A program made the translations under genes and the position numbers. This document shows, piece after piece, positions 1 to 64,000 of a DNA stretch of 64,000 bases; position 1 is the first letter of the stretch; every line of letters begins with the position of its first letter. The notes under the pieces are model-generated. The model was given only the letters and a program-made list of their open reading frames with translations. It had not been told where the DNA came from and searched no databases. The stretch comes from Anaerolineales bacterium (GTDB taxonomy: Bacteria; Chloroflexota; Anaerolineae; Anaerolineales; E44-bin32), in contig DAOUDJ010000209.1 of the NCBI GenBank assembly GCA_034430795.1, forward strand, positions 3,762 through 67,761, read 5' to 3'.

Positions 1-348
1 TTGAAGTTCTGGAGCATGTCCCGGTTGTAGGACTAACAGCGCGCCATGAGACTCGGCAACAAGTGGTTGGCGCAACTCTGATGCAACTGGCGTTTTCGCA
101 CTCGCCTGTAATCTGACCCGGTCAACATCGAGACCGCGAATGTCCGTCCGCCGCCATGCATCATCGCTCGTCGACGGCATCGGGAAATCCTTAAACTTCT
201 CCCATGCTGCCATCCGCTTTGCTTTAAACGCTTCTGACTCGCCAAGAGCTTGAGAGATACCCTCGACATCTTCACGTGTGAAGCTGAATTCCGGCGCTTC
301 CTGCTTTCGTACTACGCGTTTACGCCGGCTAACAGTTCGGGAACTCAT
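1..348 (-). CDS. sufD: Fe-S cluster assembly protein SufD, N-terminal 116 codons (gene continues past the left window edge)
   Basis: Absent from the ORF track because no stop lies in the window. Reverse-strand ATG at 348..346, about 60 nt downstream of the sufB stop. The frame is open to position 1 and reads MSSRTVSRRKRVVRKQEAPEFSFTREDVEGISQALGESEAFKAKRMAAWEKFKDFPMPSTSDDAWRRTDIRGLD... Both the sequence and the position after sufC-sufB fit SufD. Confidence 0.65.
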   Translation of the reverse strand, partial: MSSRTVSRRKRVVRKQEAPEFSFTREDVEGISQALGESEAFKAKRMAAWEKFKDFPMPSTSDDAWRRTDIRGLDVDRVRLQASAKTPVASELRQPLVAESHGALLVLQPGHAPELQ

Positions 349-407
349 GCTCTCAACAACCTCATCTTGAAATCTATCATTAGGATGACATGGACCGGTT
401 ACCGCTC

Positions 408-1820
408 TTACCCGATCGAGCCTTCCATCTGAAGCTGGATCAGACGGTTCATCTCTACGGCGTACTCCATCGGAAGCTCTTTAACCAGTGGTTCGATGAA
501 ACCGGAGACGACCATCGTGATCGCTTCTTCCTCGCTTAATCCACGGCTCATTAAGTAGTAAAGCTGTTCCTCGCCAACCTTGCTCACCGAGGCTTCATGC
601 CCGATGCTGACATCATCCTCGTCGATTTCAATATAGGGGTAAGTGTCCGAGCGCGATTGCGGATCCAGAAGCAGCGCATCGCAAACAACATTCGACTTCG
701 ATCCGACCGCACCGTCATGAACTTTCAGCAATCCACGATAGGATGACCGGCCGCTGCCCTGGCTTATCGATTTAGCGGTAATCTTACTGGTCGTATGTGG
801 TGCGACATGGATCATTTTCCCGCCTGTATCCTGATGCTGCCCGTCAGTGGCAAAAGCCATGGAAAGGATCCCGCCGCGTGCGCCCTTTCCCATCAAGTAG
901 CAGGATGGGTATTTCATCGTAAGTTTGCTGCCGATGTTGGCATCCACCCAGTCATGGGAGGCATCTTGAAAAACCATCGCCCGCTGGGTGACCAGGTTGT
1001 AAACGTTGTTCGACCAATTCTGAATCGTTGTGTAGCGGCTGCGTGCGCCGCGTTTGACGATGATCTCGATCACACCGCTGTGCAAAGAATCCGTCGAGTA
1101 AGTCGGCGCCGTACAGCCCTCCACGTAGTGAACATCCGCACCTTCGTCGACGATGATTATCGTGCGTTCAAATTGACCGATGTTGGCAACATTCAGGCGG
1201 AAATAAGCTTGAAGCGGGAGCTCCACTTTCACCCCGGGCGGGACGTAGACAAAAGACCCGCCCGACCACACCGCACCGTTCAATGCGGCGAACTTATTGT
1301 CGGTATAGGGGATGACCGTTCCGAAATATTCACGGAATAAATCTGGGTGCTGCCGAAGGCCTTCTTCTATGCTGAGGAATATTACGCCTTGTTCTTCGAG
1401 ATGCTCCAGGATGCTGTGGTACACCATTTCCGATTCGTACTGCGCACCAACGCCAGAGAGAAACTTTTGCTCGGCCTCGGGGATGCCCAGCTTATCGAAG
1501 GTCTCCTTGATCGAATCAGGAACATCATCCCAGGATTGCCCTTCCTTCTCCGCCGGTTTGACGTAGTAGTAAATATTATCCAGGTCAAGACCGCTGACAT
1601 CGCCACCCCAGGTTGGCATCGGCCGTTCTAAGAAGTGTTCGTATGCCTTCAAGCGGTATTCGAGCATCCACTTCGGTTCGCCTTTGATTGCCGAGATCTG
1701 CTCCACTACTTCTCGGTCCAAACCTTTACGGGTTTTGAATACCGAGACGTCGGGATCGCTAAATCCGTACTTATATTGATCAATATCTTGGAGATTCTTG
1801 AGATCCCCTGAAGCAGCCAT
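408..1820 (-). CDS. sufB: Fe-S cluster assembly scaffold SufB
   Basis: 470-aa ORF with full-length SufB-like sequence ([65 protein letters not shown]). Lies directly downstream of sufC. Confidence 0.95.
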
Positions 1821-1835
1821 ACCGCCGAAGCCTCC

Positions 1836-2615
1836 CTACCCCTGTACCTTCCCATTGTGCTTTTCACGAACCCAATCGTAGCCTTGCTCTTCCAGGTGCT
1901 GCGCTAGATCTGCTCCGCCAGACTCAACGATCCGACCATCGAGCATAATGTGCACTTTGTCGGGTTTGATGTAATTCAGAATACGTTGATAGTGGGTGAT
2001 AATCAGGACGCCCAGATCGGGGCCGGCGAGTGTGTTTACACCATTCGCCACAATCCGCAGAGCGTCGATGTCCAGGCCAGAATCCGTCTCATCGAGAATT
2101 GCAATGGAGGGTTCCAGCGTTGCTAATTGTAGAATCTCGGCGCGCTTCTTCTCGCCGCCGGAGAAGCCATCGTTCAGGTAGCGACCCGCGAACTCATGCG
2201 CCATCTGGAGCAAGTCCATTTTCTCCTTCAGGAGCTTCCGGAATTCAGGGATCGGGATACCTTTATACTCTAGGTCCCGGGCTTTACGGTGAGCGTTAAT
2301 CGCCTGACGCAAGAAATTGGCGACGGAAACCCCAGGTATAGCGACGGGATATTGGAAAGCGAGGAACAGCCCCATCCGCGCCCGCTCATCCGTAGCCATC
2401 TCTGTCAGATCCTCCCCCTTGAAAAGAATCTGACCCTTCGTCACCTTATATGACGGGTGACCCATTAACACGTTCGCCAGCGTCGACTTGCCCGTTCCAT
2501 TTGGACCCATCAAAGCATGGATCTCCCCCTCGCGGACGATAAGGTTCACGCCCTTAAGAATCTCCTGTCCTTCGATGGAAGTATGCAAGTCTTTTACTTC
2601 CAATATATCCGTCAT
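1836..2615 (-). CDS. sufC: Fe-S cluster assembly ATPase SufC
   Basis: 259-aa ORF with Walker [13 protein letters not shown] signature FSGGEKKR and Walker [20 protein letters not shown] upstream. Confidence 0.95.
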
Positions 2616-2669
2616 AAAAATTCCTCCGCCCTCTTTTCCACGACCTTAATGGAGCGTGGACACCAAGGG

Positions 2670-2699
2670 ATTATAGCACGCACCGTTTCCAGATGTCAA
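2670..2699 (-). promoter_or_regulatory. sigma-70-type promoter of the sufCBD operon
   Basis: Minus strand reads AAATATTGACATC-tggaaacggtgcgtgc-TATAAT. The -35 TTGACA lies at 2699..2694, followed by an 18-nt spacer and the -10 at 2675..2670. This is about 45 nt upstream of the SD and ATG of sufC. Confidence 0.45.
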
Positions 2700-2788
2700 T
2701 ATTTGTGATAAATATCTAATATATTCCACCCGTTAATCACAGGGTATAAGGGTTTCCGCCCGAATTATAATCATAAATATCTGAAATA

Positions 2789-2818
2789 TTGACATCCGCT
2801 GGCAGGACGTGCTATACT
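2789..2818 (+). promoter_or_regulatory. sigma-70-type promoter of the sufR-like gene (probably leaderless mRNA)
   Basis: Reads AAATATTGACATC-cgctggcaggacgtgc-TATACT. The -35 is at 2789..2794, followed by an 18-nt spacer and the -10 at 2813..2818. The ATG at 2826 lies only 7 nt after the -10, and no SD is present. Confidence 0.45.
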
Positions 2819-2825
2819 GCGGAAA

Positions 2826-3458
2826 ATGGCCTCCAAAACCCGCGAAACGATACTACATACTCTACATGCCCGCAGCAGTTGCACAGTGAAGGAATTGGCT
2901 GAAGCGGCGGGCATATCCCCCGTTTCCGTGCGCCACCACCTGGGGAAATTGCAGATTGATGGCCTGCTGTGCATAGAGGAAGTGAAGCACGGCGTTGGTC
3001 GGCCACATCAATTGTTTTCCTTGACGGAAGAGGCTCACGAGCTTTTCCCCACCCGCTATCTCCGCCTAACCAATCGGCTTCTTGACCAGATGAAGGAATC
3101 GCTGCCCCTCATCTACTATGAAGGTGTGCTTACAAACATCGCCGATGCGATGGCCGAGGGATATGCCAGCCAGCTCGAGGGGCTTCCATTGACAGCGCGC
3201 CTGGTTCGTCTTATTGAACTGCTTAACGAAGAGGGTTTCACCGCGGAGTTTGAGCGGCGCGAGGACATCATCGTGATCCGTGCATTTAGCTGCCCATATT
3301 TTGCAATTGGACAGAAACACCCTGAGGTCTGCATGATCGATCAAACCTTCATCGCCAAGGCGCTATCCTTACCGGTCGAGCAGGTGCAAAGCATGCTGGA
3401 TGGTGATGCACATTGTGCCTTCTCTGTCCAGTTAATGAGTGAAAAAGAACATGAGTGA
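2826..3458 (+). CDS. winged-helix (ArsR/DeoR-like) transcriptional regulator, SufR-like
   Basis: 210 aa. N-terminal HTH (TVKELAEAAGISPVSVRHHLGKLQIDGLL). C-terminal half carries three Cys (CPYFAIGQKHPEVC ... HC). Divergent from the suf operon. Confidence 0.65.
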   Translation: MASKTRETILHTLHARSSCTVKELAEAAGISPVSVRHHLGKLQIDGLLCIEEVKHGVGRPHQLFSLTEEAHELFPTRYLRLTNRLLDQMKESLPLIYYEGVLTNIADAMAEGYASQLEGLPLTARLVRLIELLNEEGFTAEFERREDIIVIRAFSCPYFAIGQKHPEVCMIDQTFIAKALSLPVEQVQSMLDGDAHCAFSVQLMSEKEHE

Positions 3459-3795
3459 AGAAACAACCCCAACGACAATATGGGAAGCGGATTCAACCCA
3501 TCCAGAAGCAGCCAAAACGCTTCGGATTCGACTGCGCGAAGTGATGGACCCTGAGCTCGGGCTCAACATTATCGAATTGGGCTTAATACGAGATGTGACG
3601 TTCGATGAGGAGAGCGTCCAACTGAAAATGATCTTGACGACGCCCTTCTGCCCTTACGCAGCGGCGTTGATCGAAATGACACGCAGCAAAGCCATCGAAG
3701 CAACGGGGATTGAGACGATGGTCGAGCTCGGCATGGAGATGTGGGAACCATCGATGATGGAGGCTGGGACCGGCGGCGAGTGGGGGCTGTTCTGA
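3439..3795 (+). CDS. DUF59 / MIP18-family Fe-S assembly protein (SufT-like)
   Basis: 118 aa. Contains LREVMDPELGLNIIELGLIRDV and the conserved TTPFCPY motif. Overlaps the upstream stop. An alternative ATG at 3451 would give an ATGAGTGA overlap. Confidence 0.75.
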   Translation: MKKNMSEETTPTTIWEADSTHPEAAKTLRIRLREVMDPELGLNIIELGLIRDVTFDEESVQLKMILTTPFCPYAAALIEMTRSKAIEATGIETMVELGMEMWEPSMMEAGTGGEWGLF

Positions 3796-3826
3796 AGGTA
3801 AGGGCGGGATAATATCGCCTCCCGCT

Positions 3827-3861
3827 GTCATCTCGAGTCCAACGAGAAATCCCTATTACGA
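3827..3861. repeat. 35-nt dispersed repeat motif, left boundary copy
   Basis: Reads gtcatctcgagtccaacgagaaatccctattacga. Its last 19 nt (cgagaaatccctattacga) are identical to 4672..4690. Confidence 0.85.
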
Positions 3862-3940
3862 TCCTGTAGAGATCCCCTTCTATTAAGAATGAAACCCATC
3901 TTTCCCAAAGACCCGAACACCCTATTGAGTCGCCTCAGGG

Positions 3941-4640
3941 ATTTCTCATGGTCTGTTGTAATTGTAGGGGGTCCGGGGAAAAACTGTTCCCCCCGGAATT
4001 CCCGCTGGGGGGTTGGGGGGAAAATAACAGAGCACACCACCGGCCGGGCAGAAACCAGGTTAGCATTAACTCAACCGAGAATCGGTTAACTCCGCGAAAC
4101 AATCTCAACCTTTCTTGTGTGGAGATTGCCGCGTCTCCCTGACAAGATCTCAATGATAGGGACGGTAGTCGCATTTCTCACGGCCTCTTTTTATTGTAGG
4201 GGGTTTGGGGGGCAGAAAAAAATGAGCACGCCCCACACTGAGCAGAAACCGGATCAGCGTTAACTCAACCGAGAATCGATATGCTCAACGAAGCAATCTC
4301 CTCCTTTCTTGCGCGGAGATTGAGATCCTTCGACACCGCCCCCGACAAAACCGGGGATCAGAGGACAGGCCTCGCCCAGGCGGGCTCCTGACTAGGGCGG
4401 TATCCGGATTTCTCATGGTCTGTTGTAATTGTAGGGGGTCCGGGGGAAAACTGTTCCACCCGGAGCCCCCGCTGGGGGTTTGGGGGGCAGAAAAAATGAG
4501 CACCATACAGATCGAGCTGAACCCAGATCAGCATTAACTCAACCGAGAATCTATATGCTCAACGAAGCATTCTCCTCTTCTCTTGCGCTGAGATTGCCAC
4601 GTCGCCCTTGCGGGCTCCTCGCAATGACAAGCACGGAAAC
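3941..4640. repeat. three tandem copies of a ~233-bp non-coding unit
   Basis: The anchor 'atttctca' recurs at 3941, 4173 and 4408, giving periods of 232 and 235 nt. Shared blocks are attgtaggggg..tttggggggcagaaaaaatgagcac, agaaacc.g.t.agc.ttaactcaaccgagaatc, and caatctc(N13-15)gagattg. Copy 2 lacks a ~37-nt hairpin-forming insert (tccggggg..ccccgga) that copies 1 and 3 have. ORFs here are short and repeat-derived. Confidence 0.85.
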
Positions 4641-4655
4641 ACTTCGTCCCCCTTT

Positions 4656-4690
4656 GTCATTTCAAGCGAAGCGAGAAATCCCTATTACGA
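4656..4690. repeat. 35-nt dispersed repeat motif, right boundary copy
   Basis: Reads gtcatttcaagcgaagcgagaaatccctattacga. It is a direct repeat of 3827..3861. It also forms an imperfect inverted repeat with ctcctcgcaatgaca at 4615..4629. Confidence 0.85.
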
Positions 4691-4778
4691 CACTTAGAAA
4701 TTCACCTTGAATGAAAAAGACCTCTTTCCCAGAGGTCCAAGCACTCTCAATATTGAATATAGCAGGGAGAACGCAGTC

Positions 4779-5090
4779 CTACATCGCCACTCTCGTTTCA
4801 GATTCCACCCGCCGCCGATTGGAGATGAGCCCAATCAGGCTGACCCAACCGAGGAGAATACGAATGATCAACCCGATCGAGGTAACCGCCAATAAAAACA
4901 CCGTGGCGATCACAACGATGACCATCCAGCTCGAGAGCGGACCTCTGCCGTGATAGGTGACCAATCGAGCGCGCAATCGCCGGATAAACTGCACACTGGG
5001 CTCGACCGGGACAAGGGTGTCCGAAAGTAATTCTTCCAACCGCTTTTTACTTAGGCTTGCATCCATCTTTTTCTCATCCCGCTTTTTCAT
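4779..5090 (-). CDS. small single-pass membrane protein, putative anti-sigma factor
   Basis: 103 aa with one hydrophobic helix (WMVIVVIATVFLLAVTSIGLIIRILLGWVSLIGLI). Overlaps the 3' end of the ECF sigma gene by 17 nt. The assignment rests on context only. Confidence 0.45.
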   Translation of the reverse strand: MKKRDEKKMDASLSKKRLEELLSDTLVPVEPSVQFIRRLRARLVTYHGRGPLSSWMVIVVIATVFLLAVTSIGLIIRILLGWVSLIGLISNRRRVESETRVAM

Positions 5091-5670
5091 CTTTTACAGA
5101 TCTGGCTTCGGAGCTCTCTTCTTCAATACGCCTTGCTTCTGCACGCATGGTATTCAACGTCCGGTGATATAGGCTTTTTACCGCCCCCTCACTTCTACCC
5201 ATCACTTCTCCGACCTCCGCGTTCGACATGCGCTCGACAAATTTAAGGATCAATAACTGTTGCCGGTCGGGAGGGAGTTGCCGCACAATCGCCATCAGCA
5301 GCTCGGTCTCCTCATGCGCCATCGCCTCCGATTCTGGGTGCTCAGCCACTTCGCTCACCGCTACATGTTGATCGAGCGGGACGACAGGGCGACGACTGCG
5401 ATCGCGGTGCCAATTCGCAACCAGGTTGTGTGCGATGCGATACAACCAGGCGGTAAAGGGAACTCCTTTATCCTCGAACGTTGCCACATGCCGCAGAGCT
5501 CGCTGGAAGACCATCTCTGTCAAATCTTCGGCATCGTGATAGTTCCCCGTCCGATAATAGATGTAGTTGTAAATCTTCCGGATATGTCGCTCGTATAGCT
5601 CGCCGAAAGCCTCGGGATCTGAACCCGCTTGCCGCGCCAGCGCCATATCATCCATCGCCGGTTCTTTCAT
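5074..5670 (-). CDS. ECF-type RNA polymerase sigma-70 family factor
   Basis: 198 aa. Region 2 (YNYIYYRTGNYHDAEDLTEMVFQRALRH..FTAWLYRIAHNLVANWHR) and region 4 (LPPDRQQLLILKFVERMSNAEVGEVMGRSEGAVKSLYHRTL). Confidence 0.9.
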   Translation of the reverse strand: MKEPAMDDMALARQAGSDPEAFGELYERHIRKIYNYIYYRTGNYHDAEDLTEMVFQRALRHVATFEDKGVPFTAWLYRIAHNLVANWHRDRSRRPVVPLDQHVAVSEVAEHPESEAMAHEETELLMAIVRQLPPDRQQLLILKFVERMSNAEVGEVMGRSEGAVKSLYHRTLNTMRAEARRIEEESSEARSVKDEKAG

Positions 5671-5757
5671 TGCGCACCGGTCCTGAATCCTGAACTTCTA
5701 TAATGGAGAACACCAATATTCATCATTCGTTACCGTTGCCATGATCGTGATTTCGAA

Positions 5758-8628
5758 ATGAGTCCGCGCTCACACTTCTCCCTCAAAATGCCTTCGCAGT
5801 ATAGCATAGGGCACTATCAGGGATGCTATAATGCCCCCCTCAATCCTATGCAATCACTAATCTCCTTCGACCTCGAAACCACTGGTCTGGATCCCGCTCG
5901 CGATGCCATTATTGAAATCGGTGCGGTTCGATTTCGCGGCGACCGGGTCGAAGATGAATGGTCAGAACTCATCTTCCCCGGCCGCCCGATTCCCCCCGCC
6001 ATCGTTCAACTCACCGGCATCACGGACGCCATGCTCTCAAGTGCACCGCGGATCACTAATGTTCTCGCCGATCTGGATGCTTTCGTCGGCGACCTGCCCA
6101 TCCTGGGGCATAACATCCAATTCGACCTGGCATTCATGAAGCGCCGCGGCTTATTCGAACTAAATCCCTACCTAGACACTTTCGATCTGGCTTCTGTCAT
6201 GCTTCCCTCGGCTGGACGGTATGGTCTCCAAGCATTGGCTCAGTCACTCGGCGTGCCCGTGCGAGCTGCCCACCGGGCGATAGATGACGCCCACACAACT
6301 CGCCAGGTTTTTCTTCAGCTATACGAGGAAGCGCGGGCAATCCCATTCCCCATCCTGGAGGAGATTACGCGCTACGGAGAGGAGATTGAATGGGGAGCCG
6401 GCTGGGTATTCGATCTGGCCTACGGCGAGAGACGTGAGAAAGAAGAACCAACGAAGGGTGAATTCCCGACCCTGTTCCCAAAAGCCCTCATTCCGGAAGA
6501 AAAGCTAACCCCATCGGCTGAGCCTGGACCACTTGATGTGGAGGAGATCGCCTCCATTTTCGAGCCGGGTGGACAGATGGCAAAAGCATTCCCAGAATAC
6601 GAAGATCGTCCACAGCAGATCAGCATGGTGAGAGCGGTGACGGAAGCGCTCTCCGAGAGCAAGCACTTAATGGTCGAGGCGGGAACGGGGACGGGGAAAT
6701 CGATGGCTTACCTGGCGCCTGCCTTCGCATGGGCAGCACAAAATGGGCGGCCAGTGGTCATCTCAACCAATACGCTCAACCTCCAGGATCAATTGATCCA
6801 CAAAGACATCCCGGACCTGAACCAGGCTCTGGATACGGAATACCGTGCGGCTGTGCTTAAAGGACGCGGCAATTACCTCTGCCCCCGCCGCTTCAACACC
6901 TTACGAAGCCTGGGACCGAGATCACCGGAAGAGACACGTGTCCTCACCAAACTCCTTCTCTGGCTGACCAACGGCGGCAGCGGCGATCGCAGCGAGCTCA
7001 ACCTGCCTCGGGAGGAGTCTTTAGCCTGGTCGAGATTGTCTGCAGATAACGAGGACTGCTCAATCGAGAATTGCGTTCAACATACGGGTGGGACTTGCCC
7101 CTATTTCCGCTCTCGACTTGCAGCCGAGCACGCCCATATCATTATCGTTAATCACGCTCTCTTGTTAGCTGACATCGCCATCGGGAACCGCGTGATCCCC
7201 GAGTATCAATACCTTATCATCGATGAGGCGCATCACCTAGAGTCAGCGACGACCAACGGTCTGAGCTATAGCGTAACGGAGATGGAGGTTCAACGCGTGC
7301 TGCGCGACCTGGGAAGCCATACAAGGGGGCTCCTGCGCCAGATTTTAGAAGTCGCCCGCGCCTCGCTCCCTCCCGAGGGTGCCACACAAGTCGATCGTAT
7401 CATCAACGCAGTCTCCGACCGTACCGTCGAATGCATCGAGATGTCCAAGACACTTTTCGGACACATCTCTGAAGTACTTGAGAATCAGCGTGAAGGGCGG
7501 GAGCTGGGATTCTACGGGCAGCAGATGCGCATCGTACCCGCCACGAGAACACTCCCGGATTGGGAAAAGGTGGAGATCTCCTGGGAAAATCTGCGCGGCC
7601 CGCTCGCCAAGATCGTTGAGAAACTCGTAGAAATGGCAGATGATCTTGAAAGTCTGGCAGAGACGGGCGTCGATGCTGCGGAAAACCTGTCGGTCGCTGC
7701 ACGCATCGCCCGGCGCAGCCTCGGTGAGGTCTACAAACACCTCGAACGGATGATCTTCGAGCCGGACCCGGCGGATATATATTGGGCTAATGTCCGGCCC
7801 CCTGGCGAGCGCCTTTCGCTGCACGCTGCACCACTCGAAGTCGGACCGCTCGTGGAGCGCTATCTTTGGCACGAAAAGGAAGCCGTAATTATGACCTCGG
7901 CTACGCTCACAACAGCCGGCGACTTCGACTATATCCGTCGGCGGTTGTACGCGCAGGATGCGGACGAGCTGGCGTTGGGATCACCCTTTGATCACGAAAC
8001 ATCCACGTTGCTCTATCTCGTGAACGACATACCGGAACCCGTCCAACGACAAGCCTATCAGCGCGCTCTCGAAAGCGGATTGATCCGCCTGGTGAAGGAG
8101 ATCGGAGGAAAAACAATGGTCCTCTTCACCTCGAATGCCCAACTCCAGACAACCGCCCGCGCCTTGGCTGAACCTTTGACAAGTGAGGGCATTCATCTCT
8201 TCGAGCAGAGCCGGGGAGCCTCCCGCCACGCCTTGTTGGAGAGCTTCCGGTCGACAGAGCAAGCCGTCCTGCTCGGCACACGCTCTTTTTGGGAAGGGGT
8301 TGACATCCCCGGACCGGCGCTCTCAGTGCTTGGGATCGTGCGCCTGCCCTTTGCAGTCCCCAACGATCCAATAATCGCCGCTCGTGCAGACACGTATGAA
8401 TCTCCCTTTGATGAATATATGCTTCCCGAGGCCATCCTGCGTTTCCGGCAGGGGTTTGGCCGTTTGATCCGCACTCGCTCAGATCGGGGCGTCGTAGTGG
8501 TCTTCGATCGCAGGATCATCTCGAAATTCTACGGCCGCATGTTCGTCGATTCACTCCCCCGCTGCAGCGTCAAGCTCGGGAGCCTGGCAGAACTTCCGGA
8601 AGCAGCTTCTCGCTGGCTTGGTCTGTAA
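5758..8628 (+). CDS. dinG: DinG-family (XPD-like) ATP-dependent helicase with N-terminal DnaQ-like 3'-5' exonuclease domain
   Basis: 956 aa. Exonuclease motifs ISFDLETTGLD, GHNIQFDLAF and HRAIDDA. Helicase motifs EAGTGTGKS and DEAHH. Four Cys at 6880..7097. The true start may be the ATG at 5848 (MQSLISFDLE). Confidence 0.88.
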   Translation: MSPRSHFSLKMPSQYSIGHYQGCYNAPLNPMQSLISFDLETTGLDPARDAIIEIGAVRFRGDRVEDEWSELIFPGRPIPPAIVQLTGITDAMLSSAPRITNVLADLDAFVGDLPILGHNIQFDLAFMKRRGLFELNPYLDTFDLASVMLPSAGRYGLQALAQSLGVPVRAAHRAIDDAHTTRQVFLQLYEEARAIPFPILEEITRYGEEIEWGAGWVFDLAYGERREKEEPTKGEFPTLFPKALIPEEKLTPSAEPGPLDVEEIASIFEPGGQMAKAFPEYEDRPQQISMVRAVTEALSESKHLMVEAGTGTGKSMAYLAPAFAWAAQNGRPVVISTNTLNLQDQLIHKDIPDLNQALDTEYRAAVLKGRGNYLCPRRFNTLRSLGPRSPEETRVLTKLLLWLTNGGSGDRSELNLPREESLAWSRLSADNEDCSIENCVQHTGGTCPYFRSRLAAEHAHIIIVNHALLLADIAIGNRVIPEYQYLIIDEAHHLESATTNGLSYSVTEMEVQRVLRDLGSHTRGLLRQILEVARASLPPEGATQVDRIINAVSDRTVECIEMSKTLFGHISEVLENQREGRELGFYGQQMRIVPATRTLPDWEKVEISWENLRGPLAKIVEKLVEMADDLESLAETGVDAAENLSVAARIARRSLGEVYKHLERMIFEPDPADIYWANVRPPGERLSLHAAPLEVGPLVERYLWHEKEAVIMTSATLTTAGDFDYIRRRLYAQDADELALGSPFDHETSTLLYLVNDIPEPVQRQAYQRALESGLIRLVKEIGGKTMVLFTSNAQLQTTARALAEPLTSEGIHLFEQSRGASRHALLESFRSTEQAVLLGTRSFWEGVDIPGPALSVLGIVRLPFAVPNDPIIAARADTYESPFDEYMLPEAILRFRQGFGRLIRTRSDRGVVVVFDRRIISKFYGRMFVDSLPRCSVKLGSLAELPEAASRWLGL

Positions 8629-8707
8629 CCACACATTGACGCTCCTCGCCGCGTCCGACTATAATCAGCACACCAAATCTCAACACATAAGTCGAAGGAT
8701 AAAAAAC

Positions 8708-9265
8708 GTGATTGATGTCAACGAACTGCGAAATGGCGTAACCTTTGAGTTGGATGGAAACCTTTATAGAGTAATCGAGTACACCCATCATAAACCCGGC
8801 CGGGGCAAGGCCACGATCCGCACAAAAGTGCGCAACTTGCGCAGTGGCGCCGTGCTTGAGAAATCATTCACATCAAGTGATCGGGTACAGGACGTTCGGC
8901 TCGACTACCGCACCGCCCAATTCCTGTATTTCGACGGAGACTTATACCATTTCATGGACGTGGTTTCGTTCGAGCAGCCTGCACTTGACAGCGATGCGCT
9001 TGGAGATGCAGTGAATTACCTTACTGAAAACCTGGAGGTGAAGCTCACCTTCTACGATCAAGAACCGATCGAAATCGAACTCCCAACGGCGGTGGATCTC
9101 GAAGTCAAAGAGGCGGAGATGGCGGTGAAAGGCGACACTGCCACAGGCGCAAATAAAACCGTTACGGTGGAGACTGGCCTTAAAGTCCAGGTCCCTCTTT
9201 TCGTCGAGATGGGCAACAAAATTCGTGTCGATACCCGCACAGGCGAATACCTAACCCGGGTTTAG
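8708..9265 (+). CDS. efp: translation elongation factor P
   Basis: The ORF-track frame is trimmed to the in-frame GTG at 8708, giving 185 aa (VIDVNELRNGVTFELDGNLYRVIEYTHHKPGRGKATIRTKVRNLRSG...). The 30 upstream codons show no EF-P similarity. Confidence 0.93.
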   Translation: MIDVNELRNGVTFELDGNLYRVIEYTHHKPGRGKATIRTKVRNLRSGAVLEKSFTSSDRVQDVRLDYRTAQFLYFDGDLYHFMDVVSFEQPALDSDALGDAVNYLTENLEVKLTFYDQEPIEIELPTAVDLEVKEAEMAVKGDTATGANKTVTVETGLKVQVPLFVEMGNKIRVDTRTGEYLTRV

Positions 9266-9291
9266 ATCATCTAAACCGTCTACCTATCAAT

Positions 9292-9630
9292 ATGATTACC
9301 CCTGCCGGTCGGGAATGCCCCTACTATTACGAGGACTTCAATCGAGGTCGATCCATTCAGGAATGCCGTCTACTCGAGAATACCCCCGGCGGCGGGGAAT
9401 ACACGCCTGATCTTTGCCAAAAGTGTAAAGTTCCCGGGATTAAGATGGCCAACGCCTGTCCGAATATGGTATTGGAAGCGAAGGTTGAACGCAGCTTCTT
9501 CGGTCTTCGACGACGGATCGAAGCAGCAGCTTTCTGCACGAAAACACTCCGGGATGTGCCCGAACCAGAGATCGGCTGCGGGGAGTGTCACCTCGAATTT
9601 CCGATTTTCAGAACCTCCACGGAGGAATAA
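9292..9630 (+). CDS. hypothetical Cys-rich protein (8 Cys, two CxxC pairs)
   Basis: 112 aa with CQKC and CGEC motifs. Its stop overlaps the next start (TAATG). No clear SD and no family recognised. Confidence 0.45.
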   Translation: MITPAGRECPYYYEDFNRGRSIQECRLLENTPGGGEYTPDLCQKCKVPGIKMANACPNMVLEAKVERSFFGLRRRIEAAAFCTKTLRDVPEPEIGCGECHLEFPIFRTSTEE

Positions 9631-10814
9631 TGCTCAAAACCATCCTTCTTGACCTGGACGATACGCTCCTGGATAACCAGATGGAGAGTTTCCTCCCAGC
9701 CTATTTTCAGCGGTTGGCACACTACATGTCGGACACACACGCTCCAGATGGTTTCATTCGCGAGCTCATCGTCGGCAGCCAGAAAATGCTTGAAAACACC
9801 GATCCCCGAGTAACTCTTGAAAAAACTTTCGCGGATTACTTTTATCCAGCCCTAGATCTCAACGCGAACGAAGTTGAAGCGCAGATATACAGCTTCTACA
9901 AACGAGTCTTCCCATCTTTAAAAGCCGTGACTGGCATACGCCCTTCTGCAAGGCCCGTTGTGGAGAGTCTTCTAGACCAGGGTTTCGAGGTCGTCGTTGC
10001 AACCAACCCTCTCTTTCCGAAGGTTGCGATTGAGGAGCGGCTTCGATGGGCGAATCTGGCACCTGAAGAACTCCCTTTCACATTGATCACAAGCTACGAA
10101 ATCTGCCACTTTACAAAACCCCAGCCAGCCTATTACGCCGAGATCCTCGGCCAATTAGGCCGCAAACCGCATGAGGTTGTGATGGTGGGAAACGACCCCG
10201 GACTCGACCTCGACCCGGCGAAGGCTTTATCCATGCGCGTCTATCATCTTTCAGACGATCCCGGTGACGGGTACCCAGGAGGGAATCTAGACGAGTTGCT
10301 TGTGTGGATAGGGCAGCAACTTAACATCCCCGATCCCGAGGAAATCCGCACCGCGCGGGCGGTCTCCGCCCGATTCCGCGGCCATGCTGGCGCTCTCGCA
10401 ACGCTTGTTCGCGAGTTCACGAATGACGAGTGGAAACGCTCACCAGCGCCGGGTGAATGGGCGCCGGTTGAGATCGTTTGCCATCTACGCGACGTTGAGA
10501 TGGAGGTCAATCGACCACGGCTTGCCGCTTTCTCCGCTGCCGAACCGCCTCATCTAACGGCACAAGACACCGATATCTGGGCGGATGAGCGAGATTACAT
10601 CAGCCAATCTGGACCAGAGGCGTTAAGTGATTTTCTCGAAGCGCGAGTGGCCCTTCTGCAGGAATTGGAGATTCTCAACGAGAATGAATGGAACCGGCCG
10701 GCCCTGCACTCCCTGCTTGGTCCTACCTCTTTGATAGAGGTGATGGGCATCGCAACGGACCATGATCTCCTGCATCTGGCACAGATGCGCGCTACGCTCC
10801 CTAATACCCACTGA
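9630..10814 (+). CDS. HAD-superfamily hydrolase fused to a C-terminal DinB-like domain
   Basis: Starts at the ATG at 9630, after a GGAGGA SD. HAD motif I is LLDLDDTLL, with motif IV-like VMVGNDPGLD. The C-terminal ~150 aa carries His-rich DinB-like segments (VEIVCHLRDVE, ATDHDLLHLAQMR). Confidence 0.7.
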   Translation: MLKTILLDLDDTLLDNQMESFLPAYFQRLAHYMSDTHAPDGFIRELIVGSQKMLENTDPRVTLEKTFADYFYPALDLNANEVEAQIYSFYKRVFPSLKAVTGIRPSARPVVESLLDQGFEVVVATNPLFPKVAIEERLRWANLAPEELPFTLITSYEICHFTKPQPAYYAEILGQLGRKPHEVVMVGNDPGLDLDPAKALSMRVYHLSDDPGDGYPGGNLDELLVWIGQQLNIPDPEEIRTARAVSARFRGHAGALATLVREFTNDEWKRSPAPGEWAPVEIVCHLRDVEMEVNRPRLAAFSAAEPPHLTAQDTDIWADERDYISQSGPEALSDFLEARVALLQELEILNENEWNRPALHSLLGPTSLIEVMGIATDHDLLHLAQMRATLPNTH

Positions 10815-11198
10815 ATCAGCGCTCCATTCGTGGCCTGGTGCACCCATTAATACATCCGCAAGCCCGCACACGGCGGCGCCTTGCCTTAATTCGGTGAAGA
10901 GCTCTCCGCTGAGGAAATGTTGAGGTCAAACATCGTGTTGGGGCGGATTGTACGCCGCCCGTTTGTATGGATCAACGGATAGAACAACGGGCTTTCTAGA
11001 AGAACAAATCGCGATGGATCGATACACGGGTCGATTAATTGGCGGTTAAACCAAGGGTTAGGCGGCGAATCCCTCAGTAGGGGCACATGACTGACCACGT
11101 GTGTTTCTGGGCAGGTTTGCCCCCGACTGGAGAATCATTTCACCCTCTCTCACCCCACCTTTACACTCCTTCGGGCGAAAGTTATAATCCTTCAAGTG

Positions 11199-11280
11199 GG
11201 GGAAGTGCTGGAATTGGCAGACAGGCGTGACTTAGGATCACGTGCCCTCGGGCGTGTGGGTTCAAATCCCACCTTCCCCA
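11199..11280 (+). tRNA. tRNA-Leu, anticodon UAG
   Basis: The 82-nt sequence folds into a cloverleaf by hand. Acceptor stem GGGGAAG/CTTCCCC. Anticodon arm CGTGA-CTTAGGA-TCACG. Long variable arm TGCCCTCGGGCGT. T arm GTGGG-TTCAAAT-CCCAC. Discriminator base A. CCA is not encoded. Confidence 0.9.
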
Positions 11281-11373
11281 CTGTGGATCGTTCGATTGCT
11301 TCGGTCTCACGTGGAAGATCGAGCCATCAATTTTCCCCCGAAAATATTCAAAACTGCCAGGAAGGAACGTATA

Positions 11374-12780
11374 TTGAAAATCGAAAGACAGGACCTGGAA
11401 AACCGCCAAGTTGAACTTCAAATTGAAGTCGCTTCGGACCAGCTTCACACAGCAATGCGCTCCGCCGCACGACGTCTCAGCCAAGGGACCAAGATTCCCG
11501 GGTTTCGTCCTGGGAAGGCGCCCTACGAGGTTGTCGTGGGCAAATTCGGCGAAGATGTTGTCTTCGAAGAAGCGCTGGACAGCCTCGGCCAGGAAATCTA
11601 TCGTGACGCGCTCGAAGAATCCGAGATCGAACCCTACGCTCCCGGCGCGCTTGAGGAAGTCATCCGTGAAGACCCGCTCAAACTTCGCTATACGGTGCCC
11701 CTCGCGCCTGAGGTCGATCTAGGCGCATATCGGGATATTAGAATCCCCTTTGAAGGCGCGGAAGTCACAGATGAAGCTTTTGAAGAGGCACTGGAAGGAA
11801 TTCGCCAGCGACAGGCATTGATTGAACCTGTCGATCGCCCTGCCGAAGAAACGGATTTAGTGATCATAGATTTATCCGGCGAACTTCTTGATCCAGAGGA
11901 TGAGGAAGACGCAAAATTAATCGACATGAAGGACATCTCCGTCCTGGTCGACCCGGAAACTGATGTCCCCACCCCTGGCGTTATGGAGCATCTTTTAGGA
12001 TTAGCTGCCGGGGATGAAAAATTTTACGAGTATACCTTTGCCGACGACCATCCTACTGAAGATCTGCGAAATCGCGCAGCCAGGTTTGACATCAAGTGCC
12101 TGGAAGTGAAATCCCGCCTTATCCCGGATTGGTCAGATGACCTGGCGCAAAATCTGGGCGATTTTGAAAGTTTGCTGGATCTGCGAGTGAAACTTCGCGA
12201 GAATCTTCAGGAACAGGCAGAAACTGAGGCGGAAAAACAACACCGGGACGAAATCATGCAGAAACTCGTTGAAGGAGCTTCTGTGGATTATCCCCCCATC
12301 GTCCTTCAGGAAGAGACCGGGCATCTCATACAAGATCTCCGTATGCGTCTGAGCAACCAAAACTTAGCGCTCGAGGATTATTTAACAATCGAAGGAAAGA
12401 CAGAAGAAGATCTCCGCACTGAGCTGGAGCCTGAAGCAACGGAGCGTATTAAGCGCGGCCTTGTGTTAAGCAAGCTTGTCGACGTTGAAGAACTGAAGGT
12501 AGAAGATGAAGAAATTGAAGCCGGGATCAAGCGCCTTATCGAACCCTTGGGAGCGGATGCGGATAAACGACTTCTTGAAGCTTTCGAATCACCCGCAGGC
12601 CGCCAGCGTATTGCAATGGATATTCTCACCGATAAAGCAATACGCCGAATAGTCGCAATCGCCAGAGATGAACCAGAAGAACAGGATGTATCTACTATAG
12701 AAGTTATTAGCAAAGAAGAGAATAATGGTATGGATTCTGCACCTGAGGTCTCAGGCGCAGATGACATGAAAAAGGAGTAA
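11374..12780 (+). CDS. tig: trigger factor (ribosome-associated PPIase chaperone) with acidic C-terminal tail
   Basis: The track ORF (from 11242) overlaps the tRNA, so I trimmed it to the TTG at 11374, which follows GGAAGGA. The N-terminus ([18 protein letters not shown]...[11 protein letters not shown]) is typical of trigger factor, and the tig-clpP-clpX order is the standard one. Confidence 0.88.
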
Positions 12781-12790
12781 GTACCCAATC

Positions 12791-13420
12791 ATGGACGGAA
12801 AAGATCCGCGTTCAATAATTCCGATGGTAATCGAATCGAGCGGGCGTGGCGAGCGCGCCTATGATATTTACTCGCTGCTCTTGCGCGAACGCATCATTTT
12901 TCTTGGCACACCGATCAGTGATCAGGTGTCCAACCTGATGGTCGCACAACTGTTGTTCCTCGATCGAGAGGATCCCGATCGACAGATTAACATGTATATT
13001 AATTGCCCTGGTGGTCAGATTTATTCCGGTCTAGCGATCTATGACACCATGCTGCAGGTCCGTGCGCCGATTTCTACAGTCGCGGTAGGCGTGACTGCTT
13101 CCTTTGGTACGGTTCTGTTAGCCGCAGGCACGAAAGGGAAACGCTACGCCCTGCCCCACGCAACGATCCACCTACACCAACCCTTGAGCAGCGCGCAAGG
13201 CCAGGCGACGGATATCGAGATCCAGGCGAAAGAGATCTTGCGTTTACGCGCAGAATTGAATAACATAATCGTGTACCATACCGGTCAATCTCTGGAAGAT
13301 ATCGAGCGTGATACAGAGCGCGATTTCTATATGACTGGAAAGGAGGCGCAAGAATACGGCCTCATCGACCATATCCTCGAGCCCTATGAAGACGAGGAAA
13401 AAGAGAAAAAAGAGAAGTAG
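12791..13420 (+). CDS. clpP: ATP-dependent Clp protease proteolytic subunit
   Basis: 209 aa. Ser ([11 protein letters not shown]), His (IHLHQP) and Asp (ERDFYM) triad contexts are all present. Confidence 0.95.
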
Positions 13421-13431
13421 AAGTCTAAGTT

Positions 13432-14736
13432 ATGCCAAAGAAACAGGAACCACAAGTACCTGAGACACGGCGATGCTCCTTCTGCAGCCGAGATGAGGAG
13501 ACAATCCATCGCCTTATTGCCGGTCCTGAAGGCGTCTTCATCTGCAATGAATGTGTCGACCTCTGCCAGGATATCTTAGAGGGCGAAGGAGCTCGGCCAT
13601 CTAGTGGTCTTACTTCTTCCGGTAAGCCATCCCGATCCCCTCGAGAAATCTTCGACAATCTTGAGGAATACGTCGTTAGCCAGGAGCACGCAAAGCGCGT
13701 GCTTTCCGTGGCTGTATACAACCATTACAAACGTATCGCCAACCGCGGCCACCACGATGTAGAATTGGATAAGGCGAATATTCTGCTCGTTGGCCCCACA
13801 GGAAGCGGGAAAACGCTTCTCGGACAGACCTTAGCCCGCAGTCTAGATGTCCCCTTCTGCATCGCGGACGCGACGGCGCTCACAGAGGCTGGCTATGTCG
13901 GCGAAGATGTAGAGAATATCCTCCTGCGACTGCTGCAGGCTTCCGAGTTCAACGTTCGACGCGCCGAACGCGGCATCGTTTATATCGATGAAATCGATAA
14001 AACCGCCCGCAAAAGCGGCGATAATCCGAGCATCACCCGCGACGTTTCTGGCGAGGGCGTCCAGCAGGCGCTCCTGAAGATCATCGAGGGTGCGGTTGTG
14101 AACGTCCCACCGCAAGGGGGGCGGAAGCATCCACAGCAGGAGTTCATACAGGTCGATACCTCCGATGTTCTTTTTATCTGTGGCGGCACTTTCGACGGGC
14201 TGGCGGATATCGTCGCCGAGCGCGTGGGGCACCGCGGCAGAATGGGTTTCGCCGGTGCAGTCACGGACTCGCTGGCGCAAAAACTCGAGGAAAGCGCCCT
14301 TCTACGCCTGGTCATACCAGATGATCTGATGCGGTTCGGGATGATCCCAGAAATCGTCGGTCGTCTACCAGTTGTAACAAATGTTGATCCCCTCGATGCA
14401 GAAGCGCTGCGCGCCATCCTGACCGAACCGCGCAATGCACTCGTCTTGCAGTACAAACGCCTGCTCGAGATGGACAAGGTGGAGCTCGAATTCACCGAAG
14501 AAGCGCTCACTGCAGCCGCCCAGCTCGCTCTCGAACGAGAGACAGGGGCGCGCGGTCTACGTGCAATCATCGAAGGTGCTCTGCTCGACGTGATGTACGA
14601 CATCCCTTCCTGCCCAGATATCAGCAGAGTTCTGGTTGACGAACAGGCGATTCACCGAACGGGAAAACCTCATCTGTACGATACAAACGGGGAGGAACTC
14701 TCGATCAGCGATAAGAGCCTGCCCGACGCCGCTTGA
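13432..14736 (+). CDS. clpX: ATP-dependent Clp protease ATP-binding subunit ClpX
   Basis: 434 aa. Zinc ribbon CSFCS..CNEC, Walker A GPTGSGKT, Walker [10 protein letters not shown]. Confidence 0.95.
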
Positions 14737-14764
14737 TCCAATTCGCTCTCTCAGGTAATACAAC

Positions 14765-15637
14765 GTGAATAGACTAGCCACTTTCTCAATCGTTGCTTAC
14801 GATGCAACTATGGATGCTTTGGGAATCGCCGTCGCCTCAAAATTCCCGGCCGTCGGTGCAGTCGTACCTTGGGCTCAAGTAGGTGCAGGTGCTGTCGCAA
14901 CTCAATCGCATGCCAACACAACCTTCGGCCCAAGAGGCTTGGAACTCATGACGAAGGGCCGCTCTGCCCAGAATGTTTTGAAGGATTTACTTGCGAATGA
15001 CGAAGAGCGAGAGCTTCGACAGGTAGGGATCGTCGATGCACAAGGTCGCACAGCCACATTCACAGGCGCAGATTGCTTCGAATGGGCCGGTGGAAAAACC
15101 GGTGCGAATTACTGCGTTCAGGGAAATATACTCACCGGTCCAGAAGTGATCGATCAGATGGCTTCCGCGTTTGAGGACTCAAAGAAAGACCTTCCCGAAC
15201 GCTTGCTCAAAGCGTTGCTTGCCGCTGATCAGGCAGGGGGTGACCGCCGCGGGAAACAGAGCGCGGCGATTTACGTCGTAAAACCCGAGGGTGGATATGG
15301 GGGCTTCAACGACCGCTGGATCGATTATCGTGTCGACGATCACGAAGATCCAGTCCCGCGGCTGATGGAGATCCTCGGACTTCATAGCCTGTACTTCGGG
15401 AAGAGCCCAGCTGAAGAGGAGCTTGATATCGACGGCGCAGTCTGCGAAGCCCTACAGCAAATAATGCGGGATCTGGGGTATGAGATTGATGAAATCACAG
15501 GGAACTATGATCACAAAACCCAGACCGCGCTCCGCCGGTTCATCGGCAATGAGAACTTCGAAGAGCGCACGGCGTTTGAAAAGGGGCGCATTGATCAACC
15601 GGTATATGAATACCTGCTAAAGAAATTCCGCGGCTGA
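14765..15637 (+). CDS. DUF1028-family (Ntn-hydrolase-like) protein with C-terminal peptidoglycan-binding-like repeat
   Basis: 290 aa with a GTG start. The N-terminus (TFSIVAYDATMDALGIAVASKFPAVGAVVPWA) is typical of DUF1028. The C-terminus (LGYEIDEITGNYDHKTQTALRRFIGNENF) resembles PG_binding_1. Confidence 0.7.
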   Translation: MNRLATFSIVAYDATMDALGIAVASKFPAVGAVVPWAQVGAGAVATQSHANTTFGPRGLELMTKGRSAQNVLKDLLANDEERELRQVGIVDAQGRTATFTGADCFEWAGGKTGANYCVQGNILTGPEVIDQMASAFEDSKKDLPERLLKALLAADQAGGDRRGKQSAAIYVVKPEGGYGGFNDRWIDYRVDDHEDPVPRLMEILGLHSLYFGKSPAEEELDIDGAVCEALQQIMRDLGYEIDEITGNYDHKTQTALRRFIGNENFEERTAFEKGRIDQPVYEYLLKKFRG

Positions 15638-15724
15638 TTTCAAGAGATCGCTGCGGAAAGACCTACGACTTCGCTCGACGCTTCAAACAGGGACCATCAC
15701 AATGCTCTTCCTGAGGCAGTAAAT

Positions 15725-16528
15725 ATGAAACAACTGTCGGACATCAAAGGTCTGATCATTGATTTGGACGGCGTGCTTTGGCGCGGCCGGACTTTTCTGG
15801 AGGGCGTACCCGAATTCTTTTCATTCCTGCGGACCAACTCCATGCCGCTATTGCTGGTCACAAACAACTCCACCGCCACACCAAAGAGTGTGGCTGATCG
15901 CCTGGAAGGTGCTGGTGTGCAGATCAACCCGGCTGAGGTTTTAATCTCCTCACAGGCAACCGCAGTTTACTTGCAGCATAGATTCCCCTCTGGAACCACG
16001 ATTTACGCCATCGGTGAAGATGCGCTGAAGGACACGTTATCTGCTGCAGGATTTAACCTTCATGACACAGCGGATGGTGTGCAAGCTGTCGTAATGGGCT
16101 TCGATCGAGAGATCAACTGGGTGAAAATGGTTGAAGCTGCAATTGCCATTCAATCAGGGGCGCTTTTCATCGCAACCAACCCGGATCTGAGCTTTCCAAT
16201 CGAGCGCGGGCAGGCTCCTGGCGCAGGCGCTTTCATCGCGGCCGTTCAGCTCACAACAGGCGTAGAACCGATCATCATCGGCAAGCCGGAACCCCGCCTT
16301 TTTGACCTCGCCAGAGAACGCCTGGGTCTAAAAGCCGAACAGATCCTCGCCATCGGCGACCGGCTAGAGACCGACATCCTCGGCGCCCAACGTGCTGGAA
16401 TAACAACTGGCTTGCTCCTCACCGGGGTGACATCGAGTGACCAGGCGGAAGCATCGGCGATCAAACCCGATTGGATCTTTGATGACCTGCCATCCCTCAC
16501 CCGTGAGCTCATGAGGTCACACGAGTGA
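15725..16528 (+). CDS. HAD-IIA family sugar-phosphate phosphatase (NagD-like)
   Basis: 267 aa. Motifs IIDLDGVLWRG, LLVTNNS and GDRLETDILGA. Confidence 0.8.
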   Translation: MKQLSDIKGLIIDLDGVLWRGRTFLEGVPEFFSFLRTNSMPLLLVTNNSTATPKSVADRLEGAGVQINPAEVLISSQATAVYLQHRFPSGTTIYAIGEDALKDTLSAAGFNLHDTADGVQAVVMGFDREINWVKMVEAAIAIQSGALFIATNPDLSFPIERGQAPGAGAFIAAVQLTTGVEPIIIGKPEPRLFDLARERLGLKAEQILAIGDRLETDILGAQRAGITTGLLLTGVTSSDQAEASAIKPDWIFDDLPSLTRELMRSHE

Positions 16529-17577
16529 AACCGAAGCCATTCTTCTTCGACCTAAGCCTCCCCCAGGTGGAGACCCACCTACAGACGCTCGGCGCTGAAC
16601 GCTACCGTGCCCGACAGCTCTGGGAGGGAATGTACAAGAAGTTAGCCCCCTCTCCGCAGAAAATCTCCAATCTCCCCGAAAATCTACGCGAACAGCTGGA
16701 AAGAACGCTCACCTTCTCTGCGTTGACCGTTCAATCAACGCTCAGTTCCCGGGACGGCGAGACAGAGAAGTACCTCTTGGAAGCCCAGGATGGACAGGCA
16801 ATCGAAGTTGTCTTGATGCGTTACCACCACCGCCATACAGCCTGTATCTCCACACAAATCGGATGTGGCATGGGTTGTGTTTTTTGCGCTACGGGTCAGA
16901 TGGGCTTTAAGCGCAACCTAAGCTCGGGCGAAATCATTGAGCAGGTGATCAGTCTTTCCCGGCGACTTGACGCCAACGGCGACCGCCTTTCGAACGTCGT
17001 ACTCATGGGAATGGGCGAACCTTTTCAGAATTACGACGCATCGATGGAGGCGATCGACCGCCTTAACGACCCCGAAGGTTTCAACTTCGGAAAACGTCGT
17101 TTCACAATTTCCACGGTAGGCCTGGTCCCGATGATCGAACGGTTTACAAAAGAACGTCGTCAGGCGAACCTAGCAATCTCGCTGCATGCGGCGACAAACG
17201 CTTTGCGTGAACAGTTGCTGCCGATCAATCGCCGGTATCCGCTGGATGTGTTGATGCCCGCATGCCGATCCTATACGGTGCAGAGTGGACGAAGAATCAC
17301 TTTCGAATGGGCGCTCATTCAAGGGGTAAATGACGGGGATGAACAAGCTGCGGCCTTGGCAGATTGGGTACATAAAATGAACTGCCACATAAATATCATC
17401 CCTCTAAATCCAACCCATGGTTATGAAGGTCAAGCCACGAACCGCGATCAAGTCCTCCGTTTTCAAAATGCCTTAGAGCAGGCTGGAATCGCCACAACGG
17501 TCCGCGTCCGCCGTGGGGTCGATATCCAAGCGGGGTGCGGTCAGTTAGCCGCGGAAAAGCAGAGAAGCGTCTCTTGA
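16525..17577 (+). CDS. rlmN: 23S rRNA/tRNA (adenine-C2)-methyltransferase RlmN (radical SAM)
   Basis: 350 aa. Radical-SAM motif CGMGCVFCATG and the second Cys context QAGCGQL. The GTG start overlaps the upstream stop. Confidence 0.9.
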   Translation: MKPKPFFFDLSLPQVETHLQTLGAERYRARQLWEGMYKKLAPSPQKISNLPENLREQLERTLTFSALTVQSTLSSRDGETEKYLLEAQDGQAIEVVLMRYHHRHTACISTQIGCGMGCVFCATGQMGFKRNLSSGEIIEQVISLSRRLDANGDRLSNVVLMGMGEPFQNYDASMEAIDRLNDPEGFNFGKRRFTISTVGLVPMIERFTKERRQANLAISLHAATNALREQLLPINRRYPLDVLMPACRSYTVQSGRRITFEWALIQGVNDGDEQAAALADWVHKMNCHINIIPLNPTHGYEGQATNRDQVLRFQNALEQAGIATTVRVRRGVDIQAGCGQLAAEKQRSVS

Positions 17578-17643
17578 TAAAGATTCATGCTCTGCCGGAT
17601 AAGCACTTGTCTTGTCAATTCTTAGCCCAAAAGGTATGATTAC

Positions 17644-18324
17644 ATGATGGTCAATAAAAAAATCATCATGCCGTCGATCCTATCGGCGGATTTTTTAAAC
17701 TTGGGTGATGCAATCGCTGAGTGCGTTGCTGCCGGTGCCGATTGGTTTCATCTAGATATCATGGACGGGCACTTCGTTCCCAATATTGCACTTGGTCCAG
17801 GCGTCGTCGGTGCTTGTCGACGGGCAACAGACCTGCCTCTCGATGTTCATCTGATGATTGAAAATCCAGACCAATATTTAGATGCTTTTGCCACAGCTGG
17901 AGCTAATTCAATCAGCGTCCATCATGAGGTCTGCTCTCAGGTACGAAATACGCTCACAACGATCCGGAATATGGGGCTAAATGCCGGTATCGCGATTAGC
18001 CCTGGAACAGCGGTTGATGAGATCAAGGATATCCTCGATCTGGTTGACCTTGTTCTGGTGATGACCGTTCAGCCAGGCTTTGCTGGCCAAAGCTTCATCG
18101 AGAATTCAGCAGAAAAAGTCCGCCGCATGCGCAGCATAATCGACGCAGCTGGTCTGAATACGCACATTCAAGTGGACGGTGGGATCAATTCTAAGACGGC
18201 GCCTGCATGCGCTGAGGCAGGGGCAGATTATTTCGTCGCCGCCAGCGCAATCTTCCAGCATCCAAATGGGATCACGGCTGGAATTCGTGCGTTACAATCT
18301 TCAATTGAGGTGGAATCTAAGTAA
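17644..18324 (+). CDS. rpe: ribulose-phosphate 3-epimerase
   Basis: 226 aa. Motifs PSILSADF, HLDIMDGHFVPN, MTVQPGFAGQ and QVDGGIN. Confidence 0.95.
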   Translation: MMVNKKIIMPSILSADFLNLGDAIAECVAAGADWFHLDIMDGHFVPNIALGPGVVGACRRATDLPLDVHLMIENPDQYLDAFATAGANSISVHHEVCSQVRNTLTTIRNMGLNAGIAISPGTAVDEIKDILDLVDLVLVMTVQPGFAGQSFIENSAEKVRRMRSIIDAAGLNTHIQVDGGINSKTAPACAEAGADYFVAASAIFQHPNGITAGIRALQSSIEVESK

Positions 18325-18332
18325 ACGCAACA

Positions 18333-18351
18333 GGTCGCCTTGAAGGCGACC
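18333..18351. terminator. hairpin between convergent rpe and rpmB
   Basis: ggtcgcc-ttgaa-ggcgacc, a 7-bp stem. The flanking U tracts are weak. Confidence 0.35.
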
Positions 18352-18390
18352 ATGGGTTTCGATTGGAAGTAGTAGGAGGAAGGTATAAGA

Positions 18391-18570
18391 CTAGACGCGG
18401 GCCATCCGTTTGATACACTTCGTACACAGCGTCTTCTGAACCATGCGCCCACCTTCCATTACCTGCACTTTCTGAAGGTTGGGACGAAACTTACGTTTCG
18501 TCGCCTTCATGGAGAAGCTACGGCTCTGCCCGAAACTGGTTTTTTTGCCGCAATTCTCACACTTAGCCAT
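18391..18570 (-). CDS. rpmB: 50S ribosomal protein L28
   Basis: 59 aa, below the ORF-track cutoff. Hand translation gives MAKCENCGKKTSFGQSRSFSMKATKRKFRPNLQKVQVMEGGRMVQKTLCTKCIKRMARV. Confidence 0.9.
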   Translation of the reverse strand: MAKCENCGKKTSFGQSRSFSMKATKRKFRPNLQKVQVMEGGRMVQKTLCTKCIKRMARV

Positions 18571-18678
18571 CTGGAATGCTTCCTTTCAAACGAAATTGTT
18601 TATTTGTGGACCGGCGCAAATGTTACCACAGCTTAGACCGTCCATCAATGCCTAGCACTATGACGGGAGAGAAATCGA

Positions 18679-19035
18679 ATGACCGATGAAAGCAATGTTC
18701 ATGGGCGAATCATCGTCTCACCGAAGGCGATCGCCACAATAGTAGCACAATCCGCTCTGCAGTCGTACGGTGTCGTTGGCATGGCCTCGAAGAATATCGT
18801 CGACGGCATCGCGCAAGCTCTCGTACGCGACCCTCGCCATGGTGTGCAGGTCAGCACGGCTGACGATCAAATTACCATTGATCTGTTTATCATTGTTGAA
18901 TATCAAACCCGAGTTTCTTCCGTCGCAGAGAGTGTCGCCAACATCGTTCACTACCAGGTAGAGAGATCGCTTGGCATGCCTGTCAAGGCGGTGAACGTTC
19001 ACGTTCAAGGCTTGCGGATCAGCAGCAGAGATTAA
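18679..19035 (+). CDS. Asp23/Gls24-family (YloU-like) protein
   Basis: 118 aa. Contains ISPKAIATIVAQSALQSYGVVGM, typical of Asp23. Lies immediately upstream of the DAK2 gene, as in Firmicutes. Confidence 0.85.
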   Translation: MTDESNVHGRIIVSPKAIATIVAQSALQSYGVVGMASKNIVDGIAQALVRDPRHGVQVSTADDQITIDLFIIVEYQTRVSSVAESVANIVHYQVERSLGMPVKAVNVHVQGLRISSRD

Positions 19036-19053
19036 TCGCCAAACGGAGGCTCG

Positions 19054-20748
19054 ATGAGCAAGTCGCACAATGATATTAATCCAGAGCTTCGAGCGCGCCT
19101 TCTTGAGAAAGCTCTAGAGATCGATGGGGCCACTCTGAGCCAGATGGTCTTCGCCAGTCTGGACTGGCTCCGAACCAACCAACAGCTCGTCAACTCATTG
19201 AATGTTTTCCCCGTTCCAGACGGTGATACTGGAACCAACATGGTACTGACGATGCAATCGGCAGTCGACGAGATCGTCAACATTAGCGAATATCCAGTAG
19301 GAGAAGTAGCTGCCGCGATAGCGCAAGGCGCACTCATGGGCGCGCGCGGCAATTCCGGTGTCATCCTTTCGCAGATCTGGCGCGGCTTCGCCCGTGTTCT
19401 AGAAGGGAAAGAATTGATGAGCGCCGAATCCTTCACTTCCGCCCTAAAAGAGGCCAGTGAGACGGCGTACAAAGGCGTCGTACGCCCCGTTGAGGGGACA
19501 ATCCTCACCGTCTCGAAGGATGTTGCTGCTGAGGCAGAGAAAGCATTGGAGAATGGAACTACATCCACCCTCGAGCTTCTTGAGCGGGTAGTAGAAGCCG
19601 CCGACGATTCCGTCGAACGAACACCCGATCTCCTTCCAGTTTTAAAGGACGCCGGTGTCGTCGATAGCGGCGGCAAAGGTTTGTTCTTTATCCTGGAAGG
19701 CATGCTCCGCGCAGCTTACCGACTGCCACTTGATCAACCGCTTCTTAGCGTCCAACCTTTGAGTTCGCTGGACTTAGACAGAGCGGCAGAGTCCATCGAG
19801 CCTGGCCAGGATTGGGAAGTCATCATTGACTTCTCTCCCGAGGAGCTTCTAGATCTCGAAACCTTCTACACAAAACTAGATGGGATTGGCACGTCAATCC
19901 AGGTCGGCGAGGGCGATGGGATGTATCGCATGCATATCCACGTGGAGGATAACAAAGAGTACGAGCCTATTGACTACATTAAAGGCTTAGGGACGATCAC
20001 AAATATTGCCATAGAGAACCTGATGGTTCAAACCGCAAAACCCGAGGATGATCACTCTCTGTCCGAGATCCGCCTTCAACCCATTGAACCCGGAGAGATC
20101 GCAGTGGTTGCCGTCGCACCAGGAATGGGTCTCGCCCGAGTTTTCGCCAGCCTGGGAGTCACTGCTCTCATCGAGGGCGGTCAGACGATGAATCCCAGCA
20201 CGCAGGAAATCATGAGCGCATTTGAAAATCTGCCAACAGATCAGGTCGTGATCCTGCCCAACAATAAGAATATCATCCTCGCCGCACAACAAGCGACCGA
20301 GCTTACCGTAAAGAAAGTCGCGCTCATTCCCACCGTATCCGTTCCACAGGGTATTGCCGCTATGTTCGCCTGGACCCCTGACGGTAATTTCGAAGCCACG
20401 GTCACTGCGATGGAGGCGGCGCTCGAATCAATTCAATCCGCCGCAATCACAACCGCCACTCGTTCAGTTGAAATTGATGGTGTTAAGGTGGAAACAGGGC
20501 AGGTGATCGGTTTGCTCAATGGAAAACTTGCGTGCTCAGGACAATCGATCGAAGATGTCCTGAACGCCATTCTCAAGGATGCTTCAACAGAGAAATATGA
20601 ATTGATTACTCTATATTACGGTGAAGACTTAAATGCGATGCAGGCTAACCAGCTCGCAGATATCGCGCGCGAGCTCTACCCGAAGCAGGAGATCGAAGTC
20701 CACGAGGGCACTCAACCTCATTATCAACTCATCCTTTCCATCGAGTAA
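19054..20748 (+). CDS. DAK2-domain protein (YloV / fatty-acid kinase FakA-like)
   Basis: 564 aa. DhaL-type motif FPVPDGDTGTNM. The domain layout resembles YloV/FakA. Confidence 0.85.
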   Translation: MSKSHNDINPELRARLLEKALEIDGATLSQMVFASLDWLRTNQQLVNSLNVFPVPDGDTGTNMVLTMQSAVDEIVNISEYPVGEVAAAIAQGALMGARGNSGVILSQIWRGFARVLEGKELMSAESFTSALKEASETAYKGVVRPVEGTILTVSKDVAAEAEKALENGTTSTLELLERVVEAADDSVERTPDLLPVLKDAGVVDSGGKGLFFILEGMLRAAYRLPLDQPLLSVQPLSSLDLDRAAESIEPGQDWEVIIDFSPEELLDLETFYTKLDGIGTSIQVGEGDGMYRMHIHVEDNKEYEPIDYIKGLGTITNIAIENLMVQTAKPEDDHSLSEIRLQPIEPGEIAVVAVAPGMGLARVFASLGVTALIEGGQTMNPSTQEIMSAFENLPTDQVVILPNNKNIILAAQQATELTVKKVALIPTVSVPQGIAAMFAWTPDGNFEATVTAMEAALESIQSAAITTATRSVEIDGVKVETGQVIGLLNGKLACSGQSIEDVLNAILKDASTEKYELITLYYGEDLNAMQANQLADIARELYPKQEIEVHEGTQPHYQLILSIE

Positions 20749-20757
20749 GTATCGCCT

Positions 20758-21615
20758 ATGATTAAAATTGTCACCGACGCTGCGGTTAGATTCACATCGG
20801 CGAACTTCGCCCAGAAACACGGGATAACAATCGCCCCAACATCTGTCCATTATGGAGATGTCCACATCTCCGATGGCCCCGATGCTGACTTGCGTGATCT
20901 CCGTCCTGCGCTTAAAGGGGGGGAGCAGGAAATACGTATTGAGAGCCCCTCCGTCGATCTCATCGCAGAGATTTATGCACGTCTAAGCGGCCAGACGAAT
21001 TACATCTTATCCATTCATACAACCTCTGGGTTGACCGATACATTTATAAACGCACAAAAAGCCAGTCAGCAATTCCTGGGGAGAGTGGACATCGACGTCG
21101 TCGATTCCCAAACCACGTCTATTGGACTGGGACTGCTGGTACAAACCTCCGTACAAGGGATTCAGCGGGGCGAATCGCTGGAGAAGTTGGTAAAAACAGT
21201 TCGCGGAATGATTACCCGTCTCTATACGGTCATGTTTCTCGATGATCTTTCCTATCTGGAACGAAACCAACTTGTAAGTCAATCACAGGCAATTCTGGGA
21301 AATATGTTGGGGATTATTCCATTCCTGACAATCGAAGATGGTGAACTGCAACCAATGGAGAAGGTCCGATCAAGAGTGCGGGCCCTCGAGAAGCTAATCG
21401 AATTCGTTTGTGAATTTTCGGGGGTAGACCACCTGGGTATCCTTCACGGATATGGGAAGCCGACGCAAGACGCACTTTATATCGCTGAACGACTTCGCTC
21501 TTTATATCCGAGCTCTCCGATTTCACAGGTATGCTACGGTCCTACGCTGGCAGCATATATTGGCTTCAACGGTCTTGGGGCGATCGTGCTGGAATCAAAA
21601 GAGGAATCCATATGA
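20758..21615 (+). CDS. DegV-family fatty-acid-binding protein (FakB-like) 1
   Basis: 285 aa. The N-terminus (IKIVTDAA) and overall sequence are DegV-like, though more divergent than the next gene. Confidence 0.8.
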   Translation: MIKIVTDAAVRFTSANFAQKHGITIAPTSVHYGDVHISDGPDADLRDLRPALKGGEQEIRIESPSVDLIAEIYARLSGQTNYILSIHTTSGLTDTFINAQKASQQFLGRVDIDVVDSQTTSIGLGLLVQTSVQGIQRGESLEKLVKTVRGMITRLYTVMFLDDLSYLERNQLVSQSQAILGNMLGIIPFLTIEDGELQPMEKVRSRVRALEKLIEFVCEFSGVDHLGILHGYGKPTQDALYIAERLRSLYPSSPISQVCYGPTLAAYIGFNGLGAIVLESKEESI

Positions 21616-22460
21616 CCAGCAAATCTGGTTCTATTGCCATCGTGACGGACAGCACGGCTGACCTCCCAGATGAAACTGCAGAATCGCTGAACATCTCTGT
21701 GATCCCAGCGGTGTTGACCCTGGATGGTAAGACGTACGTGGATGGTCAAGATATATCAAGAGCCGAGTTCTACCAGCGAATGCCAACCCTACGGACACCG
21801 CCCACGACGGCTGTGCCCTCCGCAATCGTCTTCGAAGAGACATATCAACGTCTGCTTGAAAGCGGCGTCGAGCGTATTCTTTCGATCCACTTATCTTCCC
21901 AGCTAAGCGGCATGATCAACACTGCCTTACAAGCCGCGCACAGCTTTGGCGACCGCGTGAAAGTGTTCGACAGCAGCCAGCTCAGCCTGGGTACTGGCTT
22001 CCAGGCCATCGAGGCTGCCCGAGTGGTCGAGGAAGGGTTGGATTTCGATCAAGTTGTGAGCACAGCGAGGCACTTTCGAGAGAAAGCGTATGTCGTTGCG
22101 TTGATTGATCGACTCGAATATATGCGCCGAAGCGGGCGAGTTAACTGGCTACGAGCCAATATTGGTGATTTTCTTCAAATCAAGCAATTGGTGGAAGTAA
22201 AGGATGGACTCGTTAACGCGCTTACACGAACTCGAACATACACGAAAGCATTTGAGCGATTAATCTCTATCGCCTCTACTTGGAGTAATATTAGACGTCT
22301 CGCCGTGCTCCACTCAGGAGCATCAGAAAAAGCTAAGGAGCTCACCGAGCGGGTGGCTGATCTGTGCCCAAACCCTTTGATGATCGTCAATGTAACCACA
22401 GTCATCGGTGTCCACGTTGGACCAGGATGCGTTGGGCTCGCGGTTTTAACCCAGAATTAA
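21612..22460 (+). CDS. DegV-family fatty-acid-binding protein (FakB-like) 2
   Basis: Trimmed to the ATG at 21612, which overlaps the upstream stop (ATGA). Contains IAIVTDSTADLP and SIHLSSQLSGM. Confidence 0.85.
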   Translation: MTSKSGSIAIVTDSTADLPDETAESLNISVIPAVLTLDGKTYVDGQDISRAEFYQRMPTLRTPPTTAVPSAIVFEETYQRLLESGVERILSIHLSSQLSGMINTALQAAHSFGDRVKVFDSSQLSLGTGFQAIEAARVVEEGLDFDQVVSTARHFREKAYVVALIDRLEYMRRSGRVNWLRANIGDFLQIKQLVEVKDGLVNALTRTRTYTKAFERLISIASTWSNIRRLAVLHSGASEKAKELTERVADLCPNPLMIVNVTTVIGVHVGPGCVGLAVLTQN

Positions 22461-22500
22461 ACTCTGGCACTTTTACACCATCCCGCGTATATTTATCATA

Positions 22501-25023
22501 ATGAACCCATCACTAGACAAACTCTCGAAATTCCTTCGACTTGAAGCCGAGCGCGCTTATGATAACCGGGCGGTCGTCGGCGGCCTCCAGCAGATGCTAG
22601 AACCCTGGGCGGAAGAAGCGAAAGCGTCAAGCTTGACGGATTCGTCCATCGAACTGGTCGTCTCCCGGCTACGTGACTACGGCCGGCTCTCCCCAAAATC
22701 CCGCTATGAATCACTCCAGGGTCTATGGAACCGGCTTCGCACGGCTCATCCCGAGCTTGACGACAACCTTCTTATTAAACTGCCCACCGGGGAATCCCCC
22801 CCATCATTAGATCCGACGGTCATCGAATCAGACACTCTGGAAACAACCGAAACCCAGGATAACCTCCCCTCAGCTCCATTACAGAAAAGCGTTGAGGAGA
22901 AGGCACCTCCAACCGCAGTGGATGTGGAAGAGAAAGATTCCACCCCGCCTGCACCGCCTGTCGCGCTCACCGCGCCCCTAACCACCCTGCAAGGGATCGG
23001 ACCTAAGTCGGCGAAGACACTTTCGAAGCTGGACCTCGAGAATCTCGGCGACTTACTCTGGCATCTTCCCCGCCGTTACGACGATTACTCCCAACTCGAA
23101 ACGATCAACCGTCTCTGGTATGGTCAGGATGTTACAGTCATCGGAACGATCGAGAAAATCGAGATGCGTGCAGTTCGTGGCGGTCGCATGAAGCTCACCG
23201 AAGCCGTGGTGAGCGACGGAACAGGATCCCTGCGGGTTACCTGGTTTAATCAACCATGGATTGCGAATAAATTAAAACCCGGGCGGGGTATTGTGTTATC
23301 CGGGAAAATCGACCAGTACCTCGGCCGACTCACGATGAACAGTCCCGAGTGGGAGCCGCTCGAGCGGCATCAACTTCATACAAATCGCATCGTGCCGGTG
23401 TACCCTCTGACTGCTGGCGTGTCTGGGAAGTGGCTGCGGCGGGTGATCCACTCCATCGTTCAGCGCTTGGCTTCCCGTGTCCCGGATCCAATCCCTTCCG
23501 GGATTCGCCAGTCCGCAGGTCTCGTGCCTCTAAGCGTTGCCCTACAACAAATACATTTCCCTGACAACCAGGATCAACTGACTAAAGCGCAGCACCGGCT
23601 GGCCTTTGGCGAGATGTTCTTGCTCCAGTTGGGCGTATTGCGGCAAAAACAGGATTGGGAACAACTCGATTCCGAACCCCTTCAGGTCGAAGATCAATGG
23701 CTCGACCACTTCACATCTAACCTTCCATACACCCTCACCAATGCCCAGAAAGGCGCGTTGGACGATATTCGTAAGGATATGGCCTCATCGAAACCCATGA
23801 ATCGCTTGCTCCAGGGAGATGTTGGATCTGGGAAAACTGTGGTTGCCGCGGCCGCTATTGGAATCAGCGCCGCGAACAAGGCGCAATCCGCTTTTATGGC
23901 ACCCACGAGCATCCTTGCCGATCAGCACTTTCATACCCTGCGCGAACTGCTTCCCGTTTCAGCACAAATTCCTGAAGATTCCATACGGCTGCTTATCGGC
24001 GCCACTCCCGAAGCCGAGAAAAACGAGATCCGCCAAGGGTTAGAAGATGGTGCGGTCCAAGTCATCATCGGCACCCACGCGCTGATCGAAGATCCGGTAA
24101 ACTTCAAACGACTTGGGCTAGTGATCATCGACGAGCAACATCGCTTCGGTGTAGAGCAGCGGGCCGCCCTACGCGACAAAGGGCAGAACCCGAATCTGTT
24201 GGTTATGACCGCGACACCGATCCCACGATCGCTCGCGCTGACAGTCTTCGGCGATCTGGATCTGACCCTTCTGGATGAAATGCCTCCCGGTCGCCAGCCA
24301 GTGGATACCCGCGTATTACTGCCGCGTGAGCGTTCACGGGCCCATGTATTCGTTGACAGCCAAATAGGAAAAGGAAAACAGGCTTTCATCATCTATCCAC
24401 TCGTCGAGGGCTCAGAGAAGGTCCAGACGAAGGCTGCGGTCGATGAATATCAAATATTACAAGAGAATGTCTTCCCATCCCACAAGGTTGGTTTGCTTCA
24501 CGGACGGATGCGGCAAGAAGAAAAAGAGCAGGTTATGGATGGTTTTCGAAAAGGTGAGTACGATGTCTTGGTGTCCACTTCAGTCGTTGAAGTGGGCATG
24601 GATATCCCGAATGCGACTGTGATGCTCATCGAGGGGGCAAATCATTTCGGGCTTGCGCAGCTTCACCAATTCAGAGGCCGCGTTGGTCGGGGGGATTCTC
24701 AGTCCTTTTGTCTACTTATTCCCGACCGCGATGATGACGTCGAGAATACCCGTTTGACCGCCATGCAAGCAACGAATGACGGTTTCGAACTCGCCGATTT
24801 GGATCTCGAACAACGCGGTCCAGGCGATTTCCTTGGCACTCGCCAATCTGGTTTTGCGCAGCTCCGTACAGCTCAACTCACTGATATCCGCTTGATTGAG
24901 AAAGCACGTCGAGAGGCGATCCGCCTTTTCGAAGAGGACCCAGACCTTACTAAACCCGAGCACGAGGCGCTTGCACTGGAGCTGGCACGCTTCTGGTCTA
25001 TCGAGAAGGGAGAAATCAACTGA
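22501..25023 (+). CDS. recG: ATP-dependent DNA helicase RecG with ~155-aa N-terminal extension
   Basis: 840 aa. The wedge region begins near LQGIGPKSAKTLSKL..LPRRYDDY. Helicase motifs GDVGSGKT, DEQHRFG, TATPIPR and QLHQFRGRVGRG. Confidence 0.9.
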   Translation: MNPSLDKLSKFLRLEAERAYDNRAVVGGLQQMLEPWAEEAKASSLTDSSIELVVSRLRDYGRLSPKSRYESLQGLWNRLRTAHPELDDNLLIKLPTGESPPSLDPTVIESDTLETTETQDNLPSAPLQKSVEEKAPPTAVDVEEKDSTPPAPPVALTAPLTTLQGIGPKSAKTLSKLDLENLGDLLWHLPRRYDDYSQLETINRLWYGQDVTVIGTIEKIEMRAVRGGRMKLTEAVVSDGTGSLRVTWFNQPWIANKLKPGRGIVLSGKIDQYLGRLTMNSPEWEPLERHQLHTNRIVPVYPLTAGVSGKWLRRVIHSIVQRLASRVPDPIPSGIRQSAGLVPLSVALQQIHFPDNQDQLTKAQHRLAFGEMFLLQLGVLRQKQDWEQLDSEPLQVEDQWLDHFTSNLPYTLTNAQKGALDDIRKDMASSKPMNRLLQGDVGSGKTVVAAAAIGISAANKAQSAFMAPTSILADQHFHTLRELLPVSAQIPEDSIRLLIGATPEAEKNEIRQGLEDGAVQVIIGTHALIEDPVNFKRLGLVIIDEQHRFGVEQRAALRDKGQNPNLLVMTATPIPRSLALTVFGDLDLTLLDEMPPGRQPVDTRVLLPRERSRAHVFVDSQIGKGKQAFIIYPLVEGSEKVQTKAAVDEYQILQENVFPSHKVGLLHGRMRQEEKEQVMDGFRKGEYDVLVSTSVVEVGMDIPNATVMLIEGANHFGLAQLHQFRGRVGRGDSQSFCLLIPDRDDDVENTRLTAMQATNDGFELADLDLEQRGPGDFLGTRQSGFAQLRTAQLTDIRLIEKARREAIRLFEEDPDLTKPEHEALALELARFWSIEKGEIN

Positions 25024-25550
25024 TGGTACGAGCAGTTTTCCCGGGGACATTCGATCCTGTTCACTTTGGTCATATTGACATCGCAAATCGAGCCGCACGG
25101 ATTTTCGATGAGCTCATCATCGCAGTTTACGACAACCCGCCGAAAAACCTACTCTTCTCAGCAGACGAACGCCTGGAAATGGCCAACAGAGCCTTCGCTG
25201 ATAATGAGCGGATTACCGCGAGCATCTTCAGTGGACTGATTGTTAAATATTGTCGTGACGTTGATGCTAAGGTGATTGTCCGCGGTTTGCGCGTATTCTC
25301 CGATTTTGAACACGAATTCCGCATGGCCCTGGCAAACCACCGCCTGGACTCGGATATTGACGTCGTTCTATTAATCACCAGCGAGGAGCACAGCTTTCTT
25401 ACCGGCAGTACGGTCAAGGAGATCGCCTCTTTAGACGGCGATGTGACCACACTTGTTCCAGATTTTGTCCATACTGCTCTGACAAAACGTTTCCAAGATC
25501 TTGGCGATGATGGGCCCAATGTCGTCCCGATGACTTCATTGCGAGATTGA
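25023..25550 (+). CDS. coaD: phosphopantetheine adenylyltransferase
   Basis: 175 aa. Contains AVFPGTFDPVHFGHIDI. The start overlaps the recG stop. Confidence 0.95.
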   Translation: MVRAVFPGTFDPVHFGHIDIANRAARIFDELIIAVYDNPPKNLLFSADERLEMANRAFADNERITASIFSGLIVKYCRDVDAKVIVRGLRVFSDFEHEFRMALANHRLDSDIDVVLLITSEEHSFLTGSTVKEIASLDGDVTTLVPDFVHTALTKRFQDLGDDGPNVVPMTSLRD

Positions 25551-25650
25551 GCAATGTTGACGTCAAAACGTGTTTGGTGTACGCTTCGGCCCAAACCTTG
25601 CATCCTGGGAATCAGGTCCATCTGAACAACGGGGTGGACCGGAGGGATCT

Positions 25651-26157
25651 ATGGATATCCTGCACTTAGTGGACCGATTGGAAGAACTCTTCAATGATTG
25701 TTTTGCGATTCCACTGACCAATAACGTCATCGTCAACGAAGATCGAATGCTGGAGATTATCGACCAGATGCGTATCTCAATCCCTGATGAGGTGAAGAAC
25801 GCACAACAGATTATCGCACAGCGCGATCGTGTTTTAGCCCAGGCGCAGGAAGAAGCCCATCGGACGGTTAAACTGGCGAAAGATAAGGGGGACGACATCA
25901 TCGCTCGTGATGCTATTGTTGAAGCGGCCCAGGGTCGCGCTGATCAAATTATCGCTCAGGCGCGGGTCGAAGTAGAAAATATCCGCATCGAAGCGGATGA
26001 TTACATCATCGAAACACTGGGAGCACTCGAAAACGAGCTCTCCAATTTAATCAATCAAGCTCGAAATGGAATCGCCAAATTAACTGCTGAAAGACAGGGT
26101 TTCGCCGGTGAGTTTGAAGATAGTGTCGAGGAGGCTGAAAAAGAAGCAGAGGAATAG
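25651..26157 (+). CDS. hypothetical coiled-coil protein
   Basis: Trimmed to the ATG at 25651, after GGAGGG. The sequence is heptad-like and rich in A/E/Q/R. No catalytic motifs recognised. Confidence 0.5.
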   Translation: MDILHLVDRLEELFNDCFAIPLTNNVIVNEDRMLEIIDQMRISIPDEVKNAQQIIAQRDRVLAQAQEEAHRTVKLAKDKGDDIIARDAIVEAAQGRADQIIAQARVEVENIRIEADDYIIETLGALENELSNLINQARNGIAKLTAERQGFAGEFEDSVEEAEKEAEE

Positions 26158-26249
26158 CCCGCGAAAACCACCTTTTGTGTTGAAGCGCAGAGAGAAGCAG
26201 TGACCGCTCTCACCAAATATTTCTTCAAGGTTCGGCGGGCTTTTTTTTT
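26157..26249 (+). terminator. long imperfect hairpin followed by T9
   Basis: gcccgc(ga)aacc ... ggtt(cg)gcgggc encloses the nested pairs ttgaag/cttcaa and gagag/ctctc, and is followed by ttttttttt at 26241..26249. Lies between two convergent genes. Confidence 0.4.
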
Positions 26250-26278
26250 AAACCAATCTGAGACCTCGCACCTTCAGT

Positions 26279-27952
26279 TTAAACACCTTTAGCAGTTTCG
26301 TCTCCATCCAGTGACTGTTCCGCTATAAGTTGGGAATCATCCTGTTTCTCGCGGGAGAGGCGGGCAGCTACTTCAATGAAACGCTTGAAAAGTGGATGGG
26401 GGCGGTTAGGGCGTGATAGGAACTCAGGATGGAACTGACTTCCAATCATGAAGGGATGGTCCGTTAACTCTGCGATTTCCACAAGCCTGCCATCCGGTGA
26501 TTCCCCGGAGAAAATCATACCTTTTGAGTTGAAGATCTCTCGGTAGCTGTTGTTGAACTCAAATCGGTGGCGGTGACGCTCTTGCACTAAAGCTTGACCG
26601 TATGCGTCCGCCGCGATTGAGCCATCAAGAAGCTGACACGGGTACAATCCTAACCTCATCGTCCCACCTAATTCACCAATGCCGCGCTGCTCGGGGAGTA
26701 GATCGATCACAGGATGCGGTGTATTCCGGTTGAACTCTGTCGAGTTAGCATCCTCAGAATCAAACACATAGCGTCCAAATTCGATAACCATCACCTGCAT
26801 TCCAAGGCATAACCCCAGGTAAGGCACGCGCTTCTCACGGGCATAACGAGCAGCCGAGATTTTTCCCTCAATCCCCCGTGCGCCGAATCCGCCAGGTACG
26901 ATGATCCCATCCGCCTGTTCAAGCTCGTCCCAGCCTTTCCCGCGTTCCAATTCAGCAGAATGCAGCCAAAGGATCTCCGCGTCCACACCCACGGTCAACG
27001 ACGCGTGGCGCACCGCCTCACGGACGCTCATATAAGCATCTTTTAGCTCCACGTATTTCCCCACAAGGGCAATTTTGACCTTCGGTCGAGGTCTGCGTTG
27101 CTCCGCGATCAAAGATTCCCACTCAGTCCAATCTGGTTTCTTGCGGCTTTCGAGACCCATGCGAGATAGGACGTACTTTCCAACCCCTTCCTTTTCCAGC
27201 AAGAGCGGTATTTCATACAGAACTGATGTCGTGGGAAGGGGAATCACCGCTCGCACCTCGACATCGCAGAACAAGGCAATCTTCTCGCACAGTTCCTGCC
27301 CCATGGGGTAATCCGACCGGGCGATGATCACGTCTGGCTGAATACCAATCGAGCGCAGCTCACGAACCGAATGCTGGGTTGGTTTGGTCTTCAACTCACC
27401 CGTCGCGCCGATATGAGGGAGCCAAGTGACATGGATGTAGACGGTATTCTCGCGACCCAGATTCGCGCGCATCTGACGTAGCGCCTCGAGGAACGGCAAC
27501 GATTCGATGTCCCCAACCGTACCACCAACTTCTACAAGGACGATCTCTGCATTTGTGGCCGCCGGGACAAGGCTGATCGTTCGTTTGATTTCGTTCGTGA
27601 TGTGGGGGATCACCTGGATTGTGCCCCCCAAGAAATCTCCCTTCCGCTCACGAGCGATAACCTCAGAATAAATTTGTCCCGTGGTGATGTTGCAAACAGA
27701 GCTGAGGCTGGCATCGATGAAACGCTCGTAATGTCCTAGGTCTAAATCTGTCTCAGAGCCATCATCCAAGACATAAACCTCGCCATGTTGATAAGGGCTC
27801 ATTGTGCCCGGATCAACGTTAATATAAGGATCGAGCTTCTGGATGGAAACCGCAAAACCGCGTTCTTTCAGCACCTTACCTAATGCAGCCGCGGTGACCC
27901 CTTTGCCAACGGAGCTCACTACACCACCAGTCAGGAAGATATATTTTTCCAT
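26279..27952 (-). CDS. pyrG: CTP synthase
   Basis: 557 aa. N-terminus [16 protein letters not shown]. Glutamine amidotransferase domain motif GLCLGMQ. Confidence 0.95.
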
Positions 27953-27979
27953 CTCAGCTCACCTCCCTCATACAACTTT

Positions 27980-28024
27980 GGTTAAAAGAGAAGTGGGGAG
28001 GGTCATGTTGGTGACCCTCCCCAC
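27980..28024 (-). terminator. intrinsic terminator / attenuator in the pyrG leader
   Basis: Minus strand reads GTGGGGAGGGTCA-ccaaca-TGACCCTCCCCAC, a perfect 13-bp stem, followed by TTCTCTTTTAACC. It ends 40 nt before the pyrG ATG, and no room for a promoter remains downstream of it. Confidence 0.6.
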
Positions 28025-28070
28025 CTGATTTCGAGACTTCCGCTCGAATGGATAGCTGTTTGCCTTCTCA

Positions 28071-28442
28071 CTAGACTAGGTTCTCCAAATCCGCGGCGGC
28101 ACGCCTCATCTCGAGAAAAACCAGCCCGAGCTTCGCTTGCCTACGTGCCAAGACGGTTAAAACAGCGCCATTACCAATCGAGGTAAGGAGGACGTAGCCC
28201 TCATCACCATGAATGTACACCTCATCCAGGGAACCCCGACCCAGTTCGCCAGCGATCCGCTCGCCCAGGCTGAGCATAGCCGCAGACATCGCCGCAACCC
28301 GATCCTCTTCCACGGAAGAAGGTAGTGCGGCGGCGATCGTAAGACCATCAACACTCACTACAGCCGATGCTTCTACGTCGGGCGTTCTGCCCTGCATATC
28401 TTGCAATCGATCGACCATGGCTTCGTGGGCTGTTTTTTCCAT
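28071..28442 (-). CDS. Roadblock/LC7 (MglB-like) domain protein
   Basis: 123 aa. Contains VEASAVVSVDGLTIAAALPSSVEEDRVAAMSAAMLSLGERI and YVLLTSIGNGAVLTVLA. Confidence 0.8.
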   Translation of the reverse strand: MEKTAHEAMVDRLQDMQGRTPDVEASAVVSVDGLTIAAALPSSVEEDRVAAMSAAMLSLGERIAGELGRGSLDEVYIHGDEGYVLLTSIGNGAVLTVLARRQAKLGLVFLEMRRAAADLENLV

Positions 28443-28645
28443 CCGAGTTTTCCCCGATCAATTTGATGAACCCCGCCAGTCTACCATAGCCGAGGATGCT
28501 GAGCAAGAAGAATGGGCTACTATGCCGGTTAATTTAAATCATTGCGCGTTCTTTAGCTTCGCTCCCCCCCCCCCGCCTCCGGTCGGGGATATTGCCCCCC
28601 AAACCCTTCTCCGCTTCGCACCGGGGGCACTTGGCGAAACGGGGG

Positions 28646-28682
28646 CCGAGAAATCCCTGGGATGTTGCGCTTGAAGACTCCT
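28646..28682. repeat. dispersed repeat motif copy (cgagaaatccctgg..gactcc type)
   Basis: ccgagaaatccctgggatgttgcgcttgaagactcc matches 39488..39523 (gcgagaaatccctggggtgttgttcttgaggactcc). Confidence 0.75.
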
Positions 28683-28729
28683 TCTACAAAACCAGCGGCA
28701 TCCCTATGAGACGAAATACGCCCCTGAAT

Positions 28730-28812
28730 GTCATTGCGAGCGGAGCGAAGCTATCTTCCTCCATCCTTATCGAGAGATTGCAACGTCGCCCTGGCGGACC
28801 TCTCGCAATGAC
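28730..28812. repeat. 83-bp palindromic (MITE/REP-like) element
   Basis: Terminal inverted repeats gtcattgcgag (28730) and ctcgcaatgac (28802). The internal segment gagattgcaacgtcgccc matches gagattgccacgtcgccc at 4590. Confidence 0.75.
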
Positions 28813-28839
28813 ACGCGCGGCAATGCCTTATCATCTTTT

Positions 28840-28871
28840 GTCTATTTCGAGTACAGCGAGAAATCCTTACG
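28840..28871. repeat. dispersed 35-nt repeat motif copy
   Basis: gtctatttcgagtacagcgagaaatccttacga, compared with gtcatttcaagcgaagcgagaaatccctattacga at 4656. Confidence 0.7.
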
Positions 28872-29262
28872 ATGCTGCTCATGAGGGCTCCACTTGTGGA
28901 TACGAATAGAAATCGCTCTGCCGTGATCCACTTCGGGGCGGGCGCCCAATTGGTGCTCGCCACAACACGGGGTGGATGCCAGCGCTGAGCCGCGGCGACC
29001 TCCCCCACCCCGAGTAACTCACCATCCATCCTGCCTGGATTAGCATCGTGCTGGATGCTTGCCCACCCTGTCCCCCTAATCTTTCACTCACCCGGCCACC
29101 CAACTCCGAGAGAGCTCCCCGACGCCAGATCTTTAACGAATAGGAAATCCGGACAAAAGAAAGAAACTTTGTAAGCGATATGGTGTTGTGTAAAGTAGCA
29201 TCCAAAGACCTACCCCTGAAAAATTGAATGTTTGGGATACAACATCCCTGGAGGGGATCGTT

Positions 29263-30426
29263 ATGTCAAAGCGTTACGCTAATATCGTCGGCTGGGGCAA
29301 ATACACCCCCGAACAGGTGCTCACCAATGCCGACCTCGAGCGTATGATTGATACAACCGATGAGTGGATCGTTAAGCGTACCGGCATCCATGAACGCCGG
29401 ATCGTCAGCCCGACCGAGAATACCTCGGATATGGCTGTCGCCGCAGCGCGCGATGCTCTGGCCATAGCCGAGGTACGGGCGCGCGACCTAGGCTTGATCA
29501 TCGTCGCCACCTCCAGTCCGGATTACCTCACCCCTCCGGTCTCTTCGCAAGTCCAGCACGCACTCGGAGCGCGCGACGTGGGCGCTTTCACGCTTGTAGC
29601 CGGGTGTGCTGGCTTCGTCTATGCGTTAACCACTGCCCAGCAATACATCTCCAATGGTGTCTGCGACAACGTACTCGTCATCGGTGTTGAGCTGCTGAGT
29701 CGCTTCATCGATTGGACCGATCGTTCAACTTGTGTGCTTTTCGGCGACGGCGCCGGCGCGGTCGTCCTACAAGTGAGCGACAAACCTGCTGGGGTGCTTT
29801 CATCTGTCCTTGGCTCCGATGGATCAGGCGCCGAGCATCTGATCCTGCCGGGCGGGGGAACAGCCAATCCCCCCACCCACGAAACGATCGACCAGGGACT
29901 TCACACGTTAAAGATGAACGGCAACCAGGTCTTCCGCTTTGCCTCACGCATTATCGGTAAAGCGCTACGGCAAGTGATCCAACAGGCCGGACTGACGAGC
30001 GACGACATCGATCTCTTCATCCCCCACCAGGCAAACTTGCGTATTATCGAGAGCGCGGCACGCTATGTGGGTTTCCCCGAAGAGAAAATCTTCATCAATA
30101 TCGATCGCTACGGAAACACCTCCGCCGCGTCGATCCCGATTGCATTGGTGGAAGCTTTCGAGCAAGGGCGCGCTAAAGTAGGTGACACGCTGGCGTTTGT
30201 AGCCTTTGGCGCCGGTCTCTCCTGGGCAGCGGCCGTGGTCAAGGTGGCCGAACGTGTAAAACCAATCCCCTTCCTTCACTCTCGCCGAAAAACACCTGCT
30301 TGGATCTCAGCGTTTAACCCCTTAAACACCGTCGTGGTTAAGCCTTTGGGGACAGCGCTGAGACTTATGCAGGTCGGCTTCCAACTAATAACAACTTGGT
30401 TTCGGCGGATCCTAAGATTGAGTTAG
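29263..30426 (+). CDS. fabH: 3-oxoacyl-ACP synthase III (FabH-like) with 59-aa C-terminal extension
   Basis: Trimmed to the ATG at 29263, after GGAGGGG. Active-site contexts are GCAGFVYAL (Cys), PHQANLRI (His) and YGNTSAAS (Asn). Confidence 0.85.
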   Translation: MSKRYANIVGWGKYTPEQVLTNADLERMIDTTDEWIVKRTGIHERRIVSPTENTSDMAVAAARDALAIAEVRARDLGLIIVATSSPDYLTPPVSSQVQHALGARDVGAFTLVAGCAGFVYALTTAQQYISNGVCDNVLVIGVELLSRFIDWTDRSTCVLFGDGAGAVVLQVSDKPAGVLSSVLGSDGSGAEHLILPGGGTANPPTHETIDQGLHTLKMNGNQVFRFASRIIGKALRQVIQQAGLTSDDIDLFIPHQANLRIIESAARYVGFPEEKIFINIDRYGNTSAASIPIALVEAFEQGRAKVGDTLAFVAFGAGLSWAAAVVKVAERVKPIPFLHSRRKTPAWISAFNPLNTVVVKPLGTALRLMQVGFQLITTWFRRILRLS

Positions 30427-30460
30427 AACAAGCGGGGTTTCACGATAAACAATAGGGGTC

Positions 30461-31957
30461 CTACTCTCCGTAGGTCACTTTTACTGCAACACGGTCGATT
30501 TGACCTTCTGACGTGCGTGGCAATGCCTCAATAAACTGAATTTGTCTAGGCTTCTTATACGTAGCAATTCGTTTCGTTACCGCTTCGATCACTTCCTTAT
30601 CAGTCAACGTCTCTCCTGGCTTGAGTTCTACAACAGCCTTTACCGTTTCACCCCAGGTCTCATCGGGAACCCCGATGACACACACGGCGCTGACCTGCGG
30701 CAGGGAAGCGATGGCGAACTCCACCTCGGCAGGATAGACGTTCTCCCCACCCGACTTGATAAGATCCTTCTCCGGTTTGCGACCCACATAGTACAGGTAG
30801 CCTTCCTCGTCGAGACGTCCCAGGTCACCGGTGTGGTGCCACCCGAGACGGGCAGCGTAAAGGTTTGCATCTTCGTCACGCCAGTAGCCCTTAAAGACCA
30901 GAGGACCTTGAACAACGATCTCCCCCGTCGCGCCTACCGGCACTTCGTTACCCTGCTCATCGAAGCAACGCAATTCAGCGGCAGGCAAGGGCTTGCCAAC
31001 CGCACCTGGTTTCTCCCGCACATCGATCAGCGTAACAACCCCGGAGGTCTCGGATTGACCGTAACCAGTCCAGAAACTTGCCCCGCTTTCCGCCAACAGG
31101 CGCTGGATCATCTCAGGGGCATCAAGCCCCAAGACATAGCGCAGCGAATCCCACGTGGCGCCGGTCGCTTCACGCGCCTCCAGCAAAGTCGCCAATACCG
31201 GCGGGAAACTGGCCAATAAACTCACTTGATGTTGATCCATGAGCCCTACCGCATCGGTGGGATCGAAACGCTCCTGGATGACATTGGCGCCACCAGCCTG
31301 AAGTGTCGCTAATGAGAGCCCTAACCCGGTGACGTGGAAGAGTGGAAGAGCGGCGAGATGGCGGTCGTCGGGTGTTAGCTCAAGACCATTTATCAGTTGA
31401 TCGCTGGCCGTCAGGATATTAGCGTGTGTTAACGTCGCCGCACGTGGTACGCCTTCGACAGCTGCTGTAGTCAGCAACACGAAGGCATCGTCCGCCTTGA
31501 CGACCGGGATTTCACTATCCCCCTCCTGTGACAAGTCATCGAAGGACAGCCAACCCTCCTGAGACTCGCTGCCAATGAGGGCTCGAAACGGAATAGTATC
31601 GACTTCGATGGATTCAAGCGTTCCCAAGTTGACTGCATCCACGATCAACATCTTCGGTTCAGCCAGATCCAACACTCCTTGAACCTCAGCGCCCGACAGA
31701 CGCCAATTAATCGGAAAAACGATCGCTCCAGTTCTTGCGCAAGCGCCAAACAACAGGAAGCTCTCGATGGCATTATAGGCAAGGAGGCAGACGCGTTCAC
31801 CCGTTGCGATCCCCCTCCGGTTGAGACCCTCGGCAAGCACATCCACGCGATCTAGCAATTGATTGTAAGTAAGTGAATCAGATGGACCGATAAGTGCTAT
31901 TTCAGAACCTCGTGCACGGGCATTATCTTGAAGGGTTGTGTAAAAAGTTCGTCCCAT
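30461..31957 (-). CDS. AMP-dependent acyl-CoA synthetase/ligase (class I adenylate-forming)
   Basis: 498 aa. Contains YGQSETSG, HTGDLGRLDEEGYLYYVGR and IKSGGENVYPAEVE. The P-loop-like A3 motif is atypical (LLTTAAVEGVPRAATLTH). Confidence 0.85.
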   Translation of the reverse strand: MGRTFYTTLQDNARARGSEIALIGPSDSLTYNQLLDRVDVLAEGLNRRGIATGERVCLLAYNAIESFLLFGACARTGAIVFPINWRLSGAEVQGVLDLAEPKMLIVDAVNLGTLESIEVDTIPFRALIGSESQEGWLSFDDLSQEGDSEIPVVKADDAFVLLTTAAVEGVPRAATLTHANILTASDQLINGLELTPDDRHLAALPLFHVTGLGLSLATLQAGGANVIQERFDPTDAVGLMDQHQVSLLASFPPVLATLLEAREATGATWDSLRYVLGLDAPEMIQRLLAESGASFWTGYGQSETSGVVTLIDVREKPGAVGKPLPAAELRCFDEQGNEVPVGATGEIVVQGPLVFKGYWRDEDANLYAARLGWHHTGDLGRLDEEGYLYYVGRKPEKDLIKSGGENVYPAEVEFAIASLPQVSAVCVIGVPDETWGETVKAVVELKPGETLTDKEVIEAVTKRIATYKKPRQIQFIEALPRTSEGQIDRVAVKVTYGE

Positions 31958-32002
31958 AATGTTACCTGCCTTCCCCGTGATGATTCCTGATGTGATTAGA
32001 TC

Positions 32003-32809
32003 TCATCCCAACCAACGCTTTCGCCTTTTATAGTGCTTCACGTCCCGGTAGCTCTTACGCTCTCCCAGCTGATTAAGTCCCAGGTAAAACTCCTTGATGT
32101 CCTCGTTGTTAACCATTTGCTCTGCCGACCCGTCCAATACGATACGCCCGTTATCCATCACGTATGCGTAGTCCGCCACACTAAGCGCCAGATTGGCATT
32201 TTGTTCCACCAGAAGGATCGAGATTCCGCTTTGATCGCGCATCTGTTGGATGACTCGGAAAATTTCGGCGACGAGCAAAGGTGCCAAGCCAAGGGAAGGC
32301 TCATCTAGCAGAATGAAGCGCGGATTGCTCATTAACGCCCGTCCAATCACGAGCATCTGCTGCTCGCCGCCAGATAGATAACCGCTTACGCGCTTGCGCA
32401 AGTCCTCCAACCTAGGGAAGAAGTGGTACACCTCGGCTAGATCCCGTCGCAAAGAGGAATCCGGCGTGCGACCACAAGCGACCGAACCGACGATCAAATT
32501 CTCTTCGACGGTGAGGTGCTGGAATAAGCGACGACCTTCGAGGATTTGGATTAGACCCCGGCGGACGACTTCATCGGGCGGTAAACGGTCGATGCGTGCA
32601 CCATCATATTCGATCGTCCCGCGGGTAATCCTCCCATCCTGGCTTACCAATAGGCCCGAGATTGCACGCAGCGAAGTCGTTTTCCCAGCGCCATTTGAGC
32701 CGAGAAGGGCAACGATTGTGCCAGGTTTCACCTCGAGTGATACCCCTCGCAATACCTGGATGACGTCGCTATATACAACCTCGATGTTATTGAGTTTTAA
32801 CTGCGACAT
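32003..32809 (-). CDS. branched-chain-amino-acid-type ABC transporter ATP-binding protein (LivF-like)
   Basis: 268 aa. Walker A GSNGAGKTT, signature LSGGEQQM, Walker B ILLDEPSLGL. Confidence 0.9.
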   Translation of the reverse strand: MSQLKLNNIEVVYSDVIQVLRGVSLEVKPGTIVALLGSNGAGKTTSLRAISGLLVSQDGRITRGTIEYDGARIDRLPPDEVVRRGLIQILEGRRLFQHLTVEENLIVGSVACGRTPDSSLRRDLAEVYHFFPRLEDLRKRVSGYLSGGEQQMLVIGRALMSNPRFILLDEPSLGLAPLLVAEIFRVIQQMRDQSGISILLVEQNANLALSVADYAYVMDNGRIVLDGSAEQMVNNEDIKEFYLGLNQLGERKSYRDVKHYKRRKRWLG

Positions 32810-32878
32810 AGTTACCTTATTGATCCCGGGAACATCAATTCCAGATGCCCCCGGGGGTAATTCACAACGGTGGATACT

Positions 32879-34219
32879 TTACTCTGTAGGTCGCAGATCA
32901 GGGGTGTCGGTCCAGTCTTGTAGAACATTAAAGGCATCCGGTCCACCCTGGATCATGCGGATCTGGGAAACATGTGGCGATCGACTCGTACCTGAGTAGT
33001 CGACGCGCAGGACACCATCCAGCGCCTCGAAGGGGCTTAAGTCTATCAAGGCATCATGCACTGCTTCGCCGTTGAGATTCTCGTAGCCCACCGTATCGAT
33101 GGCGTGCTGGATCGCCTGAACGGCCATATCGATCCCGGCGACCAACAGCAGGTAGCCGACATTGTGCTCACTCGACGGCCGTTCGTTGGCGGCGAACAAG
33201 CTCTCGGCATACTGCACTCCGGAATTATCAGCATCGGTCCACCAGAGATAGGGGAAGGCCGAGATCAAGCCAACGCCATATGCCCCGTCTGCGAGGAAAG
33301 CATAAGTGGCCAGATCCATGCCCCAGTTATCGGTCGCGACGACAAATTGATCACGTAGCCCAAGGCTATGGAGGTCATTCAAGACAACCGATACGCCGAA
33401 CGCCAATGTGTTGGTCCAGATGACATTGGCACCAGCCGCCTGGGCGTTGAGGATGGCGATAGTAGTATCCGCGGCCGGCGAGACATCGTAGGTTTCTTCA
33501 GCGACCACCTCGATGCCTAAATCATCCAGGAAGGCCCGCGTCTCGGGTGTGAGTGCTCCCTGGCCAAAGGCTGTGGGCCAGCTGACATAGGCCAGCTTGA
33601 TCTCATCCCCTGCATCGGCCGGTTTGTACGCTGCCCAGTTATCATGCAAAAAGGTCATCACTAAGCCGAACTGATCGGGGTAGATGGGACCCAGCCCGAA
33701 GGAATAACCCGAATCGATGTAGAAGCCACGGGCACTCAAACCGGCGGTGATGTTGACGACCTTATTCTCGGCGAAGCGCTGCGCCAGCGCTTCAACTTCA
33801 CCGGAACCGTAGGTGATCATCACAAGCGGATTGTCATCTTGGCCGGTGAAGCGATCGAAAGCTGCCACGGCTTCATCGATGCTGCCGCCAGTATCGGCGA
33901 ATTTCACATCAAGCATGGCACCGTAAATCCCGCCAGCCTCATTAACTGCTGCGGCGGCATCTTCCGCTCCGTGCACCAGTGGTGAGGTGATTGCCGCATA
34001 AGGGCCGGAAAGATCGCCAAAGTGATAGATAGTGATGGTTTCGCCAGTCAGATCGGGCGGTCCAGCCGGCTCCTCGGGTTCCGGCTCAGGAGTAGCGGGC
34101 TCCTCTATAGGCTCTGGTGGTGGTGGTGGTGGTTCTTCCGTGGGGGCTGGAGCGCAGGCACCTAATACCAGCGCTACCAGGACAAATAGGCTAAGAAGGA
34201 TATGGATCTTGCTACGCAT
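32879..34219 (-). CDS. ABC transporter substrate-binding lipoprotein (LivK/type-I periplasmic-binding fold)
   Basis: 446 aa. Signal peptide plus lipobox (LVLGAC), then a Pro/Glu-rich linker (APAPTEEPPPPPPEPIEEPATPEPEPEEPAGPP), then a Leu/Ile/Val-binding-protein-like body. Confidence 0.85.
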   Translation of the reverse strand: MRSKIHILLSLFVLVALVLGACAPAPTEEPPPPPPEPIEEPATPEPEPEEPAGPPDLTGETITIYHFGDLSGPYAAITSPLVHGAEDAAAAVNEAGGIYGAMLDVKFADTGGSIDEAVAAFDRFTGQDDNPLVMITYGSGEVEALAQRFAENKVVNITAGLSARGFYIDSGYSFGLGPIYPDQFGLVMTFLHDNWAAYKPADAGDEIKLAYVSWPTAFGQGALTPETRAFLDDLGIEVVAEETYDVSPAADTTIAILNAQAAGANVIWTNTLAFGVSVVLNDLHSLGLRDQFVVATDNWGMDLATYAFLADGAYGVGLISAFPYLWWTDADNSGVQYAESLFAANERPSSEHNVGYLLLVAGIDMAVQAIQHAIDTVGYENLNGEAVHDALIDLSPFEALDGVLRVDYSGTSRSPHVSQIRMIQGGPDAFNVLQDWTDTPDLRPTE

Positions 34220-34337
34220 GGCTCATCTCCTCGTTAAGTTTGACGGGGTCTACTCAGGCCATCGGATTCAATGTCGGGGATCGGGGCACGCCCTGAGCTT
34301 CGAAATGAAACAAGTTGTTCCTGCACCTCCTCTTGGG

Positions 34338-35399
34338 TTAATGAGAGAATGGACGCAATCGCCAGGCTGCTTTTATGACATTCCAGCGATACGCTAAACC
34401 TCGCGGCTCAAAGATCAGGAACAGCATTAAAGCTGTACCGAAGAACAATGGACGCAATGCCTGAACGGCACCATAAGCTGTAGCTGGAAGAATATCGGAG
34501 AAAACTGGTCCAAGGATAGTAGCAATTTCGATCAACATCTCGACCACAATCGCGCCGAAGAAAGGACCCAGATTGGATCCCAGACCTCCGATGACCAGCA
34601 TCCCCATGAAGATGATCGAGTCGGTCAAATTGAAGGTTTCAGAATTGATATGGCGCAGTTGGTGAGCCGCCAGCGCACCTGCCAGGCCAGCGTACATAGC
34701 CGCCAGGAAGAAAGCCTGAAGTTTTACCCGGAACAGATTAACTCCAAGCACCTCCGCGGCCAAATCATTATCGCGGATCGTGATGAAGGCGCGCCCAAGA
34801 CGAGAGCGCGAGACATTGTGGGCAACGAATGTAGTCACGATCAGGATAGTCAATGTCAACACCAGGTAGCGCTGCGGCGTGTTGATTTCCAACCCGAAAA
34901 ACACGGGCACGGCCACGTTCAACCCCTGGGCACCGTTCAGCAGCTCTTTGAAGGAGTTGCGGGTAAACCAGGGGATGATGAACTGGGCTGCCAGGGTGGC
35001 CATTACTAGGTAAAACCCCTTCACCCGCAGTGAGGGCAGACCGAATAACAACCCGATCACACCAGCCCCCAGAGCAGCAGCTGGCATCGAGAAGAAGAAG
35101 GGCCAGCCCAGCTGGTTTACCAGCAGCGCAGAAATATAGCCTCCGGTGGTCATGAAGGCCGCCTGGCCCAGTGAGATCTGTCCGGTATAGCCCGTGAGTA
35201 AATTGAGCCCTTGAATTGCGATGATGGTAATGCATATGCGATTCACCAGGGCGACAAGGCTTTGACTTGCATAGAACGGCAATGTGTAGAGCGCAATAAT
35301 GAGAGCGAACAGAACCACCCACTGCCACTTGCGACGGATGGTTGCCATGTCCTCTGCATAACTTGTATCGAATTCACCGGCAGGTCGTAACACAGCCAT
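34338..35399 (-). CDS. branched-chain-type ABC transporter permease (LivM-like)
   Basis: 353 aa, polytopic. Contains GYTGQISLGQAAFM. Confidence 0.9.
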   Translation of the reverse strand: MAVLRPAGEFDTSYAEDMATIRRKWQWVVLFALIIALYTLPFYASQSLVALVNRICITIIAIQGLNLLTGYTGQISLGQAAFMTTGGYISALLVNQLGWPFFFSMPAAALGAGVIGLLFGLPSLRVKGFYLVMATLAAQFIIPWFTRNSFKELLNGAQGLNVAVPVFFGLEINTPQRYLVLTLTILIVTTFVAHNVSRSRLGRAFITIRDNDLAAEVLGVNLFRVKLQAFFLAAMYAGLAGALAAHQLRHINSETFNLTDSIIFMGMLVIGGLGSNLGPFFGAIVVEMLIEIATILGPVFSDILPATAYGAVQALRPLFFGTALMLFLIFEPRGLAYRWNVIKAAWRLRPFSH

Positions 35400-35402
35400 T
35401 TT

Positions 35403-36323
35403 CTAGATCCTCTCGATCCTCTTTTGACCGAATAATCCTTCTGGCAGAATCAGCAAGACCAACAGGAGCACGATATACGGCATGATCTCGCCCGAATTAC
35501 GAATAAATTGGATCTTCGAGGCTGAGACCAACCCCTTCGATAGGCCAATTAAAAGACCACCGACGATCGTGCCCGGGATCGACTCCAAGCCACCTAGGAG
35601 CACGGCTGGGAAGGCCGCCAGCACCACAATGGAAAGGCTCAAATCGAGGCCGCTAGCGGTAGCTAGGAGAACCCCCCCAGTTGTCGCAACAACGGCGGCC
35701 AGCATCCACGAGATGCCAAAGATGCGGTGGACGCGCAGGCCAATGCTCTGCGCCAGCTCGTGATCCTCGGAGGTGGCCCTCATCGCCAGCCCGGCTTTGG
35801 TAAATTGAAAGAAGGCACCGATTACGATTACGCCCAGGATGGCCACGATAAAGGACCACACCAAGTTCTGCTTGAGAATCAGCACAATCGGGTTACCCTC
35901 ATATATAAATGGGGTTGTGATCTTATAAGGGTCACCGGCCGAGAAAATATGCGGGAAATTGCGCTGACTTCCACCGAAAAACAACAGCGCTAATCCTTGC
36001 AGCACCTGGCTGAGACCTAGCGTCATCAGTATGATCGAAAGCAGTGGTTGTCCAGTCATCGGTCGCAGCGCCAAACGTTCGATGACCAGACCCAGAAAAG
36101 CCGAGAGGATCAACGCCAGGGCGATCGAGACCCACAATGGCAGCCCCAGTTCCACCGAAAACCACCAGGTGATTAGCGCACCTATGAGCAGCAGTTGGCC
36201 TTGCGCGAAGTTGAAGATGTAGGAGGACTTGAAGATGAGCACCAAGCCGAGCGCCATCAAGGCGATTGGACCACCGGCTAATAATCCAGTTACGGCGAAC
36301 TGGGGCAGTAATTGCCAATTCAT
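35403..36323 (-). CDS. branched-chain-type ABC transporter permease (LivH-like)
   Basis: 306 aa, polytopic. Contains NFAQGQLLLIGA. Confidence 0.9.
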   Translation of the reverse strand: MNWQLLPQFAVTGLLAGGPIALMALGLVLIFKSSYIFNFAQGQLLLIGALITWWFSVELGLPLWVSIALALILSAFLGLVIERLALRPMTGQPLLSIILMTLGLSQVLQGLALLFFGGSQRNFPHIFSAGDPYKITTPFIYEGNPIVLILKQNLVWSFIVAILGVIVIGAFFQFTKAGLAMRATSEDHELAQSIGLRVHRIFGISWMLAAVVATTGGVLLATASGLDLSLSIVVLAAFPAVLLGGLESIPGTIVGGLLIGLSKGLVSASKIQFIRNSGEIMPYIVLLLVLLILPEGLFGQKRIERI

Positions 36324-38254
36324 TCTGGACTCTCCTCCTTATCGAGCGCTTCTACACGCACCGTCGTTTCGACGATCCCTTCACGACCATCGCGGTAGCG
36401 CACATAAGCCTTGACGTTCACTTCGACGCTATCCCTATACATGGCGTCAATAATATCCTGATAATGTTCCCGCAACGTCCTTCGGCGCAGTTTACGAGTG
36501 CGAGTAAGCTCAGCCTCATCAGCATCGAATTCTTTGTGCATCAGCACAAACCGGCGAACTGCTGCCGCCTCGACTAATGTGTCGTTGACGCGCTCCACAT
36601 CCTGTCGAATTAGACTATAGACCTCTGGCTTTTGCGATAAATCCACGTAAGTTGTGTAAGCGAGACCGTGCCGTTCAGCCCAGCGGCCCACGTTCTCAAA
36701 ATCAATGTTGATTAAAGCCGTGACAAATGGGAGATCGGTCGCGCCTACCGTCATCACGTCACGGATATAGGGGCTGAACTTGAGCTGACCTTCGATGAAC
36801 TGTGGTGAGAAGTGCTCCCCGCTTGCCAGCGTGATCATCTCCTTAAGGCGATCGAGGTAGATCAGGTGCTGGTTCTCATCGATGTGCCCAGCGTCCCCGG
36901 TTCGGAACCACCGTTTACCTTCCGCATCGATCTCGAGTGCCTCTTGAGTGGCACCCGGATCTTTGTAGTATCCCTGGAAAACGGAAGGACCGGCGATGAG
37001 GATTTCGCCGTCATCGCCAATGCGGACTTCCATCCCAGGTGGTGGTACGCCGACAGTCTCAAAACGCACATCATCACCGATGTGGAGCGTGTGGGTCTGG
37101 GCTTCCGTGGAACCGTATAGCTGCTTGATATTAACACCGATGGCACGGAAGAAACGGATCACATCTGGGCTCTGGGCTGCACCCGAAGAATATGCAGAGC
37201 GGATGCGGGTCATGCCCAGTTTGTCCCGTAGGGGGTGAAATAGAGCGAACTCCCCTACCACATAAAGCAGGCGCCAGATCCAGGGAACCGGTTTATGCTG
37301 TTCGTAGCGTAAATTCGCTACTTTATAGCCGACCGGCATGAAGATTCGGTAGAGTAAACGATTGGCCCAAGTGGCTTCGGTCATCTTCACCTGCACCAAG
37401 GCAACCAGGCTTTCCCACTGGCGAGCGCTGAACAACTGCACGAAGGGTGTGATCTCGCGCAGGTTTTCCTGGACCGTCTCGGGAGCCTCTGGAAAGTTGA
37501 CGATCATGCCCGTACGCAGGTGAATCGCCAGTCCAAGCACGTTCTCGGTGATCCAGGCCGGGGGTAGGAATGAGAGGTATTCATCATCTGCGGTGCGCGG
37601 GTCGACCTCCAGAGTTAGATCACAACCGTCGATTAAATTTGCGTGGCTGATCATCGCCCCTTTCGGCTGACCAGTTGTTCCTGATGTGTAGCAAAAGATG
37701 GCAAACTCATCAGCTTTTCCTGCGTCGACCACTTGATCAAACAGCGCTGGTTTTTCCCCATGGAGGTGTCTGCCAAATGCCTGGACCTCGGCGTAATCCA
37801 GCAGCCATTCATCATCGTAGCTCCACAGACCCTTCTCATCCCAGAAGATGACACGCTCCACCTGCGGGAGCCGATCCTTGATCTCGATCAGCTTATCGCA
37901 CTGTTCCTGATCCTTAGCGAACACCAGGGTGGAATCCGAGTGTGCCACGATATATTCAATTTCAAGCGGTGAGCTATCCGTGAAGATACCCACGGCAACA
38001 CCACCGACAGATTGGACCGCCAATTGTGCCCAAAAGTATTGCGGATCGTTATCGCCAATGATGCAGGCTTTCTCTCCGCGGGAAAAACCCAGATGCATCA
38101 GACCAAGGCAAAGATCGCGCGTCTGCTCAAACGATTCTTCCCAGGTAAGGGAGCGCCAGATTCCGCGATCCTTCTGCCGCATTGCGGTTCTGCTCGACCC
38201 ATAACGCGCTGCAGTAGCCCGCAAACTCTTCGGGAGGGTATCCATCTCGCCCAC
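36320..38254 (-). CDS. long-chain acyl-CoA synthetase (AMP-forming, FadD-like) embedded in the ABC operon
   Basis: 644 aa. Canonical A3 motif YTSGTTGQPKGAMISH, plus YGSTEA and FRTGDAG. The start overlaps the livG-like stop region and the stop overlaps the livH-like start. Confidence 0.85.
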   Translation of the reverse strand: MGEMDTLPKSLRATAARYGSSRTAMRQKDRGIWRSLTWEESFEQTRDLCLGLMHLGFSRGEKACIIGDNDPQYFWAQLAVQSVGGVAVGIFTDSSPLEIEYIVAHSDSTLVFAKDQEQCDKLIEIKDRLPQVERVIFWDEKGLWSYDDEWLLDYAEVQAFGRHLHGEKPALFDQVVDAGKADEFAIFCYTSGTTGQPKGAMISHANLIDGCDLTLEVDPRTADDEYLSFLPPAWITENVLGLAIHLRTGMIVNFPEAPETVQENLREITPFVQLFSARQWESLVALVQVKMTEATWANRLLYRIFMPVGYKVANLRYEQHKPVPWIWRLLYVVGEFALFHPLRDKLGMTRIRSAYSSGAAQSPDVIRFFRAIGVNIKQLYGSTEAQTHTLHIGDDVRFETVGVPPPGMEVRIGDDGEILIAGPSVFQGYYKDPGATQEALEIDAEGKRWFRTGDAGHIDENQHLIYLDRLKEMITLASGEHFSPQFIEGQLKFSPYIRDVMTVGATDLPFVTALINIDFENVGRWAERHGLAYTTYVDLSQKPEVYSLIRQDVERVNDTLVEAAAVRRFVLMHKEFDADEAELTRTRKLRRRTLREHYQDIIDAMYRDSVEVNVKAYVRYRDGREGIVETTVRVEALDKEESPE

Positions 38255-38255
38255 C

Positions 38256-39032
38256 TCAAACTGCCTCGCCTAGGTAGGCGTTGATCACGGTTGGGTCCAA
38301 GCGGATTTGCTCGGGAGAACCTTCGGCAATCTTGGCGCCGAAGTCAAGCACCACGGCGCGGTCAGCGATATCCATGACCAAGCCCATATCATGTTCTATC
38401 AGCAAGATTGTCATATGCTCGCGCTCGTGGATATCGAGGATGAAACGCGCCATATCCTCCTTTTCTTCCTGATTCATGCCAGTCATAGGTTCATCCAGCA
38501 GCAGCAAGCGCGGCTCGAGCGCCAGGGCGCGGCCCAATTCCACTCGCTTGCGTAGTCCGTAAGGTAATGATCCGACAATCGATTTACGGATGTGTTCGAT
38601 CTCGAGGAAATCGATGATCTCTTCGATCCGTACTCGATGAGCGATGTCTTCACGGTGCGCCGGACCCCAATAGATCAAACACTGTAAAAAGGTAGCGCGC
38701 ATATGGATATTACGAGCTGCCATTAAGTTATCGAGCGTGCTCAGGCCGGTATACAGGGCGATATTCTGAAAGGTGCGTGCCACCCCCATTTGAGCGATGC
38801 GATGGGGTGGTAGCATCGTCAGGTCCTTCCCGTCAAACAGGATATGCCCTTTGTAGGGACGGTAGAAGCCGTTGAGGCAGTTCAGTATTGATGTCTTACC
38901 AGCGCCGTTCGGCCCGATAATTGCCAGAATCTCACCAGGATGGACGTCGAAGCTAACACTCGTGAGCGCCTGGGTACCGCCGAAGCGCAATGAGACGTCA
39001 TCTACCTTTAGAAAAGTCGTTTCAGTTGTCAT
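38256..39032 (-). CDS. branched-chain-type ABC transporter ATP-binding protein (LivG-like)
   Basis: 258 aa. Walker A GPNGAGKTS, Walker B LLLDEPMTGM, and the LivG-type C-terminus. Confidence 0.9.
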   Translation of the reverse strand: MTTETTFLKVDDVSLRFGGTQALTSVSFDVHPGEILAIIGPNGAGKTSILNCLNGFYRPYKGHILFDGKDLTMLPPHRIAQMGVARTFQNIALYTGLSTLDNLMAARNIHMRATFLQCLIYWGPAHREDIAHRVRIEEIIDFLEIEHIRKSIVGSLPYGLRKRVELGRALALEPRLLLLDEPMTGMNQEEKEDMARFILDIHEREHMTILLIEHDMGLVMDIADRAVVLDFGAKIAEGSPEQIRLDPTVINAYLGEAV

Positions 39033-39210
39033 ACAGGCGGAAGAAATCCCATCGCCATAGATTCCTAAGAATCAGAATGAATGGAGCCGAGTCACCGAGT
39101 TTTTACGATTCGTTGTTCGTTAAATGAATCTGGGCGTTCCCAGTGGTTGATTTTTTTTAGCGAAGTGAAACCGGTCACAGGAAGTGCTTAACTATCCACC
39201 ACATCTTCTA

Positions 39211-39238
39211 ATAATACAAATTCGAATAGAAATGTCAA
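39211..39238 (-). promoter_or_regulatory. candidate sigma-70 promoter of the ABC/acyl-CoA synthetase operon
   Basis: Minus strand reads atatTTGACA-tttctattcgaatttg-TATTAT with a 16-nt spacer. It would give a leader of about 170 nt before the ATG at 39032. Confidence 0.4.
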
Positions 39239-39472
39239 ATATCGCACAGCAAAATCGAAGATGTCATGTTGAGCTGCTCCTGAACCGCTTGTCCCAATGA
39301 AATTGCAGACGGGGATCTCCCAGTGCAAACTCTAGATTTTGTGATTGCGAGCTATCCAGCGCCGCTCAGGGTAAACTGAGCTGGAGTATCTCGTTCTTCG
39401 AACGTTCGGGGGTTTTTTTGCCAGGGGCGAGATTCTTCGTCGCTCCACACCTCAGACAATGTGAAGAATCCT

Positions 39473-39523
39473 GTCATTTCGAGCATAGCGAGAAATCCCT
39501 GGGGTGTTGTTCTTGAGGACTCC
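39473..39523. repeat. dispersed repeat motif copy (both sub-motifs)
   Basis: gtcatttcgagcatagcgagaaatccctggggtgttgttcttgaggactcc combines the 4656-type and the 28646-type motifs. A related gtgattgcgagc lies at 39341. Confidence 0.75.
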
Positions 39524-39704
39524 ACATGTGGAAAAGAAAGAGCCCATCGTTCCTTAGTTTCTTAAACGATGAGTTGTGTCATCTCAGCGATTTCTTCAAT
39601 AAGCAGGCTCCCCACACCCTTCAGTCGGATGACTGAGCTGGGTGGCTATCACCTGCATAAGTTTAAATTGATGGTTTTAAATAGGAAAAAGGGTGTTCGT
39701 GATG

Positions 39705-40268
39705 TTACCCGCCTTTTTTATTGGGGAGCAGCCCCGGGAGCAGATGCACGATAACCTTCCTCCGCTCCAAGTCGACCTCGCGAATGACAGATTCGATTGC
39801 CGGAAGAAGTACTTCATCACCAGTTTCGTTGCGTACAACGAAGACGTCATTCGCGCCAGTCTCAATGATCTCTGCGATTTCACCCAGCACTTCACCGTCC
39901 TCGCAGCAAATGCGTAATCCGAGTAGCTGCCAGTGATAGTATTCCCCCTCTTGCAAAGACTCAACATCACCAGATTCCAACCGGATCTCCACATCCCGCC
40001 ACTGCTCAGCCGCGTCTCGATCCTCACAGCCTTCAATGACGAGAAGGTATCGTCCGCGATGCAAACGGATGGAGGTGACGGTCGAAGGTGTTGTTGTATC
40101 ACCAAGGAAGATCTCCGTCCCTGGACGGATAGATTGGATCAATTTAGAGAACTGCTCAACAACTAGCCCGCCTCGAATCCCGTGAGGACGAACAATACGC
40201 CCGACAACCAGAAAATTCGGTGGTTGACGGGCGCTTCCCTTCTCGGGTGGATCTGAAGGTCGAACCAT
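39705..40268 (-). CDS. rimM: 16S rRNA processing protein RimM
   Basis: 187 aa. Contains VVGRIVRPHGIRGGLVV and a PRC-barrel C-terminus. The order ffh-rpsP-KH-rimM is conserved. Confidence 0.9.
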   Translation of the reverse strand: MVRPSDPPEKGSARQPPNFLVVGRIVRPHGIRGGLVVEQFSKLIQSIRPGTEIFLGDTTTPSTVTSIRLHRGRYLLVIEGCEDRDAAEQWRDVEIRLESGDVESLQEGEYYHWQLLGLRICCEDGEVLGEIAEIIETGANDVFVVRNETGDEVLLPAIESVIREVDLERRKVIVHLLPGLLPNKKGG

Positions 40269-40274
40269 TCGCGT

Positions 40275-40502
40275 TTAAGGGATATCGAGTGTTGCGCGTA
40301 CTCCATTTCGAGCAGCAGCCACTCTCAAGAGCACGCGCATAGCGTTTGCCACTCGGCCATTGCGCCCAATCACCCTTCCCATGTCTTCCTCGGCGACAGA
40401 TAATTCCAATAGGACATCTCGTCCCCGGTTTTCCTCCGTCACCCAGACTTCTGTAGGATCGTCAACAATGGACTTCGCAATAAACTCGATTAAGGATTTC
40501 AC
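40275..40502 (-). CDS. KH-domain RNA-binding protein (YlqC/UPF0109)
   Basis: 75 aa. Contains VIGRNGRVANAMRVLL. Confidence 0.85.
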   Translation of the reverse strand: MKSLIEFIAKSIVDDPTEVWVTEENRGRDVLLELSVAEEDMGRVIGRNGRVANAMRVLLRVAAARNGVRATLDIP

Positions 40503-40559
40503 GTTGGATTAAACCCTCCATAAGTCCTGTTTGAGCGCGTTCGCGAACAGCTTCAGGAC

Positions 40560-41330
40560 TTAGGCATCCTCTTCCTTCTCGGATTCAGCTTCAGCGTTCG
40601 CTTCTTCCTCGTCTACCTCAGCCTCAGGTTCTTCTTTGGCTTCAGGCTCAGTATCAGTTTCAGTTTCCGTTTCGGCTTCAGATTCAGCAGCCTCTTCGGT
40701 CTCCTTGGCTTCTTCTTCACCATCGGCAGCTTCAGCCTCGGTTTCCTCTGCAACCTCAGGAGCTTCCTTTTCCTCCGCTGGAGCTTCTTCAGGCTCCGCT
40801 TCAGCCTCGGATGCTTCCTTTTCCTCCGCCGGAGCTTCTTCAGGCTCCGCTTCAGCCTCGGTCTCTGCTGCAGCCTCGGGTGCTTCCTCTTCCTCCGCTG
40901 GAGCTTCTTCGGCTTCAGGCGTTTCTTCTACAGCTTCTTCCGCCTCTTCCTTCTTGCGCGCCTTTGCTTTCTTCTTGCGCTTCCCGATAAGATCATCACG
41001 ACGTGTCCGCGGATCGATCTCTGGGAGAGCCTTTTCAGCTTCCTCTAACAGCTTCTCGAGCGATTCTCCTTGCTTAAAGCGTTCCCAACGCTCCCAGGTT
41101 CCAAGAGCGTTAAGTGCTTGACGGACGGCGTCGCTCGGCTGTGCTCCATGCTGTAGCCAGTGGAATAAACGCGCTTCATCCACCACTACGGTGGATGGTT
41201 CCGTGCGAGGATTATAGTGGCCGAGGATCTCCAAGAAGCGCCCATCTCGTGGGCTTTCCTTGTCCGCGGCGACGATTCGGTAGCTCGGTTGGTTACGGGC
41301 TCCCACTCGACGTAATCGAATTCGAACCAT
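40560..41330 (-). CDS. rpsP: 30S ribosomal protein S16 with ~160-aa acidic low-complexity C-terminal extension
   Basis: The N-terminal ~85 aa (MVRIRLRRVGARNQPSYRIVAADKESPRDGRFLEILGHYNP) is canonical S16. The tail is E/A/P-rich and includes a 51-bp tandem DNA repeat at 40762..40861. Confidence 0.9.
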   Translation of the reverse strand: MVRIRLRRVGARNQPSYRIVAADKESPRDGRFLEILGHYNPRTEPSTVVVDEARLFHWLQHGAQPSDAVRQALNALGTWERWERFKQGESLEKLLEEAEKALPEIDPRTRRDDLIGKRKKKAKARKKEEAEEAVEETPEAEEAPAEEEEAPEAAAETEAEAEPEEAPAEEKEASEAEAEPEEAPAEEKEAPEVAEETEAEAADGEEEAKETEEAAESEAETETETDTEPEAKEEPEAEVDEEEANAEAESEKEEDA

Positions 41331-41437
41331 TTATCGTCCCTCTCTTTTTATTTTTGCCTGTTCGTGTTTCGGGGTCGAGAGGGGGCTGCCTCGGAAGGGA
41401 GACAATTGTTAACCTTTCAACCACCAACAGGCTTTGA

Positions 41438-42772
41438 TTATAACGGCCAAGATCCCATTCTTGGAAGGCCGCGTTTCCCTATTTGCTTCATCATCTTCCG
41501 CATCTGACGATATTGACGCAGAAGCTGATTGATCTGTTGGACGCTCGTACCCGATCCCCTGGCGATGCGTCGCTTCCGGCTTGCATTCAGGATTTCCGGT
41601 TTGCGCTTTTCCATAACGGTCATCGACTGCAAGATCGCCTGCGTAAAGACCAGTTGATTTTCAGCCTCTCGGCTATCGATCTCGTTCCCAGCCACGCCGA
41701 GCGGTAAAGCCTCAAGCAATTTACTCACTGGACCCATTTGACGCATCATCGCAAGCTGTTGAGCAAAATCCTCGAGCGTGAATTCCCCCTGCAAAAGCCT
41801 TTCTGCCTGAGCTTCCACTGCTCCTTTTTCGATCGCAGCTTCAGCTTTCTCGATGATGGAAAGCACATCACCCATCCCCAGAATTCGTGAGGCAAGCCGT
41901 TCAGAATCGAACGTCTCCAGTGCATCGCGTGCTTCACCAACTCCGATTAACTTGATCGGGATGCCTGTCACCGCACGCATCGAGATCGCAGCACCACCAC
42001 GGGCATCGCCGTCCATCTTCGTCAGGATTAAACCCGTTAGGTTCACCGTTGTATTGAAACCCTGCGCGATATGGACAGCTTCCTGTCCCGTCATCGCGTC
42101 TACGATGAGCAAAGTCTCAGCAGGATCGACAACCGATTTAATCTGACGCAACTCGTCCATCATCGGCTCATCGATTTGCAGGCGCCCCGCTGTGTCGATG
42201 ATGACGACACTCGCCCCACCCTTGCGCGCCTTCTCAAAGCCCTCTGCGCAGATCTCTGCTGGGTTTCGGTCCATGCTTGTGAAGACCGGAACATCGATCT
42301 CCGCACCCAGAACTTCCAACTGTGTGGCTGCTGCGGGCCGGTATGGGTCAGCGGCGATGAGCATGGTTCGTTCACCCTGCCCTTTGAGCTTGCGAGCAAG
42401 CTTTGCGGCCGTAGTTGTCTTTCCAGACCCCTGTAACCCGACCAACAAGATGACGCGTGGTTTGGCGCCTTGGAGCAGTAAACGTTCCGGCTCACCCAGT
42501 ACAGTGACCAATTCCTGATGAATAATGCGTATTACCTGCTGCGCCGGATTTAGAGCGCGCGAGACATCTTCACCTAAAGCGCGTTCCTTAACCCGCTCCA
42601 ACAGGTCTTTAACAACTTGGTAATGTACATCTGCTTCTAAGAGCGCCAGACGGATCTCACGCAGGGCAATATCAATATCCCCCGCTTTAAGTTTGCCGTG
42701 CCGACTGAGCTCTTTAAAGACAGTTTGTAGTTTGGTCGAAAGTGACTCAAACACGTTTGCAAATCGCCCCAA
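41438..42772 (-). CDS. ffh: signal recognition particle protein Ffh
   Basis: 444 aa. Contains GLQGSGKTTT and DTAGR, plus an M domain rich in Met, Arg and Gln. The start may instead be the GTG at 42754 (VFESLSTKLQ). Confidence 0.95.
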   Translation of the reverse strand: MGRFANVFESLSTKLQTVFKELSRHGKLKAGDIDIALREIRLALLEADVHYQVVKDLLERVKERALGEDVSRALNPAQQVIRIIHQELVTVLGEPERLLLQGAKPRVILLVGLQGSGKTTTAAKLARKLKGQGERTMLIAADPYRPAAATQLEVLGAEIDVPVFTSMDRNPAEICAEGFEKARKGGASVVIIDTAGRLQIDEPMMDELRQIKSVVDPAETLLIVDAMTGQEAVHIAQGFNTTVNLTGLILTKMDGDARGGAAISMRAVTGIPIKLIGVGEARDALETFDSERLASRILGMGDVLSIIEKAEAAIEKGAVEAQAERLLQGEFTLEDFAQQLAMMRQMGPVSKLLEALPLGVAGNEIDSREAENQLVFTQAILQSMTVMEKRKPEILNASRKRRIARGSGTSVQQINQLLRQYRQMRKMMKQIGKRGLPRMGSWPL

Positions 42773-42878
42773 TACGCAATCCGCCGCTCGGTCATTTTAC
42801 GAACAGCGACCGTCCGGCGGGTCGTAAGTCGTATTCGACTCTATAACGTGAGAATTGTAGCCTGCTCTATGGCCTTGG

Positions 42879-45614
42879 TCAAGGGATACCTTCGCTGTGC
42901 ATGAGATCGAGGATATTTCGACCAATACGCTCAGCTACAATCGAATTCTGGCCCTCGATCACGACGACCACAACATAGCGGCTACCGTTTATGAAGAGCC
43001 CACCTTGATACCAGCCAAGCATCTCGCCGACCTCACCCGTAAGGGCTACTGAGCGCTGGCCAAAGGGTTGACCTGCTGCAGCACTGAGCACCTCGATGAC
43101 CCGCTTTCTAACGTTTTGATCCAACACCCTGTTGCCTGACCCCGCAGGGGGGATTTCATTCCAATCCCCTCCCTGGGGTCGGTAGGCATCCACGACTCGG
43201 AGTGCTGGTAAACCCGGGTCTGCGATCAATCCCGCAAATGCCCGGGCGAGCTGCAGAGGGCTTATTGTTAGATCCCCCTGCCCAACCGCCGCCAACCTCA
43301 ACGCTCCTTCACTGGCTAGGTCACCTGGACCTGACGGATCTATGGTTGGCAAGCGAACTTCCGGACGGTCAAAGAAACCAAAGGCCTCGAGCATCTGGTT
43401 GAACTCCTCAGCTCCTAACTCCATGCCGAGCGTGACGAAAGGCGCAGGACACCCATTCAAGAAGGCCTTTGTGAAGTCTGCCTTGCCATCATGGAGAAGC
43501 TTTACCAAACATTCAAGCGACTGACCGTTTACTTCGATAGAGGTTTCTAAGTTCAGAACCAAATCGCCAGGTTCAGCGATGCCCATTTGAATGCTCCATG
43601 CAAGAATATACGGGCTTATCACCATTCCGGGTTGATATCTTCCCTGTGTGACTCGGTTTAATAGTGGAGATGCAGGATCAGTCGTTATGTCTTGCCACTC
43701 TTGATCAAACCGATTTGGATCGTATGAAGGCGATGAAGCCATGGCCAGGATGTCGCCGGACTGTGCTTCCAGCAGGACAAGTCCACCTTGGTACCCACTG
43801 AGTTGATCCGCGGCAGCTTTCTGCAAGTGGTGGTCTAGTGTCAACCGAAGATCGCTGCCGGGTGGAGGATGTCCACTCGTGAGCTGTGACCACCCTATCG
43901 AAATCGGATTATCACCCTCGCTTCCCCTCAGAAGCCCATCCATGACGCTTTCCAAGCCGGATAAACCATACGTAAAGGAGTTATATCCTATGACCGTCGC
44001 GCTTTCAGGGTGTGGATAAAACCGTTGATATGAACCCGGATTGCCCGTTGATTTAGCAAGTAGCTCCCCGGCTTCATCCATGATTAACCCTCGTTTCGTA
44101 TACAGATCTTCCACCGCCCTTCGAGGGTTGTCAGTCCTGCTAAAAAGAATAGGCGCTCGATAAACCGTCCACCAACCTAAAGTTACTGCCAGCGCTCCCC
44201 ATGCGATGAGACTTCCATAGTGCAGCGCCGCAAGTGGGCGTGTGAAGATTTCATTCCACTCGGTTTTCCCTGAGAGCAGAAGCAGAATGCCCAGAAGGAT
44301 GAAGCTCGTGACAAGCGATGATCCGCCGTAGGATACAAACGGCAATGTCACCCCAACCAGCGGAAGCAGACGGATATTCCCACCAATAATCAGCACTGCT
44401 TGCAGCCCTAGCGAGATGCTGATGCCTGCGGAGAGCAAGGCAGAGAAAGGATCCCGCGAATGAAAAGCGACGCGTAATCCCCTGCTAACAAGAACGGCAA
44501 AAAGGGCGATGACGGCTAATCCTCCAAGTAAACCGAACTCCTCAGTAATTGCAGTGAAGATGAAATCGGTATGAACCGCGGGAACAAATCCTGGTGAACC
44601 CAAGCCAAACCCGCGCCCGACTACTCCGCCGGAGGCTAAAGCGATGAGAGACTGAACCAGCTGATACGACCCTCCGATCGAATCCGGCCACGGGTTAATC
44701 CATGCCGTAATCCGCTGACCAACGACATCGAAAAGGAAATAACCCATTGTGCCAGCCAGCATCCCAAAAATCGAAGCAAAGACGAGGATTACCCATCGTC
44801 CTGTCGCTACATAAAGTAGAAGGGCAAGGAGCGCCAGGAAGAGCATTCCCATCCCCAAATCCCGCTGAACGAGCAATAGAGCTACCGAGAGCGACCAGAT
44901 GACAATCAATGGAAGCAGTGTGGAAAACGAGGGGAGTCCCTCCTCTCGATGGAATGTGAAACGCAGTTTGTCACTCAGAAAGGACGCAAGAAAGGCAACT
45001 AATAGCAACCGGAGAGGTTCAGATGGCTGGAGATAAACCCCACAGCATCCGAGCCAGAGTCTGGGCTCACCTCCCGTAGGATGGGTGCCGAAAACCAATG
45101 TCAATATCATCAGCACCAAACCCACGGTCATCCACACATACCGGTAGCGCCGCAGCCAAGATAGATTCCGATCCCCATGAAGAACCGCATAGAGGACGGT
45201 GATACCAACGATGAACCAAGCCGTCTGCCGAAACCCGAAGCTTGGAAATAGGCGCCAAATAACCAGCAAACCCCAGCCAGTGAGCAGAAAAGCTGTTGGC
45301 AGCAAGATGGGATCGCGCTCGGGATTCGTGCGATGGAGCGCCTGGCGAGTGAGCCAAAAACCAAAAACCCAAACAGGAAGAACGAGAAAGTGCCCCCAGC
45401 GATCTCCAAAAGCTGACCATTGGTTTAGGCGTGCTGCAGATGCGAAAGACAATGCAAAGGCAGTGAAGAGCAAAAAGAGGAACGCGAGGCTTCCCAGAAA
45501 TAGCTCGCGCTCCTCGCTGGTTCGTTCTTGATCAACGAAGATATCGATCCACAAGGAGAGAGTACCTCCTACGCGCCGCTTCTGAGATGAGGTCAGGTTT
45601 AGTAGCAATTGCAT
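42879..45614 (-). CDS. fusion of SEDS glycosyltransferase (RodA/FtsW family) with a class-B penicillin-binding-protein-like domain
   Basis: 911 aa. The N-terminal ~470 aa is polytopic, with SEDS motifs (QLVQSLIALASGGVVGRGFGLG, PAVHTDFIFTAITEEFG). The C-terminal ~430 aa carries PBP2/PbpA framework motifs (KRGLIMDEAGELLA, GLSGLESVMDGLL, ILAMASSPSYDPNRF, VGQGDLTISPLQLA). The start is uncertain. The ATG at 45614 overlaps mtnP by 83 nt. An alternative TTG at 45554 follows a GGAGG. Confidence 0.85.
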   Translation of the reverse strand: MQLLLNLTSSQKRRVGGTLSLWIDIFVDQERTSEERELFLGSLAFLFLLFTAFALSFASAARLNQWSAFGDRWGHFLVLPVWVFGFWLTRQALHRTNPERDPILLPTAFLLTGWGLLVIWRLFPSFGFRQTAWFIVGITVLYAVLHGDRNLSWLRRYRYVWMTVGLVLMILTLVFGTHPTGGEPRLWLGCCGVYLQPSEPLRLLLVAFLASFLSDKLRFTFHREEGLPSFSTLLPLIVIWSLSVALLLVQRDLGMGMLFLALLALLLYVATGRWVILVFASIFGMLAGTMGYFLFDVVGQRITAWINPWPDSIGGSYQLVQSLIALASGGVVGRGFGLGSPGFVPAVHTDFIFTAITEEFGLLGGLAVIALFAVLVSRGLRVAFHSRDPFSALLSAGISISLGLQAVLIIGGNIRLLPLVGVTLPFVSYGGSSLVTSFILLGILLLLSGKTEWNEIFTRPLAALHYGSLIAWGALAVTLGWWTVYRAPILFSRTDNPRRAVEDLYTKRGLIMDEAGELLAKSTGNPGSYQRFYPHPESATVIGYNSFTYGLSGLESVMDGLLRGSEGDNPISIGWSQLTSGHPPPGSDLRLTLDHHLQKAAADQLSGYQGGLVLLEAQSGDILAMASSPSYDPNRFDQEWQDITTDPASPLLNRVTQGRYQPGMVISPYILAWSIQMGIAEPGDLVLNLETSIEVNGQSLECLVKLLHDGKADFTKAFLNGCPAPFVTLGMELGAEEFNQMLEAFGFFDRPEVRLPTIDPSGPGDLASEGALRLAAVGQGDLTISPLQLARAFAGLIADPGLPALRVVDAYRPQGGDWNEIPPAGSGNRVLDQNVRKRVIEVLSAAAGQPFGQRSVALTGEVGEMLGWYQGGLFINGSRYVVVVVIEGQNSIVAERIGRNILDLMHSEGIP

Positions 45615-46398
45615 CTTCTAATGCGGCGTGACATTCACAACCCACCTTTTCGGGGAGTTCTGCAACAAGGCGAGCGATTACTTCCTGGGCGAGGTTGGTA
45701 TTCTTCTTAACCGTTTGGAAGACCATCTCCACCGTGACTGGCTCCTCGGCTTGATGCCAGACGTCGTAATCTGTGACATGCGCCATTACCGCGTAGCACA
45801 TCTCAGCTTCTCTGGCGAGAAAAGCTTCAGGAGAAGTTGTCATCCCAATAATAGATATTCCCCAAGCACGGTAGATATTGGATTCTGCACGGGTCGAGAA
45901 ACGCGGTCCTTCGATCGTGATGTAGCATCCTCCACGATGGACATTCCCGCTTACTTCCTCGGTGCTGGAAGCCAAGAGCTCGGAGAGGTCTGGGCAAAAC
46001 GGGTCGGCGACACTTATATGTGTCACCAATCCGCTCTCGAAGAACGAGCGAGACCTGGAAACTGTGCGGTCGAAGATCTGGTCAGGGATGACAATCTCGC
46101 CTGGCACATAGTCCTCACGCAGCGACCCGCAGGCACTGACCGCAAGAACGCGCTTGACACCGAACATTTTCATCGCATATATATTTGCCCGGTAATTTAC
46201 GTCAGTCGGTGGATAGATATGCCCGATCCCGTGGCGTGCAAGAAAAGCGACTTTTCGACTATTTAACATACCCATAGCAATCGGTGAACTAGGTTCACCA
46301 AAGGGTGTCGAGACCTCATGCATTTCTACATCAGTCAGATCATGCATGTCGTACAAGCCCGACCCACCAATTACGCCGAGAACAGGTTTTTCGTCCAT
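45532..46398 (-). CDS. mtnP: S-methyl-5'-thioadenosine phosphorylase
   Basis: 288 aa. Contains GVIGGSGLY, FLARHG, ACGSLRE and IGMTTSPEAFLAREAEMCYA. Confidence 0.9.
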   Translation of the reverse strand: MDEKPVLGVIGGSGLYDMHDLTDVEMHEVSTPFGEPSSPIAMGMLNSRKVAFLARHGIGHIYPPTDVNYRANIYAMKMFGVKRVLAVSACGSLREDYVPGEIVIPDQIFDRTVSRSRSFFESGLVTHISVADPFCPDLSELLASSTEEVSGNVHRGGCYITIEGPRFSTRAESNIYRAWGISIIGMTTSPEAFLAREAEMCYAVMAHVTDYDVWHQAEEPVTVEMVFQTVKKNTNLAQEVIARLVAELPEKVGCECHAALEDAIATKPDLISEAARRRYSLLVDRYLR

Positions 46399-46545
46399 AA
46401 TCTCTCTCTTATTTCTTGCTATCTTAACCTAGGCTCGAGTTCGTAATTTCCACTTTCAGACAACGGTTGCCCTGCCGCTTATGTGGCTATACGAATATTC
46501 TTGTATCACGAAATTGGCGTTCACCACGCATAGATGTTCGTTCGA

Positions 46546-46986
46546 TTATTCCAAGTCATCTTCAACAACGGGTGCTTCCATTCGGAATTCAACTCGACCG
46601 AAGGAAATCTGGTCGCCATAGGTGACGACCAACGGTCCTTCGAGCGGTATTCCATTGACTGCCGTTCCGTTCCGCGAGCCTGAATCCTCCAACCACCACT
46701 GCCCATCCTGAAAGGATAACCGCGCATGATGCGCGGAAGCCATATCATCCTCAAGCACCAATGTATTATCGGCTGCTCGACCAATTCTATTATTTGCAAT
46801 GAGAGAGTGTCTCACCTCAACATCCGACCCATCAGCTAAGACAAGAACTGCGGGAGGGCTATGTACTTCTGATGCTCGATGGGATTGTATCTCCTTCCCA
46901 AGAAAAAGAAGGAGCATGCCCAGAAAAGCGTAGAGGATCAGGCCCATGACAACCCTGATCATAAGAAGTACTAATCCTGGAGTCAT
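46546..46986 (-). CDS. membrane-anchored FHA-domain protein (FhaB/FipA-like)
   Basis: 146 aa. N-terminal TM helix (LVLLMIRVVMGLILYAFLGMLLLFL) followed by an FHA core (IGRAADNTLVLEDDMASAHHARLSF..WWLEDSGSRNGTAVNG). The start overlaps the upstream stop. Confidence 0.8.
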   Translation of the reverse strand: MTPGLVLLMIRVVMGLILYAFLGMLLLFLGKEIQSHRASEVHSPPAVLVLADGSDVEVRHSLIANNRIGRAADNTLVLEDDMASAHHARLSFQDGQWWLEDSGSRNGTAVNGIPLEGPLVVTYGDQISFGRVEFRMEAPVVEDDLE

Positions 46987-47849
46987 TCCTGAGGTTTTTT
47001 CTTCTTGGGGATCACTCGGGTTCGTTGGTCACCGGAAGGGCGCGGGGGGAATGGAGGCGAATAAGCTGGCGTTTCATCGGGTGGTCCTCCAGGGTCCTCT
47101 CCGTATACAAGCCGGTTTCCCGCCAGGTTGATTACATCTCCCGATTGTAGGACATGATGCTTAATTGCCCGCCCATTGATCACAGTGCCAGCGGAGGATC
47201 CTAGATCAAATGCTTCAAACCGCCCTTCTCTTGCTCGAATTTGAGAATGAGTCCTCGATATTCGTGGGTCATCGATGATAAGTTGATTATCCAGACGGCG
47301 GCCGATGTTCACGACGGGTCGATCCAAGGGAAAATGGCGATCCCCATTTACAATCAAATACGCACCCTTGGGAAGTACACCCGGATTGGTCTTGGGTTCA
47401 GTCTGCATAGCCTGTGTGAACTCCAGCGGGCTAGTGCTGTGCCATGCGACAACCCTCACCTCTTTCGGCCTTAATGTAGGATCGACTGCGATTGTCACAA
47501 TCGGTTTTCGAAAGACCAGATAATCACAGTCCCGTGCAACTTGAAGAAGCCCTTGCGAGAAGCTATCCTGCAGGTGTGGCGCTTGATCTAGAATCGCCTG
47601 CGCATCATCGGGATTCAGCGTGAGCGCGTATTGATCAGGGACGAAGGGTTTGCCATCTTCCGTCCTGCGGATACCCTCATCCATCGCGCGCGAGAGTTGG
47701 GCAGCGACCAGCGCAGGCGAAAACTGAACCCCGATCAATTTACCCAGGGCTCCCTCGACGAATCTCTCAATTTGTGACTCGATGTGGTCGATTGGATTAG
47801 CCACGCTTGCTGTGTCTCTTAACCGTAAAAATAGCCATTCTGCGTGCAA
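46983..47849 (-). CDS. FhaA-like protein (DUF3662-like N-domain + C-terminal FHA), paralog 2
   Basis: 288 aa. FHA core IGRRLDNQLIIDDPRISRTHSQI..FDLGSSAGTVINGR and a Pro-rich tail. An alternative GTG start lies at 47804. Confidence 0.8.
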   Translation of the reverse strand: MHAEWLFLRLRDTASVANPIDHIESQIERFVEGALGKLIGVQFSPALVAAQLSRAMDEGIRRTEDGKPFVPDQYALTLNPDDAQAILDQAPHLQDSFSQGLLQVARDCDYLVFRKPIVTIAVDPTLRPKEVRVVAWHSTSPLEFTQAMQTEPKTNPGVLPKGAYLIVNGDRHFPLDRPVVNIGRRLDNQLIIDDPRISRTHSQIRAREGRFEAFDLGSSAGTVINGRAIKHHVLQSGDVINLAGNRLVYGEDPGGPPDETPAYSPPFPPRPSGDQRTRVIPKKKKPQE

Positions 47850-47874
47850 TCATAGCACATATATTAGATGTGAT

Positions 47875-48729
47875 TTAATTATTCTCGCCAGGGGAATCCG
47901 AATCAAGCTTTCTCAATTGCTTTGTGATCCTAAAATCCATGGGGGTTATGCGATCATCTGCGGGCTCTGGCGCAGGTCCTGGCTTGTAAGGTGGTGTTAC
48001 CTCTGGCGGACCACCCGTATCTTCTCCATAGATTAATTCGACAGTCGCTACATTAATCAAGTCCCCCGGTTGGAGCGTATGTTCCTTAACCTTTCGTCCA
48101 TTCACAAAGGTCCCGGCTGTAGAATTGAGGTCATGGATGACGTATTTACCGCGGTTGGCTAGCAGCTGCAAATGTTGTCTTGAGACTCGAGGATCGTCGA
48201 TTACCAGATCATTATCCAAACGACGACCAATTTTGACCAGTGGGGTTGATAGCTGAAAATGCCGTTTGCCTTCGACAACGAGAAAAGCGCCAGCTGGGGG
48301 TCTATCGGTATCGTACTCCTCGATCGGCGTGAGCTCGCCCTGTATACCCAGCGGATTGCTGCTGTGCCAACCGATAATGCGAACCCCATCTTGAGGGAGG
48401 GTTGGGTCAGTGGCAATCGTGAAATGAACATCTCTTGCAAAAAGAAAACCGGCCTGTTGCAGAGCTTGCCTAAACTCCCGGGATATTTCCATTTGAAGAT
48501 CGTCCGACAATTGCCCGATTTGTTTCATGGCATCTGGGTGAACGCTTAACGTGAACTGATCAGGGGCAAACTCTCGCCCATTAGAATCAATACGCGCAAC
48601 CCCAACCGATTCTTTTGCAAATTGGTGGGCAAAGTTTTCCAGAGGGAGATCGCCAAGATCGAGATACCCCAAGGATTTCTTAAGAGCTTCCTCTATCGCT
48701 CCTGCAATCTGTAATAATCGATCGTCCAT
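47875..48729 (-). CDS. FhaA-like protein (DUF3662-like N-domain + C-terminal FHA), paralog 1
   Basis: The track ORF is trimmed to the ATG at 48729 (MDDRLLQIAGAIEEALKK), giving 284 aa. FHA core IGRRLDNDLVIDDPRVSRQHLQL..HDLNSTAGTFVNGR. The 81 upstream codons look non-coding (S/R/C-rich). Confidence 0.8.
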   Translation of the reverse strand: MDDRLLQIAGAIEEALKKSLGYLDLGDLPLENFAHQFAKESVGVARIDSNGREFAPDQFTLSVHPDAMKQIGQLSDDLQMEISREFRQALQQAGFLFARDVHFTIATDPTLPQDGVRIIGWHSSNPLGIQGELTPIEEYDTDRPPAGAFLVVEGKRHFQLSTPLVKIGRRLDNDLVIDDPRVSRQHLQLLANRGKYVIHDLNSTAGTFVNGRKVKEHTLQPGDLINVATVELIYGEDTGGPPEVTPPYKPGPAPEPADDRITPMDFRITKQLRKLDSDSPGENN

Positions 48730-48796
48730 TCTTATGATTATACATAGCCGCCGCTCGTCGTTAAAAGGGCAATTCGTACTATATACTGGAGATGTG

Positions 48797-49204
48797 ATGC
48801 AACCCGGATACGAAGAGATCGAACATACTGCCGATTGGGCATTACGCGTTCGCGGCCAAAATCTCACCGATTTGTTCCGCAACGCCGCCTTTGGCATGCT
48901 TTCATTGCTAGACATTGAACCTGTCCCGGGAAATGCAGAAAGCCGCTTTTTCGAACTGGTAGCGGAAGACACCGAGACGTTGCTGGTTTCCTGGCTGGAA
49001 GAGCTGCTCTACCCGCTCGATGTTGAAAATGCTGCAGTTGTCGATTTCGAGGTTGATGTGTTAGAAAAAACTCGATTAAAGGCAACGATCGAGTTAAAGA
49101 AAATCGCAACGATCAAGAAAGAAATTAAAGCCGTCACTTTTAACGAACTGGATATTCGTGCCATAGAATCCGGCTACGAGACGATTATCGTCTTTGATGT
49201 TTAG
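48797..49204 (+). CDS. archease (RtcB activator)
   Basis: Trimmed to the ATG at 48797 (MQPGYEEIEHTADWALRVRG), giving 135 aa. Lies immediately upstream of rtcB. Confidence 0.85.
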   Translation: MQPGYEEIEHTADWALRVRGQNLTDLFRNAAFGMLSLLDIEPVPGNAESRFFELVAEDTETLLVSWLEELLYPLDVENAAVVDFEVDVLEKTRLKATIELKKIATIKKEIKAVTFNELDIRAIESGYETIIVFDV

Positions 49205-49222
49205 AAATAGGAGGTGGCAATA

Positions 49223-50674
49223 ATGGTAGAGAAAAAAGATCTAATAAAAATCACGGATGTCATCTGGGAAATCCCTACTTCTTATCGAGAAGATATGCGC
49301 GTCCCAGTGAGGATATTCGCGGATGAAGCTTTGATCGATGCGGCACTGGGCGACAAATCCTTCAATCAGGCGGTTAACACCACAACACTCCCGGGGCTCG
49401 TGAGTCCCGTCGTCGTTATGCCGGACGTTCACCAAGGTTACGGTTTCCCGATCGGTGGTGTTGCCGCGAGCAGATATCCGGATGGCATCATCTCCCCAGG
49501 CGCGATCGGCTACGACATCAATTGCGGTGTGAGGCTGCTCGCGAGCGGAATTTCGTTTGACGATGTACAGAGGGAACTCCCCGATCTCGCTTTAGCGCTC
49601 GATGCGAATTGTCCAAGCGGGGTCGGCGTCGGTGGAAGCGTGCGTCTCACCACCAAGGAACTGGATAAAGTATGCCGACAGGGTAGTAACTGGGCGTTGA
49701 AAAACAATTACGCCCGCAGGGATGATCTCGAGCGAACAGAAGAGCAAGGTCAGATTCACGGCGCCGATCCTTCCAGCATTAGCTCTCGCGCTAAACAGCG
49801 CGGCAAGGGCCAACTCGGGACACTAGGGGCAGGCAATCACTTCATCGAGATCGATGTCGTTGACGAGATCTTCCATGAAGCAGCCGCGGACGCTATGGGG
49901 TTGGCGAAGGGGTTGCTCACCGTCCAGATCCACTGCGGCTCGCGTGGGTTTGGACACCAGGTCTGCTCCGATTATGTCCGCGAATTTCAGAGCGCAGTGA
50001 AGCGCTATGGAATCAAACTGCCTGACCGCGAACTGGTCTGCGCGCCTCTGAATTCCCCGGAGGGTAAACGATACATGGCGGCGATGGCATGCGCAGCAAA
50101 CTACGCCTTTTGCAATCGACAAGTGCTGGCGCATCACGTCCGCCGTTCTTTTGAGCAAGTGCTTGCGGGGAGAGTGCCGGATTGGGACCTTCACCAGGTT
50201 TACGACATTGCCCACAATATGGGGAAGACCGAGACCCATGTCGTCGATGGTGAAAAAGTGCGTGTTTGTGTGCACCGCAAAGGGGCAACTCGTGCTTTCG
50301 GTCCCGGATTCGAGGGGCTGCCAGAAGTCTATAAACCGTTCGGTCAGCCTGTCCTGGTCCCCGGCAGCATGGGGACTGCATCCTGGGTTCTGCTGGGAAC
50401 AGAGGAGAGCATGACGAAGTCATTTGGATCGTCATGCCATGGCGCTGGACGAGTGATGAGCCGCAGGCAGGCAAAGCGGGAAGTTTGGGGCCAAGACCTG
50501 CGAGAAGAGCTTGAGGCGCAGGGCATCATCATCCACGCGGGCTCCATGCCCGGTCTTGCGGAGGAAGCGCCAAAAGCCTATAAGGATGTGGATGCCGTAG
50601 TCGATGTAGTCGTCCGTGCTGGTATCGCCGCCAAAGTCGCTCGTCTTCGACCCGTTGTGGTGATCAAGGGGTGA
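49223..50674 (+). CDS. rtcB: RNA 3'-phosphate/2',3'-cyclic-phosphate ligase RtcB
   Basis: 483 aa from the ATG at 49223, 8 nt after AGGAGG. Contains [38 protein letters not shown] and SSCHGAGR. Confidence 0.95.
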
Positions 50675-50703
50675 GGAAAAAACGATAATCTTCGCAAGAA
50701 ACG

Positions 50704-50746
50704 AAAGAGGCAGTCCATAGGTCATTTTAGGACGGCCTCTTTTTCC
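50704..50746. terminator. bidirectional terminator between convergent rtcB and tyrS
   Basis: aaagaggcagtcc-(13 nt)-ggacggcctcttt, a 13-bp stem with 1 mismatch. T-rich sequence follows on the plus strand, and tttcgtttc follows on the minus strand. Confidence 0.55.
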
Positions 50747-50758
50747 AATCCACTACGG

Positions 50759-51991
50759 TTATTCTGGCATGAGCCTCAGGAAACGGCGTTTCCCGACCTT
50801 CAGAATTGCTGTTTGTTTTAAATCGAGAGCCATGTTCGGATCATCAAGCACTTCTCCATCCAAGCGGACTCCATTCTGCTTGATCAGACGCCTGGCTTCG
50901 CTCCTGCTGCTCACCAACCCAGAATCCACCATCACGTCAACAATGGTTCGGTCAGATCCAGTGCTGTACTCCGGCATCTCCTCGGGGTCCTCGTGCTCTT
51001 GAAAAACTCGACGGAAAGCTGCTTCGGCAGGCTCAACTGCTTCCTCGCCCTGGTAGATGGCGACGATTTCGCGTGCCAGGCGCATTTTCACATCGCGTGG
51101 ATGCAGCTTGCTCTCGTCTAATCCCCGCTCGATCTCGGCTATTTCATGCGGATCCAAGCGCGTCACCAAACGGAAATAATTCATCATCGCCGAATCTGGA
51201 AGCGACATCACCTTTCCATACATCTCCTCGGGAGTTTCATCGATGCCGATGTAATTCCCCGTGCTCTTCGCCATCCGCATATGTCCATCGGTACCTACGA
51301 GTACGGGTGTGGTTAACGCGACCTGTGGGCGCACTCCCATAGCCTCCTGCAGTTTTCGGCCGGCGAGCAAATTGAAGAGCTGCTCGGTTCCACCGAGTTG
51401 AACATCTGCCTTCAGTATTGTAGCGTCATACCCTTGAAGCACGCCGTAGAAGAACTCGTGCAGCCAGATCGGGTCGCCCTTCTCGAAACGTTTAGAGAAA
51501 TTGTCACGCACCAGGAATTGCTGGACCGTGAAAAGACTCGCCATTTCGATGATCTGTTCCATGGAAAGCTTTGAAAGCCATTCATGGTTGTACCGGACCT
51601 CTGTTTTCTCAGGATCAAGGATTTTAAAAGCCTGATCCGTATAGGTCTTAGCGTTTTCCATGACCTGATCATGGCTAAGCCGCGGGCGTGCTTTGTCTTT
51701 GTCCGAAGGGTCGCCTACCAGTGCAGTGAAGGTTCCAATGACGAATATTGCCTGATGGCCGAGGTCCTGAAATTGCTTGAGCTTCCTCATGGTCACGGTA
51801 TGACCGAGGTGAAGATCCGGCGACGTTGGGTCGTATCCGCAATAGACGCGAATCGGCTCCCCCGTTTTTGCTGATTGGATCAGCTTCTCCTTAAGCTCTG
51901 TTTGCATCGCGTCTCGTAGCTTCTCATCCCCCATCTCGACACCCTGCATCAAGATATCGATTTGTTCTTCGATCGATTTGCTCTGAGACAT
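50759..51991 (-). CDS. tyrS: tyrosyl-tRNA synthetase
   Basis: 410 aa. HIGH variant PDLHLGH, KMSKS variant RMAKSTGN, and a C-terminal S4 domain. Confidence 0.95.
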   Translation of the reverse strand: MSQSKSIEEQIDILMQGVEMGDEKLRDAMQTELKEKLIQSAKTGEPIRVYCGYDPTSPDLHLGHTVTMRKLKQFQDLGHQAIFVIGTFTALVGDPSDKDKARPRLSHDQVMENAKTYTDQAFKILDPEKTEVRYNHEWLSKLSMEQIIEMASLFTVQQFLVRDNFSKRFEKGDPIWLHEFFYGVLQGYDATILKADVQLGGTEQLFNLLAGRKLQEAMGVRPQVALTTPVLVGTDGHMRMAKSTGNYIGIDETPEEMYGKVMSLPDSAMMNYFRLVTRLDPHEIAEIERGLDESKLHPRDVKMRLAREIVAIYQGEEAVEPAEAAFRRVFQEHEDPEEMPEYSTGSDRTIVDVMVDSGLVSSRSEARRLIKQNGVRLDGEVLDDPNMALDLKQTAILKVGKRRFLRLMPE

Positions 51992-52231
51992 ACTGCCTGC
52001 TCCTAATGATGTAAAGATAGCTGGGTTAAAAAATGATCAAGCGCGGGCCGCATGCGCCCACGCTTGGTTTGCTGGCTTGTGCCCCTCAGAATTGAGGAGC
52101 TCAGTCCGGGAACATACAGCCGAACGGGCAAAGGGGGCGGTCTGCGCCCCGGGGATAGATGTAGCTGCATGGGTCCTTTAATCCATTTTTCCGCATGGCG
52201 ATGCAATCATAACATATGCCGGAGTTAGACC

Positions 52232-52795
52232 TCACTCAGATATTACGGATCGCTCCCGCCGGCAAACCCATACATCGCCTTCCAGCTCAAGCTCAACAAG
52301 ATTCGCCTGCCTGGCGATCGTCGCCGCCAGCTGCTCCCCGCTCTCGGTCCCTGTCCTCACCTCTCGCCCAAATGGTCCTTTGATAGTCGTTGGGGTTTGA
52401 AAAGTGAAGACCTTCTGATCCCCAACGACAATCACATACCAGCCGGCTCCCCTCCTTGTTAATCTAAGAGAGTCGATCTCCCGCCACATCATCTCCACTT
52501 CGCGTATAGGGGTCTGATGAATAAGATTACTTTCTGATAGGCTAATTTTCGTATTCCGTTCAAGCCAATTAGAGAAGGAACTCGCCAATGCGGCCAGCAG
52601 AAAGAGAATGGTAACGATGATGGCAGTCAAAGAGATGGAACCTAAACGTGATAATAATATGGCGTCTAGAATCCCCAAGGTAAGCACTAAGAGCCAGGCC
52701 ACCCGTTCCCCAGATCGATTGAGCGTAATCAAGCGGTAGGTTTTCTTTGCGTCGAATTCAGCGAATGCCTTCAAAAAATCCGGACGTTGTTTCAC
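52232..52795 (-). CDS. hypothetical membrane protein (two TM helices + soluble C-domain)
   Basis: 187 aa. TM segments VAWLLVLTLGILDAILLS and LTAIIVTILFLLAALASSF. No family recognised. Confidence 0.5.
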   Translation of the reverse strand: MKQRPDFLKAFAEFDAKKTYRLITLNRSGERVAWLLVLTLGILDAILLSRLGSISLTAIIVTILFLLAALASSFSNWLERNTKISLSESNLIHQTPIREVEMMWREIDSLRLTRRGAGWYVIVVGDQKVFTFQTPTTIKGPFGREVRTGTESGEQLAATIARQANLVELELEGDVWVCRRERSVISE

Positions 52796-52881
52796 CTCAA
52801 TCTCCTCGTGGACAGAGTTTCATTTACCATCCGGTAAAACCTCGACCTTTTTCTCACTGCTTGAGCTGAATGTGGATCCGT

Positions 52882-53835
52882 TCACAAGAGTCTCTCGCGA
52901 ATCGCTCGCTCGGAAGTACGTTCACCTACAAAGCCAACAAGCAATACTCCAACCAATGTAACTAGCATGCCAGCCCACGCTCGCCCTGGTATCATCTCGC
53001 CGATCAACCACGGTGAGATGAGCGCAGTCCCAATGGGCATCAAATTTAAGGTAATGCTCATCTCAAAGGCTTTCAGTTTGCGGCGTGCGTGATTCCAGAT
53101 CAAAAACGCAACCATGGAACTCGGCACAATTAGCCAGAGCAATATTCCCCAAGTCGACATTGGAGGAAAGGCACGCAGAGGCGAAATGAGTAGTATGGTA
53201 AAACCACCGATACCCATCGGTAAGGCGGATAGGGTTAAAGGGTCAATCACTTTTTCCCGAGCAATCGAACGACCTATCAAGCCGTTGATGGTTAACGCGA
53301 GAACGCCAATGAGCGTTAGACCAATCGAGTAGAAATCGTCTAGGTCAACACTCATTCCGAAGAAAACTACACTGCCCGCGAGGGCAACAACAAGACCCAG
53401 AATTTGCAACGAGGTGGGTTTTTCATTGAGAAAGGCTGCTCCTAGAAGAAAGGTCAGTACGGGGATGCCATTAAGTAAGAATGCGGATGTAGTCGCGTTT
53501 AGATTTTCCAATCCCCTGAACATCATTATCGTCCCGATGGCAAAACCAGAGATTCCCATAATCCCCAGGCGGAGCCAATCTAGAGTACCCAAAACTCGCA
53601 GAATCCCTCGAGAAAAGAAAAGCAGCAAGGGTATAAACAAAAGAAAAGCACAAACATATCTAAAGCCAGCAATTTCATATGGCGAGAGATCTTCGAGGAG
53701 AATTTTTATTAAAGGCGCAGTTGTCGACCAGATCAGAACTACGGCGATCGCTTCGATATAAGGGAATAATCGTCTAAACACGAAGGAATAGTTCCTTAAA
53801 CGCTCCGGTGACTTGAGCCAATGCCTCATCGTCAA
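52882..53835 (-). CDS. EamA/DMT-family transporter
   Basis: 317 aa with about 10 TM helices and two EamA-like halves. The start is uncertain. The ATG at 53835 overlaps ltaE by 62 nt, whereas a GTG at 53781 overlaps by 8 nt. Confidence 0.8.
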
Positions 53836-54826
53836 CCCAATAATGCATAACCAGCCGCATCTGGCCAGCGCGTGATGCGCTGATTTTTATCCCCTTATCG
53901 GCAAAACGACGCACTAACTCCTCCCCGGCGATCGGCGCATTTGCATCGAGCCGCAGGAAGATCATATTCGTCGCTGGTGTTTCATAATCCAAGGATATTC
54001 CGGGGAGCTCAGCTAGAGATTCTGCAAGCCGGCACGCTCTGATGTGATCTTCTCTCAACCGATCCACCATATTTTCAAGAGCCACCACCCCCGCTGCTGC
54101 GAGCACGCCCGCTTGCCGCATCCCCCCGCCCAACATTTTCCGTGCACGGTGAGCTTTTTGAATGAAGGCTTTATCTCCACAGATGACCGATCCCGCCGGA
54201 GCGCACAGCCCCTTCGAGAGACAGAACGTTACCGAATCGGCTGGTGCGACAAGCTCTGCAGGGGATACGCCTAGGGCGATCGCGGCGTTAAATATTCGCG
54301 CGCCATCGACATGCATGCAAAGCCCATGTTCTTGGGCGACGCGCCCCACTTCCTGTGTGTATTCTACGCTCAATACCGACCCCCCACAGCGATTGTGGGT
54401 ATTTTCAAGGCAGATTAAGCTGGTTAGGGGAAAGTGATCGTTATCCGCACGAATGGCCGCTTCAATCTCATCGTGTGCAACCGTTCCATCATCTCTATTC
54501 TCGACGACGAAGGTATGGATGCCCCCCAGCGCGGATACGCCTCCCGCCTCATATAAATAAGTATGCGAACGATCCCCGATGATGATTTCGTCGCCGCGGG
54601 CGCAGTGAGCCAGAATGGCCGCCAGATTCCCCATCGTCCCGGATGGTACGAAGAGTGCCGCTTCCTTGCCCAACATCTTCGCGGAGAGCTCCTGTAAATG
54701 GTTTACCGTCGGATCCTCGCCGTAAACATCATCCCCCACCTCGGCGTTCGCCATCGCCTCCCGCATCTCAGGGGTTGGCTCGGTTACTGTATCAGAGCGT
54801 AAATCGATCCATTCCATTGCCATCAT
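53774..54826 (-). CDS. ltaE: low-specificity L-threonine aldolase (PLP-dependent)
   Basis: 350 aa. Contains [28 protein letters not shown] and [10 protein letters not shown] (PLP Lys context). Confidence 0.85.
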
Positions 54827-54916
54827 CCTTTTCGTTTACCCATCAACCCCAAGCTTTCGGTACCCATGAATTCCTCAATTTTGAATCTCCACGCTCGACC
54901 GAACCCACGGATGCTA

Positions 54917-55837
54917 TTACCGTTGGCGCAAGATATTTAGAGTCGACTCAAAATCCTCTGGAAGTGGTGAATTGAAAGTCGTTGGCTGTTCATTTCCAAG
55001 AAGACGAATAGTTAGCTGACCGGCGTGCAACAGCTGCCGTTCAACAGGCAGCGTGGGTTTGCGACGGCCATAAACCCGATCCCCCACGATCGGACAATCG
55101 ATAAACGACAGATGAACGCGGATCTGGTGGGTACGACCCGTTTCAGGTCGAACTTCAAGAAATGAATGCTCATGGAACTGTTCACGGGTGTGATACGTTG
55201 TAACAGCCTCCCGCCCCCGGCTTTTTGACACAACCGCCATTTTCTGGCGGTGCTTGGAGTCGCGGCCGATAGGCGCATCAATTTTCCCCGATGGGGTCGG
55301 TGGTTTGGAATCCGTGATTGCAAAATAGACTTTCTTCACTTGTCGATCCTGAAATTGTTTCTGGAGCCACTGATGAGCTTCATCGTGCTTTGCGAAGAGG
55401 ATGAGACCAGACGTGTCCTTATCAAGCCGGTGGACTACACCAGGGCGCCCCTCATCACCGATGCCGCGAATATCTGGTGCATGCGCTAGGACTGCATGAA
55501 CTAGTGTTCCAGTTTGGTGACCCACGGAAGGATGGACAACAACACCTGGCTCCTTGTTGATAACCAGGAGATCATGATTTTCATAAACAACGTCGATCGG
55601 GATCGCTTCAGGCTGTAAATCCGTGCGGGTTGGCTCGGGTATCGAGACCTGAATATCCTCGCCGCCATCAAGGCGATAGCCTGTTTTCTTAACAACTTTA
55701 CGATCAACGCTAACCAAAGCGCTGCGAATGAGTTTCTGCACTTGAGAGCGAGAGAGATCCCCTATGTATTCCACAATTACGACGTCCAGCCTACCACCTG
55801 GCTTCGGTGCAAGGAAGCGAATAGTCTGTGCAACCAC
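54917..55837 (-). CDS. rluD: 23S rRNA pseudouridine synthase, RluD family
   Basis: 306 aa. S4 domain at the N-terminus. Contains HRLDKDTSG and GRTHQIRVHL. Confidence 0.9.
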   Translation of the reverse strand: MVAQTIRFLAPKPGGRLDVVIVEYIGDLSRSQVQKLIRSALVSVDRKVVKKTGYRLDGGEDIQVSIPEPTRTDLQPEAIPIDVVYENHDLLVINKEPGVVVHPSVGHQTGTLVHAVLAHAPDIRGIGDEGRPGVVHRLDKDTSGLILFAKHDEAHQWLQKQFQDRQVKKVYFAITDSKPPTPSGKIDAPIGRDSKHRQKMAVVSKSRGREAVTTYHTREQFHEHSFLEVRPETGRTHQIRVHLSFIDCPIVGDRVYGRRKPTLPVERQLLHAGQLTIRLLGNEQPTTFNSPLPEDFESTLNILRQR

Positions 55838-55842
55838 TGGCT

Positions 55843-56385
55843 TTATCCCGATTGACCTTCGAGGTTCCGACTCCCCTTCTCTTCGACGGGATCAGCCTCG
55901 TCTCGTTTCTTATTTCGCCGTTCCTCGACCCACATTGCACCCACAAGAAGCGCTGCACCAATGGATATACAGGAATCAGCCACATTGAAGACCGCAAAAC
56001 TGCCCAAAGAAACGAAGTCTGTTACCGCGCCATGATACAACCTGCTGAGCAGGTTGCCTGTCGCCCCGCCCAACTGGAGCCCTAGTGCGATGCGGGATGC
56101 GACTTGCTCGCGAGGGATCTGGGGGAAGTAATACAGGATGGCGCCAATTACAAGAACTGCAATCACAGTGAAAATCACACCACCGGAGGGGAAGATCCCA
56201 AAAGCTGCTCCTGTATTATTCCAATGGACGATGCGCGCATACGGTCGAAGCCAGTCAAATGGAACCCAGGATTCGCCGACCGCCAGGTTTGTTCTTACAA
56301 GGTATTTAGTCCACTGATCCAAGGCGACGATGACGCCGGCGAGACAGATCAGGAATCCATAATCCCGCAACAATGATCGCTTCAC
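55843..56385 (-). CDS. lspA: lipoprotein signal peptidase II
   Basis: 180 aa. Contains NTGAAFG and FAVFNVADSCISIG. The ileS-lspA-rluD order is conserved. Confidence 0.9.
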   Translation of the reverse strand: MKRSLLRDYGFLICLAGVIVALDQWTKYLVRTNLAVGESWVPFDWLRPYARIVHWNNTGAAFGIFPSGGVIFTVIAVLVIGAILYYFPQIPREQVASRIALGLQLGGATGNLLSRLYHGAVTDFVSLGSFAVFNVADSCISIGAALLVGAMWVEERRNKKRDEADPVEEKGSRNLEGQSG

Positions 56386-56454
56386 TTCAGGTTGTAACCT
56401 CCTTCATTAGACGGACTTGATTGTACCGTAATGCCCCATCAAGTGGGATTCATG

Positions 56455-56492
56455 AATCGGGTTTCCCGGAGGGTATCCTGGGAAACCCGATT
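56455..56492 (-). other. perfect 13-bp stem-loop in the ileS-lspA spacer
   Basis: aatcgggtttccc-(12 nt)-gggaaacccgatt. No U tract follows on either strand. Confidence 0.5.
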
Positions 56493-56531
56493 GCTCTCAT
56501 GCACCTGCGAGAGATTCTCTCCTAGTAAGAA

Positions 56532-59500
56532 TTAACCTTCGACTTTACGTAGAGCGATCCGTAACGATTCTCCGTCGAAATGATGCTCGGTCGTGATCAC
56601 GCCCTGCGGGTTTGCCCTCGACTGCATACTCTCAGCGATGACTTCTCCTTGAATATAGACGCGGTGCACATCGATGGCCTGAGCAAGCTTATCACTTGCA
56701 GTATATTGCACCTCGATGCCATCATCCACCTGAAGATTCGCCTGCCTGCGCAAGTCTTGCACGCGGCGCACAAACTCTCGCGCCAACCCTTCCAGGACCA
56801 ACTCTTCTGTCAGCTCTGTAACCAACGCCGCTACATAGGGTCCATCCGCAACAGCGGAAAAACCCTCGTGAGCTTCGATGCGTAGTTCCACTTCATCCGC
56901 CGTCAACTGGATGGCTTGATCTTCGATTTTTACCTCGATCGGTTTCCCTGCCAGCAGAGCAGACGCACTTTGAGATGGATCAAGCTTCCCAACAGCGTCA
57001 CGGATCGCGGGGAAGAGCGAACCATATTTCTGCCCTAACTGCTTTGGCAGCGCCTTGAGTTGGTACTCGACTGCTTCTGCAGCGGCGTCGAGCAAGCGTA
57101 CTTTTTTAACATTTAATTCATCTCGGATCAGCGCATCGAAACGATTGACAATAGCACGCTCCTCTGAACCTGAGACTGCGAAAACAACTTCGGATAGAGG
57201 TTGCCTCAGCTTCCTGTTAGCTTTGTTCCGCGCTGCATGCCCCATGGAGATGAGCATTTGAACGAATTTCATCTCCTTCAATAAATCCTCATCCACCTCA
57301 GCTGGATCCACCTCCGGCCAAGGGCGATGGTGGACACTCTCAAGCGCGTCATCATCGATGCTCCGTACGAGGTTTTGGTACATCGTCTCCACAACAAAGG
57401 GCGTGAAAGGAGCTAGAACGTGGGTCAAGGTCAGCAGCGCTTGATAGAGCGCAGTATAGGCTGCATGTTTATCCGCATCCGAGGCTTCATCCACACCGGT
57501 TTTCGCCCAGAACCGGCGCCTACTCCGACGGAGGTACCAGTTGCTCAAGTCATCCAGGAAATTCCCGATCACTTTAGCAGCGCGGTCGGGCTCGAAGGTT
57601 TCAAGAGCATGTGTCACCTGATCGATTGTCTGAAGCGAACGTGAGAGAATCCAACGGTCCATAACACTGAACCGGACATCACCACGGTCGGCCGGTGTCC
57701 ACCCATCGAGATTGGCATAGGTAACGAAGAAGGCATACACATTCCACAGTGGTATCAGGAACTGTCGCCGGGCTTCGGTCGCGGTCTCAAATCCAAAAAG
57801 CAAGTCCTTCTCAGGCCTGTGGTTGCAATAGACCCACCGCATGACATCTACACCCATTGCGTCGGCGGCTTTGTTAAACTCGATCATATTGCCCGAAGAT
57901 TTATGCATCGGTTGCCTATCTTCGGCGAGCAAAGTCGCATAAGTAAACACGTGTTTGAATGGCGACTTCCGCTCGAGAATCGTGCTCAAAGCCAGGAGGC
58001 TATAGAACCAGTTTCGGAACTGTCCCGGGAATGATTCGCTGATTAGATCGGCAGGATACCACTCCGACCAATACTCCTTATCGGTGTTGTAGCGGAGCGT
58101 ACTCATCGCCACAACCCCCGCATCCAACCAGGGATTGCCAACATCCGGGATGCGTTCGATAACCGCGCCACATTCACTGCATTCAATCTTCACAGCATCG
58201 ATGTACGGTCGGTGTGGCGTGTGACCCTCAAAAACGTCCCAGCCCTCAACCGCTCTCGCTTCGAGTTCCTCGCGACTTCCAATCACTTCGAAATGCCCGC
58301 AGGATTCGCACTCCCAGATTGGCAGTGCCAGCCCGTAATAGCGCTTCTTCGAGAGCATCCAGTTATGCATATTCCGCAGCCAATCGAGCTCACGCTCCAG
58401 TCCGAAGGAGGGATGCCAAGTTGTTTCTTCTTTCACGACCTCCATAATCTGATAACGCAGGTTGTTTAACTTCTCCTCTTCTGTGACCTGCTCGTAGGGT
58501 TTGTCTAGTTGTTCGCCCATGTTGATGAACCATTCATCCACAAGATGGAATACAAGCTCTTCCCCGCAACGCCAACAAACCGGGTAGCGATGGATATAAT
58601 CCTCGATATTGTAAGTCAAGCTCTTTTCAGTCAGATTTTCGAATATTGGCTGAGCAACTTTCTGGACATTCATCCCCGACAGCCAGCCAAACCCATCGAG
58701 GAAAAGACCGTCGTTGTCTAGCGGTGCAATAACCGGCAGGCCATGTTCCTTGCTCAACTGGAAATCCTCGGCACCACAGCCAGGCGCGATGTGTACGATT
58801 CCAGTCCCCTCGTCTTCGCCCACTTCTTCCCATAGGATCACGCGATGCGCTTCAGGACTTCCCTGTTCTTTTTGAACGGGCAGCTCATCAAAAGGACCAT
58901 CATAAGTCCAACCTTCCATTTCTTTGCCTTTAAGCTCCGCTTCAACTTCGTAGGAACCCTTCAATATATGCAATGTCCCCCTGCTCAGATAGAAAAACTC
59001 ATCCCCCTGACGGACCTTGACATAATCCAAGTCGGGACCAACGGCGGCAGCGACGTTGCTCGTGAGCGTCCATGGCGTGGTCGTCCAAATGAGCAAGCTC
59101 TCACGTTCTCGATCGCGGAGCGGAAAGCGCAACGTGATACTCGGGTGGGTGATTTCCTTGTACCCCTCGGTCACAATCTCATGCTGGCTTAAGCCCGTAC
59201 CACAACGCACACACCACGGCATAACATCACGCCCTTTGAAAATCCAGCCCCGATCGTAGCAGGACTTGAGCACGGCCCAGATGGTGTAGTTGTTGTCATC
59301 TGAAAAAGTGAAATATGATCCGCCTAGTTCCGGCATGCCTAAGCGGCCCACGATGGATTCAACGCTGCCCGTTACCGGTCCGTGCGGCCCTTCCACTGTG
59401 ATTTGCTGGGATGGATCCTCCGCCATCTTATCTCGCAGAGTCCGCAGCATGTCGGGATCGTTCCAATCCATCCAGAACCCCAGGCGGATGCTCTGCTCTG

Positions 59501-59894
59501 TCTGCACCGCGGAGTATTTCAAGACCTGTTGCTTGCACAAATTGACAAAGCGATCGAGGCCGAATTCTTCAATTTCACGCTTGCTGTTGAAACCCATCTC
59601 CCGCTCGACATTGACCTCAACCCATAAACCTTGGCAATCGAAACCGTTCTGGTATCGCGTTCGAAACCCCTGCATGGCTTTAAAGCGATGGAAGAGATCT
59701 TTATATGTCCGCCCCCAACCATGATGAACTCCCATAGGGTTATTGGCCGTAATCGGACCATCAATGAAGGACCAACGTGGACCGTTTGACCTGAGTGCGA
59801 CGAGTTTTTTGAAAGCCTGAATTTCATCCCAGAACTTTAAGACTTCTTTTTCAAGTGCGATGAAATCTACCTGGTTGTCGACGGATTTAAACAT
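56532..59894 (-). CDS. ileS: isoleucyl-tRNA synthetase (long, type-2-like form)
   Basis: 1120 aa. HIGH variant PMGVHHGWGR, KMSKS variant MHKSSGN, CP1 editing region, and Zn-ribbon-like CxxC pairs. Confidence 0.95.
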   Translation of the reverse strand: MFKSVDNQVDFIALEKEVLKFWDEIQAFKKLVALRSNGPRWSFIDGPITANNPMGVHHGWGRTYKDLFHRFKAMQGFRTRYQNGFDCQGLWVEVNVEREMGFNSKREIEEFGLDRFVNLCKQQVLKYSAVQTEQSIRLGFWMDWNDPDMLRTLRDKMAEDPSQQITVEGPHGPVTGSVESIVGRLGMPELGGSYFTFSDDNNYTIWAVLKSCYDRGWIFKGRDVMPWCVRCGTGLSQHEIVTEGYKEITHPSITLRFPLRDRERESLLIWTTTPWTLTSNVAAAVGPDLDYVKVRQGDEFFYLSRGTLHILKGSYEVEAELKGKEMEGWTYDGPFDELPVQKEQGSPEAHRVILWEEVGEDEGTGIVHIAPGCGAEDFQLSKEHGLPVIAPLDNDGLFLDGFGWLSGMNVQKVAQPIFENLTEKSLTYNIEDYIHRYPVCWRCGEELVFHLVDEWFINMGEQLDKPYEQVTEEEKLNNLRYQIMEVVKEETTWHPSFGLERELDWLRNMHNWMLSKKRYYGLALPIWECESCGHFEVIGSREELEARAVEGWDVFEGHTPHRPYIDAVKIECSECGAVIERIPDVGNPWLDAGVVAMSTLRYNTDKEYWSEWYPADLISESFPGQFRNWFYSLLALSTILERKSPFKHVFTYATLLAEDRQPMHKSSGNMIEFNKAADAMGVDVMRWVYCNHRPEKDLLFGFETATEARRQFLIPLWNVYAFFVTYANLDGWTPADRGDVRFSVMDRWILSRSLQTIDQVTHALETFEPDRAAKVIGNFLDDLSNWYLRRSRRRFWAKTGVDEASDADKHAAYTALYQALLTLTHVLAPFTPFVVETMYQNLVRSIDDDALESVHHRPWPEVDPAEVDEDLLKEMKFVQMLISMGHAARNKANRKLRQPLSEVVFAVSGSEERAIVNRFDALIRDELNVKKVRLLDAAAEAVEYQLKALPKQLGQKYGSLFPAIRDAVGKLDPSQSASALLAGKPIEVKIEDQAIQLTADEVELRIEAHEGFSAVADGPYVAALVTELTEELVLEGLAREFVRRVQDLRRQANLQVDDGIEVQYTASDKLAQAIDVHRVYIQGEVIAESMQSRANPQGVITTEHHFDGESLRIALRKVEG

Positions 59895-59902
59895 CTAACA
59901 CC

Positions 59903-60613
59903 TCACGGTTCAAGCTCAATGACCAAGCGTTTATTGATAGCGCCCTTGCTCTTGTAGTCCACGATGCGGATCTGACCTACTTCCTCAGTGTTGGCAACGT
60001 GGGTCCCGCCGTCGGCTTGGAGATCAAGTCCTTCGATTTCCACCACTCGAACTTCTTGAATCCCAGGAGGCAGGAGATTGATTTTCGTTCGGATCAGGTC
60101 AGGGATCTGGAAGGCTTCATCGCGCGGCAAGATTGCAGTCTTAATGGATCGAGCCGCACTGACCTCTACATTGATTTTCTTTTCGATCTCGACGACGAGT
60201 TCCTTATGCATGGATTCAAACTCAAAATCCATTCGTCCACGTAAGGGTTGCATATTTCCGCCGGTTACGCTTGCACCATAATCTCGCCATATCACCCCGC
60301 ATAGGATGTGCATCGCGGTGTGGACGCGCATCAGCTGGTAGCGTCGCTCCCAATCCACTTCACCCTCCACTTCCGCGCCGGCTTCGGGTGGGTCTCCATC
60401 AATTTCATGCCAGAGCTCACCATCGACCTTCCGAACTCGTTTCACGGACAGGGTTTGGTCCCCCAATTGAAATACACCGAAATCGCAGGGCTGTCCCCCT
60501 CCGCCGGGGTAGAAAGCGGTCCGGTCCAGGGAAATTCCGTGCTCCGAGACACCCATCACCTTTGCAGTGAAGGTCTTCAAGAACGAGTCTTCATGGAACA
60601 GCAATTCCGTCAT
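59903..60613 (-). CDS. alaX: AlaX-M-type alanyl-tRNA editing protein (AlaRS second-additional-domain homolog)
   Basis: 236 aa. Contains FYPGGGGQPCD, the HxxxH motif (VHTAMHILCG) and GGTHV. Its stop lies 8 nt before the ileS start. Confidence 0.85.
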   Translation of the reverse strand: MTELLFHEDSFLKTFTAKVMGVSEHGISLDRTAFYPGGGGQPCDFGVFQLGDQTLSVKRVRKVDGELWHEIDGDPPEAGAEVEGEVDWERRYQLMRVHTAMHILCGVIWRDYGASVTGGNMQPLRGRMDFEFESMHKELVVEIEKKINVEVSAARSIKTAILPRDEAFQIPDLIRTKINLLPPGIQEVRVVEIEGLDLQADGGTHVANTEEVGQIRIVDYKSKGAINKRLVIELEP

Positions 60614-60683
60614 CGTTCATTCCTCTCTTTCCAGGGGTAGAAAGTGACACTTCATTAACCCCATTCAACCCCGTATAAATATT

Positions 60684-60982
60684 AAAAGCTCCCGTCCCAA
60701 ACAGGGACGAGAGCACATTACTCCCGTGGTACCACCCTGATTCCCATCAACAGCGGGCTCTCAGTCAGGTACGACCAACAAAATCAGTGGCTTATACCTG
60801 CGCCTTGGGTAACGGCAGGCGATCCCGGCTTCCTTACTTGCGATGTACTGCGTTCGGGTTGCAGCTCCGGAGGGATTTTCCGACTGTTATCCTGACCCGG
60901 CTCTCACCGTCCCCGGGCTCGCTGACAGGCAGACTCAGACGTACTCGTCTCCATCAAAGCTTTTTTCTTCTATTGAATTTAT
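60684..60982 (-). promoter_or_regulatory. T-box riboswitch leader (probable Ile specifier) controlling alaX-ileS
   Basis: Read on the minus strand. K-turn AGC-UUU-GA-UGGAG pairs with CUCCG-GA-GCU. Specifier loop is ACGAGUA / GAAAAUCC. AG bulge is AGCGA. Distal loop is GGACGGUGAGAG. An F-box-like CCGUUA is present. The T-box sequence AAUCAGGGUGGUACCACGGGAG lies at 60742..60721. The terminator CUCUCGUCCC-UGUU-GGGACGGGAG followed by CUUUU lies at 60713..60684. Confidence 0.88.
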
Positions 60983-60988
60983 GTACGC

Positions 60989-61017
60989 ATTATGCCATAC
61001 GCGCAAACACGGGTCAA
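60989..61017 (-). promoter_or_regulatory. sigma-70 promoter of the T-box/alaX-ileS transcript
   Basis: Minus strand reads TTGACC-(17 nt)-CATAAT. The predicted TSS is near 60982, about 20 nt before the Stem I K-turn. Confidence 0.55.
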
Positions 61018-61367
61018 TGACTCTGCGCTTGCACCGTCTCAAACCGATTCTGATGGACCAGGCATATGATTGAGAACGAGTCGACTAATACCACGGATCT
61101 CATTTGCTATACCATTAGAACCGGAGCGCCAATGTTGATATTCTTCGAGTAACGTTTCAACCCCGGCAAGGAGCGCCTGGTATTCGGATTCATAATTCTT
61201 TCCCATCAAGGATAATAATCGCGCTGGCGAATTAGCCTTCCGCTCCCTTTTTAATAGTCGGAAGGATCCTTGGACAGATTCGGGATAGCTGCAGCTGTTC
61301 CCGTAAAACTTAAGAGATATCCCCTCACCACGAGACTCTTATAGGCACTTCGTTTGTGAGGGTAATT

Positions 61368-62210
61368 TTATTTATTTACTCGGTCTGGATACCAATACTC
61401 AAAAAGAACGCTCAGATTGCGTTGATGAAGCTGCTCGGCCAAGCCGCCGAGTATTATGCGGCTCTTCCCACAAGATTCGATGTCGATCTGGGAAAGGTAG
61501 GCTTTGTAATCTTTCCGTCGGCTCGCCTGCCTGACATGACGCCGGATTACATTCATGTAGGTGAGATTGTCCTCCACTTTAGATGTGACCTCCCCCCGTA
61601 GAAAGGTCTCTCCATGTCCTTGGACAATATTTTCCAGCTTCATCTTTGGGAGACGTTTCATGCTCTCGACCATCGTGTCGAAATCGCCGTCGACGATATA
61701 CGGCAGCGGCATGAGTATGTCACCCGAAAAAAGAACCCGATCCTCCACCAGGAGCACGCCAATACCATCTGGGCTGTGGCCTGGGAGGTGTATCAGCTGG
61801 ATAGACCGCTTTCCAATCTGAAGACTCAAAGCTCCTTTTTCGAAGACCACATTCGGGAGAACGATCTTCAGATTCCGTAATTCTCGATTGGTTCGCTTTG
61901 CTGCCGCCAGGGTACGTTTGCCTTTTGTCTCAAGAAGAGTACGGCAGAGGGAGTGGCTGAGAATCGTTGCGTTTGGAAACCAGCAATTGCCCAATGTATG
62001 GTCGGAGTGATAGTGAGTGTTGATGATATAGCGGACTGGTTTGGATAATCGCCCTTCAAGAAAGTCGCGAATTTCTTTGGTTTCTGCAGGGTAAGCGAGC
62101 GTATCAATGAGAATGGACCAATCTTGGCCAACAATGGCCCCTGCATTCACCTGCGCATAAAGTTGGCTGGTGAATACGTATACATCCTCGGCTACCCGCT
62201 CTCTAATCAT
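61368..62210 (-). CDS. MBL-fold metallo-hydrolase
   Basis: 280 aa. HxHxDH motif (INTHYHSDHTLGN), plus later His and Asp ligands (HLPGHSPDG, FSGD, QGHG). Confidence 0.85.
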   Translation of the reverse strand: MIRERVAEDVYVFTSQLYAQVNAGAIVGQDWSILIDTLAYPAETKEIRDFLEGRLSKPVRYIINTHYHSDHTLGNCWFPNATILSHSLCRTLLETKGKRTLAAAKRTNRELRNLKIVLPNVVFEKGALSLQIGKRSIQLIHLPGHSPDGIGVLLVEDRVLFSGDILMPLPYIVDGDFDTMVESMKRLPKMKLENIVQGHGETFLRGEVTSKVEDNLTYMNVIRRHVRQASRRKDYKAYLSQIDIESCGKSRIILGGLAEQLHQRNLSVLFEYWYPDRVNK

Positions 62211-62350
62211 ACGTCCTCCTGTGTGACTGCAGTCAGGAAGGATAGCATACGGGGCAAATCGATGTCAAGCTAGCTTAACATAAATGATGTTTTGAACCAT
62301 AATTAGAGGAAATTGGTGATCCGACAATCTGTGTTAGCCCGGATGTGGGG

Positions 62351-64000
62351 TTATGTTGAGCCAGTTGTGGGTGTAGGGAAAGGTGTACTTGTTGGGACAG
62401 GGGTGGGTGTTCGCCAGCGCCACCACCATGGAGTCGGCGTTGGCCGCGGTGTCCGCGTAGGCGTCGGGGTCGGTGTTTGGAAGGGGGTTGGCGTGATGAT
62501 GGCTGTGTCGGGGTATAACTCGAGCATCGCTTCCTTCCAATTTCGTTGATCTCGAAACACAAATTCATTGAACCTCGCTCCATGATAGTAGGTTCGCCAA
62601 TTTGTCAGTGCTGGGACGCGCTCGAAGCCGTAATCCGCCGCCAGTTGTGTAAAATCAACATAGAATCCCGCAGGAATATTCCCTTTTATGCTCCCTCCTT
62701 GGTCATAGAATTGAGGGTCCCCGTCATAACGAATCTGGAAATCCCAACTGGGCGTCCGCAGCGGCTCACCTTGAGAACCATCCTGCTCTGCAGTACGAAC
62801 ATAGACTCTCCAGTAGGTCTGAGCCCCAAAATCCTCCCGTACCATCTCGATCCATCCGGCTTGAACCGCGGCTTGGCTGAAAGCGAAAGCCCGTCCAGTG
62901 AAAAGCCAATCATCATGAGACAAGCCAGGTGGAAGCGGATCGTTTATTCCCACGAACGCATGCTCTAACGTGGAAAGAAAATCCCACCCAAGATCGATTG
63001 TTACCCGCGCACGCAGAGCGTTGAAGGCCTCATCGACTGCGTCAGAGAGAGATGCATTAGGCGCGGTCACCCCCGGAAGCAGAGCGAGCGATAGACGGCC
63101 GAAAGTTGCATCCTGAGAAGTTAGTTCGATCACGTATAGCGGGAGTGTCGCCGTTTCATCTTCACCAAATGGATACGCCGCCGCAGGCAGACCCTCCGCC
63201 GTCCAAAAAAGATCCTCGATAGAAAGATGGATTGGGAGTCCCGGCGGATGCCCTCCATTATAGGAATAGGTGACCAGCCGCCGTTCAAAGGGATCCGCAA
63301 GAATGGCAATCAGCGCCTTTCCATCGGGTGACCAGCGCACACTGTGTCCTTGACCATTGGGAGATGATGGAAGATCGCTTTCAATTTCTTTGACCAAGAT
63401 CTCCTCAAAACCCCTTCTATTGATCGAGTAGGCCAACAGGCTCCCATCGGGACTAAAAGCAGGATCGCTCTCACCTAACTCGATGGTTTGAGTTAGATTA
63501 ATGAAGCGCTCGTCCGGTTGATCCAATTTCGCGACGAACACATCCGGCGAGCCATCACGATCGGAAATGAAGGCGATGCGTCGGCCGCCCGGATCCCAAT
63601 CCGGAGAATTATCGTTCGCAGGATGATTTGTTAACTGGATCACATCTTCATCATCCATTACCGGCAAGATGTAAATGTCAAAATCACCATCGTAATTCGC
63701 TTCGTAGGCGATCCATCGACCATCCGGTGACCAGGTTGGATTGCCTTCGAACCCCGGGGTTTCAGTCAACTGCCGTAGATTCCCGGAGTTGAGATCCAGC
63801 AAATAGAGATCCCAGTAGAGTCCGCGGTTTGATGTGAAAGCAAGCATCCCCTCATCCGCATTGAACGCTGGATTCCGATCGTCCCATTCCCCAAATGTGA
63901 TCTGGATTGGTTCAGCATCTCCAATTACGTATGCCCAAATACTGCTGCGCGCCTGGGTTCGGGCTGAGAAAAAGATCGTGCCCTTTGAGGCAATTTGCGT
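62351..64000 (-). CDS. TolB-like beta-propeller protein with uncharacterised C-domain and Pro/Thr-rich tail (5' end outside window)
   Basis: The frame stays open upstream of the track's Met (63847) to the window edge (...PAFNADEGMLAFTSNRG). It carries repeated propeller motifs (PTWSPDGRWIAYE, PDWDPGGRRIAFISDRDG, PAFSPDGSLLAYS, VRWSPDGKALIA). The C-terminal tail reads TPTPFQTPTPTPTRTPRPTPTPWWWRWRTPTPVPTSTPFPTPTTGST. Confidence 0.75.
   Translation of the reverse strand, partial: TQIASKGTIFFSARTQARSSIWAYVIGDAEPIQITFGEWDDRNPAFNADEGMLAFTSNRGLYWDLYLLDLNSGNLRQLTETPGFEGNPTWSPDGRWIAYEANYDGDFDIYILPVMDDEDVIQLTNHPANDNSPDWDPGGRRIAFISDRDGSPDVFVAKLDQPDERFINLTQTIELGESDPAFSPDGSLLAYSINRRGFEEILVKEIESDLPSSPNGQGHSVRWSPDGKALIAILADPFERRLVTYSYNGGHPPGLPIHLSIEDLFWTAEGLPAAAYPFGEDETATLPLYVIELTSQDATFGRLSLALLPGVTAPNASLSDAVDEAFNALRARVTIDLGWDFLSTLEHAFVGINDPLPPGLSHDDWLFTGRAFAFSQAAVQAGWIEMVREDFGAQTYWRVYVRTAEQDGSQGEPLRTPSWDFQIRYDGDPQFYDQGGSIKGNIPAGFYVDFTQLAADYGFERVPALTNWRTYYHGARFNEFVFRDQRNWKEAMLELYPDTAIITPTPFQTPTPTPTRTPRPTPTPWWWRWRTPTPVPTSTPFPTPTTGST

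Follow-up and report, generated by a model that had tools for sequence, protein, structure and literature searches.

The locus lies on the minus strand of the window, by which we mean the whole 64,000-nt stretch of Anaerolineales (Chloroflexota) DNA that was analysed. A T-box leader at 60700..60966 precedes an alaX-like gene (59903..60613) whose 236-aa product has AlaX-M architecture by Pfam, NCBIfam and PDB alignments. This gene is followed by ileS (56532..59894), coding for a 1120-aa type-2 IleRS with a DUF5915 C-terminal domain as judged from TIGR00392, Pfam and sequence motifs. Behind ileS stand lspA for signal peptidase II (55843..56385; Pfam Peptidase_A8) and, starting 5 nt after lspA, a gene for an rluD-like pseudouridine synthase (54917..55837; Pfam S4 and PseudoU_synth_2). 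A threonine-aldolase-like gene also lies downstream on the same strand. A preliminary description of this DNA had put alaX first and ileS 8 nt behind it, and the open reading frames (60613..59903 and 59894..56532) together with the junction sequence confirm that arrangement. The alaX ATG has a Shine-Dalgarno-like GAGAGGA 7 nt before it, and the alaX/ileS junction reads TGA-GGTGTTAG-ATG, with GAGGTG overlapping the alaX stop codon. Both the 8-nt gap and the position of GAGGTG fit translational coupling, and translation of ileS is probably coupled to that of alaX. The same description had lspA and rluD as probable further members of the controlled unit. Their order behind ileS was as described; their membership in the T-box operon is possible and stays uncertain, since the 146 nt between ileS and lspA contain a 13-bp hairpin and lack a U-run.

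Upstream of the leader, a promoter scan located a sigma-70-type promoter-like site at 60989..61017 (minus strand), made up of TTGACC, a 17-nt spacer and a TG-extended CATAAT. It was the sole promoter-like site that the consensus scan found on the minus strand in 55500..61500. At the other end of the leader, sequence and scan agree on an intrinsic terminator at 60677..60714 (minus strand), where a G+C-rich hairpin (60714..60688) with an 11-bp stem, GCUCUCGUCCC/GGGACGGGAGC, and a UGUUU loop is followed by UUUUAAUAUUU, with TTTTAATATTT directly 3′ of the hairpin. The terminator is 95.7% paired among 72 related leaders, and 6 of its 11 pairs have changed on both sides. Bases 60711..60704 of its 5′ arm (60714..60704) also belong to the antiterminator, in the 3′ strand of that fold (60711..60703), and because of this overlap the terminator and antiterminator folds are mutually exclusive.

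The search with the covariance model RF00230, which had been proposed as a check, gave a significant match to 60966..60700 on the minus strand. It scored 109.4 bits, where the gathering score is 93, with an E of 2.9e-23, and spanned the full model (positions 1-219, cmscan against Rfam). Each of the hallmarks listed in the preliminary description could be located in the cmscan alignment, and the leader runs through Stem I (with K-turn, specifier loop, AG bulge and distal loop), Stem II, Stem IIA/B with the F-box, Stem III and the antiterminator. The base of Stem I forms the K-turn, GCUUUGAUGGAG ... CUCCGGAGC, and is accompanied by an S-turn (AGUA/GAA), an AG bulge (AGCGA) and the distal loop GGACGGUGAGAG, and the F-box is CCGUUA. 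The T-box sequence AGGGUGGUACC occupies 60728..60738 (minus strand) and contains UGGU at 60734..60731, which would pair with the NCCA at the tRNA 3′ end, N being A73. In the Rfam consensus structure the antiterminator (60703..60738, minus strand) consists of AGGG, the 7-nt bulge UGGUACC and ACGGG, pairing with CUCGU CCCU.

Support for this structure also comes from the 72 homologous leaders. When the Rfam structure was laid on their alignment, 90% of cells were paired and 35 of 47 pairs had changes on both sides; compensatory changes occurred in the Stem I helices, and helices 10 and 11 of the antiterminator were 98-100% paired. None of 500 shuffled controls matched the observed values, and slid controls were also far below them. 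Fifteen related loci scored between 93.6 and 113.2 bits with the Rfam model. The minimum free energy fold of the single leader sequence had a z of -0.38, which is expected because a switch has alternative folds and is evidence in neither direction. By its model match and covariation the leader is an ordinary, canonical transcriptional T-box and a new member of RF00230. Compared with the ileS T-boxes of Firmicutes, Deinococcus and Chloroflexi (Dehalococcoides), it has the same Stem I/Stem II/IIA-B/Stem III/antiterminator-terminator architecture, the same AUC specifier and UGGN bulge, and an aminoacyl-tRNA synthetase gene in its operon. It differs in that the first controlled gene codes for an AlaX-family deacylase and not for IleRS, in that the base after the codon is C, and in that some of its relatives carry extra genes (GNAT, a 230-aa protein of no known family, selfish elements) in the controlled unit.

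The specifier codon was read as AUC (Ile) at 60874..60876 on the minus strand. The 3′ side of the specifier loop has 8 nt in the cmscan alignment, GAA-A-AUC-C, with AUC in the canonical codon slot, and AUC was present in 72 of 72 related leaders. This firmly supports what had been put forward as the best candidate codon. An AAU (Asn) register had been kept in the preliminary description as a second choice and is now excluded, because the base preceding the invariant AUC varies (A in 65, U in 4 and G in 3 leaders) and would turn AAU into GAU or UAU. As had been pointed out, the codon is followed in the window by C in place of the usual purine; 67 of the 72 relatives also have C there, and the other 5 have A. 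The leader scores above the RF00230 threshold all the same, and from its spread among the relatives the post-codon C is a lineage peculiarity.

This C could be taken as a sign that the codon lies in yet another register, UCC (Ser). Both UCC and its variant UCA encode Ser, and Ser-tRNA-Ala is an editing substrate of AlaX. Such a register is very unlikely, since UCC and UCA would require two different tRNA-Ser isoacceptors as well as a G73 discriminator. The discriminator is A73 in bacterial tRNA-Ile and G73 in tRNA-Ser and tRNA-Asn, and the UGGU found in 72 of 72 related leaders would fit the former and not the latter (a tRNA-Ile gene by which to check A73 was looked for in the window and in 60 of the 93 retrieved loci, and none was found). 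Since AUC also fills the canonical position in the 8-nt segment and ileS belongs to the operon, we give next to no credence to any register other than Ile, be it AAU or UCC/UCA. On the sequence evidence, the T-box is predicted to be specific for tRNA-Ile(GAU).

The product of the first gene contains the C-terminal part of tRNA-synt_2c (residues 13-90) and tRNA_SAD (188-230) by Pfam. It thus has the N-terminal beta-barrel and the tRNA_SAD editing domain without a C-Ala domain, and in PDB alignments it matches AlaRS residues 516-734 and AlaX-M. Pyrococcus AlaX-M (PDB 2E1B, 9IUW) and the AlaRS editing domain (2ZZE, 2ZTG) have the two-domain architecture, the length and the HxxxH (here HTAMH) and GGTH motifs in common with it. 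The NCBIfam AlaXM model (NF040865, equivalog) aligns from end to end (protein 2-235 on model 1-234), although the score of 287.4 bits lies just under the cutoff of 300. A further difference is found in the second zinc motif, DGGTH (DxGxH), where Asp replaces the zinc-ligand Cys of CxGxH; in the alignment to solved AlaRS and AlaX-M structures, QADGGTH in the alaX product faces QACGGTH in known proteins. Unlike the gene for Pyrococcus AlaX-M, the gene here is bacterial and stands under T-box(Ile) control, and the activity of its product is predicted. From homology we infer that the product is an AlaX-M-type deacylase, with its activity taken as an assumption because the zinc-motif Cys is absent.

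The HXXXH/CXGXH motifs have been called universally conserved or invariant in this family, and the Cys has been tied to peroxide sensitivity (PMC12003907). The Asp was present at all 80 AlaX-anchored loci of our survey. Among 90 AlaX-M-like representatives with a readable motif, obtained from a search of 1.8 billion cluster representatives, 69 had Asp, 19 Cys and 2 Gly, and Asp and Cys forms were mixed inside one sequence cluster. Asp-type proteins annotated as AlaX-M were also seen in Heimdall- and Hodarchaeales (Asgard) archaea, where they do not adjoin ileS. The Cys-to-Asp change was considered as a marker of a new, ileS-specific function and rejected on account of the 69 Asp forms, the mixed cluster and the Asgard proteins. 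From this distribution, DxGxH is a family-level variant and not a signature of the ileS context, and its occurrence in Asgard AlaX-M away from ileS speaks for an ordinary AlaX-M orthologue and against an Ile-specific invention. Joint transfer of the alaX-ileS pair from archaea was also rejected, as the two Asgard loci have alaX without a nearby ileS. That so many AlaX-M relatives carry DxGxH bears on the work on this Cys and oxidative stress (PMC12003907).

The IleRS of the window scored 666.2 bits with TIGR00392, above the cutoff of 621.4, and carries DUF5915 by Pfam. Its CP1 editing motifs, WTTTPWT and GTGIVHIAPGCGAED, are intact, its HIGH motif is HHGW and its KMSKS motif is PMHKS; score, CP1 motifs and DUF5915 place it among the type-2 enzymes. 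These are eukaryote/archaea-like and mupirocin-tolerant, and include the T-box-controlled ileS2 of Bacilli, so that DUF5915, TIGR00392 and T-box control are held in common. The window enzyme is nevertheless a divergent form, with 1120 aa, an HHGW-type HIGH motif and 37% identity to the canonical type-2 form of ~1057 aa, which takes the ileS slot in 6 of the AlaX-anchored loci. Since the CP1 editing motifs are kept, this IleRS has no obvious need for an external editor.

To see how far the gene order extends, we scanned loci anchored on AlaX, one genome per species, which gave 80 loci, all from Chloroflexota, with AlaX identities of 65-95%; the closest AlaX homologues came from Anaerolineales metagenome-assembled genomes. 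Leaders were found with an nhmmer profile iterated from the window leader. Exactly one T-box-like leader, always upstream of alaX, was present in 71 of the 80 loci, ending 8-152 nt before alaX in most of them and, where an inserted gene intervenes, at a distance of a few hundred nt. IleRS was encoded downstream on the same strand in 67 of the 80 loci, after a gap of at most 150 nt in 34 and of 0.2-4 kb in 33. Where a T-box locus had at least 3.5 kb of downstream sequence, ileS was on the same strand in every case (56/56), either adjacent or 0.2-2.6 kb away, and in all 6 T-box loci lacking ileS the sequence ends too early downstream. A second anchor, independent of AlaX, was provided by 5 loci sampled through IleRS homologues, and all 5 had the order T-box(AUC) - (GNAT) - alaX - (0-2 genes) - ileS - dksA-like - lspA - rluD. 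The coupling of an Ile T-box to alaX, which had been noted as unexpected, is therefore, by the comparison of alaX-ileS adjacency that had been recommended, a real gene order conserved across Anaerolineae (71/80 and 5/5 loci). Read from its distribution, the order T-box(Ile) - alaX - ileS goes far back in the class Anaerolineae and has survived many insertions.

Insertions are unevenly placed, with 33 loci having them after alaX and about 6 between the T-box and alaX. The genes inserted after alaX include a recurrent one for a ~230-aa protein, for which no Pfam or NCBIfam match was found, and selfish genes (PDDEXK_3, Mrr, SLFN_AlbA_2, Fic); those inserted before alaX are GNAT or a 357-aa ORF. 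Minus-strand ORFs in the alaX-ileS gaps of three further loci (L032, L047, L049) had no Pfam match and were judged to be compositional artefacts. Nine AlaX-anchored loci and one other (L085) have no T-box, and these 10 alaX loci, negative by nhmmer, also yielded none at the Rfam gathering score. Two of them (L038 and L077) have ileS ~4 kb downstream of alaX even so, with no T-box before the ileS of L077 at E<=1; in 6 others ileS was absent from the range covered, and L059 and L064 offer too little downstream sequence to tell. In about 10% of AlaX-anchored loci, then, alaX sits elsewhere with no T-box and an unchanged zinc motif, which indicates that alaX does not need T-box control.

Within the window, the consensus scan of the minus strand from the leader to the end of ileS turned up neither a promoter-like nor a strong terminator-like site, a result that leaves room for internal promoters, and alaX and ileS are presumably co-transcribed. 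If ileS had its own promoter, the switch would control alaX only. Consensus scans are weak evidence of absence, because Chloroflexota promoters may deviate from the consensus, and at one locus (L044) an opposite-strand aminotransferase gene with a Pfam match stands between alaX and ileS, so that the switch there may control alaX but not ileS. Separate transcription of ileS in the window is nonetheless a slim prospect given the 8-nt gap, the Shine-Dalgarno-like sequence over the alaX stop and the empty scan between the two genes. Rfam gave a single T-box per locus scanned and no other regulator before ileS, and in loci where ileS lies 0.5-2.6 kb from alaX neither nhmmer nor Rfam at the gathering threshold found a second T-box or another element in front of it. 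An essential synthetase is the usual target of a T-box.

With co-transcription of alaX and ileS as the preferred reading, the switch would work as follows. Transcription would start at the promoter near 60989, and Stem I would dock tRNA-Ile through the AUC codon and the distal platform. If the tRNA-Ile is uncharged, its free NCCA would pair with the UGGU bulge, the 11-bp terminator would not form, and polymerase would read through into the operon; if it is charged, transcription would halt at the U-run near 60680. Read-through would yield the AlaX-M-type deacylase, IleRS from across the 8-nt gap, and possibly the products of lspA and rluD, and a drop in isoleucine charging would raise proofreading capacity along with IleRS. 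The sequences show to which family the RNA belongs, its specifier, and the gene order and its conservation, and from them we infer antitermination by tRNA-Ile, co-transcription of alaX and ileS, and enzymatic activity of AlaX.

T-boxes before ile-tRNA ligase genes are known in Chloroflexi, having been reported for Dehalococcoides (PMC2494555), and the simplest history would be that alaX entered once between ileS and a leader that ileS already had in the ancestor. It is conceivable that nothing more is needed, in that alaX was inserted once before ileS in the ancestor of Anaerolineae and the order has been held by inertia, with co-regulation of no selective value. In other phyla a T-box commonly stands immediately in front of ileS, and such a case has been described from Dehalococcoides (PMC2494555); the alaX-ileS spacer tolerates selfish genes, and some lineages have alaX without the switch. 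We consider such a purely neutral history unlikely, as no sampled T-box locus has lost alaX even though AlaX identity goes down to 65% and IleRS identity to 37%, and insertions that part the T-box from alaX are rare beside those after alaX. Because insertions fall mostly after alaX and because alaX was present in all 5 IleRS-anchored samples, the tight T-box-alaX contact suggests more than passive hitch-hiking.

At the other extreme, the DxGxH form of AlaX-M could have been recruited as a working partner of IleRS and the isoleucine system, so that control by tRNA-Ile would report its true role. It might clear mis-acylated tRNA-Ile that CP1 handles poorly, or Ser, Gly or other mis-acylations when isoleucine is scarce. 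The contact of T-box and alaX has been kept over deep divergence, two IleRS forms and many insertions, alaX still lies ~4 kb upstream of ileS in the two T-box-less loci mentioned above, and the zinc motif is atypical. Relaxed tRNA specificity is known for some AlaX proteins (PMC11260482, PMC11295145), and a precedent is offered by CtdA, a stand-alone canavanyl-tRNA-Arg deacylase under guanidine riboswitches whose context revealed its substrate (PMC10018355). CtdA is likewise a free-standing editing protein often placed under a riboswitch, where context was informative; it differs in having a B3/4 fold and a guanidine riboswitch class, and its ligand relates to the editing substrate, whereas in the present case the switch senses one tRNA (Ile) and the protein presumably acts on another (Ala). 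Support for a role of AlaX in the isoleucine system comes only from the persistence of the linkage and from the CtdA analogy (PMC10018355). The Asp variant does not mark this context, being found in most representatives and in Asgard copies away from ileS, the IleRS editing motifs are intact, and about 10% of loci have alaX with an identical zinc motif and neither T-box nor ileS. AlaX-M has moreover been reported as selective for tRNA-Ala (PMC11295145), and nothing in the sequence was found to point to tRNA-Ile. Taken together, we regard recruitment to the isoleucine system as doubtful.

The reading we prefer, and consider probable, is that the Ile T-box is primarily a feedback regulator of ileS, as T-boxes are in other phyla, and that alaX is stably co-regulated with it while its product would still proofread Ser- and Gly-tRNA-Ala and be co-induced with IleRS. 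AlaXp-M is known to hydrolyse both of these through recognition of G3:U70 (PMC11295145). On this reading alaX may have been kept in place by selection or by inertia.

A literature search found no work linking AlaX with T-boxes, ileS or Chloroflexi, though a mention in earlier T-box surveys is possible, and conserved tRNA-Ile control of an AlaX-family gene appears to be unreported. The switch is of an ordinary kind; what is new is the content of the regulon. Function is usually deduced from membership in a T-box regulon, as the sensed tRNA names the pathway, and the arrangement described here can be taken in two ways. It may mean that T-box regulons can stably hold genes unrelated to the sensed amino acid, which would be a caution for pipelines such as TBDB, where the specifier is chosen by the first downstream gene. 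It may also mean that AlaX-M has an undescribed role connected with isoleucine charging. On this second and rather improbable view, the DxGxH AlaX-M would be a working partner of IleRS that clears mis-acylated tRNA when isoleucine charging fails, and its place behind an Ile T-box throughout the class would reflect that role. Its target might be tRNA-Ile itself or, were its specificity relaxed, more than one tRNA. If true, this would be the first case of a trans-editing factor tied to a class I IleRS system, and also the first of one controlled by a T-box.

The AlaX-M-like protein encoded in the window (59903..60613, minus strand) carries DGGTH at D201, as opposed to the CxGxH of AlaRS and AlaX, the second zinc motif of their editing domains and one that has been reported as invariant (PMC12003907). 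The Cys of this motif is replaced by Asp in all of the species-level related loci reached through AlaX (L001-L080), and among AlaX-M-like cluster representatives Asp is the majority residue at that position (69/90), with Asgard archaeal AlaX-M also found among the Asp-type representatives.

The ileS slot was found to be held by two IleRS forms sharing only 37% identity, compared using the window gene (56532..59894) and loci L028, L030, L041, L055, L057 and L065. The window form is 1120 aa long with a TIGR00392 match split into two stretches, and has HHGW in place of HIGH and PMHKS in place of KMSKS, while the second form is ~1057 aa long with a HIGH of HHVL type, or HVGH in L057 only. The 146-nt spacer between ileS and lspA in the window contains a minus-strand hairpin of 13 bp (AAUCGGGUUUCCC ... 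GGGAAACCCGAUU) with a 12-nt loop (56455..56492); it has no U-run and may act in RNA processing or stability, or terminate transcription weakly. Elsewhere in the window are its sole tRNA gene, tRNA-Leu(UAG) (11199..11281, plus strand), and a gene for a 498-aa PD40/beta-propeller-like protein with a Pro/Thr-rich C-terminal tail (TPTPTPTRTPRPTPTPWWWRWRTPTP...) (62351..63847, minus strand). Locus L003 (JAIWHF010000014.1) is on a contig labelled as a Methanosarcinales archaeon MAG, yet it holds a bacterial T-box-alaX-ileS-lspA-rluD operon with 84-92% protein identity to the window, and is probably a case of bin contamination.

Five related loci (L037, L040, L048, L084 and L087; about columns 270-400 of leader alignment A2) have T-box leaders with an enlarged Stem II, in which tandem CGGTAAT/CAGTAAT-like heptads form a long imperfect hairpin; the window leader lacks this enlargement. 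A gene for 6S RNA is found repeatedly 0.5-3 kb 5′ of alaX or its T-box (L044:3460-3634; L089:1879-2057; L090:440-617; L091:1557-1722; L093:1425-1590; and L076:659-841, a locus with no T-box), inside a conserved aspS-6S-MGS-MBL neighbourhood. No 6S RNA was detected in the window at gathering score.

Some loci have a GNAT acetyltransferase gene separating the T-box from alaX, and in L044 an opposite-strand class-IV (branched-chain-type) aminotransferase gene separates alaX from ileS (insertions at L044:5501-6004 and 6717-7841; L090:2954-3427), so ileS would be uncoupled from the leader in L044. The alaX-ileS spacer is a hotspot for insertions (L020, L022, L040, L050, L054, L071, L087, L090 and L091), comprising PD-(D/E)XK_3, Mrr, aspartyl-protease-like, SLFN_AlbA_2 and Fic genes, and NUDIX together with methyltransferase genes, in every case on the operon strand. 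Many Anaerolineae also have a gene for a conserved ~230-aa protein directly 3′ of alaX and 5′ of ileS (L084:6796-7488; L087:6746-7486; L036:6786-7484; L040:6793-7485; and ~18 other loci). The protein matched nothing in Pfam or NCBIfam and its gene is missing from the window's clade; where present, it is a third recurring component of the unit under T-box control.
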